Assembly: GCA_951406725.2 (NCBI GenBank)
Contig: OX597832.1
Coordinates: forward strand, 69,378,001-69,442,000
Length of the DNA: 64,000 bases
Direction: 5' to 3'
From: Octopus vulgaris
Lineage: Eukaryota
How positions within the stretch are numbered: the first letter of the stretch is position 1; each line of letters opens with the position of its first letter. The translations under genes and the position numbers were made by a program. Under the pieces are notes generated by a model. The model was not told the origin of the DNA. It did no database searches and was given only the letters and a program-made list of their open reading frames with translations. Below are positions 1 through 64,000 of this stretch, one piece after another.

Positions 1-24
1 ATATACATATATATATACATATAC

Positions 25-63
<39 letters not shown>

Positions 64-283
64 CATATATATATACATATATATATACATATATATATAC
101 ATATATATATATACATATATATATATACATATATATATATACATATATATACATATATATATATACATATATATATATACATATATATATACATATATAT
201 ACATATATATATACATATATATATATACATATATATACATATATATTTATATATACATATATATATATATACATATATATACA
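1..283. repeat. (TA)n microsatellite with interspersed CA (ATATATAC-type units)
   Basis: Direct reading of sequence. Confidence 0.98.
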
Positions 284-3150
284 TGTTTTTCGGTCGGACA
301 GGAAGGAAAGAACTCATGGTGGGGTTGCCCTCTGCGTCCGTGAAGATGTCACACCCATAGTACTGTTGACACACTCAAACTCAGTCTGTGACACACTGAT
401 AGTACACATGAAACAACCGAAAATAGTAATATGTGTCACATATCGGCCACCAGACACCCCTAGTCATGAAGGAGTGTTTGAAGATAGCCTCAGAAGAATA
501 GAAGAAATCCTGGACAAACTGGACCAGGGTAACACCATTCTACTGCTGGGAGATTTTAACCTTCCGAAAGTCAAATGGCCAGATGGCCATCTCCTCCCTG
601 GAATGACATCACTTGAACAGAGACAGACAGAGTCCTTGTTGGCTCTCACACGCAAGTTTTTCATGGAGCAAGCAGTGCTTTGGCCAACAAGAGGTGAGAA
701 TGTCTTGGACCTCTGTTTCACAAGCAACCCGATGCTCATCCACAACATAATGGTAACACCAACAATTCTCTCAGATCACAACTTAGTAGAGGTAATGATA
801 TATGGTATGAGAGAGTTAGTTGAGACGCAGCCATTAGAAAATACCACAGGCCTATCCAGTCTAAACTTCCATAAGGCAAACTGGAAGAAAATCAACGAAG
901 AGATCCGAAAACATGACTGGAGTGACTTCATCACCACACAAGACACCAACACACATTTCCAACATTTCATGACAACAATACAGAACATATGCCATAAGTT
1001 TGTCCCGGAGAAAAAAGCCAGCGGGCATAGGAACGTTATTCCCAGAGACAGGAAAATACTTATGAGGCGAAGAGCTAAGCTCTCGAAGCAACTGAATGCA
1101 CGGCAGAGAAACAATGAGGGACTCCACCTGAAACTTTTTGAAACGGAAACTGCACTCAAACTTTCCTATGAGAAGGAGAGGGCAGAGAGAGAAGCCAGGG
1201 CCATAGAGAATATTAAAACAAACCCTAAAGCCTTCTTTAAATTTGCGAAAGAAACCACCTCGGTACACTGCAAGATTGGCCCACTCTTTGATAAAAAGGG
1301 CTCTCTAACTGAGGACCCCCAAGGGATAAGTGAAATACTAAAGGAACAGTATAAAAGTGTGTTCACATCCCCTCTGGGGCACATGCAAATCACAAACCCA
1401 GAAGTTTTCTTTGATGCCACAACACTCCAAAACCAAACAACAACCATCGACCACATAGACATAACAGAGAGGGATGTAATATCTGCCATAGAAGAAATGA
1501 GAATAAACTCAGCTGCTGGACCAGATGGATTCCCAGCAGTCCTCCTAAAAACATGCAGGCATGCCCTAGCGGGACCACTGAAGAAGCTCTTCAGTGGTTC
1601 CTTGGCTAACGGTAAACTGCCCAGGGCGCTAAAAGAAGGCACCATATGCCCTATCCACAAAGGAGGGAGTAGAGCAGAGGCCAAAAACTACAGGCCAGTC
1701 TCCCTGACGTCACACATAAGTAAGGTCATGGAACGAATCATCAGAAAAAAACTGATCACGTTCCTCGAAGAAACTAACCGTCTCACTGACACACAGCATG
1801 GCTTTCGCCCAGGAAGAAGCTGCCTTACGCAGCTGTTACAACACTACGACTGGGTACTGAAACAACTACTGGATCGCTCACAGGTGGATGTGGTATATCT
1901 CGACTTTGCGAAGGCCTTTGACAAAGTCGACCACGGAGTGATATGTCACAAATTACTCAGACTCGGCATAACAGGAAAAGTAGGTGAGTGGATACATGAC
2001 TTCCTGAAGGACAGAAGCCAGATGGTTGCAGCCAATGGAGCCCTCTCGGGAAAGACACCAATAGCAAGCGGGGTGCCACAGGGCACAGTCTTGGGACCCT
2101 TGCTGTTTTTGGTGGCGCTCTCTGACATGCCCTTGGTAGCACAAACAACATCCCTCACTAGCTATGCTGATGACACAAAGGTAGCACAGGCAATCAAAAA
2201 CCCAGCTGATGCTGACCTTTTACAACAAGATCTGGATGCCATATACAAATGGGCTGAAGACAACAACATGCAATTTAATGCTGGTAAATTTCAAGCCTTA
2301 CAATATCAAGCTGTAAACACATATACATTACAACACAACTATACTGGTCCAGGAGGGATCGAAATCCCAGTATCGAAATCAATACGGGACCTGGGGATAG
2401 ACATGAGTGACGATGCATCTTTTTCTTCACACATCGCGAAGGTGGCGACAATGTGCAGACGACTCACTGGCTGGATCCTGAGGACATTCCGGACAAGAGA
2501 CTGCGAGACCATGTTGACACTATGGAGGACATTTGTCCTAAGCCGCCTGGACTACTGCTCCCAACTGTGGTCACCGCATAGTGTCAAACTAACCACAGAG
2601 CTTGAGACAATCCAAAGACATTTCACCAAGAGGATTTCCACCATGAAAGAAAAGAACTATTGGGAGAGGCTTAGGGAACTCAATTTGTACTCCTTGGAAC
2701 GAAGACGAGAGAGATATGCAGTGATATACATATGGAAAATCCTGGAGGGACTAGCACCAAATTTTGGAATTGAGAGCTGTTCCAATCCCCGTACAGGACG
2801 TCACTGTGTGGTGCCAAAAGTCCCGTCTTCCACATCCAGGGTAAGGAGCAGATACTGTAATAGCCTGGGGTTCAGGGGCCCTCAGCTTTTCAACAAACTG
2901 CCAAGAAAACTAAGAGATCTACATGATGCGGATGTGGACATTTTCAAAAAACATCTAGACAAGCTGCTTTCCGGGATCCCAGATGAACCCACTGCAAGGT
3001 ACGAGGGTAACCTAAGGGCGGCAGCTACAAACTCTCTCTTAGATCAGTGACCAGCCACGGCAAACTGGACTTAGAGAGGGTAGCAACAAGGGCGGTGCCC
3101 CAGCATGGCCTCAGCCGGATGGCTGAAACAGGTAAAAGAGTAAAAGAGTA
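282..3150 (+). mobile_element. 5'-truncated CR1-superfamily LINE (non-LTR retrotransposon), young copy
   Basis: Long ORF2 with APE and RT motifs; short 3' UTR with stem-loop TCAGCC-ggat-GGCTGA and (GTAAAAGA)n tail at 3132-3150; flanked by (TA)n on both sides. Confidence 0.92.
366..3050 (+). CDS. LINE ORF2: partial AP endonuclease plus reverse transcriptase; frame is open from ~282 ([17 protein letters not shown]), N-terminus lost by truncation
   Basis: Motifs YRPP, LLGDFN, LDL, SDH (APE); [46 protein letters not shown] (RT); CSQLWSP and [12 protein letters not shown]-terminal motifs; no stops in 894 codons. Confidence 0.92.
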
Positions 3151-3166
3151 TATATATACATACGCT

Positions 3167-3197
<31 letters not shown>

Positions 3198-3355
3198 GCG
3201 TTGATTCGAACCAGGGGCAGCTGATGAAGGGGAATATTCCTTATATTGTTTGTCTTGTACTCTGTTTCTTTCGTTGTTAAAAAAAGTCTGTTTCCTTGTT
3301 TGTTTTTATGTTTTCGTTTCTCGTTGTGTTCTACGTTTATTTGTGGTGTCCTGTA

Positions 3356-3394
<39 letters not shown>

Positions 3395-3395
<1 letters not shown>

Positions 3396-3537
3396 AGGTC
3401 GACTTTGCCTTTCATCCTTTCGGGGTCGATAAATTAAGTACCAGTTACGCACTGGGGTCGATGTAATCGACTTAATCCCTTTGTCTGTCCTTGTTCGTCC
3501 CTTCTATGTTTAGCCCCTTGTGGGCAGTAAAGAAATA
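3395..3537 (+). mobile_element. 5'-truncated SINE, family 1 (core GTCGACTTTGCCTTTCATCCTTTCGGGGTCGATAAATTAAGTACCAG), tail type T
   Basis: Core recurs many times in the window; same tail as the copy at 22131-22367. Confidence 0.85.
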
Positions 3538-3793
3538 TATATATATATATATATATGCCTGTATATATACATATAGATGTAGGTATGTACATATATATAT
3601 GTATGCATATGTTTTATTTGTTAAATTGTTAGTATATATATATATACATACGTTTATATATATATATTTATACATATATATATATATATATATATACGCT
3701 TATATATATGTATTTATACATATATATATTCATACATATATATGCTTATATATATGTATTTATACATATATATATATTATATATATATACGCT

Positions 3794-3827
<34 letters not shown>

Positions 3828-3831
3828 CACG

Positions 3832-3878
<47 letters not shown>

Positions 3879-3884
3879 CATATA

Positions 3885-3921
<37 letters not shown>

Positions 3922-4115
3922 CATATACACATATATTTATGCATATATGTATATAAATTTACATATACGCATATATTTATATAGATACACACTAATATAT
4001 ATGTATATACATATATATATACATATATATATATATATACTTATACAAATGTATGCATACATATACATGCTTATACATGCATATATATATACTTCCACAC
4101 ACACTCCCCTCCCAT

Positions 4116-4150
<35 letters not shown>

Positions 4151-4310
4151 CAGGAATTTCATATATATCGATGTATGTGTATATATACGCATATATATGC
4201 ATGCTTAACATGTGTGTTATGTATGAATCTGTTTATATATGAATATTTATGTACGTGTTCAGATCTACGTATGTGTGTATGTGTATGTGCAATTGTGTGT
4301 ATGTGTGCGT
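3538..4310. repeat. Compound (TA)n/(CA)n low-complexity tract
   Basis: Direct reading; source of the YIYI ORFs. Confidence 0.95.
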
Positions 4311-6409
4311 ATTCGTTTTTATATAGGCTGACGTTTGTTTTGTCTATGTTTGAAACGTACAGTTTACGTAACCAATTTACAAGCTAACAATCTTGAAAAA
4401 TAATAAAGGTAAACGTAACGAAATGGGGGAGGCAATAACAGAACAAACAGCTTCATCAAGATGAACGGCAATAACAATAATAGCAAAAATGGCAAATAGG
4501 AAAATGAGAAATAGGCTTAAATTGATTAACGAAAAACGAAATCAAAGAGAGAAAACAAAAAAGAGAACTCCAGAAATAGATCAACAAAAATAAAAATAAA
4601 TAAAGAAATAAAGTAAACAGAAAGCAAAGAAAGACAAGAGAAAAAACGAACCGGAAACGAAACGAAATTAAATCCATCCGTAAAGGAAAGAAAGACAAGT
4701 GATAAAAGAAAAATGTTATTTAATAAAGAAAATGCCTCGCTAGATTTTGTGTGTTAATAATACACACACACACACACACACACATTCACATACGTAAATG
4801 TATACATACATACGTACATATAAATATTTGTATAAAGTATATATGTATGTATGTATGTATGTGTGTGTTTGCATTCTTGTGCGTGTGTACCTATATTTAC
4901 CTTGTATGTATACATACATGTATATATGTGTGTGTGTGTATATATCATCAGTGGATCATATATCCGTAAAAGAAGCACACTAAGAGAACAGTATTTACAG
5001 GAATTTAATTATATGGCCGATCACAGAGTCACCAATGATTTCGCACCCATAAAGATGCCTCGTGAGAGTCCAAGGGCTGCGGGCATGTAACCTCTCTTCG
5101 AACTTGATATAGAACACCGTTACGGTCAGTTAATTTGAAAACAAAAGAATATCATTTATTATCCAAGTTTTAAACTCCCGTTTATATAGAGTCCCGGATG
5201 CTCTGCGAACCTCCATTTAATTTTGTTTAGTGTTCCTTCATCCTTAAGGCGTTATACGTGACTGACCAGGGACATGGAGTAACGTCTTTCTGGAAATCTG
5301 ATAGAGGATTTGTGTTTGCATAGGCGTCACTTAAATGCAGTTCCAGCCTAACCTATGTATCTTCGAACATGAGTCCTCATTGTATCATCACCTTTGGAGT
5401 TTCTTCCGTTGGCCCCGGGCCTGATGTTAACGTTGTTGTTGCCGCTGCTGTTGTTGTTGGAGCTACTGTCGGTGCTATATTTACAGAGCGTGGGTCTGGT
5501 GATAACACTGTTACTGTTGCTGGTGTAGTAGTCCTCCACTGGTGGTGGTGTGGCTGCCATCGGTGCTGTTATTTATAGGCGTGGGACTAGTAGTGCCATT
5601 GATGCTACTAGCGCGGTCGTCTTCTCGGGCCGTAGAGCTGGTGTTGGTACTGCGGTCGTAATTGTCGGTATCGGTGTCTCTGCTGCTGAATGAGTCTAAA
5701 AGATTTATGGTTGCGAAACCATTGGTCACTTTAAGACTGATTATACAGTTAACTTTCCTCTGTGTGTGTGTGCATACTGCGTACTGCGGGCTCCTGATAC
5801 CACCAACATGGTTCCAGCAGCCTAGCTAGCACCGAGGAAAACCGCAGGCCAGCCTAGCAAGCCAACTTGCTTAAAGAGGAAGAAGTGGTAGTTATAGAGG
5901 TCAGAAGAGTTGACAATAACAAAACCTTTGAGTCAAGCAAAATAAAAATAAAACTTCGAAAGGTGAATAAAAATTTATGGAATATATTTTAGTGAGTTCT
6001 ATCGTTTACCTCTAAAATCCGTAGGACAGATTTCTTTTGGTGAGCTCTTCTTTTATTCCTCAGTCAAATAATTTATATTCGGTCTTTTTTGGACTGGACT
6101 GTTGTTACTTCCGTTTCACGTTAATCCGGTGCCCAACTTCACACTTCGCATTCTTTATGTCACTAACTGATACTGAGAGTTCCTACACCAAAGACACACA
6201 GCTCACATTGACCGACTCACGTCAACCTGCCTCACATTGACTGCCTGGAACCAACTCCCTCACATCGACTCCAGGCACAGACTGCCGTATCAGCTATTCG
6301 CATAAGCCATTCACTTCGAACCAACCGTTCGGCACCAACTGCCCACAATACCTACCGTCCACATCAACCACTGATGCCAACTGTCCGGCATCGACTCACG
6401 TACAGACTG

Positions 6410-7941
6410 GTTTTTATTATCGGCATAAAACCTTAAATATAGAGGGGACACTACAAGGACAGACAACACAAACGTGGGGTGTATATAATGATAAGCAAAT
6501 GATTTCTGAGATGTGAAAAAATAATGAAAATGGCTTTCTACCCACCAAAGTAGAAAGTTGCATTTTACTGTTTTTTTTACTGTTCAGTTTGTATCTCTTT
6601 TTTTTTTATTCAGAAAACTCGTCATATCTTAAAAAGTTATCACAGGTGGTAATTCGTCGAATCGAACCCGTAATACTGTATTCTCTATCCTACTTCTGAA
6701 TGTCTATTTCAGTCTGGCTGCTTTTTCATCATCTAATAATACTGCTTTCAGGTTTCGATTCACCGCTTTATCTGCAAGTTTCACTCTGATAACTCCCTTC
6801 ATGCTTTTCTCGTATCTCACATTCTTTCTTGTTTTCCTTTACGTGGCCTTCTTTCAACATTCTCCGTCATTATCGCAGATTCTGTTATTAGTTCTTCCAG
6901 TGCCTTCCGTCCTTCATCCACCTTACTTGTTGACGGCTCCGGCCTTCTTTCAACATTCGCTGTCATAATTGCTGTTGTTTCTAGCAGATCTACCAGTTCT
7001 TCCCGTCCTTCCTCCTACTTACTTGTTGATGGCTCCGTTCTATCGTTGCTTCTGCTTTTCTCTTTTCCTTTTTTTTCTGATTTCCTTTTCTTTTTTGGTG
7101 GGGACTCACTATTTCCTCTCTTGTCGTCCTCGTACAACCCTACTTCCTTCTCCGCTATTTCATTTACATTTTCCGAACTCTCTTCCTCCACCACCTGCTG
7201 TTCGTGTTTCTGGGGACACCTTGCCTTTGCGTGCCCCCTTACTCCACATCCGAAGCATATTGGTGGTCTCCCCTCTACCATGATCCTCAGTCTGGTCTCG
7301 TCGGGCAATATTATCTCCTCTGTCATCTTGTGGAGGTCTGGTAGGCTTATGAGTACCATCACTTCGAAGCCAAACCCCTACCAATTGACCTCCGCTGTCT
7401 TGGATATTTTCAATATCGGTAATAGTGCCCACTGTGCTGTCTTCAAAGCTACGGTGGAATACTTTTTTGCTTCGTTCTCATTAACGAAGCGAACCTCCAC
7501 CGTGCCAAATTTCCGTCCTCTGTTGTAGAATATAATTACGTTTTTTACCTCTTTTAGGATGTACGTAATTATTTTCCTTTCTGCTGTCTCTTTTATTTCC
7601 TTGTGGGGTGTCAATCGAAAGCATCCTCCTTCGTTTCTTCAACAAGGTGTTGAACTTCTTATAATCTATATCCTTTAATTCTTGTATCTTCAGTAGCTCA
7701 GCTGTCAGACTTTTTCCCGTCACTGCTGCATAACTGCCTGTTTGGACCTGCATAGTTGCGTTATTCCCCGCTTCCCCTATAAATGGAGAAGCCAAATAAA
7801 CTTTCAACAAATTCAAAAACAGAAAATCAAACACAATATCCAACAATTCGACAATTTTGTATTTCAAAAACAACTCACATGGGAGCGAAATCGAAACACA
7901 ACCAACTCATACGCCTCGCTGACGGACTCACGTACAGACTG
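6410..7941 (-). mobile_element. ORF1/gag-only L1/Tx1-like non-autonomous retroelement, frameshifted
   Basis: ORF pieces 7481-7873, 7378-7614 and 7015-7362 join into an ORF1-like protein: SYAAVT near the N-terminus, FGTVEVRF, and zinc knuckle CFGCGVRGHAKARC (CX2CX4HX4C), then a charged tail; no RT; ends in AATAAAAA; 17-bp direct repeat at 6393-6409 and 7925-7941. Confidence 0.7.
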
Positions 7942-8560
7942 ACTACCACGAGTTCATCCACAGTAAAAGCGTGCACAACCGTCCAGCATAATTTAAACAA
8001 TCACGTGACCAAAATGAATTACTTTTTTTCGTTGGGGTTAACTTTTAATTTATTAACGTCTTCCATTGCAAAAACTAGAGACCAGTATTCTAATTCCCTT
8101 AGTACCATTCGAAATTATATTCAAACAATTTCTCGTTCGTAACGGTCGGTGTTCGCCCAAGCATAATCTTTCTTTCTTGGCTCAACTGCCGGCTGCCAAG
8201 CATCCCTTATATTCCTGTCTCATGACTCATCTCCTATGTTCCTTCTTCAAGGCCTTCACTCTACAGACACCAGTTCAATTTGGTTCGTCTTTATTATTCC
8301 TTTTTTTGTCATTGTTGTCGTACACATTCGCTTGCTTTCTACCAAAAATATTTAATGCTCTTAGATTTTTGGAGCCAGCCAGATTTGAACAGTCTCAAGT
8401 GTAACCAGCCGAAACTGTAAGGATAACCTGGAAGCTTGACTGAGGAGAGAAGGCTGCGAATGACCAGTCCTTATTTTTTCCTGTCTGTCCTTGTATCATC
8501 TATCTGTCCGGATGTTTTATTGTCGTCTGTTGCGTGCGTTCTTGTTCCATGTTTTGATTT

Positions 8561-8584
8561 GTGTGTGTGCGTGTGTGTGTGTGC

Positions 8585-8615
<31 letters not shown>

Positions 8616-8621
8616 TATATA

Positions 8622-8720
<99 letters not shown>

Positions 8721-8727
8721 GTGTGTG
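8561..8727. repeat. (TG)n(TA)n microsatellite
   Basis: Direct reading. Confidence 0.95.
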
Positions 8728-8749
8728 TTCTACGAAACGTACAAAGCCC

Positions 8750-9190
8750 AATCTCTTCCTTCGACCTTTCCACCCTTATCGCACCCTTTTTCGCTCTTGT
8801 GTTACTGATCCTACTTGAGATTCCTCACTCTGCGGTCGGAATCTCATCTGCAGCCCCTCTCACCACTGCTACCCTGCTCGTCGAACACACCATTCTCTGC
8901 CCCTTTCCCTGCCTCACATAGGGCTCTTATGTTTCTTCTCTCCATCACCCATTTATTTCTGTAAGCGCTCCACCAATCTAAGCGACTTCCTCGTCCATAG
9001 TTTCACCTAACCTGTATCCCTTCCCTGATTTCACTACCACCAATTCCTTCACTAAAACCACATGTCATACTCACCTCAGAAGGAACTCATTCTGATGCAC
9101 TTATAGTAACCTTATGTATGCTCTTCCTATTGCTATACATCGGACAAAGCAGCTACCAACTGACCAAAAGGGACATCCAACTTGGCACTC
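8750..9190 (+). mobile_element. Degenerate Penelope-like element fragment (linker plus GIY-YIG endonuclease remnant)
   Basis: Remnant translations TNLSDFLVHS (~8972-9001), C..SNLMY and LYIGQS (~9130-9150) fit the PLE linker/GIY-YIG pattern; many lesions. Confidence 0.5.
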
Positions 9191-9194
9191 GGTA

Positions 9195-11012
9195 AAAACA
9201 AGATGCCAAATTTCTGGCTCACATCGTTCCTGTGCGTACACGAAAAGTTAGTCCAGCTGTCCATTTAAATAAGAGGACCGAAAGAATAATGAAGCCAAAG
9301 TTCCCAAAAGGCTCTGGGCCCATAACCTGTTTATCCACTATTTATAAAATTTTAACATCTATTCTCGTGGAAGGAACATGTATTTATGGAAGAGAAGGAT
9401 AGTTTCCCCACTGAACAAATATGATGCCGACGAGGCTCATATACATGCAAAGATCAGCTCTTAATTAATCGCACGATCCTTGAGAACTGTCATAACCAGC
9501 CCAGAAATCAGTTCTGCATGAATTGATTACGAAAGGTTTTCAACAGAATACTGCATTCATGCGTCTTGAAATCGCTGGACATCTTCAACATTTCTCCTGT
9601 AATTTCAATCTTGCTGAAGCATAATATATCAATGTGGAATACGAATCTACACCACTCTAATGGCCGACTATCTTCAAACAATATTAGAATCAACTGTAGC
9701 ATTTTCCAAGGTGACTTACACTCACCTCCAATATTCTTTACACGTGAACTTAATAGAACAGGGTATGAATATGAATTTGACAATTAGCAAATAAACCATC
9801 TATTTTATATGGATAACTCTATGGCAAAGACAATAATGAGCTTGAAGGCCTCTTACATACTCTATAGCAAAGATAATGATGAGCTTAGGGGCCTCTTACG
9901 TACTGTGAAAACATTCATTGATGTTATCGGGATGGAGTTTGATCTTGATAAGTGTGCCAGAACCACTTTGTAGAAAAGGAAATTGATAAAATGAAATTCA
10001 GTCGTGTTTGGTTTTGACCCAGTTATAAAAATACTTCAGCAGCAACAAAACCATAAATACCTAGGAATAAATGAAGGATCTGGCATGGAGTATGCAAGGA
10101 TGAAAGAAAAGATCTTGGAGGAGTGTTATAGGTGAGTAACGAAATATGAACAAAATGCACATAACAAAGGTGTTAGCCATAAATTCCTTGTTAGTTCCTG
10201 TTGTTACTTATAGCTTCATTGTGTTGAAGCGAAATAAAAGCAACTGAATGAAACATTCGTAAGTTGATGACGCAGCAGCCAAAGGCAGACGCGGATCGTC
10301 TTTACCTTCCCAGGGCCCAATGAGGTTGAATCTTGATCCACTTTGATCACCACAATTGGACTGGCAAAATTCGACTTGAAACAACTAACGACTGGCTACT
10401 AAAACTCGATGAAAATCACGCTAGAAGTAAGAAATTTCAGTCTATCTTGAAGGAGAGCAGAAAATTTGCTATTGATTTTGTGAATGATACCCAGACTGAA
10501 CAGCATGCGGGAAGTGCGGTGAAGTGTGACAACTGTTGCAGCAAAAAGTATAATTAATGGCAAAAACAAAAATCGCATGAACAATTGACTGGTAGGTGGG
10601 AGTAGAAACCTCTGCATGGTAAATGTGTGGCCCGTAGTAAACAAAGTAATGTTGACCAGAAGCACACCTATCTGTGGCTATGAAGCTCAGGGCTTAAGGC
10701 AAAGAGTAAAGGCTTCATCTTAGCTGCTCAAGATCAGAACTTATTGACCCGGAACTATCAAGTCAATGTAATGAAACATGGAGTAGATTCAAAATACCGA
10801 TTCTGCAACGCTGAATTTGAAGCAATGGACAACGTAATCTCTGACTTTTAGCACAAGTGGAATATAAATTAGGACATGGCAGAGGTGGTCAATATCTGCT
10901 CTGGTTAATATATCGGCATTATACAATCAAAACTGCGGGCAAATGGTATAAGCACCACCTGAGCCTGTAATTGAGGGAGTAAATATAACGATTCTTTGGA
11001 AATTCCAATACA
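9195..11012 (+). mobile_element. Degenerate R4/Dong-clade (RLE) non-LTR retrotransposon, RT through zinc-finger region
   Basis: Remnant motifs CRRGSYTCKDQLLINRTILENC, IFQGD..SP, INHLFYMD, GMEFDLDKCA, KYLG, GFILAAQDQNLLTRNYQ, TILW; many stops and frameshifts. Confidence 0.85.
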
Positions 11013-11013
11013 T

Positions 11014-11014
11014 G

Positions 11015-11084
<70 letters not shown>

Positions 11085-11115
11085 TAATAATAATAATAAT
11101 AACAACAACAACAAT
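11014..11115. repeat. (AAT)n followed by (AAC)n
   Basis: Direct reading. Confidence 0.97.
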
Positions 11116-11608
11116 AAATTACATTATCATGAATGGAAACAATTGCTATATCAATGAAAAACCCATATAAATGTATGAATATAAGTGTGTGTGTGTGTGT
11201 GTATATGTATATTTGTGTAAACTTCAAGTTGTAACAAAGAGCAATATGGTAAACATTGAAACAAAGATATTTAACCGACAAACCACAAAGAAAGACCAAA
11301 TGGCAGAAAATTAAAAGAAAAATGTGAAGAACAATTTATTGGCGTATATTTTGGAACATAAATAGTTATAAGATAACATTAATGTGGATTAAATTAGAAT
11401 GAAAATATAAACGATATAGAACGAGGTTACATGTTTGAAGAAAATGTGCAAAATATCCAAGCTAAGGTGTACAAATAAATGGATATAAAATACGACTAGC
11501 TCAAAATAACTTTATCTATTACAGTGCTGTATCAAATTAGTAATGTGTGTGTATTTACTACATGTTACTTCCAGAAAGTTTGTATACATTCAATGAACGA
11601 TATCACAT

Positions 11609-11655
11609 TATCGAAAAAATGTATATCGAAAAAATGTATATCGAAAAAATGTATA
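11609..11655. repeat. Three tandem ~15-bp units TATCGAAAAAATGTA
   Basis: Direct reading. Confidence 0.85.
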
Positions 11656-12849
11656 TATCTTAAAATAAGACAAAAAATGGTTTTCTGTTTTGGATCCTAT
11701 CTGTGATATGTGTATGTCATCTTCATGTAGCAGCTTTACAAAAATAAATGTTATCTAACAATAAAATGCAGAACAATCTTGCACATCTTGAAACAACAAT
11801 TATTTTTTACAAGGCTGAAGCATCGGCAAAGTAAAATGGATCTCCATCAGTTTCGACAATGACTATTAATTTATTTGATCCTCTGAATTCCCTGTTCATT
11901 GAATTAGCGTGCAAATGGCTGAGTATTCTACAGACACCTGCACAAATAATAAAATTCTCAGGTGGAATCCATGCAACAGAAAATGACAAAGCTGGAACAC
12001 TAAGTTATTGGTAGAATTCATCCAATAACTTAGATGCCGCATCCATGCCATTTCCGTTTGTTAATTTCACTAGAGTTGTGCAATCTGAGATGATGCTAAA
12101 AGATGTCATACAGTCAGTTCGAACTCGGATCTTCGGGAATGCGAAGTAAAGCTGTTAACCATTCAGACACACTGCTTTCCCATGATACTAGTTTGATTTA
12201 TTATCTAAATAAGTATGTAGTATAAAATTAAAAGATAATGTATAAGAATATATTTGAATATAAAATAGAATATAAATTATTATATGGTAACTTGAAAGTG
12301 GATTATATGAAATAGAAATGAAAATGTTAGGAAGTAAAGATGGAAATTTTGAATGAGTCACTGTACAAGATTACATAACTTGCAGTGAATATTGGGTAGG
12401 AGAACATGCAGCCAGTTTAATTAGATGTAATAAATAAACAAGTTGGAATAAAGTTGACTGCAGTAATACAATATTTAATGAAGCAAAATAAATTAATAGT
12501 TTAATTGGAATATGTAGGTTGTAAATGCAATAATTGAATAAATTTGGAAAGTGGAGGACATTAATTTAGTTTAAGCAATCAAATAAATGTATTAAAGGGT
12601 AGAGCATAACTAGAATCTAAGATCTGGGTTTATCCGATGCCACTGCATAGATTCTGTGAATTTATTAATACTAAGTAAAGAAGTTGTAACGTCGAACCAA
12701 TTGTTGTTAGTGGAGACTATACTACTTTGATTTGTGAAGGCGACATCTATGTTGAAATTGTTTTCTTACAAGAGAGAAATTAGTGAAAAAGAATATAAAC
12801 ATTAGAAAAATGTATTAATAAACTAAACAAGAATGTGGCTGTATGTTGA

Positions 12850-13560
12850 ATAATTACTCCCTAATTAGAAAAATATTAGTTGCGAAATGTTTGAATGTCT
12901 TAAAAATCCTACGCTTTCAGGAAGAGAATGATTCATTGTTCGATAATTGGCTGTTGGGAAAAAGTTCTCTGAGCTACAAAGATGATAGGGTTTTCTTATT
13001 GTTAGATTGAGCTCTTATGACTCTCCATTTTACCTTAAAAGACGTTTTGTTAGAATTTAGATTTGAAATATGGCTCCATGGCAAGGTATCAGCCTCTCTG
13101 TTCAAAGTTTCAAACGTATATGAATTAATATAATCTCTTTTGTTTTCAAAAGAATTGGCGTGTAAGCCTATTTATAAAATCGCAGTCGGTTTGGTGTTGA
13201 CTGGCACAATGAAGTAATCCTTTGGCTTCATAATTTCCTTCAAGTATTGGTATTCATATAATTATACATAATTTTCCAACCAAAATTTCTTTAAGTTATT
13301 AATTCAAATACTTTAGAGCTCGCTAAAATTGTGGACAGTGGAATATGATACTTTAGTATGTTTTGACTGAGAAACTTTCGATATTCTTTTCTGGTTTGAC
13401 GGAAAATGTTCTTGCAGGAATTAAGAAAATCCCGCTTAACTTCGGTCATTGATACTCTTAAATGGTTTCTACGTTTAATACATGTTTAATTTATATTTGA
13501 AGTACATTATACTGTTCCTGCGTATCCGCCTCTTCTGCATACTTAACTGTAATACTTGCA
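12850..13560 (-). mobile_element. Possible very old CR1/L2-type LINE 3' fragment
   Basis: Minus strand near 12880-12975 gives FFPTA..I....N.LPESV, resembling the FF...WN.LP C-terminal motif; heavily decayed. Confidence 0.3.
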
Positions 13561-13576
13561 TTGATCAATTGTGAGT

Positions 13577-13612
<36 letters not shown>

Positions 13613-15118
13613 GAGAGAAACAGAGAAGGGAGAAAAAAGAGAACAGCCTTTCCTTTAGAAAAAAAACAAAAAACTATTGTTTTACTTTTATAAAAGTTTT
13701 GTCATATTTTTTAATGAATTCCAGTTATTACCCTAATGTATCTAGATGTTCATAATTTCATCTACAAGATGAAGTGATGTTGGCGTATATTGCTATCTCC
13801 TCAATGTAGTCAGAGCCAATACGATTGCTCTCTATATTAGTGTCGGAATTTTGAATATTTTCTTGTTATATTCATCCGGCATCAGGTGTTTGTAACTATT
13901 CTGTTTTACCTGTTTGTCTTTCTCAGCCTTGACTTATGAGTACTGCTTCCATCAGCAATCCTCTGTGCCTATGAGGAATTCTGTAGAGTAAGTGTGTGAG
14001 GGTGTGTCTTGCCTGTTTAATGTGTTCTCGTCTACTTCGGTGTTTTGTTTTGAATGATGCATTTCAATTACTTCTTCCATTGCATGTTGAACACTTGTGC
14101 GTGAAATACAGAAATGTGAAATGTGGAGTTTAAAAATTTCCTGTTTGCAATCGAATTTATAAATTAGATTGGTCGTTTGAGGCGTGTTCACGATTTACAA
14201 GATTTTGACTGGCGATTGATAACGATGCTTTTAACGCTGTTTTAGCTGGAATAGCCACGGGGGATCTCTTAGAGCTCACAGTTCCAACAAAGTAATCACG
14301 ATAGAAATGGTAAAAATTACAAATTTCTCATCTGATCTACGCTGCAAACGATAATTCTTTTTTTCATCTGGGTAGAATGTTGAGACTAAGAACGGGTAGA
14401 TCTGGTAAAGAAGATATCCGTTCTTGCATATGACAAATGCCGTAAATTATGTATTCTAAAAGTTGCAATTTCCTTTGAATGATGTATTGCAGCAGGTTTG
14501 ATTGGTTAGACGGAAAAATTCAGCCAAGATTTACACTTTATAAACTGCTTGAAGATGTGAAAAAAAAAAAAGGAAAATTTTAACCTAACAGGCTCGGGTG
14601 GATGATAAATATCTGTCCTCACACAAAAAAAGTTGAATATGTGGCATTCTACATGGTGCAACATCACTTAAAATGATATATTATAGCATATGCACATTTG
14701 ATGGGCGATAGCGAGTATTTTAACAAAAATTCAACGTTTTTATTTTTATTAAAAGCTGATAGAAAATTGCCGAAAATTCAAAATCTCAACCACACAGGGA
14801 TCGTAAAAAATAAAAATCACATGGATATACATGTACATACTTATTTAGCCCTACATCTACCACCCCTTCCTACTTACCCCAGCTACACGATCGATTTCTT
14901 GTCCTTCCACGCGGTCGATTTCCTGTTTATCATGCGGTATTTACCAACATCGGACTGTTATACCGCGTAACCTTTCCCGACTAATCGCAGGCTACGTCCA
15001 GTAGTAAACATTGACTCTCTTCAATCGAACCCTCTTTCAGACCCCAATGGCCGAAGACTAGCTACACGCTTGAGACTCAGAGTACTAAAGAGTCTGAATC
15101 AAGCTGTTTTGATATGTA

Positions 15119-16335
15119 TAGGTTGTTTCACATGAAATGTTGCATTTTTAATTCCTTGTTATTTCAGTCATTTAAAAAAAATTCAATTACGTATGCCTTG
15201 CATTTATCTTTACTCTTTTTCTTTCCCAACAATATTGCTATACAAAATTCGTGCCCACAGACCTTATGAAAATGATAACAACCAAACTGTGTTGAGTGAG
15301 TTTTTCGTATGAGTACAAACTGGGTTACTCTGCGGAGGAAGCTCTACGGAACATCAAGCGAGACTTTGGTAATGGTTTTGTTGCCATCAGAACTGTTCAA
15401 CTTTGGTTCCAAAGCTCTCGTTCAGGAAATGATAGCCTTGAAAATAAACCAAAGGGTAGGCCCAAATCAGTTATTTGGCATGATGGATTAAATGCATCGG
15501 GTGAACGAAATCCGAGAACAAAGTTTCGAAAACTTTCATCAGAGCACCAAACATCTCGCACAACTGTTTTTGGACGCCTGTAAGAAAATGGGAAAGTCAA
15601 GAAAACAGATAGGTTTGTTCCACATCAACTGAATGAGATTAAAAAAACGGAAGCCTCGAAGTGTGCTCCTTATTGCTTTCTCGACTGGAAAAATACCATT
15701 TTTGCATTAAATCATTACTTGTCATGAGAAATGGATACTCTTTGACAACAGCAGGAGAACAGGACAGTGATGAGATGCAGGAGAGTCACCTAAACATTAC
15801 CCGAACCCACCATTGCACCCTAAAAAGCTAGAGGTTACTGTATGGTGGTCTGCGAAGGGTGTTATTTATTAGTCATTTTTGCAACAAGGAAAAACGGTAA
15901 TAGCATCGTATTACCAGGAAATTGATTGTATTCATGGGAATTTGAAAAAGAAGCAGCCCAGACTAGTGGATAGAGATAGCCCAATTTTGCTCCACGACAA
16001 TGTACATCCTCACACTCCAGCCTACGATTCAAAAGTTGCAGAGCCAGAATTATGAGATTTTGCAGCTGATATCTCTCCTACTGATCACTTATTTGAGCAT
16101 CTTGAGCTTTTCATAAGCAATAAAACATTCTTAAATGGAGAAAAAGTAATTGAAGTATTCGGACTGTTTATTAGCAAACGATGATTTTTTTATAAGATGG
16201 AATATGACAGAGAAACATTGGGTAAACGTCATAAATGAACATGGATCATACTTTGATTAAATAGATAAGTCTCTAACACTTCTGAAACATTTTATTGTTA
16301 CCTTTTAAATACGATATTTCATGTGAAACAACCTA
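15119..16335 (+). mobile_element. Full-length but inactive mariner (Tc1/mariner, DD34D type) transposon
   Basis: Perfect 20-bp TIRs TAGGTTGTTTCACATGAAAT (15119-15138) and ATTTCATGTGAAACAACCTA (16316-16335); remnants FVPHQL, IITCHEKWILFDN, HPKK..VTVWWS, ILLHDN..PH, SPTD; several stops. Confidence 0.93.
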
Positions 16336-16361
16336 ACATATACATACATATACATACATAC

Positions 16362-19300
16362 ATTATTATGGCTGCCCCCTCGTTATCGAGTATGGCCATT
16401 GCACGAAGCTTAACTGTTACTTGTGCTGTGATCGAATGTGACTTTTTAGCCCTGCTAAATACCTACAATGTCTTGTACAAAATTGGCAACTAAAACCTTT
16501 ACTGGTAATAGCTGGCTGTAGTTGTAAATGGGCTTCATGTACCTTTGCATGTCGTTTAAGTCCTCCTGCCGAATTACACTCTCTTCCACATGCCCGACAG
16601 ATATGATTAGTATGGTATGTTACACCATCACCAGTGGCCAGGTTGTCACTCATCTGTCTCGTTTTATGACTACGAAGATGACTCTTGAGTCCAGCTTTAC
16701 TGAGGCAGGGTCTTGCTCAGACATTGCATGCCAGCATCAAAGGAAGACCCTTCCCTTTTGGTAGTGTAACAGCGATGCCCTTCCTGACATCCCTCCTTAC
16801 TTTCTCATGTGCAACTCGAGATTTCTCAAACGTGGCTGTCCCATAATGCACAATCCTTCTCCACCTGCTACGATCAATAGCTATGCCTTCCCATGTGTCA
16901 GGAGATATGCAAGCATCTCTTAAGGAAGCCTTCAGCAAGTCCTTATACCTATTTTTTGGTTTATGTGGAGGTCGTTCTCCTTTAGCTAACTCTCCATAAA
17001 AGAGTTTTTTTGGCATCCTTGAATCCTTCATCCTAACCAAATGACCACTCCATCTGAGCCTTTGCTATAACACAAGAGCTTCTATACTTTCACACCGAGA
17101 GCCTTCCAATATTTCAAGATCCCTGATGTGGTCCTTCCACTTAATGCCATAGATCCGTCTGAGGCACATCTGATGGAAACGTTCCAGTTGTTTAAGGTGG
17201 TATCGATATGTGACCCACGTCTCGCAGGCATAGAGAAGAGAAGGGAGCACACATGCCTTGTACACCTTTATCTTTGTCTTTCTGCATATGTCTCGCCGAC
17301 TCCAGAGACGCTTTTCTACCCTTCCGAAAGCAACACTTGCTTTCCTAATTCTGTATTAGAATTTCATCATCCAAATTGCCATATCTATTAATAGTGCTTC
17401 CCAGGTAGACAAACTGATCAGCTACATCAAGTCGTTTACCACATACATAGATATTTGGTACACTATACTGCTTACCAGGGGCAGGTTGATGCATGACAAC
17501 AGTTTTCTTGAGATTGACTGTCAATCCTAAGGCAGTGCAAGCATCAGAGAATGCATTCAAAATGTGTTGCATATCAATCTCTGTGTGCGCTACTAGCTCA
17601 CAATCATCTGCATACAAAAGGTCTCTTATGATAGAGGTAAATACCTTTGTTTTTGCAGCAAGGCACCTGACATTAAATATGCTGCCAGAGGTTCGATAAA
17701 AACCTGATACAAATCCAGACCCTGTTCCACACACTTTTCCTGAAGCTGTCTAGCTGAAAAGATCATATCAGCAGTGCCACGTCCCACACGGAAGCCAGAT
17801 TGACTTTCTGGAAGAACACAATCTGCAACGTATTTCAGCAGACGATCCAGAAGTATCCTGCATAAAACCTTTCCTACAGCAGACAGCAATGATACTCCCC
17901 TATAATTACCACAATCATTCCTGTTGCCCTTTCCCTTATACAGGACCACCATTACTGCATCTCTACAGTCCTCAGGTACAGATTCACTAGTTCATATCTT
18001 ACCAAACAAAGAGTGAAGTTTCTGCAGAAGTTTCTCACCACCATGCTCTAACAACTCCGCATGTATGCCATCCATACCCGGAGACTTCCCATTATTCAAC
18101 CTTGAGACAGCCATTGCAACTTCTTCCAACTTTGGTGGTTCTGCGAGTGCTGCCTTCACAGGCAATCCAGGGATGAGATTGAGAACATCCTCACTAACTA
18201 CAGACTGCTGATTCAAAAGTTCATCAAAGTGTTCTTGCCACCTTCGCAGAATTCCTTGTGAATCACGAAGAAGTTCTTTACCATCCCTGCTTTGATGTGG
18301 TGTCATCAGGGAAGACATCGGTCCATAAACTTCTCGCAAGAGACCATACAACAGCTTTGTGTTATTGGAATCTGATGCTGCCTGTATCTCATCAGCCTTC
18401 TAACTCCACCACGTATCCCTCATATTGACGCTTTCTTCGTATCAATCCCAGAACTTTCTTGCCTATATCATAAACTGACTTTTTAAGGGTCGGCCAATCC
18501 TCCCCAATATCTGCAGCATTCATTTCCTCTCGTAAAGTTCTCTTCACACTAAGACGATCAACATTCAGTCTTTTAGGGGTAATCCCTGCAGCTCGGATTT
18601 TATGTTTTGTGACTAATTTCACTTTTGTGACTAATTTCACTAGGTGGTGGTCAGTCCAACACTCAGCTCCACGAAGAACACGAACACACTGCACATCCTG
18701 TCTGTCACGCACCCTAACTAGGATGTAATCCAGAATATGCCATTCTTTAGATGCAGGGTGCATCCATGTAGTCTTAAGCTTATTCTTTTGTTGAAACATG
18801 GTATTGGTAACACACAGACGCAGCTCCTCACACATCTGCAGCAAAAGCATGCCATTACTATTACACTTCCCCACCCCATGCTTTCCAATTACAGTCCATG
18901 TGTTAAAATCCCTACCCACTCTAGCATTAAAGTCACCCAGTACGATGACTTTGTCTGCCCGAGGGATATTTCTTATAATGCCCTTCAAAGCATGGTAGAA
19001 TGAAAGTTTTTCGTCATCAGTATAGCACATAGTTGGAGCATACACACTCACCAAGGTCATAAAATTTCCTTTAGCCAAAGGAATTCTCATGGACATAAGA
19101 CGCTCGTTAATTCCGACTGGGAATTCTTCCAACTTGTCCACAAGAGTAGTCTTAACAGCAAATGCCACTCCAGCTTCTCCTCTAAACTCTTCATTCCTCC
19201 CTTTCCAAAAGAATGTATATTTTTCACAAGATTCTGTAAGATGACCATCTCCAGGTAATCTCGTCTCAGATAAAGCAACGATGTCAAGATCATAGCGTTG

Positions 19301-20160
19301 AAGCTCCTTCGCAACAAGCGCAGTCCTTCTTTCAGGACATTCAGAGGACTTGCGGTCAAGCAGTGTCTGTACATTCCAACAGCCAATATTCAATATTTTC
19401 TTTGGTTCTATCACAGTAGCATGATGATGGCCGGGTTCAGACTGTGATGCTCTGGAGCCCCTGCCGGGCCAGACTCTTTCAGCTGATGTGGTTCCAGAGT
19501 CCTTACTGCCATTTATTTTTATACTGTTTTGGTACATCATTGATTTTTTGCTTTTTAAGGCTACAGCCAGCCATTCAGTTGAGACTCACAGTGCCATCAA
19601 CAATCATGGATTAGTTAATCAATTTAATCAATCAATCAATGTTGTTATCGTGCAATGCCTGTGCAAAAAGATTTTTTTTAAAGCGAGGAAAGGCTGTGCA
19701 CTGAGTCAATCCCACTCACTAAGCAACAGCAGCCATAATCCGAAAAGGAGAACAAGTCAACATCATCGGTAATCACTGAGCCGCAGGTTTTATGTCGGAG
19801 TTATCCCAGTTACCTGAGTTACCTTCTCCTAGAAGGATGCCCTAACAAAGGCTAGGAGTTCTTCACTCCCAATGGTTTAACCGCGCGATCGAGTATTCAG
19901 TCCGATTATTTCTATGTCCCTACACATGATACAGCCTTAAGCCTTAAGAAAAAAAAAATTGCACATTTATTGGATGGCCGTTGACTCTCAAGAGTTCCTC
20001 CGCCCTTTGACGGGTTTGTTTTTCATCCCGCAGAGTGACCAATAAACACCCTCCTCACCAAGCTAGCTTGGTGGGGTTGCCGGTTTAGTCGCCGACGACC
20101 CGACCGTGCAACAGGTTGTACTGGGTTACATGTTACCAGTAGCACTCGAAAGTGACCTGA
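16362..20160 (-). mobile_element. RTE-clade LINE, copy A: near full length, internally deleted and frameshifted
   Basis: APE ORF 18392-19540 (IGCWNV, ALSETR, VYAPT, LGDFNAR, LDY, TDH); RT pieces (GKSPGMDG, NYRGVSLL, QSGFR, LLYADD, FVYLGS); C-terminal C2H2-like fingers; 3' stem-loop CTCG-ataa-CGAG then (TAA)/(TATG)n; structured 5' leader. Confidence 0.93.
18392..19540 (-). pseudogene. RTE ORF N-terminal AP endonuclease segment
   Basis: ORF-track translation with APE motifs; frame lost after WPTLKK...RRKRQ. Confidence 0.85.
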
Positions 20161-20400
<240 letters not shown>

Positions 20401-21284
20401 ATATACAGTACTATGGAATATATCTATAGAGTCTTATTTAAGAAACACTATTTTGCTTACGTTTGCGTTGTTTTGTTCACAATCAATTTACTTGTAAACT
20501 CCCTATTATAATTGGCTAAAGTAAACTAGATAGATCAACTTGCATATATAACATGTCCTGGGGGGCTAATTCGAATACTAAACTACTAGCAAGTTCTTTG
20601 TAAATTTGTCACACTTTGCTTTATTACACACACAAACTTATGGACGTCAACAGATGATTTTAAAATCGTTCCTTTCAATTTCCACCTCACCACAACAACC
20701 CCTTCCGACCCTTAAAACAATCCCAACCACACCCAAAAGTAATTTACCTCATACTCTGTGGTAGCTATTTCTAATCTCAATCCAAGTTACATAATTCTAG
20801 TGTGCAAAATTGATCTTTCAATATTTTTCGTAGCACGATTTCAATGCTATAATGTATTATTGATTATATACAGAGAGATTGTATAAACCAACAACGAATA
20901 TGAATACATTTGATGCGTAAGCATGAATTATTTTAAAAATCAAATAAAAAAAAGAATTCAAGCATTTATAAAATGTTCAAATATCGTCGGAAATCGGAAA
21001 TTAATCCTAAAATTTGACACAGGACAGGAGGAAGGCTGAAACATTAATTTTCAAATATACGTAAAGTTTAAAATTGATTCTGTATAAAAAGAATAATATT
21101 TATTAACTGATAGACCTCATCCTGTTTTTGGTTGATGAAAAGGAGTTTTTAGGGAAATTTTAGTAGTTTATAATCTACTTTAAAACTGGATGAAAATTCT
21201 AACATCCATTCCATTCACCTTGGTAAACATTTAATATTTTCATATGAAAAAATTGTTGAATATAAAGCAGTCTGGATACAAGAT

Positions 21285-21315
<31 letters not shown>

Positions 21316-21964
21316 GTGTGCGTATGCTGTATGTGTATTTGTGCGTGTTTGTATACTTGTATATTACACATGCACACAGTGTAAAAATCGAGTCCATGAA
21401 TGACAAAATTCAGGGTGTCGTATATTTGTGAATAGAGCAGTTATATTAGTTAATCATGTAATACAATATTATAGCTCCATTTCAGACGATTTACGAATCG
21501 GTTTCATACTTGAAAGTTTGAGAAAGACCAGTCTCAATATTCGTCAGAGAGGTTTGTATGGAAACTATGGTGGCACCTTTTGTCACTGGAGTTCAGAAAG
21601 TGCCTAAAAAACTCGGAACGAAAGAACAGCAGGAAAAATACAGAGGAAACTTTTGCTCCTTAGTGTTATGTCCTTTGGATTAGGATCAGATTACAAAGAG
21701 CCGGCATTAAGTATGAAGTAAATGCTTGAAGATTGGGATAGGGGCTTACATGAGGGTAGCTTGCGCTTGGTGTATGCGTGCGGCGGAGTGGGAAGTCGGG
21801 GTCGGGATTGTGTGTTTCGATATAAAAAAAAACAGAATGTGGTAAACCTTATGTGAAACCCTCAGATCGTGATGAGAGCAAATGCTCATGAGGCAGCCTA
21901 TGAGAACGGCACACACACATTAATTTGTTATTTGGTGGCTGAGAATGTTGTTGAAATAGCTATA

Positions 21965-22130
21965 TATTCTTTTCTTCTCAAGGCACAAGGCTCGAAATTT
22001 TGTGGGAGGGGGTCAGTCGATTAGATCGACCCTAGTACGCAACTGGTACTTATCGACTCCGAAAGGATGAAAGGCAAAGTCGACCTCGATGGAATTTGAA
22101 CTCAGAACGTGCAGACAAATGAAATACCTA
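21965..22130 (-). mobile_element. SINE family 1, 5'-truncated, tail type X (CCCCCTCCC..AAATTTC..GCCTTGTGCC)
   Basis: Reverse complement of the family 1 core; tail differs from the adjacent copy. Confidence 0.8.
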
Positions 22131-22367
22131 TTTCTATTTCTTTACTACCCACAAGGGGCTAAACACAGAGAGGACAAACAAGGACAGACAAACGGATTAA
22201 GTCGATTATATCGACCCCAGTGCTTAACTGGTACTTAATTTATCGACCCCGAAAGGATGAAAAGCAAAGTTGACCTCGGCGGAATTTGAACTCAGAACGT
22301 AACGGCAGATGAAATACCGCTAAGCATTTCGCCCGGCGTGCTAACGTTTCTGCCAGCTCAACGCCTT
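22131..22367 (-). mobile_element. SINE family 1, full length with tRNA-derived head, tail type T
   Basis: Head AAGGCGTTGAGCTGGCAGAAACGTTAGC (A-box-like) and GAGTTCAAATTCC (B-box-like), core, tail TTGTCTGTCCTTG...GTAAAGAAA. Confidence 0.88.
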
Positions 22368-22478
22368 GAAATAGCTTTATATTAAAATAACAGTATCTTC
22401 CCCACTTATCTATCTTTTCTCTCACGATTCAGTGACTCTTACTTACAAAACAAAAGTTTACACTTTGTCTCATGCAAA

Positions 22479-22577
22479 ATCGACCTCGGCGGAATTTGGA
22501 CTCAGAACACAAAGACAGGCGATCTACCGCGAAGCATTTCGCCCAGTGTGCTGACGTTTCTGGCAGCTCGCCGCCTT
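22479..22577 (-). mobile_element. SINE family 1 head fragment
   Basis: Similar to 22270-22367. Confidence 0.75.
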
Positions 22578-23019
22578 TGCAAGGAACATCATTCGCATGA
22601 TATAATGGTTCTGCCTGCTCAGTGCCTCAGATTATAGCGTATGTTGTAATCTATATAGTAATATAACAATACCTTCTTTTTACCTGGCATTTGTCACACT
22701 CAAGAAATTTTATTCTAATGGAGAAACAGTTTTACTCACAAAACTGTTTGTATTTATACGAAAGGAACAATAGAAATGTATTTTTATGAAATACGTTAAA
22801 GAATTAATAAAGTTGCTCACAAAGGTAATAATGCTGTTATAGATACAATGATAAGTGAAAACTAGGACTCGTAAATAACACTTCTAAGTTATTACTGAGA
22901 AAATAGAATAAGATGTTTTCATTACTTATGTTCTTATGCCTATCTAAAGTCAAATGACATTTATTAATAATAAACCCATTTAATTGACGGAGTTGTTTGC
23001 TATAAATTATATTTTGAGA

Positions 23020-23390
23020 AAGACTGAGAGAGCAATAGTGAAATAAATGTGTAGTGTGAGGCTGTTTGATAAGGGGAGGACTGAGGAGTTGGAGGAATTA
23101 ATGGAACAGCTGGCAAGGGCGAATGGAGTGCAGTGGTATGGGCATGTGTTGAGGAAGGGATGAGGAGCATGTTCTGAAGAGGGTGCTAGAGTTTGAGGTG
23201 AATGGACAGTGAGAGCGAGGTAGACTGAGGAAAATGTGGAGGGGACAGTTGGAGGAGGTTGGAAAGGTTGGCTTGAGAAAAGAGGACGCCCCAAACCGGG
23301 CAAGACGGCGAGATGGTGCGAGAGCGGTTGCTATGGCATTGAGGTAGATCCGGCGACCTCCGTTAACAGAGACAAAACCCGGATTCAAAA
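23020..23390 (+). mobile_element. 3' fragment of an RTE/RTE-X-type LINE
   Basis: Remnants KTERAIV..MC.VRL.D, QLARANGVQWYGHVLRK, HVLKRVLEFEV, RGR...W; 3' UTR GATCCGGCGACCTCCG...CCCGGATT. Confidence 0.7.
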
Positions 23391-23418
23391 TGTAGGCATG
23401 TTGCATGAAGGTATGTGT

Positions 23419-23465
<47 letters not shown>

Positions 23466-23472
23466 TACAAGT

Positions 23473-23687
23473 GGGTGCTGAAAAGTTCGTGGCTTTAAGT
23501 TCGTGGCTTTAAGAGTATGACGAAAAACATAATTGGAATTCTTTTACATGGCTTACAGAAACTGAAAGACTGCTGTAGTAAGCGTGTGAATCTGAGAGGG
23601 AAATATGTTGAATAAAATCATAATTAGCTGATCCGCCAGCATTTCTTTTTTTCTTTTTTACCCAAAGCCAGAAAATTTTCAGCACCC
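23473..23687 (+). mobile_element. Mariner-derived MITE
   Basis: Imperfect TIRs GGGTGCTGAAAAGTTCGTGGCTTT and AAAGCCAGAAAATTTTCAGCACCC; internal remnant of the transposase C-terminus (RVNLRGKYVE*). Confidence 0.78.
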
Positions 23688-24323
23688 CCCCACCCCCATA
23701 TATATCTATAAATTGTTTGAAGTGATGTACAAATTTCATATATTAAGAAAAAAGAATTAGCAAGTATTTTGGACAATTGTTTATTTAGCGCTTTCGTCTC
23801 TGTTCTGAGAATCCAGAAAACAGGTAGAAATACTAAATAAGTGGTTATATTTGCCTGCTATTAGTTGCAACTCAGGGATCACGTGACTATTCATTCATTG
23901 GCTTATCATTATTCCTACTTTATCCCAGCCATCTGAATGCAAGAGGATTAAAGATGTTTACACCAGTCAAACGAAGATCTTTAAATGTCTCCAAAGAAGC
24001 ATTGTTTAAGAATTTCACAGCCATGAGAGCTGAGTCAGAATACGAACCAGTGAGATATCACTGCAGGAATCATACACATCTAACCAACTACTAAAAAAAT
24101 AATAACTAGCAGAGCCTATGGAAATTCCACAGAGTAAGTCAGCAAATTTGAAAACCTTATCTTTCAAAAAATTCTCTTGAAACCAGCCACTTGATCCAAA
24201 CTGTACTTTCAAATACAACCGAAATTAACTTATATGGTATTGCTTATTTTCCTTCTTTTAATATGTTTAACAGATATGATGCACTTTATAGGAAATAAAA
24301 GATGAATTAAGCGATAAAATTTA

Positions 24324-24364
<41 letters not shown>

Positions 24365-24659
24365 GCATATACATACATACGCACATATTTACATACGTAC
24401 ACACACATACCTAAATACATACATACATACATGCATACATACATACATACATACATACATACATGCATACATATATACATATATGTATGCATGCTTGTGT
24501 GTATGTATGTATGCATGTGTGTTTGCCTATATATAAACTACACTGTCCAGGGCTAAGTCAAAATTATTTACCAATTGAGAATTTTCTTTTTTTCTTTCTC
24601 ATTTCGCTTCAGTTCAGGTCTGGAATATGAAAAGGATAAAAGTGTAACATCTTCAGTTA

Positions 24660-24835
24660 TTTTAGCACACGGCCAGCAGTCTCAAGGATGGGGTAAGTCG
24701 ATTACATCGACCCCAGTGTTCAACTATTACTTAATTTATCGACCCCGAAAAGATAAACCTTAGCGAAATTTGAACTTTGATCGAAAAAGACGGACACAAG
24801 TTTGTCCTACTAGCAATTCTGCTAACTCCCCGACT
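24660..24835 (-). mobile_element. Diverged SINE family 1 copy
   Basis: AAGTCGATTACATCGACCCCAGT...TTTATCGACCCCGAAA matches the family core. Confidence 0.7.
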
Positions 24836-25244
24836 TAATAAGGCTGATGATAATAATAATGATAATGAAAGGTAAATGTGAACATCAGCGAGATTTAAGA
24901 TAATGGTTTCTGATTTTCGAATGCGATCAGAAAGTTGGTTTTAGAGGCTGTGTAATACCTAGAATATTACTGGTACTCTTGTAGTGGAACCCAGTTTATA
25001 GACGGGTACTTGTAAGATAGAACATTATTATTGACAAAACGGCTCGTTTCAAAATCTCAACCATCAAACAAAAGAGGGAAATATCAATCAAATTTAAGGG
25101 AATGAAAACAATAAAAAAATTTTAAATGAATAAAATAAAATAAAATTAAAAAAACACAGAAGTTTTGGTTTCAGAAATTACAGAAAATTAATCGACAGAG
25201 ATTTCACATCGGAACGAGGAATAGCGATAATGTTCAGGAAATTG

Positions 25245-25395
25245 GACAACAGCAGCATCAACAACATCTTCCTCCCCATCTTTCCCTTCCCCACCAGCAT
25301 CATCAGCTTCTGCAGCTAAAACCATATCACCATCAGCATCAGTAGCAGCAGCAACAACAACAACAACAACAACATCAGCTGCAACAACCACAATG
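25245..25395. repeat. Imperfect CAG/CAA/CAT trinucleotide tract
   Basis: Direct reading; the polyQ frame is interrupted by a TAG. Confidence 0.8.
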
Positions 25396-26576
25396 ACATC
25401 GCAACATCTTATCGAAAGGAATGCTTGAATGTCGGTGTCATTTGCAATAAATTTCAGTGTGTGGTCAAGAAAATTTGCTTCTCAACCACGCGGTACCGGA
25501 TTCGGTCCTTCTGCAAAGACGCATACATGTAAATCTGATAAGCTTTTGAAAACCAATGTACAAAGCAGGAGGCATCTCAATCAAAACATGCAAGACGATA
25601 GCAAGGAATGAAAAGAAGGATAAAGGTACCGTGCTACCATGCAAATGTTGAATAATGATTTTATAATAATTCGGGGGGAAACTTCCCTTTTCAAATACAA
25701 GAAATAAAAATTATCGCAGGGCCTGGAAAAGGCAACCGTGTAGAGGGCGCCTGTTGGCTCTCTTAACCAATATTTATACTAGAGACGTTTTTAACCCGCT
25801 TTTTATTTCCATGTCATCGACAAAGCCGTCGTCGTCATCATCTTTTTCCACCCAACCACTGACTCCTCTTCACCTTCTTCTTAATTATCTCCATCAAAAT
25901 GGTTATCACCTTGCACCTCCTAAATTTCCACTTGCTATCATTTTTATTTTGTTTCTTCTATCAGGAAGTTACCGCTGTTCTATAATACTTGACTAAGCAG
26001 GATTTTGAAAGCAGATTGCACAGAACCGAATATAAATACCACATGTCACTTTATTCGACGCTAGGCCAATTCAGTAAGGTAAATACCAATCTTCTGCTCA
26101 AGATTTGTACTTTAATTATCGATTACCGAAAGATAAAAAGCAAAGATCTCAGCATGATATGAACACAGAGAAGAGAGAACCAGAACGAATATAAACCCAA
26201 AATATCTTACGCAATGACTGAACGGAACCAAGGAAAATTCAGTGTGCTGGTTGCGAAAAAGGACGACTATCAGTGCCGCGATGCGAACGCCAACCCATTA
26301 AATATGTTGTAAGCTGTTTACAATTACTATCTGCAACTAGAGACTGGAAGTCTCCACTTCATATATGTTATTAAAAGATATTCAAACGTGATAATGGTAT
26401 TTATTTATTTATCTATTTATATATTTATTTGTTTATTTTTCATTGAATCTCAAGTGTTTGTTAGAAAACCCAGTTAGAAAACGATATTCTACGTTTTTAA
26501 ATTCTATATCTGCTTCCGCAGAACAGAAAATACTTTTAACATTTTGGAAAATAAAATGTTCTATTTTTTGCATAGG

Positions 26577-26636
<60 letters not shown>

Positions 26637-27124
26637 CGCACACACACGCACACACAAACATGTATATATATTTCCGCTTGTACACACACACACACACACA
26701 CACTATATGTTTGTTGTTTTTGCACGGTTGATATGTTGATCTTGCTTAAAATAAGGAGTGGAGTAAGCAAAGTGTGGGGTGAAAAAAAACCGAATGCTTC
26801 ACATTAGTTGATGGAGAAAGATATAAATAAAATGAAAAAAAATGTGTTGTTTGTTAAAGATAACTTAGTTAAAATGTTTTACTTATTTTTTCTTTTTCTT
26901 CTCTTGTTTGGTTGATTCTTTATAAGAAAGGTGAGAAAGTAAAGCAACGTTTATTTTTTACATTAAAATTAAAAACAGTTTTATACTTCTCGACACTGTT
27001 TTGATAAAAATTTTCTGTTCTGACTCTTCATTTAAAAGCCAACATCAACCAACAGAAAAATAGATCTAAAAATTTCATAAATAAGAACTGAAAAAATATG
27101 TATAAATACACACACGCACACACC

Positions 27125-27126
<2 letters not shown>

Positions 27127-27213
<87 letters not shown>

Positions 27214-27238
27214 GAACGGATGATATATATGATAGCAT

Positions 27239-27275
<37 letters not shown>

Positions 27276-27358
27276 AAGGGATAAAGAAAAGAAATGAAAT
27301 AAAGATGAACGGATGATATATATGTAATATATATAAACATATAATGCACACTCGCGCA

Positions 27359-27404
<46 letters not shown>

Positions 27405-27481
27405 ATATATATACGCATACATACATACATAATATACATGCATACATAATATATACACACACATACATTATATATATATAT
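27127..27481. repeat. (TA)n/(GATA)n/(CATA)n compound microsatellite
   Basis: Direct reading. Confidence 0.93.
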
Positions 27482-27974
27482 GTGGCTAATAGCTCTTGTT
27501 GAAAGATTTGTTGAAGCTCTATTTCACATGAGATAGAAAATGGAATCCACAAAAGCAAGTAACAACATAGCAGCTTCTTTATCGTGATATCTCTAAATAA
27601 ACAACACCAACCGGAACAATTTCGATAGCATATTCAAAGGTATTTTTCAAGACAGCAGAGTAAAATTCCAAAGTTAGTTTGGCTGCAAATTCTTCCTGAT
27701 CGAAAGACTACCGAGAAGACTGGTATTGGAAGGAGTTCCAAAATATTGTAAGAGAAAGGAAGATTAAAAAAAAAAATATGAGGAAAGATGGGATACAGTG
27801 TGTCCTTATAGAGAACTTGGAGAGCGTTTGACTGAGCTGGAATCGTGTCTAAATGGAACTGCAAGTATTCGGTGTAGATATAGGCAATATCTTACTGTCT
27901 CTGATTTGAAGTTACAGTAAAAGAATAATAGAATTTCGTTCAAGAATAAACAGAAGCACTAGACTAAATAAACA

Positions 27975-28114
<140 letters not shown>

Positions 28115-28462
28115 AAAGGATGCTGGACTTCTCGCCTGTAGATCACAATAGAATGCAACAAACTTTCAGACTCAATGAAACAATATCCTTTACAGAAAAA
28201 CTGTATTGAACTCTATCTCAATTGTCATACATAAATTAGCATACATACATGTCAACATACATATACAAATGCATACACATGTACATACAAGCATACTTCG
28301 ATTGACACACATCCACATATATTGTACGTATGAGGATATATGATGATAACAGGTTTGGTTGAAAATATGACAATGAGGAAGATAAGGACAAAGAAAACGA
28401 AACCCATAATTCTATATTGTTTTGATATAATATAATAAATATTAATATGAATATTAATATTA

Positions 28463-28675
28463 GGGCGGTGAGCTGGCAACATCGTTAGCACGACGGGCGA
28501 AATACTTAGCGACATCACGTCCGTCTTTACGTTCTGAGATCACCTTCTGCAGAGGTTGACTTTGCTGCTCATCCTTGCGAGATCGATAAAGTAGGTACCA
28601 GTTGAACAATGGGGGTTGGTCTAATCCATTTAACCTCTCCCTACCAACTTGCTGGGCTTGTACCAAACTTTTAAA
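28463..28675 (+). mobile_element. SINE family 1, diverged full-length copy, tail type X
   Basis: GGCGGTGAGCTGGCA..TCGTTAGCAC head; GAGGTTGACTTTGC..TCATCCTT core. Confidence 0.78.
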
Positions 28676-28878
28676 ACAATATGAATATCAATATGTATCA
28701 ATATATGATGCAGCATAGAATTTTGTCAGTAAACAGGTCGCGGTTTCGAAGCGACGAAAATATTTTGACAAATCAAAGTTAAATGTTGGAGTGAATCTAA
28801 CGGTTTTAGTGTGGTTTTAAATGGCTTATAAACACCTTCCACGCTGCAATTCTTTATATATATATATGTATTTATGAA

Positions 28879-28937
<59 letters not shown>

Positions 28938-28956
28938 ACGCAGGAGAAAGAGAGAG

Positions 28957-29006
<50 letters not shown>

Positions 29007-29187
29007 GAGAGAGAGAGAGAGAAAGGGAAAGATATTGATTTGCACGACAAGCAGAATTTTCTCTCCATCTATATTATCCTGCAATGGGATAATGATATGA
29101 ATGACAAAATTCATTTCATATAATATATACATATCGATTTATTTATCTATTTCTGTGTATATGTACGTATATTATGTATTCGAATTC

Positions 29188-29232
<45 letters not shown>

Positions 29233-29712
29233 GTGTGTGTGTGAGACATATATATTTATACATTTTTACATATAAGGTATGTTTATGGATATATACAGAT
29301 ATGTACAGAATATATCACTTATAAGAGTAAATCTTAATGCCTATTAATATATTTATGTGAAGCATTTTATACATGTGGTGTGTGCGTGTGTTTATATTTT
29401 CTATGTGTTATAAATAAATATATACAGCCACAAAAATGATAAAATATAGAAAAACTAAAAAGAATAAGAAATTAACCATCCTGCCCTCAGTCACGTGTCT
29501 TTATTATCAACCGTAGCGAATATGTTTATATTCCCTTAACGTGCCTCAATTCCTGTGGTTTGCCGGGATATAATTATTTTTCTATTTATTTTCCTCATTG
29601 TAGTCATTGGAGCTATTTGTGTATGTGGTTGGTGTCGTTGTTCGTTTGATCATTGTTGTTATTTAGTGTGAGATATTCGCCCCTGTAATATGCTATATAG
29701 TAAACAGCATCT

Positions 29713-29967
29713 TTAAATGTATGATTCTTGGGAGTAGGGCTGGTCGTAGGGATGATGGAGCACCAGGCAAGCTGAACTTCGGCATGTACAAGCTGACGGT
29801 CGTGGAAATTTCTTTCTCTCTGTACGCCCCGCCTTGGCACCACCTAGCACTTTGCACCCCAGGCGACTGCCCGAGCTGCCGGTACTTTGAGCCGGCCCCG
29901 CTTGGGAGTTATGCATATTGAAGTCTTTACTCGTCAACCTGGTCGATCGTCCACGTTCTACTGATCT
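29713..29967 (-). CDS. Candidate terminal coding exon of an unidentified host gene (RSVERGRSTRL...PYDQPYSQESYI*)
   Basis: GC-richer island; pyrimidine-rich acceptor tctttatctccatgattgttttaacAG; only phase 0 stays open (85 codons including stop); AATAAA on the minus strand at ~29586-29591; no homology recognised. Confidence 0.45.
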   Translation of the reverse strand, partial: RSVERGRSTRLTSKDFNMHNSQAGPAQSTGSSGSRLGCKVLGGAKAGRTERKKFPRPSACTCRSSACLVLHHPYDQPYSQESYI

Positions 29968-31055
29968 CTGTTAAAACAATCATGGAGATAAAGACACACA
30001 AATCGTTCTCATATACACATGCATAGACCTATATACATATATACATGTTAACGCTTATATACACATGAATGCACATGACCGACATACAGAAAAACACGAA
30101 CAGTCACACAAAAATGCAGACACACTCTCACAAACACACACACGCACTTACATAGACATACATACACACAGAAAGACGCCATTTCAATTTATATTTCTTT
30201 CCCTTAATTCTATGTGAAACATTGTTGTCTGCCCTTAGTTTCTATCCAGTCATTTTTCTCTGAAGAGTGATTTTGTCCGAAGCGTTAAATCTGCTCACCA
30301 CAGCAAGTATACTGAACTACTTTTTATCAGTTTTGTTGCATGATAGATGTCTTGCCGGCACAGATCATCATCAGCCTCTCTGGGATCTTTGGAGTCTATT
30401 TAATCATTTATGCGCGCGAGCATGTGTGTGCGCGGTGTAGCAACGTATCATACCTATGGGACATGTAGATCATGATGTGATTTGAAATGAGAATGCAAAG
30501 AGCTGCGACAACTGCACAAGGTACATCATCCAACGTTCCTAACAATGCCACCATTCCACTGTTCCAGAGTATTTATCAACCGTGGACGGATGACAGCAAA
30601 ATCTCTCACGTCTCAGCGTTATCTCCTCTTGTCCCAGATTTATTTCAATACGCTTGCGCACATCGCGCATACACATCAAATACGCATAATTTACCACACA
30701 CAAACACTAAATAGATGGATCCCAGTCCCTTTCGACCACCATTATTCCGGTATTCAATCAACAGAATTTCCTGCTGATTGAATTAACGAGGAACTAGGTG
30801 AGTATACCACGGACAAAGGAATGTCCACAAGTGAAACCAGCGTAGCAACGCTGGATCATTAAAGTACAAAGTACTGGGCAATCTATTCGGTAGGCTTCCA
30901 CACTGTTTCCGTTTATCATATTTCACTAACAAGGCTTGAGTCTTTCTAATGGGGAAAAGGTATTTGTATATCATCCAGGAAGATCGTGTCTGCGACCTCG
31001 TGATTGCGAAATAAACCTCTTCTGTCATTTGGATGCAAACACACACACACACACA

Positions 31056-31088
<33 letters not shown>

Positions 31089-32339
31089 TGCACACATAAA
31101 CACTCACACATATGCACACTTACCTTCCCAAATACACACGCACAACTTCACAGGTATATACATATTTCTTCACACACACGCGCGCACATACATACACACG
31201 CATGCACACACACTCTTACAAGCAACGACTTTGTGACCACAAATAAAGTCAAATCGATTCAAAAGATAATAGATATCGAATCGTAGCCGAGGAGACTTAC
31301 CTCTTGTTCTTCAGCGCCTCTCTACTAATCCTCTAGATTATAATCATCCCCTCTAGCTATGAATATAGCTCTGTGTCAATATCCTATCGATTATCGTTAT
31401 TGGCTTTACTGATAAGATATAAAATTAACATCGGTGATTTACTCGTCTCCGCTTAATCTCCTTGAAATATTTGATGAAAGCGTTTAATCTTTAACTATAT
31501 TCTATGCATCAACATGGCTCTTAGAGCCAATATGTTCCGTACAACACAGACAATTTCAATGTAACAATCACTCGAGTATGACACCTCGCTAAAGATTAAG
31601 ACTGACTAATACAGGAGAAAGATTAACGCTGATTAATAATGACATTCCAATTATTTTCGCAGGATTAATGTCAGTCTTGCCATGTAATCCAAAAAAAAAA
31701 AAAAATGTTAATTTCTCGTCGTTTATTTTGAGATCTACCGTTTACTAATAAGATTTGCTGGGACAGCCGCACAACTGCCGGACTTAGCTCGGTTTTGACG
31801 TTGGTAAAAATTTGCACAACACTGTGTCAGAGACGTTCTAGGCATGGCCATCCCGTCAATTTGTATATCATTGACTGTCGTAATACAGAATAACGGTAAA
31901 GTCTAATGTGAAGGCAATTTGACAACTGTTTCTAACCAGCGAGGTGACTGCCTAGAATCCACGGAAGATGGTCTCCAATCGGCGACATCAGAAAACAAGA
32001 ATCTGTCATGGATGGTATGGAGAAAGCATAAAAGTAACATGGAACAAAATGAAAATTAATTAAAAAAAATTAAAAAGCTATAAAATCTAATAAAAAGGTG
32101 GTTTGTCAGAAGAGGAAGAAAATAATGGTAAAGGAATAAGTTGCATTAAGTCTAGATAATACTGAAGAATGGCGTAGTTAGGAGAGAATTACATTACGGA
32201 AGCGGAAACAACTATAATGTACAGCGTGCATATGCATATATATATATATATATATATAATACATACATATAAATATATATATTTGTATGTATCTATATAT
32301 ATATGTACTATATAGATGTATATATGTGTATGTATATGT

Positions 32340-32399
<60 letters not shown>

Positions 32400-32434
32400 C
32401 GAGAGGGTGAGAGAGCAGATCCACACTCATCCAC

Positions 32435-32469
<35 letters not shown>

Positions 32470-33570
32470 CGTGTGTTTGTGTGTGTGTGTGTGTGTGTAT
32501 ACGTGTTGCCGTAGGTACCGTGTGTGTGTATCCCTGTCGGTATATGAATGTGTAGGGTGTATAAACATACAAACATACACACGTATGCATATATACATAC
32601 ATGTACACGCACGCACACACGTGTGTGTATACATACACACCCATAGAGACTCACACATATACACACACACACAGATATATCCTCGTAAAGTTCTCTTCGG
32701 TCCTGCCTCCCTCTCATCATCGACGTCGATCAGTTAACAAAGATGTCTTTTAAGGAGATATAGGCTTATTTCTTTGCCAGCGTCTTAATTGAATGTCAGA
32801 ATGGAGGAAATCGTTTTCTAAAAAGGTTAAGCAGATTACTTTTGTCTCTGAAACAAACCATTAGCGCACACAATACGACAGTGTATGTTTGTGTGTATGT
32901 ACGTACGTATACATTTCCACACACATATGCAAACATATTCACGTGCAAATCAATGCACATACACACACATATATGCATATATATATATATACATTATATA
33001 TATGCACATATACATACATGAATATCATATATCAAAACTAAATGTATATATACACGAATACTTAGATACAATAGCATATATATATATATAAGCATATATA
33101 ATATAAATGTATACATACTTACGCACACATTCACACATACATTTATAAATACATAGACACATACAAACATATATACATACATGGATACATATATAAGTAT
33201 ATGTCTGTATGTATACACACCCACAAGCACTCGCATAAGCACATACATACATATATATATATATATATACACAATATACACATATATATATATGTTTCTC
33301 ATATAAATTTTCCTTCTCGGTTTTTTATAAGCTTTTTTTTTTTACAATTCCTCCTTCCTTTCTTCTTATATTACGTTTTATTTTGTTTTTATTTTTTTGC
33401 TTCTCAATCAATCTTGTGTTTATTGGCTCCATAAATCAAGTCAAATCACATCTGCAGTTCTATGAATGATGGTTACAAAACTATTAATAGTTTCTTCTAT
33501 TTGATCCTCGTTCGATATCGTTGCTTTCTAGTAGAGCAGCACAAACAAGTCTTTAAATATTTCCGTATGG

Positions 33571-33613
<43 letters not shown>

Positions 33614-33649
33614 TATGTGTATAAGCCTGTGCATGTGTAGTTATGTATG

Positions 33650-33712
<63 letters not shown>

Positions 33713-33885
33713 ATGCACGTTTCTGCGCATGTGCGTGATTATATATGTTTATGTGTATATATGTGTGTTTATACCGACACATACGCACACTCACATGCAC
33801 GCACGCACACACACACATATATACGAACACACACATACGCTAACATTTCATGAAACCATTGGTAGACTTTTTAACCCGAAATAAA

Positions 33886-33935
<50 letters not shown>

Positions 33936-35229
33936 ATATACACACATATATAAACGTACATATAATATATATATACACATACATATACACACACACACAC
34001 ACACGCACACATATATATATACCCTTATTTCTATTCTCCATTTGTGTTTCCTCATAGATAGAAGCGGCGTTTTTACATTGTCTCTTCCTTTTTTTTGTTT
34101 CGCTACTTTGTCTACGAATTAAAAGTAACATGTCACATTGGGACGCTTTTTGCAACATCTTTTAATTTCCTATTTCGTAGGAAACCCCAAACCATTTATA
34201 AAAGAACAGTTTTTTTTTTATATGTATACAACCATTTCGCCATTTTCCTGTTGTACTGTTTTCTTCCTTTATTTCCTTCGATGATGATATCTATTCTCCT
34301 AATTCCGAATAAACGTCTTGTTTATTTTATAAATGCAATGGTGAATATTAGCTCCGTTTATTACAGGTTTTGAACAGGCCAGTCATGGTTTCATTATGCT
34401 TCAAATGGTTAGGTATCAAATGAAATCTCTTAGAGGGTCTCTGACTTGGCTTTTCTCATTTATTTTTATCAACGAAACTGTAATTCCCCCCTCCAGTGGC
34501 CACCGTGTAGATGGAGAATTGAGTAGCTTTGCGGCGATCGAATATAGTTTTCTAGTTATTCAATCAATGAAATTAGTTAAAACATTGTTTTTTATTACAT
34601 AAGTGGCTGAGTATCCCTTAAAGTGATCGAGTGTACGACGAATTTCTCTCTACCACCTACTCGGTACACGCGCGCTCGCATACATACACACAGGCATACA
34701 AACATCCACACACACACATACTATAAACGAAAACAAAACAGAAGAGTTGTTCATAAACGATGTCGTTACCTGATCGCTCGCATGTTCCATTAACAATGAA
34801 AACACCAGCTGCCGAGTCTTCAGAGGCTGCGTAAGACAGCCAACAGTGTCACGTCCTCAAATGCCGTAACAACAATGGTAATTTGGGTTAAAGAATTTGC
34901 TTCTATAGTTAAGCGGTGGAAGATAAATATTTCTTATCGTTCCACATAAATGAATATTTGAGTCGCTTTTGTTTCTATGAAGAACGAAGAAATTTAACGG
35001 TAACTATCAGGTCTCAAAGATCTCAGCATGACATTCATATAAGTCCTTAACCGTGCTGACAGCGCGACTTTTAATTAGCAGCTTGTCTTAGCCGTCAGGT
35101 AGTTCGAACACATACATGCACACAACACATACACTCATGTAAATACGCGTGCGCGCACAAACACACACGTGCACGCACACACACACACAAAAAAAAACAC
35201 ACACACACACACATAGAGGGCAGGCTATA

Positions 35230-35376
35230 GAACTTTCCATCGAATATATTCACACACAAGGTATTGATCAACCCGGGACTATAGTGAAAGACACTTATCC
35301 AAAGTGTCGCGTGTGGAACCGAACCAGAAACCTAGTGGTTGCAAAACGACCTTTTTAACCACCCAGCCATGCCTGC
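35230..35376 (-). mobile_element. SINE family 2, 5' half, diverged
   Basis: Reverse complement resembles 37433-37590 (GCAGGCATGGCTG..TGGTTAA, GGTTCGGTTCCAC). Confidence 0.7.
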
Positions 35377-35744
35377 TTTTCTAATGAACATTCTCCTAAA
35401 CTTTCTCCATCCCAACACTTCATAGCAGCAGTCGGAAGACGAGTTATTTTCAATGACTAAAACCATTAACTTTAATAATAAAAACTAACAAATTCCGTAC
35501 TGGACTTGAGAATAAGATCAATAAAATGATGAACAGCGACAAAATTCTTCATTAATTCGGTTCAAAGAAAAGGAAAATATAGAAGACAAGCAGGTAATCG
35601 ACAAGAAAATTGAACAGCGTCTTCTTATCCAACTCTTACAGCCGCTACTTATAAGAAAACCTGTCACGCAAAACACTCAATAACATTAACTCTACAGCCA
35701 AATGCAATTGCGCTTGATGTGAGTATACATGTATATATATATTC

Positions 35745-35999
35745 TATGTCTATACATCTATGTGTGTGTGTATGTATGTATGCATGTATGTATGTATGTA
35801 TATGTATGTGTGTATGTATGTATGTGTGTATGTACGTGTGCTTGTATATATATATATGGATGTATGTATGGATGGCAGTATGTATGCATGGATGTCTGGA
35901 TATATAGCTGGTTGGATGGCTGTGTGTATATATATGCACATATTTATATGCATTTGTATATCTACACATACATACAGACACATCCACCCACATAGACAC

Positions 36000-36066
<67 letters not shown>

Positions 36067-36155
36067 CGTATATTTAATATATATATATATTCTATCAGTT
36101 TATGTAGCTCTCTCTATGTGTATATCTATCTATCTATCTATCTATCATCTATCTA

Positions 36156-36219
<64 letters not shown>

Positions 36220-36240
36220 CGTATCTATGTATCTATGTGT
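35745..36240. repeat. (TATG)n/(TA)n/(TCTA)n compound low-complexity tract
   Basis: Direct reading. Confidence 0.92.
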
Positions 36241-36813
36241 GTAACCATTCATACTAATGGACTTACTGTATGCCTTACTCAGCATGAGCTTATATACATC
36301 TCTTTGTATCTATTTGCTTGTTGTATACAGAGCTCAGGTGCACAACTCACCAGAAAAGGTTAAAAGAGGAGACAGAGAGCAGTTCTTTATCGTTTGAAAA
36401 GCGACAACAATGAAAGCTATAAGTACCGGCTTAGTGCACGGTATAAGACCCCGGAAGGCAGAAAAGTGAACGGAAAAAGAATCATAAAGAGGTAAGGCTT
36501 CAAAGTCACATTGGCAATAGTATTTGGTGATTTCCAGTAAGGAGTTTAACAACTAAAGCGGCTTATTTATTCTATGCTTCAACAATCGCGAGAAAGACGA
36601 AAATGTGTCCGGAAGTCAAATGTATAACCAGCAACTTCACCGAATTAACATCTTAAAATGACTGCAAAGCACAGTGTGGACCAGTTTTTTTTTTCTTTGC
36701 GCGAGAAAGGAGAACTATCAAATCTCACGTTAAACTTTCCTGATGATGTCGCTGGCGATAGAATAAAAATATAGACATACGTTAAAATCTATCGGGAAAT
36801 CCTCTTCTGTATG

Positions 36814-36905
<92 letters not shown>

Positions 36906-36947
36906 TGTGTGTATACATATGTGTATATATATACATATATATGTGTA

Positions 36948-37333
36948 CTAGCAGTATCGCCCGGCGTTGCTCAGGTTTGTAAGGGAAATAACTATAAAGC
37001 ATTTTTAGAGAGTTATAGCCAAAAAACAGCAAAAAAATTGGAAAAAAATGATGGTAAATTTTTTTTTGATAGTTAAAAAAGGTGGAGTTGCGTCCCCTAC
37101 ACAGTTTGTGGTTTGTGTTCCTGGTTCTCGACCCCATGTCGAATTTATCGATTTTTTTCAGAACTGGGGGTTCTTTTCAAAATTTTCGCTGCGTTAGTTT
37201 TGAATTATGACATTGGGCTATGTGTGTGTCAAGTTTCATCAGAATCGGTTGAAAGCTGTGGTCAGGGTGAGGGTACAAGCAAACAGACACACAGAAACAC
37301 GCACAGACAAACTGCCGTTTATATATAGAGAGA
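36948..37333 (-). mobile_element. Non-autonomous Helitron-like element
   Basis: Minus strand starts TC(TCTATATATAAACGGC) and ends with an imperfect GC hairpin CCTGAGCAACGCCGGG ~8 nt before CTAG; sits between A and T; no TSD. Confidence 0.75.
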
Positions 37334-37381
37334 TATATATACATTTGTATATATAAATATATACATATATATACATGTATG

Positions 37382-37432
<51 letters not shown>

Positions 37433-37433
<1 letters not shown>

Positions 37434-37603
37434 GCGCAGGAGTGGCTGTGTGGTAAGTAGCTTGCTAACCAGCCACATGGTTCCGGGTTCAGTCCCACTG
37501 CGTGGCATCTTGAGCAAGTGCCCTCTGCTATAGCCCCGGACCGACCAATGCCTTGTGAGTGGATTTGGTAGACAGAAACTGAAAGAAGCCTGTCGTATAT
37601 ATG

Positions 37604-37634
<31 letters not shown>

Positions 37635-37850
37635 TTGTGTGTCTGTGTTTGTCCCCCTAGCATTACTTGACAACCGATGCTGGTGTGTTTACGTCCCCGT
37701 CACTTAGCGGTTCGGTAAAAAGAGACCGATAGAATAAGTACTGGGCTTACAAAGAATAAGTCCCGGGGTCGATTTGCTCGACTAAAGGCGGTGCTCCAGT
37801 ATGGCCGCAGTCAAATGACTGAAACAAGTAAAAGTAAAAGTAAAAGTAAA

Positions 37851-37852
<2 letters not shown>
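37433..37852 (+). mobile_element. SINE family 2, full length: tRNA-derived head, internal microsatellite, CR1-type 3' tail
   Basis: A-box-like TGGCTGTGTGGTAAG and B-box-like GGTTCAGTCCC; second copy at 51433-51820; tail matches the LINE 3' end at 3091-3138. Confidence 0.9.
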
Positions 37853-37890
<38 letters not shown>

Positions 37891-37891
<1 letters not shown>

Positions 37892-40800
37892 AACCCAGTA
37901 CAACCTGTTGCATGGTCGGGTCGTCGGCGTCTAAACCGGCAACCCCACCAAGCTTGCTTGGTGAGGAGGGTGTTTATTGGACACCCTGCAGGATGAAAAA
38001 CAAAACCCGTCAAAGGGCAGAGGACCTCTTGAGAGTCAACGGCCATCCAATAAATGTTAGCACGGGTACGCAGAAATTCCGGGCTGGTGTCCGGCGTGCT
38101 GAAAGACCACTGGGAGTGAGGCGCCCCCTCAGTTTTTGTTAAAGCATGTCTCTAGGAGAAGGTCACTCTGATATAAAACCAGATATGCAGGGAATGCCAC
38201 ATCCCTGAGCCTGCGACTCATATTGGCACCAGACATATTGCTTCCGGCTTGTCTCTGGATAATGTCAATAAAGTGGAGAGGGTCTATGAGGTGTTGTGCA
38301 AGCCTTATTGGACCTAAAACTCTGCACAGGCATTGCCGACCTCTGCTCGATACGCGCATATTTTTTTATTCTATAAATATTTATCTGATTTTTAGTATAT
38401 ATTTTTAATTTTTTATTCGGAAGTCTGCGGCGATGGGAAGGTGGCGAAGCATGCAGACCTGACGGGTTGGAAGCATGTAGTCAGCGACCTGCACGTAGGC
38501 GGCCCATGCTAGATATAAAGTCGTCTCCTTGTCGCCCAAGACAGCGGTAGGATTCGTTTGCTGCATGGGTGTCTGAGCACCTCCATTTGGAGGGCACTGT
38601 TCACCTGGAGACCTGGGAGGTTCTAGAAAAGGTCAACCAAAAATTGCCTTCTTTCCATATCTGGTCAGTTTAGTGCGACTGACGGATGTCCACCCTGCGC
38701 TCGAAAAACAAAGAATCTTTTATCTATAAAATCTGGACGGAACTTAAACATTTCATGTTGGAAGGTGCGCACTCTGTTGGACAACAAGAGGCCTAAAAGA
38801 CGCACTGCACTTGTTACTCGTGAGCTGAACCGTTATAAAATTGATATAGCTGCACTCTCAGAGACTCGTATAGAAGGTGATGGTCAGCTTGAGGAAGTAG
38901 GAGGTGGATACACCTTTTTTTGGAAAGGAAGGCAGAAGGAGGAGCGCAGAAAGGCTGGTGTTGGTTTTGCAGTCCGATCTGATATCCTTAAGAAGTTGGA
39001 AGAGCTCCCTGTTCCTATAAATGAACGTATAATGACCCTACGGTTGCACTTGAAAGGTAAGCAGTTTGCTACTCTAATAAGTGCCTATGCTTTGACTAGC
39101 TGTGATGAAGATAAAACAATCTTTTATACCCAGCTGAGAGCCATACTTAGAAAAATTCCCAATTCTGATAAAGTCATTCTACTGGGGGATTTTAATGCCA
39201 GAGTTGGAACAGACTGGCAAATATGGAACTCTCTAGGACGTTTTGGGGTAGGGAAAAGGAATAGCAATGGTCTCATGCTACTGGAGCTTTGCGAAGAGCA
39301 TGGACTTTACATTGCAAGCACTCATTTTGTGCACAAAGGTGATCACACAACAACAGGGATGCATCCAAGGTCCAAAGTTTGGTACTTGCTGGATTATGTC
39401 ATCATCCGCAAGCGTGACATTTATGACATTTGTAATGTCGAGTCCTTGCATAGATCAGAATGCTGGACAGACCACAGTCTGGTGCGAGCAAAGTTCCGAA
39501 TGATGATTAGGGCGAAAGAGAGAAGAGGACCAGTCAGCATTCCTCGCCGTCTAAATGTCCACAAGGCATATGATGTTGTGGTTAGGAAAGAGCTTCAGAC
39601 TCGCTTGTCCAGCATTGAAACTGCTGCAGCATGGGAAGATTTTCGAAACCAGGTTGTTCAATGTGCAGCCGAAACACTGGGGTATGTTACTGCCAGACAC
39701 AGAGACTGGTTTGATGAGAATGATGCTGAAATTCAGCGACTATTAGTGGTAAAGCGCCATGCCCACAGTGTGTTGCTGCACAGAGAACTGTCTACTGTGC
39801 AGCGAAGTCTAGCACTTGCCCACTATAACAGTATAAAATCACTACTGCAGCGATCTCTCAGGAAGATGCAGAACTCTTGGTGGGAGGATCTTGCTCGTGA
39901 TGTTCAGGCTGCTGCCGATGCAAATGACAGCAAGAAGCTTTACCATCTTATGAAGCGAGCTTATGGACCTAAGAGCTCCACATTAGCTCCTTTGCTTTCC
40001 AAGGAGTCTTCCACTCTGTTTACTAAATCAACAGAAATCACAGGTCGCTGGATCGAACACTTCTCTGAACTCCTAAACCATGAGTCAGTTGTGGATGAAA
40101 CAGTGATTGATACTATGAAACAAAGACCTACCATTGACTCCTTAGACTCCTCGCCCTCAATAGATGAAGTAATGACATCAATAAGTAAATTGAATCTTGG
40201 TAGGGCACCTGGAAAGGATGGAATTTGTGCTGAGGTCTTGCGATTTGGTGGTAATTGCATCACACAGTACCTTCATGAACGTATTAGTGCAGTCTGGAGG
40301 GATGGTGCAATCCCTAAGGACTGGAAGGATGCAATTATTCTTCCTCTATATAAAGGAAAAGGAGCCAGAACAATGTGTAGTAACTACAGAGGTATTGCTC
40401 TACTATCAGCTGTTGGCAAGGTTCTGGCAAATATTCTTCTTACCCGTCTGAATGGGTGTCTCGTAAATGATGTCCTATCTGGATCCCAATGTGGCTTCCG
40501 ATCTGGTAGAGGGACAATGGATATGATTTTCACAGCAAGACAGATGCAGGAAAAGTGCTATGAGCAGAATATGGATCTTGTCCAGGTATTCATTGATTTA
40601 ACTAGGGCCTTTCTATGGAAAATACTTGGCAAACTTGGATGTCCGGATCACTTTGTATCTATAATTAAATCATTTCATGATGGGATGGAGGCTTGGGTCA
40701 ACGTTGGTGGTGCCATGGCGGGACCCATTCCTGTAGAGAATGGTGTCGAGCAGGGTGACATCCTTGCCCCAACTCTCTTTTCTTTGTACTTTGCTGCTGC

Positions 40801-41953
40801 TTTTACTCATGCTTTTGCTAAGGTTAGCTCTCTGGGAATATATGTCAGATATCGATCTTCTGGCCACCTCTTTAATCTTCACCGATTTGCTGCCAATTCA
40901 AAGGTTTCCCAGTCTATTATTCGTGACCTCCTTTATGCAGATGACTGTGACTTAGTCACTCATACAGTAGTTGACATGTAAAAACTCATGAATTGCATTT
41001 CTGCTTCTTGCAGGGCATTTGGACTCAGCATTAGCCTGGATAAGACTGTTGTAATGTTCCAGCCTGCACCAGGAAATCCATATATAGAACCAGCTATCTT
41101 AATTGAAGGAACAATTCTGAAGGTAGTAGACAAGTTTGTCTACCTGGGCAGCACACTCAGCCGTTCTTGCTCCCTGGATGAGGAAATATCTTTCAGGTTG
41201 CAGAGAGCAACTAATTCCTTCCGGTCTCTTCAGTCTCGTGTCTGGTCCCAACATGGCATCGCAAGGAGAACAAAAGTTGCTGTGTACCGTGCTTGTGTAC
41301 TGACATCGCTTCTCTACTCATGTGAGACATGGACTCTGTACAAACGTCAGGTAAGGGTCCTTGAACTTTTTCATCAGAGATGTCTCAGACACATTCTCAA
41401 TGTTGGCTGGAATTCAAAAATTCCAGACACACAGATCCTGAGGACAGCTGATATCTTGAGTATTGAGACGATGGTGCACAAGCACCGGTTGCGTTGGACT
41501 GGACACCTTATTAGAATGAAGGATAGAAGGATTCCTAAGCAGATGCTCTATGGAGAACTTGTGAATGGAAGGAGACTCCGGCAGAAACCAAGGCTGCAAT
41601 TTAAGGACTGTGTCAAGCCCTCGTTAAAGGCCTGTGATATGCAGGACAATGACTGAGAGAACAATGCTTGTCATCGCCACAGATGGAGGAAGTAGGTTAA
41701 GGAGGAGATCGACACATTTGAGAGAGCACGTATCCAGCATGACGAACTTAAGCGAGCTACGCGAAAGCGCACGGCTCGTATAGTGAACGGGGAAAGCTTG
41801 GTCTGCAATGTTTGCAGTCGTGTATGCTTGTCAAGAGCAGGGCTCATTAGCCACCAGCTGAGCCGCAAATGCAAAATATAAGTTAGTCCTATAGCGCACA
41901 ATGTTCCTGAAGGTCGGCAATGGTCTTCCTCGGTCACGAGTGGACGGCCATCA
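37891..41953 (+). mobile_element. RTE-clade LINE, copy B, near full length
   Basis: 5' leader shared with copy A; CTAGGAGAAGG motif at ~38152; APE plus RT ORF 38765-41656 with one stop; C-terminal CNVC..H finger; 3' stem-loop CTCG-gtca-CGAG; flanked by (TA)n/(CA)n. Confidence 0.94.
38765..41656 (+). pseudogene. RTE ORF (APE plus RT) with a premature TAA at 40979-40981 and small deletions
   Basis: 738-aa and 222-aa ORFs in the same frame; ALSETR, LGDFNAR, GRAPGKDG, NYRGIALL, QCGFR, FIDL, QGDILAP, LLYADD, YLGS, RWTGH. Confidence 0.9.
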
Positions 41954-41988
41954 CACATATATATATATAATATATACACACACATATA

Positions 41989-42213
41989 CAGGGTAGCTTA
42001 GATGTCACTACACCATTTAAAATATCAAAATCCTTTTATTTATAAATTATTCACATTTATTTTATTATAATGAATAAATAGACGTTTTAGAAAACCTTTA
42101 GGTTTGAAAATTACGCCCTTCAAATGATCACTATTTTGTTCTTGACAGTTGAAAAAAATTCAATGAAAAGAAGCTATATCTGAAAATGGTCGAATGACTT
42201 TTGGGCCACCCTG
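41989..42213. mobile_element. Tc1/mariner-type MITE, old
   Basis: Imperfect TIRs CAGGGTAGCTTAGATGTCACTACACCATTT and AAATGGTCGAATGACTTTTGGGCCACCCTG; TA on the left flank. Confidence 0.6.
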
Positions 42214-42632
42214 CATATACACACACATATATGTATAAAGAAATAAACATGGCTGGCTATGTCTACTGAATTTATCTTACTTTGACCAAGAGTTAAACAA
42301 CAGCAACGACGCCAAAAATCACCAACAACCGCAACGCGTTCTGCTCTTCATTACTTTTGCCTTGGTCCAGAAACCATTATTATTGCAGGCTCTTTTGTAA
42401 GGACTGCCATTTGTGTTCTATTTAATATACAAATTCTATGCATTTCTGTTTCTGAGACAGACTTTGGCAAATATCAATTAGCATCGATGGTATTAGTAGT
42501 AATTCCATTGACCTTCTGACCTGCTAGAGCAACATATTGCTGATATAATGATAAGATTAATAAATTCTGCTCTGCCCCGGAGGGAGAGAAGGAGGAATAA
42601 TGTGTGTAATAATGGCAGAAAATTATATATGA

Positions 42633-42685
42633 GTGTGTGTGTGCGTAAATATATATATATATATATATGTGTGTGTGTATATCTA

Positions 42686-42758
<73 letters not shown>

Positions 42759-42779
42759 GTGTATATATATATATGTGTG

Positions 42780-42863
<84 letters not shown>

Positions 42864-42890
42864 AATGTATATATGCATGTATGTATATTT
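42633..42890. repeat. (TA)n/(TG)n microsatellite
   Basis: Direct reading. Confidence 0.95.
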
Positions 42891-43345
42891 CGGTCCATAA
42901 GTCATTTCATCTAACACACGCGCGCACACAGACACATACGCGCCCAAACACACACACAGACAAAGTGACTTCGTCATATTTACCGGGCTAGTGGAAGTAT
43001 TGTCCAATACAACCCATTCAATTTACCGACACCATTAACCAATCAACCCCATCTCCCCCCCACGCCATAAAAAGATATATTTATCAATACAAATAATCTA
43101 TAAATAACAATTTCTAATATCAGATCTAAACATTACCTCACCACCCCGACGCCTGTCGACCAGAAAATGTTGGTGTAGCGGACGTTAGTAGTTAATATTT
43201 CTCTTTAGAAATCGTTTCAATTTAAATCATGAAAATGGGACCCCCTACAGCTCTTGCTGTAGTTGCAGAAGAGCTGTCATAACACTGCATATCTGCGACA
43301 TTCTAAACCCGAAGGAATCCATTTCTCTCTCTCTCTCTCTTCCTT

Positions 43346-43393
<48 letters not shown>

Positions 43394-43424
43394 TACAGTT
43401 AATCTTTTTATGATAAAGAGAAAG

Positions 43425-43554
43425 AGAGGAAAAGAATGTACATCAGTTATAGTGTTAATAGCGAAGTTGGCCTTGGTGATATTTGAACTCAGACAGCAGA
43501 AAGTCGAAGCGAATAAATCGAGCCTTTCTGCCCAACGTTTTGACTCACCGCCTT
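43425..43554 (-). mobile_element. Diverged SINE family 1 head fragment
   Basis: ATTTGAACTCAGA...TTGACTCACCGCCTT. Confidence 0.55.
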
Positions 43555-45534
43555 GAAACGAGACTCTAAAACAGCTGGTTCATGACTGCCTTGCTCACTA
43601 GATCTGCAAGAAATAATAGCTTAATCTTTCTCAAATGATAACGTTTTATTATTTTGAAAAGCTCCGTTTGGATTAATGTGGAACTGTGTTTCCTGTTGCC
43701 CTGAAAGATAGATGGAATGGCCATAGTTGGAATGGTTTTGAACACGGATCTGTTTAATTTGATTTGGCCTAGGATTAAGTATTTAAAAATTGTAGGAAGG
43801 ACAAGTGGTATTAAAATTCTTGACAAAGAGCTGGAAAACTATGGGTTGACTAGGATAAGGCAACTAAGATATTTTTAATTATGAACTCACGCGATTTTCA
43901 GTTGAGATCAAGTGACATGAAACTGAAGTTAGCGATTCCAAAATGAACATATTTCACCAAATATATGGCAATGTTATTACTTTTTTTAAAAAATACAGGA
44001 TAAAGTCTTGAGAGAATTCAATGCTCAAGTAAATATAGTGGAAAAGACAAAAAAGCGTCATTGACTTTTAAGTGAATATTTTTAAAAGCCAGAAATATAT
44101 ATATTTGCATTTTCGATAACGTATTCAGGTACCATAAAAATCGAAATTTCCATTTAAGTTATTCGTAACTGTTGTATGAAACGTCCGTCAGTGTATTCGC
44201 CTCTCCTTAATCCATACCTGACTGCTCTAGTATATAAAATATAGACTAAAAGTGCAGCTTTCTTTACCAAAAATTCGTGTTGAAGTAGCAAAGAATTCTG
44301 TTGGTGTTACAGCAATTTATGTTTAAATATTTTGTCTTGTTAAAAAGTTATATAACCAACATGGAAACACTAGTATCAATGCATCAGAGTATAAGATGTT
44401 TTCATTGTCGATACTTTTCTACTATTCTCATTTGGAAGTAGTAAGGTTACACTTAGGTGTGAAACCGGTTCCTCTGTAATTGAAGTCTCTAATAAACAGT
44501 GTCCTTTCACGCTGTTCTCTTTCTCTCAATGACCAAGTCCTATGAGTCCTCAATTTCTTATTACATCTCTTCATCGACAGTATGGGAAGGAAAGGTGAGA
44601 GAAACATACAAAACGTTTAGTGATTTCAACGGAGGCTATTAAGGCTAGAAGTTAATATACGCACTTGAAATAGCTTTAGATTAAAGTACCGGCCTGTATA
44701 ACATTTATAAAGTATATACAAACGCATTACAGCACTAGCTGTAATAATGCTAGAGTAAATTGTGTGTTAAAACTACAAGCTCCTACAAGGTCCTACACCA
44801 GTATTTCGGCAAGATTTGGTCTCCTTAGGGAAGAATACTCTGGACGTTCTGAGATAAGCTGAACATGGTTGTTCGATGCAGAAATCGCCAAGTAAAGCAT
44901 TCACTGACTTTTAAAATAGCTAGTAAAGCTAGGATTAAATTGCAATGAAAGTTTTTGGGTCGATCCTTTTTCCAGTTTGTCAAAAAGTGGAAAACATCAT
45001 GCTTCTAATTTTCTGTTGAGAATAAACACACGTTTATTCATTCCTAATAGCACATTGTTGTGTTAAGAAGTAATGAATCTCCATCCGTTTTGACAATCAA
45101 TATTTATTTGATCAAGTGAATCATCTGCCCCAATGAGCAATTGCATATAGTGGCTGGGTATTCCGTAAATACGTTTACCCATAACATTATCCTTAAGAAG
45201 AATCAGCAGGAAGAAGGTGGGGTCTTTGAATTTTTGATACTATCAATTCGACGAGCATCTGTATCGTCTTCCCACTTTAGTCAAAATAGACTATAGTAAA
45301 GGCAAGTGTTCAAAATACCCTGCCCTGGGATCGAACTCGGGGTTTCATAATTGAGAAACGAATTTTTTAACCATCTGTTCGTGTTGCTGTATTAGTAGGA
45401 TAGTAACCTACAATACTTACCACAAATACGTAAGCAGAGAAAGCGATAAAATATGACGAGCTGTATTTGCTTGCAGTCTTGAGTTCAAATCTACGATCTC
45501 GTATTAATTAGGTTAAGGCTGTAGAATAGCTACA

Positions 45535-45750
45535 TGCCGCAAAATGTGCTTTGCGGTATTATTCGGGCTTTTTATGATCTTAACCAACTCTGTCCCATCG
45601 ATACCAACTCTGTTTCTCATCACTCACATCACTCCAGAAAATAAGGTCTCAGTCTACGACTGAGTCGATAAAATCGACTAAGTTCCTCTCATCTAAATTG
45701 CTGGCCTTGTGCATAAATAGGAAACCATAAATTCCTTTCTACTCTAGGCC
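45535..45750 (+). mobile_element. Highly diverged SINE family 1 copy, tail type X
   Basis: AAATGTGCTTTGCGGTATT head remnant; GAGTCGATAAAATCGACTAA; AAATTGCTGGCCTTGTGC tail. Confidence 0.5.
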
Positions 45751-46190
45751 CGAAATAAGAAACTATAAATTATCTCCAAAATGTTAGAAGGCAGTTACCA
45801 TCCCATCTACTCTCTTGCAGAAATCAAAGAATCAGATCGTGCAATGAAATTTCACTCTCCCCACCCAGTTAATTACCACAACCTTAATTACATTCCACGA
45901 GACAATCTGTGAAAGAAGGCTGGGATTTTGAATGAAGACAGACATTTTCCAAACAGTTTTCGTTTCCACATAATCATATTAACAGGGAATTAAACTTTAA
46001 ACGTTGAGCAGTGGGATTGAACTCGGTACTATGACATTGCGCAGCAGAATTCTTGATTAAAGTTCATTTTTTATGTGTAATATTTGTGAGGGGAGGTTAG
46101 TGAAATCAGTAAAACTTTCTTTCTTAAAGAATGATGTAATAACTGTTTAATAAAATAAATTGTGGAAAATCTCATTTCTCGTGATCATTA

Positions 46191-46272
<82 letters not shown>

Positions 46273-46299
46273 TATATACACACATATATATATATATAT

Positions 46300-46330
<31 letters not shown>

Positions 46331-47499
46331 CATACACAATTATATATACACACAAGTGTGTGTTTTTACATCTCTAACAATGTCTGTCAATCTCTCTCTC
46401 TCTTTCTAAATGTATACAATCTTATATATATTCAATGAAATCGATCATTGGACCACGTCCATACAGTTCAATGCCTTCAAGGCTTTCTTCGATCATAATC
46501 AGTTTGGTTCATATTCCAGTCTGGCACGTATTTTACCGATATCGGACTCTCTTTTGTCGAAACGAAAACTTGGAGAACAAAGGTTCACAAAATAAACAAC
46601 ACGGGTTTTAGAAACGGTGGAAACGTAAACATTGACATCGACACACATACAGGCACCTCTCGTCTCCACTTCTCTCTCCAGACACACACATACACACGCA
46701 AACATTATATACACACGTGTATATAGCTAGATGGATTGATAGATATACATTCATATTCGTATATGTAAATACATATTCACCTACACGCATAATCAGTCTA
46801 TCTACCTATCCATCAACCCACATATAATTTGTGAGATTATTTATTGTAAGTTGGGCGTTTTACGAACTTTGCTAAATGATCGTTCTCATATTTCTTAATT
46901 ACTCAAAATACTAACCGAAAACGCAAATTTCTTTATTCACAAGTTTAAAGATTTTAATTTCACGGTTAAATGATGGCGTATATCTCTGGTGTAGTGGCTT
47001 GATTCCCGTGGGTGACTTACTCCATGTATTTCTGCTAACAATGTTATCTACAATCAAAATCTAGCATATCTTGATTTTTCAACTGTTTTCATTATAACAG
47101 TTGTTTTAAGAGTGGAGTATGAAGAAACATCAAAATTCTCTGACGGTTCCTTTTGAATTGTTGCTGTTGAACTATCAGACATAGTGCTCCTTATTAGGCA
47201 TTATTACCTTATGACTACCAGAAATATGTTCGTGTCAAGAGAAGGCACAGAGCGTTTAAGTGGTTATTTCGTAGGATCTGTTTTCAAGTTTGTCATCATT
47301 TAATCTGTATTTATAATATGTAATTATAAGCGAAGATAAATGAAATAAATCTATTATTTACCTTGTATTTTATTTATTATCGCATTTTTCAGACTTTGAA
47401 AGAACAAACAACAGAAATGAAACTCAGTATATGAATATATTATTATTATCATTTTTACCCGGCGGAAAGTTATAAAAGTTATAAAACCACTTGAGAAAA

Positions 47500-48135
47500 T
47501 ATATGTATGGGAAAGCGTCAACAAAATGCAGAGTGTGTGGAATTTGAGATGAAACATGATACGTCTTGTAGAATACCTGAAGTCGGCCCAAGGAAAAATA
47601 TAAGAAATAGAAACATGATCAAATTTGTGGAAGCTTTGTGAAAAATGGGGTTTGAAGTACATAGTAGAATCATTGGGAGGGACAGGTATTTGAGTCAGAA
47701 AAATGCAACATTTTGAGGGAGTTTCTCAATCAAATGGATAAGAAGGTGGAACATAAGTAAGATGTTATAGCAATAGTCAAGCAAAATCGAATTTGCATCT
47801 TCATTGATCCGCCATATGCATTTTATGTCCGGATTGTAAAGAAAGTAAACGAAATATTGAAAACCTATATTTCTTTAAAATTTGAATTTGTGAAGATTTG
47901 GAATATGAAATCTATAAAGATTGCACCTGAGATAATCGGCGCATTAGAGATTGTGAGTAATGATATAAACAAATAGTTGAAGGAGATTGGAATGAAGCTT
48001 CCAAAGGTTTGTTTCTTAAGGTTTTGAGCACTTGTTGGCTTGAAATCATGTGGATATCTAAAGTAACAGGTAGTTACCTGCTACCCACATAAATTGTACC
48101 AGGAATACAATCAATCACGAGGCAAGATGAGGATA
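47500..48135 (+). mobile_element. Very degenerate R4/Dong-type LINE 3' fragment
   Basis: Remnants TKCRVCG..DET, AQGKYK..KHDQ, IFID, IIGAL.IV. Confidence 0.55.
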
Positions 48136-48150
48136 TGACTACAAATACTA

Positions 48151-48277
48151 CTCCTTTCTACTATAGGCACAAAGCCTGAAAATTGGGGGAGGGGACTAGT
48201 CGATTACAACGACCCTAGTGTCCAACTGGTATTTAATTTATCGACTCCGAAAGGATGAAAAATAAAGTCGACCTCGG
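48151..48277 (-). mobile_element. SINE family 1, 5'-truncated, tail type X
   Basis: AGTCGATTACAACGACCCTAGT...TTTATCGACTCCGAAAGGATGAAA..AAAGTCGACCTCGGC. Confidence 0.8.
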
Positions 48278-48417
48278 CAAATAATAATGATAATAGTGAT
48301 GATGATGATGGAACGACCTGCGCAAATGATTTCTCTTATCAGACGGGGAATCCTGATGGGTATATTGGCTTTCGTTTATTTGTACCGCAGTATTCCTTTG
48401 ATGGCATGCGCTGCTCG

Positions 48418-49467
48418 GCAAAACACGAGCAAAACAAAAAAACTGTTCTCAGTATTTAAGGAAGCTGACAAATACAAACAAGAAATCATACCACCTAATA
48501 AATATGAAGAAGAAGAAGAAGAAGAAGATGAAGAAACAACAAAAGCTATAAAACAAATGAAATCCAAACTAAAAATAGAACAGCAATGAACCATGATAAA
48601 ACGATGGCAAGAAAAGCCCCTTCATGATAAATACAGGACTAAACTAAACGCAAAAGAAATAGACAAAGAAAAATCCCAGCAATGGTTGAGAAGCTCAGGA
48701 CTCAAAGCAGAACAGAGGGATTTTTAATTGCAGCACAAGACCAAAGCCTCCCCACCAGAAATTACCAAAAACATGTAATGAAAAGAAATATAACAAGTAA
48801 CTGCAGAATATGTGGAGATGGACAAGAAACAATAAATCATATTATCTCTGGCTGCCCAGTCCTGGCTAAGAAGGAATATATTTACAGACATGACAGAGTT
48901 GGAACCTACATACACTGGAAGCTACGCCAACATTATGGAATAACAACAGAAAAAAGATGGTATAGGCACACACCAGAAAAGGTCACAGAAAACGAGAAAG
49001 CCACCATACTCTGGGATATGCCGATACACACAGATAGAGAAATTAAGGCCAACAGACCAGACATAGTCGTCAGAGATCATGAAGAAAAAAATGCTTTCTA
49101 ATTGATGTATCAATACCGGCAGATGACAACGTGTCTCTAAAAGAAATGGAGAAACTTTCAAAATACAAAGACCTGGAAATAGAGGTAACCAGAATGTGGA
49201 ATCTAAAAACAGAAACAATTCCTATCATAGTAGGTGCATTAGGCATGATAAAAAAATATTCAGACAAATACATAACAAAAACACCAGGACTTACAAACAC
49301 ATATAACATACAAAAAATTGCACTACTAGGCACTGCACACATCCTACGCAGAACACTTTCCATACAATAACCATCAGAGCATCGCAACAAATCACAGCAC
49401 ATACGTAAGGCACACAGAGCTGCGCTCGGTAGTGAAGTGAAAGCACGCTATAAAAATAAAACTACTG
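48418..49467 (+). mobile_element. 5'-truncated R4/Dong-clade RLE LINE, relatively young
   Basis: EGFLIAAQDQSLPTRNYQ; CCHC finger CRICG..ETINHIISGC; RHDRV; ILWD; RPDIVV...LIDVSIP (PD-D/ExK nuclease); EKLSKYKDL; PIIVGALG; few lesions; ends in (AAT)n. Confidence 0.92.
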
Positions 49468-49492
49468 AATAATAATAATAATAATAATGATG

Positions 49493-49569
<77 letters not shown>
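49468..49569. repeat. (AAT)n
   Basis: Direct reading. Confidence 0.97.
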
Positions 49570-49570
<1 letters not shown>

Positions 49571-51058
49571 TTGACAATCTTACTAGAGATGGTGTCTTGA
49601 TAAAAATACCGATTGGTGGTTAACCTTAAAACACATTGTTGAGTGAAGATTTCTAATACAAATGTATCAAACAACGGTGTTAATGAGGCTGGATCCGGAG
49701 TGGTAATTGAATGCTGGATCAGGAGTGAAGTCAGTAGAGAAGAATTCTGACGACGAATGAAAGCAAAATGGAATAGGACTCAACGAAATAAGGGAGCAGC
49801 GATTAACCGACCAGGCTAGAGTAATAAGAAGAAAATGGTGGTTAACAGACATGGAAATAGAAGAGATAAGAAGGAAAGTAGAAAATAGAAATAATACTTC
49901 ACCAACAGATAACGTAACCAGTGAGGGCAGGGAAATGAATGGCGACAGTGAAGACGTAGAGCAAAATGTAAATTTGAATGCATTCTCAGCATATGAAGCA
50001 GAAGTAGTCGGAAGAGCTATGTCACAAGAAAATGGATGATGACCAACAAAACATAGTGAGGATGTTGTGTTGTTATATCAGAGAAGACTAGGATCAAGCA
50101 CCTCCCCAATCTGAAGTACATTGATCGATGCAAGCTCAAAGTTTAACGGAAAAGATAGTCTCGGGAAAACAAAGGAAGAAGTACGAAAAGGACATGAAGA
50201 AGAATTACGTAAGAAGGGACGACACAATCAATTCTATGTAGCCACAACAGAAGTTGCTGGAAAAAATAGGTGAGACTGGCTGATGAAAGGAACCCTAAGA
50301 AAAGAGACCGAGGACACTGTACTAGCAGTGCAGGACCAAGCTGTGTCCACGAGCTGGAGGGTCAAACTGAGGAATGAGCAAGTGTCGCTTGTGTGCCGCA
50401 TCAGCAATAGAGTGGATGAAACTATTTCCCATATCACGAACGAATGCCCAAAACCATTACAAGTTGTGGTGATACGACAAAGTAGCGAAAATGATCGCTT
50501 AGAAACTGTGTGAATAGTGGGGGTACTAGACAGAGGCAAAACGTGGTATGAGCACAAACCGTAGAGTGTGGCAGAGTCGGAGACTAGCGAAAGCCTCTGG
50601 GATTTCCCAATCCAAACAGATCAGGTGCTAGAGCATAACAGACTGGTCCTAGTGGTGGTGGTGGTGGATAACATGCACCACACATGTTATATAGTTGATG
50701 TTGCTTGCCCCTTTGATCCATGAATAGTTAAGAAGGAAGGTGAAAAGATAGATAAATACAACCCTCTTAAGTACGAAATAGCCTGACTATGGGAAATGAA
50801 GAAGATGAAGATAGTGCCAATTATTGCTGGGCCCTTGGGAACAGTATGAGAAGGCATCAAGAAAAATATGAAGGAAATTGGAATAGAGCGCCTAATAGAA
50901 CTGTTGCAAAAGGTTTGCCTCCTTGGCACGGCCAGAATAATAAGGAAAGTATTAGGAAGCTGAAAAGAACGAATAGCATGGTACCATAGGCTGCAGGCAG
51001 CAAGCCTGGTACGCATGCAAGACTCCAGGAGCTCCAGAAAAACCTATGATAAAGAGAA
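49570..51058 (+). mobile_element. Internally deleted R4/Dong-type LINE: N-terminal region joined to the C-terminal RLE region, RT absent
   Basis: N-terminal EQRLTDQARVIRRKWWLTDMEIEEIRR (~49793-49873); C-terminal KETEDTVLAVQDQA, CRI..DETISHITNEC, LWDFPIQTD, IVDVACP, EKIDKY, IVPII.GPLG; followed by short (AAT)n. Confidence 0.8.
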
Positions 51059-51432
51059 ATGATAATAATAATAATAATTGCATTAATAAATATAATAAGC
51101 ACAGAATATTGCTGTGTAATGTATTTGTTTATAATTTATCGCTGTGAATCCGAATTGTGCCGATGAATTGTAGAATGGACAATTTGGCTTTAATGAGGAA
51201 AATGTTATTTGTCGCATACAGATTGCCAGTCAGTGGCACCACCTGCTTCCAAAATTGAATATATCGATGTCTCTACAATAACAATTGTCGGGCTGAAGAC
51301 TATGGAAATGCTAGTTACAGCATCCATTTGTTTAAATATTGCCAAATTAAGCTGGAGTTAAAGGCAAAATCGATTATTTTGAGCTTTTAGCCCACTCGTT
51401 TAAATACGGAAGTATACAAAAATATATAAACC

Positions 51433-51820
51433 GGCGCAGGTAAGGCTGTGTGTTCAAGAAACTCGCTTTGCATCAAAGTCGTTTCATGTTCAATCCCACT
51501 GCATGGTACCTAGCTGAAGTGTTTTCTACTTTGGTACCGGACCATCAAATGTGAGTGAATTTGATAAACGGAAACTGTGTGGAAACCCGTCGTATATGTG
51601 TGTGTATATGTCCAAGCGCGTGTATGTCTGATTTTCCTTCCCCGCTTGAAAACCGGTGTTGGTCTTTTTACGTCCTCGTAACTTAGCAGTTCGATAAAAG
51701 AGACCGAGGGAATAAGTACCGGACATGAATAAACACGTGAATATTGGGGTCGATTTGTTCAACTAGAATCCTTGAAGGTGGTGCTCCAGTATGGCCGCAG
51801 TCACATGACTGATACAAAAA
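51433..51820 (+). mobile_element. SINE family 2, diverged full-length copy with CR1-type tail
   Basis: Collinear with 37433-37852; tail GGTGGTGCTCCAGTATGGCCGCAGTCACATGACTG. Confidence 0.85.
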
Positions 51821-52269
51821 TTTCAAACTTCAAAAAATCTAAATTAAGCGTCCTCTGAGTTTCTGTCACGTATGCTGGAAATAGAAGGGAAAAATGAGTT
51901 CAAGCATCTACTAGTCATCAAAGTTTGAAGAACATTTTGGATAGTGTAGACACAGATATATGATTTGGACTGTCACGGTCGGTAGATAATTGAGCGATGT
52001 TGTTGTCGATCAGGATTGAAATGGATGATAAATAACAACAGTTACTAAAAAAATAGCAAGAAATGGCGGTTAAAGTTCCTTCTAGTCACATCTTAAAATA
52101 GGGACGTCACATGGTACAATGAAGTTTTAGACATTTAAAAAGGTGGGAAACTCAAAACAGACGCCGTTGTTCGTAGGTTTACTCAACCTAGGGTTGAAAG
52201 ATATCAACAACAAACTATGCAGATACAGATGCTTAACATTCAATCGTTGCTAAATCTTTATTTGGTTGA

Positions 52270-52277
52270 ATGTGTGT

Positions 52278-52350
<73 letters not shown>
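52270..52350. repeat. (TG)n
   Basis: Direct reading. Confidence 0.95.
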
Positions 52351-52354
<4 letters not shown>

Positions 52355-53932
52355 CATACATGCATACACATATATATAATTAGAGTACATGTTAACCTCG
52401 TGAATGGACGGTTGAATCCAAGGAAATACTGATTCAATACCTAGTATTTTGGGGGAATGAAATTCCCTTAAAACAATAGGTATATATTAAGCATATGGGT
52501 TATATCCAGTTGAAGGATAGGAAATTGAAATTAGGAAGTTAATTATTTATTATTAACAATTTGGTCATCTTCGCTTCTTACAGACGTTTCAATTAATATT
52601 CAATTTAAATACAAATTTGTACATTAAATTTGCATTTATGTGACATGAGCATAATTTCATCAGAGAAAAATTATGTACATTGAGATGTTATATGCAGACC
52701 TATCCATTTTAGCAGACTCTGAAACGGATAGGTACACACACACACACGTATGTATATATGTAATTGCTTAACTAAAGTTTGCATTACTTAGTTTGGATTT
52801 CAAACGAACTTACAGATGCCTGATGATTCAAACATTTGTTTGCTCTGTCATTCTGCAATTATTCTACATTTTACTATAAACCTGTTCTAATTTCTGGTTT
52901 TACTCTCTGGATTATAGTTTCTGGCATTGATTCCATAAAGTGCTGATGGTCAGAGAATATAATCGGACGACAAGAGCAGTTACTCCAAATTGAGGTTACC
53001 CAGTGTAGACAAAGATGACGGCGTGTAAAGAATTTCATCAAATACTCAAGTGTCGAATAGAATAATCGAGAAAGCTGTACATCGGAAAATAATATGCTTC
53101 AGAACATTTAGAGGCATTTTGAGTCCAAATCCTTCTGTGGAAAACTGACTTTATTCTCTGTTGACAGAGTTGAAGCGTTGTACAGTTAACAATACCTCTT
53201 CTTCCTTGGCTACCTTGAACGGAGCTCACTCTGTAGCAATCACATAGAACTAATCAACAGTTTGGAGATAATCAATCAGTCGTGGTGTCTTGCTACCTCA
53301 CACAGAGCATTGTCAGGAACCATAGAAATAAGGTCAGTGGGACCTCACTCTTCATAGAAAAATCCTTTTAGCGGAGGCGCTACATAAATACGAGTACTAA
53401 ATGTGATAACATATCCTGAAAAACTTTTCAAAATCATGCGTAGTCACATGATCTTCTTACACATGAATATTTGTTATTTATCACTGCAAAAGGTCATACA
53501 TTTTAGGCATATCATTGAAACTAACTGATGGAGCCTTTCATTTAGTTCCTGTCAGATAACTAATTAAATAATCGAACCTTTAAAGATTGATAGCTAAACT
53601 AAACCACAACGAAATTTTGAACAGGGAACCAACATACTGCTTCTAGGTACACAAACATCTAGTATTAAATACAATTCTTTTCTACTCTCATTTCTCTCAT
53701 TCATACTCTACCACTGATATGTGTATATGTGTACATATATATAAATACATACATATTTATACACACACATGTATACGCCCACACACACATATACATACTG
53801 GTATACATATTCATAATATGCATATATATATGTGTGTATATATAATTACATACATACACATAATTATATAGAAACACATACATAAATTCATACCAGCATA
53901 TAAACCAATAGCACTCTCTTTCTCTCTCTCTC

Positions 53933-53973
<41 letters not shown>

Positions 53974-54714
53974 ACACACACACACACACATACATATAAA
54001 GAAAGAGGGGGAGGTAAGAGAGGAAAGATATATTAGTTTGGTATGAAATATATATATATATCAAAACACATATAAACATATATTCAAATGTATATACATT
54101 CAAATATATGTACATACATATGTTTGTGTATGTATATATACATATAAATATATATATTCAAAGGCACACACACACGTGCATACACCCCATTACACACATA
54201 TAATATCTACTCTATTAGTATATACTCACGGTGAAATCTGAAATATGAATAATTCCGTTAGCACACTGACACAGACGTCTACTTATCGCGTAATTTATAT
54301 TCATACAGAGAATACTTAGAATATAATTCAATGTGATTTTTAATCTCAGTTGAAGATAATGTAGGAGCAAGTGATGGGAGAGCAAGCGTGGCAGTGATAG
54401 AAGAGCAGGAAAAGGAAATACAAAGAGTAGGAGAGGGTGGAGAAAAAGAGAAAGCATAAGATGAGAGAGAGAGAAAGAGAGAGTGTGTGTGTGTGTGCGT
54501 GTGGGAAATTAAAAAGAAAAAGAGAGAAAGGAAAATGGGAGAAAGAATAGATGAAACAAGTGCGAGATGAAAGTGTGTATATATATATGTATGTATGTAT
54601 GTAATACATATTATGTATGTATGTATATATGCATGTATGTGTGCGTCAGTATGTATATGTATGTGCATACATATACATATATACATATATATTTTCTCTC
54701 CCATATACATATAT

Positions 54715-54746
<32 letters not shown>

Positions 54747-55256
54747 AGGTATACACGTATACTTACATATATTTGTATGTAGGAAAAGAGGGAAAGAGAG
54801 AAAGAAGAAAACATCGAGAGAAGAGAATTATACAAATCAGAAATTACTTTTCGCCAAATCTGATAAACCTACAGTTTGATATCTAATTAGATATCTCATT
54901 AGTCAATTATACAATTGAAAAGAAGAAAATACAAAGCGAAATATTTAAAACATTTAAAACAACTAATGAAACAAAGACAAATTTAGTTTTTAACCTAACA
55001 TAATGAGTTATTTCCAACAGGGTGGTCAACTGACAGAATAAGAGGAACGAAACCGTTTATTTCGATATTTAAATTAGAATTATGATTATGTTGGAGTGCT
55101 GCCATTTTTTCTAAAATTTATTTCTAAAACGTTCATTGTAAAAGAAAAACGTTTGGATAAAATGGTTTTCATTATATTGAATATTTCATGTGATTTTTAA
55201 TTTGTTTTCTTAGACATTTATTGTTTAATAGTCTTCCTTTGCATTTCTAGCAGAAC

Positions 55257-55285
55257 AGAGAGAGAAAGAGAGTGAGAGAGAGAGA

Positions 55286-55358
<73 letters not shown>
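55257..55358. repeat. (GA)n
   Basis: Direct reading. Confidence 0.96.
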
Positions 55359-55359
<1 letters not shown>

Positions 55360-55554
55360 AAAACAAATACCAGTCCTATTCAAAAAAATATTTAGAAACA
55401 TGGCTTGCAGTTTTAAGGGGAGAAAGTTAGTGGAAAGCATCAACTTTAGGACTGGACGGGTTTTTTTTTTATTCTCTCAATCTCGACCCCCGTATTTATT
55501 TTTAAGTCTTGTCGCTAATCTGTCCTTATCTTTTGCTATACAGCTATATTATGG

Positions 55555-55780
55555 AGACACAAATAAACCAACACCGCTTCTCAAGTGGTGGAAAAATAGA
55601 CAGGTATACACACGTATTCTCTTTCTGATATATATATATATATATATAAGAAAAGCTTCCACATAGTTTCCGTATAGCCAAATTCACATACAAGGCATTG
55701 GTAGGCCCAAAGTTATAGGAGAAGGCGATTGCTTGAAAACCATGCAGTGGGACTGAACCTGAAATCACGTGGTTGCAAAT
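55555..55780 (-). mobile_element. SINE family 2 fragment, diverged
   Basis: AAATTCACATACAAGGCATTGGT...CAGTGGGACTGAACC matches the reverse complement of 37480-37590. Confidence 0.7.
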
Positions 55781-56130
55781 GGAGAATCTATCAAACTCTG
55801 CTAATGTATAATCTGAATATATTTCTATTTGTTCTTCTAAATCACTGCTTTCCCATTTCAGCCACCAGTAGTTTTTACTCCCTTATATATTAATTAGTTT
55901 TTAATATAGTGTGCTTCACTGAAGAATAAACCTGCAATAAACAATAAATCATTTGCCAGTTTCCGTAACCATACTGCTAATGGTAATTAATTATGCCTTC
56001 CCATTATATACAATTTGTAAAATAACGTATCTGCGAATTAATGAGAAATAATTGCCGATTCTGTATTTTTCTTCTGTTTATTGCACTTTATTTATTTAGG
56101 ATTATTTAAACCCTCTGTGTCTCTCTCTGC

Positions 56131-56191
<61 letters not shown>

Positions 56192-56293
56192 AGCGTAAAC
56201 ATACACTCATATATAATCCTTTGCTGCGTAGAGGAATTTCCAACAGATGGCATTCAATTCGTAGGTTTGCATTTTTTAAAACTGAGCTTCTTT

Positions 56294-56472
56294 ATGTATG
56301 TATGTATGTATTTATGTATGTATGTATGTATGTATGTATGTATGTATGTATGTATGTATGTATGTATGTATGTATGTATGTATGTATGTATGTATGTATG
56401 TATGTATGTATGTATGTATGTATGTATGTATGTATGTATGTATGTATGTATGTATGTATGTATGTATGTATG
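56294..56472. repeat. (TATG)n tetranucleotide repeat
   Basis: Direct reading. Confidence 0.97.
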
Positions 56473-57419
56473 CATACATACATGCATCAGCCCATCTATA
56501 TTTCTATGTCTATATACATTTGTTTATCTATACATGTATTTTCTTTCTCATTACCTGCTCTCTCTTTCTCTCCCATTCTTGATATTTTAACCAAAATTTA
56601 TCTCGTCGTAAATATGACATAAATATTATAAAATTATTTCGAAACTTTTGATTGTTTTATTTTATTTGTTTTTATAATTATTTCCTTTTGTTTGTTTATT
56701 TGTTAATTATTCATTTATTTCAATATCTCTTTAATTTTCGTTGAATGTAATTGAAACGTTATATTAACATCGCTGATACACCAAGAACGATTATAATTTA
56801 ACGCTGTATTATTTGCATTCACCGAGTTTTTTCACAGCCCAGTAAGCTTTCTGCATTATCAGTGAATTGTTTATTCATTGCCTCCTATAAATCGAAGTCC
56901 GTATTTCGTTCTGACAGGTGGCAAATAGGTGCTAGGTATTGAACATCCTTCAAAAAGGCGAAATACCTCTTCACGTCACACCCCCATTCTTTTGTAGATG
57001 TATTGTGGGGCTAAAATTTGCTAAACAAGTCGCTGATTAGCTGCTTTAGTTTATTTTAAAATATTTTATTTACTTTTCTTCGTTGTCTTTTAATTTACTC
57101 ATTTTAATATGTTCCAGTAAGGGGCGTTTCTGATACCTAAAACGGCTCACTGTACTCAAGTGAATTACATATGAATAGGTGTAAATTGAGTCGACCCTGC
57201 TTCGTTCGACAGTAAAATATTTGAGGCTCATAAACTGTTCAGAAGAATAATCTTATTGCTCATGTTACAAGACAACTACTACTGTACACCTATATTTATA
57301 CCTTTATGAGTGTAAGGTGCTTTAGTGTTGATGGTGTAACTGATTACAGATTATGAAATAACCATAATCTATGGAATAAATGTATTATCTCACAGTTTTT
57401 TCCTTGTAAATCAATATTT

Positions 57420-58504
57420 GTGAACCCATGGATAGGTGAAAAATTCATGTTGTTTATGAATATAAGTTCCGTCGTGAAACCAACGCATCCCAAACAGCTC
57501 GAAACATCAATGAGGTGTTTGTTGAAGATGTGGCGCACTGTAAGTCGATGGTTTGAGAAGCTCCGGTCTAGTTACTTTACTCCTAGAAATCAGAACCGTG
57601 GTAGACCTGAGACCAAGGTGGATAACAATGAGTTGGAAAATGCAGTGGAAGCGGATACATCTCAAACTGCGCATGAGTTAGCAGCAAGGTTTGATTATTC
57701 GATTCCAATTGTGTTAGACCATCTGAAACAAACCGGCAGGTAAAGAAGCCGCACAAGTGGGTACCACACGAACTGAACGAGCATCAAATGACACGTCATT
57801 TTGAAACTTGCTGTTCTTTGCTGTCACGGAATAAAAGCGAACCGTTTTAGCATCGTATTGTTACGTGTGATGTAAAATGGATTCTCTTCAACAATAGCAA
57901 GCATTCTACACGGTGGTTGGATAGAGACGAAGTACCAAACACAATCTAAAAAAGAATACTCACCAACAAAAGCTAATGGTGTCCGATTGGCGGTCCAGCG
58001 CTGGTGTCTTCCACTACAGCTTCATGAGACCTGGTAAGTCAATTACAGTGAATGCATACATCAACCAATTGGATGAAATGATGAGTGAACTTGCAATTAA
58101 AGAACCGAGATTGGTGAACAGAGACAGGCTAATTCGTTTGCAAGACAATGCTTGACCACATGTTGCATAAAGAACGCTACTCAAGTTACAGAAACTGAAC
58201 TTAGCAGTAACCTGTCCTCCACCATATTCACCAGACCTTGCTCCAACTGACTATCACGTTTTCCGGGCATTAGACAACTTTTTGTAAGGAAATAAACTAC
58301 AAATCTGAAAAAGATGTAAAACAGCCTTTCGTGATTTCATCACCTATTGCTCTCCAGAATTCTTCGCTGCCGGCACTACCGATAAAATGTCAAAATTGTG
58401 TTGATAATTTGGGTGCATACTTTGATTAACTGCATTGCTTTTTGCTGAGATAAAGTGAAATAAACTTTCAGTTCGAAATCGGACATTTCATTCATAATGA
58501 CTTG

Positions 58505-58506
<2 letters not shown>
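57420..58506 (+). mobile_element. Inactive mariner transposon (DD34D); left TIR not recognised
   Basis: WVPHEL, IVTCDVKWILFNN, HQQKLMV, LQDNA*PH, PPYSPDLAPTDYHVF; probable right TIR ...GGACATTTCATTCATAATGACTTGATA. Confidence 0.88.
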
Positions 58507-58547
<41 letters not shown>

Positions 58548-59228
58548 CATACATAAATGCGCATACACATTCATACATATATTCATATGAATACGTGTGT
58601 TTTCCCTGTCATGATGCAGCAAGACGATATAAAGAAATATTACTTTTTGAGCTCAATCATAGCATTTCCTTGATAGTTTGTTTTACATTTGCTAAACTTC
58701 TAACATGTTAAAGTCAATTTAATAGATATCGCTTGTCTTTTGTTTATTTTTATGGTGCTTGGAACTCGTACAATTAAACGAAAGTTAACGACAGTGATAG
58801 ATTGTTTGCATGACGATATGTCGAGATATGGAAAGAGATAAAAAGGAGGACCAGCGAAAATGCGAAACAGTAGACAAAAATAATAAAAAATACAATATAT
58901 GTATACGCAAGTGTGTGTATATATGTATATATATATATATATATATTCTACTGAAAGTAAAGAAATTCGCGAACGCAGGATACTAAGAAGACAGCGTAGA
59001 AAATCGGGTAAATACAAGTTGGGCTTATACAAGTTGCAATCTTACGACAGTAATATCTAAGAGAAAAGTACGGTAAACGCAGTTAAGGATGTCTTTAAGT
59101 TGTGCTTACTCAACTACGTTCTGAGTCGATCTTGATACTTTTGATGTTGAATCCCTTAGAACTGCGTAATGGATGATCGAAATAAATCTTTAAAAATTAT
59201 AGTATATTGGTAGTGATATATTTAAACC

Positions 59229-59607
59229 GTGGAGGCGCAATGGCCCAGTGGTTAGGGCAGCGGACTCGCGGTCGTAGGATCGCGGTCTCGATTCCCAGAC
59301 CGGGCGTTGTGAGTGTTTATTGAGCTAAAACACCTAAAGCTCCACGAATCTCCGGCAGGGATGGTGGTGATCTCTGCTGTACTCTTTCACCACAACTTTC
59401 TCTTACTTCCTGTTTCTGTTGTACCTGTATTTCAAAGGGCCGGCCTTGTCACTCTCTGTGTCACGCTGAATATCCCCGAGAACTACGTTAAGGGTACACG
59501 TGTCTGTGGAGTGCTCAGCCACTTACACGTTAATTTCACAAGCAGGCTGTTCCGTTGATCGGATCAACCGGAACCCTCGTCGTCGTAACCGATGGAGTGC
59601 TTCCTTG
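59229..59607 (+). mobile_element. SINE family 3: full-length tRNA-derived SINE with a perfect 12-bp TSD
   Basis: Head GGAGGCGCAATGGCCCAGTGGTTAGGGCAGCGGACTCGCGGTCG...GGTCTCGATTCCC; TSD TATATTTAAACC at 59217-59228 and 59608-59619. Confidence 0.9.
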
Positions 59608-59722
59608 TATATTTAAACCAGAGAATACTTACCATTCAATCCAATTCGATATAATTGTTTTTTTTTTCATTCCAGCTCCATCTTGTACACACACACACAC
59701 ACATCTCTCTATACATGTATGT

Positions 59723-59765
<43 letters not shown>

Positions 59766-59809
59766 TATATTATATTATATTATATTATATATCATATATA
59801 TATTATATA

Positions 59810-60560
59810 TTAGCAGTGATACCCGTTGTTGATCCGGTAATTACTGTTTCTCGGGAGTCACATTGAAAGTTTTATCATATAATTTACTCCTCCGGTATGT
59901 GTATAGTTTTATAAGAGAAAAATATGTAATAATTGAAGTAGAAAAAAGATCATTTTCATTCATGAACATTGTTTGTTTATTATATGACAATAAGTTAGTT
60001 TTATGTGTTATTTTATCTATTAATATAGTAATGGTATTATATAATATTGTTGTAAGAGAATAAACATGTAATAATTGAAGTAGAAGAAAGATCAATTTCA
60101 TATACCAACTTCTGTTTGTTTATTATACGACAATAATAAATGAGTTGTGTTATATTATTTGTTAATACAATATTGGCAATTATATAACACATACATACAC
60201 CTGCTTACAATAATAGTGATTACTGTATAATTTCTATGTTCATTATTGTTGGTTTACAATATTGGAAAAAATACGTCACCAAAGAAAAGATGTCATCTCT
60301 CCATAAACTAGTATAACTGGTATGCAAGGAACGAAGATGGCGTCACCTTTACCACAATCAGTGAGAATATTTGCCTCACTGCAGTTCTTTATAGGTTTGT
60401 GTACAATTAATGTTGTACCACTGCATAATTTTTGTTGAGACAAATTAGGCAATAGAATAATAGTTTCCTTTGAACTATTTACTTTCATTTTGGAGGACAA
60501 ACAAACGAACATACAAAAAACGGACAGAATCTCTGATGGGGCCAGTGTGTTAAAATGTGT
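59810..60560 (-). mobile_element. Helitron relic with a Pif1-like helicase C-terminal fragment
   Basis: ORF 60276-60608 contains IILLPNL...LCSGTTLIV...NCSEANILTDCGKGDAIFVPCIP, matching the RepHel MLLRNL..LCNGTRL...ILTG..KG..VFIPRIP pattern; decayed 3' hairpin and CTAA end near 59810-59838; ~140-bp internal tandem duplication. Confidence 0.72.
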
Positions 60561-62288
60561 GAAGAAATATATATACATGTATGTATGTATGTCTATACAT
60601 ATATACATATAATGTAAACATGTATGTGTATGTGTGCATGTGTGTGTACGTGTCTGTGTGCTTGTGTAATTGTGTGTATATTTGTGTATGTGTCTATAGA
60701 CGTGCGTATGTTTACATACAAATATATGTGTATGTATCTACAATTTCTGTTTGAATATAATTCAAAATAGCAATGTCTTCAACGCGAACAATAGTTTTAA
60801 GTTCTCTACATGCAAGAATTAACGGGTAACAAGACATAACTCAAGTTTCATCTTTGTACAAAGCTACACACAGTTGGCAGGGATGTAATTTTTATTGCAA
60901 TGATCGCATCTTTTAGATGTGCACATCGGTAACATTCGTCAATTTCTTGAAAATGGCGGTCATAACCCCGAGATATTGAATACAAGGTAAGTGTACATTA
61001 ATTCACATATTTGTTTTCTTGTGATTTACCTTGCATTTACTTCGCATTGTTTTGGCCTTTCCCACGATCTCTTATACAATATATTCTACACAATGCTTCA
61101 CAGTAAATTATTCCATTATAATGTATATATGTGTGTGTACATATATATAAATATTTGTACATAGTACATGTTTATATATGTAAAGTATGTAAATATATAT
61201 ACTGGTGGACATGGTAAGCTCTTTGAAAACCTGATGTTCTCTTAAGCAAACAGAGAGCAGTAAGAGAAGAAGAGATATTTCTATAACGGTTAGAATATTC
61301 ACTGCTGAAACTTCGAAAAGTATATCTGCAAATTATCTCCGAAACATATGTAAAAGAATTAACATTTTCTGCTTACTTCAGAGAACAAGATATTTACAAA
61401 TAACTTGTTATTTATAAAGATGTTAAATAAACAACCACGTATTATCTGTTTTATATGTTTAAGGTTCTCTTAAGACATGTTATATATAAATGGCTATTAT
61501 TTAATTTATCTTACGTAACTGACTCTTTATGGTATGTCTTGATAAACTGCTGTTATATATAGCGATTCATTTTATTAGTTGTTTGGGAAACCGAAATATA
61601 AAGGTACCTCTTCTCTGAGGATTTGACGATGAAACCATGAAACAGGTTTATATTAACTTTTCTGTTTTCTTACGGGAACAATAAAACATTTTCCATTCAT
61701 CAGCAATATTTAGTCAATATTCGAAATACAAAACTGTAGATTAATCTGCAATATACATTTTCTGTCACACATTAAATTATATCTATCTATCTCACTATAA
61801 ACTACACATGCCATTCGCAATCGAAGAGGATTCGGTAGCATGCCCCGAGTCTTCGCTAGTTGCTTTAGGGTGATCTTCAAGTCGCGAGTAGATGCAGAAA
61901 ACCTCAAAGATTTCTCATACTTGAATCAGCTGAACACTGAAGATGTAACATGACGAGAAAAGGTTACCGTGGAGCAAGGCGAGTGCTTTATTTATTAGCA
62001 CCGAAAGAATAAAAGGCAAATCTGACTTTAGCAGCATTTGACTTCATACCGCAATGCACTCGAACAAATAGAGCAACGCATTTTCTCTGATGCTCTTATA
62101 TTTATGCAAGCAAGCGCGCACACACTTCTCGTCTTCTCCGAAGGAACGACAGTCATGGCATCCGTACACGATGTAATAAGATGATAAACGTGAAATGCCC
62201 CTCGTCTGTTTGTAACAGTGAGTGCTTTCTTATTGCGGATTATTACGATCATCTCTCCCTCTCACACAGAGAGTGTATGTATATATAC

Positions 62289-62342
<54 letters not shown>

Positions 62343-62834
62343 AAATTTAATGCACATACGCACAAGAACACACATACACGTCTATACAGACATCTGTATG
62401 TGTGTGTGTCTATATATATATATATGTATAAAGAGAGAGAGACCCACCACACATACACACACACACACACACACACGTGTGTATATCCTTCAGTTTTCTT
62501 CTTCTCAACATGCAGACGTTGAATAACTTATTCAGCCCAAGGATACTATTTTCTTTGTAGCTCAAGTTTTACTTTTATAACACGTTGCCAACATGTTATA
62601 TGCAATTGATTAGATTTTTACTCCTCCCCTTCTCTTCCTCTTCCTTCACCTCCACCCACAATTCCTCCTCTTCTTTCTTCTCTGGTCGTTGTTCATCTTA
62701 TTTTCCTTCTTCCTCTTCTTTCTCTTTTCCTTCTTTTCATTCTTCCATATATCTCTTGAAACGAATCAGAAGACCAACATAGTGCTTTATATATCCTCGT
62801 CGAAAAAGGCTTAGATAAAAGGTAGAGAGAGAGA

Positions 62835-62894
<60 letters not shown>

Positions 62895-63236
62895 CAAGTA
62901 TGTATGTATACGTATATACGTGTATATATGTGTGCATATGTTTGCATGTATGTGCGTTTACACCTTGCTAGAGGAGTGCGTATGTGTGTATTTGCTAACG
63001 TCAGGCATACAAACAGATAGGATAGTGAAGGGTAGAAGAACGGGAGATAAAACTGAAGGGGAGAGGGAAAAGACAGATTCCGAATAGAAAAATAAAAGGG
63101 GGAGGTAAATACATGCAGGTATGCATACATATACGCACACTTAGATATAGATATATACACACTATCTCACACACATATACATATACGCATGTATGATATA
63201 TGTATATGTGTATATGCATGTATCACTTTGTATCAG

Positions 63237-63282
<46 letters not shown>

Positions 63283-63469
63283 TTAGAAGTATGTGTGAAT
63301 GCATGTGTGTATGTATGACTGCGTGATCACGATATCACTCGTATTAGAAGGGGAGGCACACTGATTCCCTTTAGAGAAAATACAGCAGATTTTGAAGAAT
63401 GACTTTCAAATGCTAGAAGAATGTATAAATGCATAGGACTCCGTTGCAATGAATACCTAAGTACAGACA

Positions 63470-63624
63470 TATGCGTGTGTGTATGTGCGTATGCATATAT
63501 ATATATATGCACACACGTACAGATATGCACACGCACACACACACACACATATATATATATATACACACACACGTTTGTCATTGCAAGATAAAACATTGCA
63601 TAAAGAGTACGCACACACACACAC

Positions 63625-63688
<64 letters not shown>

Positions 63689-63972
63689 ATATATATATAC
63701 ATATGTATATATATTATGTATATATTCATATATATATATATGAGTATATATATATTATATATATATATATATTCATATATATATGTACATATGTATACAT
63801 ATTCATATATTTATATATATATATATATTCATATATATATGTACATATGTATACATATTCATATATTTATATATATATATATATATGTAAATATGTATTA
63901 TATATATTCATATACATGCATAAACTGTATATATATATATATATATATATATACGCACACACACACACGCGC
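63470..63972. repeat. (TA)n/(CA)n compound low-complexity tract
   Basis: Direct reading. Confidence 0.95.
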
Positions 63973-64000
63973 GTAAGTATGTATTTATTATCCAAGAAGC

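What the first reader, a model, noticed from the sequence alone, without database searches (positions are those of the whole stretch)
19963..20160. Highly structured 5' leader ~95% identical between two divergent RTE subfamilies: candidate ribozyme or promoter module
Seen: 19963-20127 (minus) and 37892-38057 (plus) differ by 8 substitutions and 1 indel in ~166 nt, whereas the proteins are only 31/45 identical in a conserved APE block (manual counts). The leader can fold into stacked helices: a three-way junction CAGGT[CACT-ttcg-AGTG]c[TACTGG..CCAGTA]caACCTG (copy A only); GGGTcGTCGG-8nt-CCGGCaACCC; CACCAAGC-nn-GCTTGGTG; a GGGTG/CACYC stem whose loop TTTATTGG can pair with CCAATAAA ~65 nt downstream (pseudoknot); and a CTC-ttga-GAG hairpin. 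Several differences fall in loops or keep G-U pairs. Established: some RTE 5' ends carry HDV-like or twister ribozymes. I could not fit this one to the HDV, twister or hammerhead consensus. Inference: an unclassified self-cleaving or translation-promoting RNA, or a 5' module swapped between subfamilies.
Basis: partly seen in the sequence, partly recalled or inferred. Interest (0 to 1): 0.75.

Follow-up and report, generated by a model that had tools for sequence, protein, structure and literature searches.

The report
Flavivirus-type RNA knot heads retrotransposon cassette
Several jumping-gene families in this animal genome start with the same swappable 200-letter RNA cassette, whose first part matches the knot that flaviviruses such as Zika use to stop the cell's RNA-destroying enzymes; the element likely lets those enzymes trim its RNA to the right start instead of cutting itself with a ribozyme.

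Summary
In detail: 8 substitutions and 1 indel over 166 nt; proteins 47% identical. No known ribozyme matches. Nucleotides 20161-20105 (minus) carry the sequence-level hallmarks of a class 1a exoribonuclease-resistant RNA (xrRNA): three-way junction, U•A-U triple bases, junction C, two pseudoknots. Compensatory changes affect 12 of 20 pairs across 18 relatives. 1,483 exact heads occur in this genome. In 27 copies with a readable target-site duplication, 13 carry 3-4 copy-specific extra bases before the first G, 8 carry none and 1 more than 5; 3-4 is what the published Xrn1 halt site predicts. Best reading (0.68): read-through transcripts are trimmed by Xrn1/Xrn2 to the knot, the job ribozymes do in other RTEs. 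Behind it lies an unclassified double-pseudoknot module (20104-19966) with covarying pairs. The cassette moved between families: A and B differ at 2 of 197 majority positions. The scan noted the xrRNA before on other DNA of this genome (e1-8666864); its short listing does not mention the extra-base footprint, second module or swap. Nothing is bench-tested.

The parts
20105..20161 (-). Class 1a-type xrRNA: 5' GUCAGG; P1 20159-20155/20116-20112; P2 20154-20151/20146-20143; junction C20142; P3 20141-20136/20124-20119; triple U20160 with A20140-U20120; PK1 G20161-C20118 (and U20162-A20117); PK2 loop 20132-20126 with 20111-20105 (C20106 breaks one pair in this copy)
   Evidence: RF01415 alignment, 24 bits, E 0.071, below the 54.5 cut-off; covariation; features from PMC5760640
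20162..20165 (-). Flank bases 5' of the first G; predicted Xrn halt site at 20164-20165 (5-6 nt before the base of P1)
   Evidence: PMC5760640 passage; extra-base counts in other copies; not readable in this copy because the flank is a (TATG)n repeat
20079..20104 (-). Module 2, compact H-type pseudoknot: S1 GUCG 20104-20101 / CGAC 20091-20088; S2 GUCGG 20096-20092 / CCGGC 20083-20079
   Evidence: L170 GACG/CGUC and L218 GCCGG/CCGGC are compensatory; the 4-nt linker varies freely. Only these two double changes, so weaker than the other helices
20053..20076 (-). Module 2, variable hairpin (CCCC-ACCAAGC / GCUUGGU-GAGG)
   Evidence: Sequence and length differ between families with pairing kept, read by eye
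19966..20051 (-). Module 2, long-range pseudoknot domain: stem GGGUG 20051-20047 / CACUC 20037-20033; loop 20046-20039 pairs with CCAAUAAA 19973-19966; encloses an A-rich-loop hairpin (20031-20010) and a GGGCG/CGGCC arm with ACUC/GAGU tip (20005-19976)
   Evidence: Loop and partner change together in 10 families; own partner beats swapped partners, 1 of 20000 permutations; the A/B similarity ends 2 nt after it
19586..19965 (-). Family-A-specific 5' UTR; short boxes shared with family B (CTAGGAGAAGGT 19832-19821, TGCACAGGCATTGC 19665-19652); many non-autonomous copies jump to the 3' tail at about 19634
18392..19585 (-). Family A RTE ORF, APE part; decayed RT region continues beyond 17300
37892..38057 (+). 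Same leader in window copy B, 5'-truncated inside the xrRNA P3 loop
38627..41656 (+). Family B RTE ORF (APE-RT), one internal stop at 40981; element ends near 41955

Best explanation
The leader is a portable 5' cassette of RTE retrotransposons that begins with an RNA matching the class 1a exoribonuclease-resistant fold of flaviviruses, which likely makes a host 5'-3' exonuclease trim a longer read-through transcript down to the element's start. Steps: (1) shown: the fold sits at the first base of at least six RTE-related families and its helices covary; (2) inferred: a copy is transcribed from a host promoter upstream; (3) inferred from the known property of this fold: after decapping or upstream cleavage, Xrn1 or Xrn2 degrades the flank and halts 3-4 nt before the first G; (4) shown: new insertions often carry 2-5 extra bases of varying sequence between the target-site duplication and that G, as such an RNA end would leave; (5) inferred: the downstream double-pseudoknot module supports use of the uncapped RNA (cap-independent translation or binding of the RTE protein); (6) shown by identities, mechanism inferred: the cassette was exchanged between families, probably by template switching.
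For: Fold: best Rfam hit is the flavivirus SL-IV/xrRNA model (24 bits), the same range as two matches in a real flavivirus 3' UTR (28.1 and 24.1 bits, L126). A degenerate pattern for the core finds 61 and 8 matches with forced changes in P2 or P3, reversed-pattern control 0; they are families with fully compensated P2 (CUCC/GGAG, CGCU/AGCG) or P3 and a new PK2. On 18 rows 94.7% of cells pair, 12 of 20 pairs change on both sides, 0 of 500 shuffles reach that, slid structures pair 27-48%. PK2: own partner 4.1 bp vs 3.1 swapped, 0 of 5000 (15 types). Family-level G-U/A-U exchanges fit the sense RNA. Position: 28 of 30 A, 20 of 30 B (query downstream) and 16 of 19 D1 copies start at the same G. 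Footprint: 27 of 53 copies with both ends have a target-site duplication (chance 16 of 628); extra bases 0:8, 1:1, 2:3, 3:8, 4:5, 5:1, 7:1; 16 different sequences among 19, first base G in only 2. Halt site is 5-6 nt before P1 (PMC5760640), two positions upstream of PK1 (PMC13161572). RTEs are known to rely on host promoters plus 5' processing (Perere-3 twister, PMC8501958). Swap: A vs B 2 of 197 majority differences, pairwise 95.6% against 95.9-96.8% within family, while the next 200 nt are at background (52-54%) and proteins 49-54%.
Against: No bench or read-level data: no nuclease assay, and only contigs were available, which cannot show RNA starts. The Rfam hit alone is not significant (E 0.071; the same model rang in 7 of 14 prokaryote control genomes at E<=10, found nothing in a genome-wide pass that scored 64 of 84,788 candidates, and missed L210, L218, L239); RF03547 did not hit the window. 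The invariant core positions in the 18-row alignment are fixed by my search pattern, and the metagenome rows were picked by eye. PK2 fails in 2 of 15 types (L162, L218). A crude PK2 comparison over all 130 pattern hits did not separate groups (37 of 53 vs 39 of 72). 8 of 27 copies have no extra bases; AT-rich flanks blur junctions; the control on 18 truncated copies gave no usable duplication, so untemplated additions are not excluded. An internal promoter starting 3-4 nt upstream would leave a similar gap.
Confidence: 0.68

Rival explanations
1. The xrRNA fold is real but only stabilises the RNA: an internal RNA polymerase II promoter in the leader starts transcription 3-4 nt upstream, and the knot rescues the RNA after decapping.
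For: Fixed 5' ends and short upstream extensions are also what a position-fixed start would give. Module 2 has well-conserved sequence stretches that could double as DNA motifs. LINE 5' ends commonly hold promoters (PMC5786205 section 23).
Against: The extra bases begin with a pyrimidine in 13 of 19 and with G in 2 of 19, whereas capped templates tend to leave an extra G and starts favour purines (recalled knowledge). The variable parts of the leader change as base pairs, i.e. under RNA-level selection. Family E keeps the xrRNA with a different second module.
Confidence: 0.2
2. The leader is a new self-cleaving ribozyme and the likeness to the xrRNA is incidental.
For: Other RTEs carry HDV-like or twister ribozymes at this place (PMC5786205; PMC8501958). 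Module 2 is a double-pseudoknot fold with no Rfam match.
Against: No ribozyme family at E<=10; no hammerhead core in a full B copy; HDV topology cannot be built because only one base lies between the pseudoknot strand and the closing helix (sequence). Cleavage inside module 2 would remove the xrRNA, yet copies start at the xrRNA and truncation points are scattered. For Perere-3 the duplication abuts the cleavage site; here 19 of 27 have a variable gap.
Confidence: 0.06
3. The structure serves the RTE protein during insertion (5' RNA binding or second-strand priming); nuclease resistance is a side effect, and the extra bases are untemplated additions.
For: Non-autonomous copies keep the whole leader (26 of 30 A hits). 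Full-length copies show target duplications (27 of 53) whereas 18 truncated family-C copies gave none at the same threshold.
Against: Does not explain why the register and tertiary bases are those of flavivirus xrRNAs, nor the cut-off of extra bases at about 5. The same leader works with proteins only 27-50% identical.
Confidence: 0.06

Closest known systems
Subclass 1a xrRNA of mosquito-borne flaviviruses (Rfam RF01415, RF03547; PMC5760640, PMC8078501, PMC8374639)
   Same: Same order and spacing of P1-P2-P3, 5' GUCAG, junction C, U with A-U pair, 5'-end/junction pairing, loop-3/downstream pseudoknot; my core pattern also hits three about 10.8-kb viral contigs near their 3' ends, two of them confirmed as flavivirus 3' UTRs by DB and CRE matches.
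   Different: Sits at the first base of a genomic retrotransposon, upstream of an ORF, not in a viral 3' UTR; U-A replaces C-G at two pairs of the Rfam consensus; followed by an unrelated double-pseudoknot module instead of flaviviral elements; below Rfam cut-offs; resistance untested.
5' self-cleaving ribozymes of non-LTR elements: twister variants of Perere-3 (RTE; PMC8501958), HDV-like ribozymes of R2, RTE and others (Ruminski 2011, seen only as cited in PMC5786205)
   Same: Same place and same proposed job: release an element RNA with a defined, protected 5' end from a host-promoter transcript; the flank supplies a base or strand of the first helix.
   Different: No catalytic core; the end would be made by a host exonuclease, giving a 5'-monophosphate and 3-4 carried-over flank bases instead of a 5'-OH at a fixed bond.
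Class 3 xrRNAs in intergenic regions of plant viruses (PMC12397905)
   Same: An xrRNA proposed to mature a protein-coding, uncapped RNA.
   Different: Different fold; viral, not genomic.
Bipartite non-autonomous RTE elements (Bov-A, RTESINE; PMC5786205)
   Same: Short copies made of the RTE 5' end plus 3' tail, as in families A (about 555 nt) and D1 (about 575 nt) here.
   Different: No xrRNA or shared structured cassette was found in the passages read.

Membership tests
Class 1a xrRNA | Three-way junction P1/P2/P3 | tested here: met
   P1 100%, P2 95.8%, P3 98.1% of cells paired; double changes in 2, 3 and 3 pairs
Class 1a xrRNA | U•A-U base triple bases (PMC5760640) | tested here: met
   U20160, A20140, U20120 present in register and in all 18 rows; invariance is forced by the search pattern, so presence, not conservation, is the result
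Class 1a xrRNA | Unpaired conserved C in the junction | tested here: met
   C20142; same caveat
Class 1a xrRNA | PK1: two 5'-end bases pair with two junction bases | tested here: met
   G20161-C20118 in 18 of 18 rows; the second pair needs U at -1, present in 28 of 28 A, 20 of 20 B, 23 of 30 C/D and 9 of 16 D1 copies
Class 1a xrRNA | PK2: loop 3 pairs with the strand after P1 | tested here: met
   13 of 15 types have 4 or more Watson-Crick pairs; own vs swapped partner 0 of 5000; not imposed by the pattern
Class 1a xrRNA | Non-canonical pair closing the ring | tested here: inconclusive
   An A near the end of loop 3 is nearly invariant, but the first base after P1 varies
Class 1a xrRNA | Rfam gathering score (RF01415 54.5; RF03547 37) | tested here: inconclusive
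   24 bits, below cut-off; matches in a real flavivirus 3' UTR also score only 28.1 and 24.1, so the cut-off does not define the class
Class 1a xrRNA | Blocks Xrn1 in vitro or in vivo, halting 5-6 nt before P1 | not testable with these tools
   Indirect only: 13 of 27 insertions carry 3-4 extra bases, 1 more than 5
HDV-like ribozyme | Nested double pseudoknot P1/P1.1/P2/P3/P4 starting at the cleavage-site G | tested here: not met
   No Rfam match; no room for P3/L3 after the pseudoknot strand
Twister ribozyme | P1-P2-P4 with T1/T2 pseudoknots; duplication abutting AA at the cleavage site | tested here: not met
   No Rfam match; candidate loop AAGC is part of a covarying hairpin; gap before G is variable
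Hammerhead ribozyme | CUGANGA...GAAA core | tested here: not met
   0 matches in L034; no Rfam match
Type IV (HCV-like) IRES, for module 2 | Core junction with IIId GGG loop, IIIe, IIIf pseudoknot (PMC13034579) | tested here: not met
   No Rfam match; no enclosing helix or conserved GGG loop seen in the alignment; IRES activity itself not testable
Independent tRNA/7SL/5S-headed SINE | Small-RNA-derived head; leader mobile on its own | tested here: not met
   No Rfam small-RNA match; short copies include further RTE 5' UTR and a tail; leader also heads ORF-bearing copies (24 of 28 B, 18 of 30 C/D)
RTE clade LINE | Single APE-RT ORF, short tandem-repeat tail, target-site duplication | tested here: met
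   Pfam APE and RT; tails and duplications; clade name rests on recalled motifs, no tree was built

The most novel reading that the evidence does not exclude
A widespread group of animal RTE retrotransposons has replaced both promoter and ribozyme by a flavivirus-type xrRNA plus a new IRES-like double-pseudoknot domain: host exonucleases mature the element RNA, the cassette is swapped between distant RTE lineages, and class 1a xrRNAs have moved between genomic retroelements and RNA viruses.
Probability: 0.4. Interest if true: 0.93.

Novelty: new variant of a known kind. Interest (0 to 1): 0.85.

Why it matters
A 2021 review states that xrRNAs had been characterised only in viruses and asks whether eukaryotic genomes hold them (PMC8374639, section 7 of the paper). 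Here is a candidate in more than a thousand genomic copies, at a position where its function is predictable and testable with a one-day assay. It would add a third way for LINEs to make their 5' end (exonuclease trimming, beside internal promoters and ribozymes), would give natural sequence variation for xrRNA structure work, and raises the question of where the flavivirus fold came from. The downstream module is a separate candidate for cap-independent translation. Searches for a printed report (listings only) returned none linking xrRNAs to retrotransposon 5' ends; subscription journals and Repbase were not covered.

Tried and rejected
Rfam at gathering score over the whole window: 0 matches. 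Genome-wide RF01415 search: 0, too few candidates scored to mean anything. MFE folding: weak and does not recover the model. PK2 comparison over all 130 pattern hits: not discriminating, because decayed copies of one large family fell in the 'rest' group. Control on truncated family-C copies: 12 of 30 ran beyond the locus, 18 truncated gave no duplication at threshold; by eye three short ones abut the junction and one has an 18-nt insert: inconclusive. Sequencing runs: no RNA holder listed; contigs only, no start sites. Module 2 pseudoknot pattern in viral contigs: 0. Bacterial promoter scan: irrelevant for this genome. HDV, twister, hammerhead and type IV IRES fits rejected (see membership). 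Pistol and hatchet were considered from recall only and had no Rfam hit. A polymerase III box in the P2 region was rejected because that sequence changes freely between families. Ruminski 2011 is not held. No supplements were read; supplements of the ribozyme and Repbase-based papers could list these leaders.

Full report
Setting. The window lies in a 2.80-Gb animal genome; earlier scan notes call it octopus, which I did not verify. It holds two decayed APE-RT elements, A (minus, from 20161) and B (plus, 37892-41955). Their leaders match at 157 of 166 positions, their APE regions at 47%.

What the first 57 bases are. Rfam gives nothing at gathering score. At relaxed threshold the best hit is RF01415, flavivirus 3' UTR stem-loop IV, on 20166-20095 (24 bits, E 0.071). 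That score is not significant by itself (the model rings in 7 of 14 control genomes at E<=10), but two matches in a real flavivirus 3' UTR score 28.1 and 24.1 (L126). The alignment puts the listed features of mosquito-borne flavivirus xrRNAs in register: three-way junction, U•A-U triple bases, junction C, pairing of 5'-end bases with junction bases, and a pseudoknot between loop 3 and the strand after P1 (features from PMC5760640, passages and one section read; PMC8078501, first fifth read).

Test by variation. I searched the genome with a core pattern that forces changes in P2 or P3. It returned 61 and 8 matches, 0 for the reversed pattern. These are other families with compensated P2 (C: CUCC/GGAG; D: CGCU/AGCG) or compensated P3 and a different pseudoknot (E). 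Of the 130 loci, 3 have an RTE-like ORF downstream (L132, L174, L197), 67 belong to one repeat family, and many GC-rich hits are chance. On 18 hand-picked rows, one or two per type, 94.7% of cells pair and 12 of 20 pairs show double changes; no shuffle of 500 reaches this, and slid structures pair 27-48%. The core positions are invariant by construction; P2, distal P3 and PK2 were not constrained. PK2 pairs better with its own partner than with swapped ones (4.1 vs 3.1 bp, 0 of 5000, 15 types; two types fail). Related rows inflate such counts. An exact 33-place head pattern occurs 1,483 times in the genome, control 0.

Position and footprint. 28 of 30 family-A hits (query included the 5' end, so biased), 20 of 30 family-B hits (query downstream) and 16 of 19 D1 hits begin at the same G. 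I fetched 60 more regions and looked for target-site duplications in families C and D1: 53 copies had both ends, 27 a duplication (chance 16 of 628 mismatched flank pairs). Bases between duplication and G: none in 8, one in 1, two in 3, three in 8, four in 5, five in 1, seven in 1. The 19 extras are 16 different sequences, 2 start with G. The published halt site is 5-6 nt before the base of P1, or two positions upstream of PK1 (PMC13161572, passages); P1 starts at the third base, so a trimmed RNA would keep 3-4 bases of the donor's flank. The match is suggestive, not decisive: the truncated-copy control failed, and a position-fixed start site or untemplated additions could give a similar gap. 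For the twister-bearing RTE Perere-3 the duplication abuts the cleavage site (PMC8501958, passages).

Module 2 (20104-19966). It follows the xrRNA in families A, B, C, D1, D2, F and in nine metagenome loci of five types. It holds a compact H-type pseudoknot (two compensated cases, L170 and L218), a variable hairpin, and a GGGUG/CACCC stem whose loop pairs with the 3' end across two further hairpins. Loop and partner change together: UUUAUUGG/CCAAUAAA, UUUGG/CCAAA, UUGUUGG/CCAGCAA, UGUUGG/CCAACA, GCUGG/CCAGC, UGUGG/CCACA, GCAUGU/ACAUGC, UCUGA/UCAGA; own partner 5.8 bp vs 4.4 swapped, 1 of 20000 (10 types). No Rfam family matches and its first pseudoknot is absent from the viral contigs. It is not a cleavage site, since copies do not start in it. 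An RNA trimmed by an exonuclease has no cap, so a role in translation is the natural guess; binding of the RTE protein is the alternative. Neither is shown. Family E and L176/L197 have the xrRNA with another module, so the two parts are separable.

Swap. Majority bases of A (20 copies) and B (19) differ at 2 of 197 positions; A-B pairwise identity (95.6%) equals that within families, while C and D1 are 80-82% from A (C rows include copies fetched twice). The next 200 nt are at background and the proteins 49-54% identical; L132 keeps 72% leader identity with 27-30% protein identity. Loops that vary between other families are identical in A and B, so recent exchange is more likely than conservation. 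The A/B junction lies 2 nt after the last pseudoknot strand. C and E share a downstream UTR under different second modules.

Short copies. 26 of 30 top A hits and the D1 copies are 510-660-nt elements with leader, more 5' UTR and a tail, without ORF (junction also seen in contigs): bipartite non-autonomous RTEs, a known kind (PMC5786205, passages and one section), not an independent SINE.

Novelty. A 2021 review says xrRNAs had been characterised only in viruses (PMC8374639, passages and one section); a 2025 paper still lists viral genomes only in the passages read (PMC12397905). Five searches (listings) showed no report of an xrRNA at a retrotransposon 5' end; a 2026 octopus repeat annotation has no occurrence of 'xrRNA' or 'ribozyme' (PMC13282606).

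Verdict. Real feature; class 1a xrRNA fold about 0.9; trimming of read-through RNA as the way the 5' end is made 0.68; function of module 2 open. New variant of a known kind; interest 0.85.

Noticed in passing
L143, L222, L122, L123: Contigs of 3.7-4.8 kb, two from the viral collection, carry the same xrRNA pattern with U-A at the base of P3; L143 has two in tandem. They are too short for flavivirus genomes and were not identified.
   Followed up: partly
L128-L247 (67 loci, e.g. L152:890-952): A large repeat family in host DNA of metagenome assemblies starts with the xrRNA with a long P2 and AGCUG/CAGCU pseudoknot, followed by its own conserved leader; no ORF hit in the flanks held.
   Followed up: partly
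L091, L095-L097 (family E), L176, L197: xrRNA followed by a different shared module, ending in a UTR also used by family C; L197 and L091 lead into RTE-like ORFs.
   Followed up: partly
L154, L188, L221, L243: xrRNA type with UGGU/ACCA pseudoknot, not at an obvious element start (shared sequence upstream) and no RTE ORF found.
   Followed up: no
L309-L338 versus L249-L288: Truncated family-C copies gave no target-site duplication (0 of 18) while copies with the leader often did (27 of 53); may hint that the leader affects how insertion is finished, or reflect older, decayed copies.
   Followed up: partly
window 20106-20107, runs X3, X11, X18: Contig loose ends show the xrRNA joined to other downstream sequences, pointing to further families.
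   Followed up: no
window 19832-19821, 19665-19652 and 38164-38336: Short boxes shared by the otherwise unrelated A and B 5' UTRs, also seen in D2 and L197; kept in non-autonomous copies.
   Followed up: no
window 37432-37850: A SINE-like repeat (recalled as a common octopus tRNA-derived SINE) lies directly upstream of truncated copy B.
   Followed up: no
window 48643-49101 (+): 152-aa frame with a CCHC motif and an RPDI motif, recalled as the C-terminal restriction-like endonuclease region of R2-group non-LTR elements.
   Followed up: no
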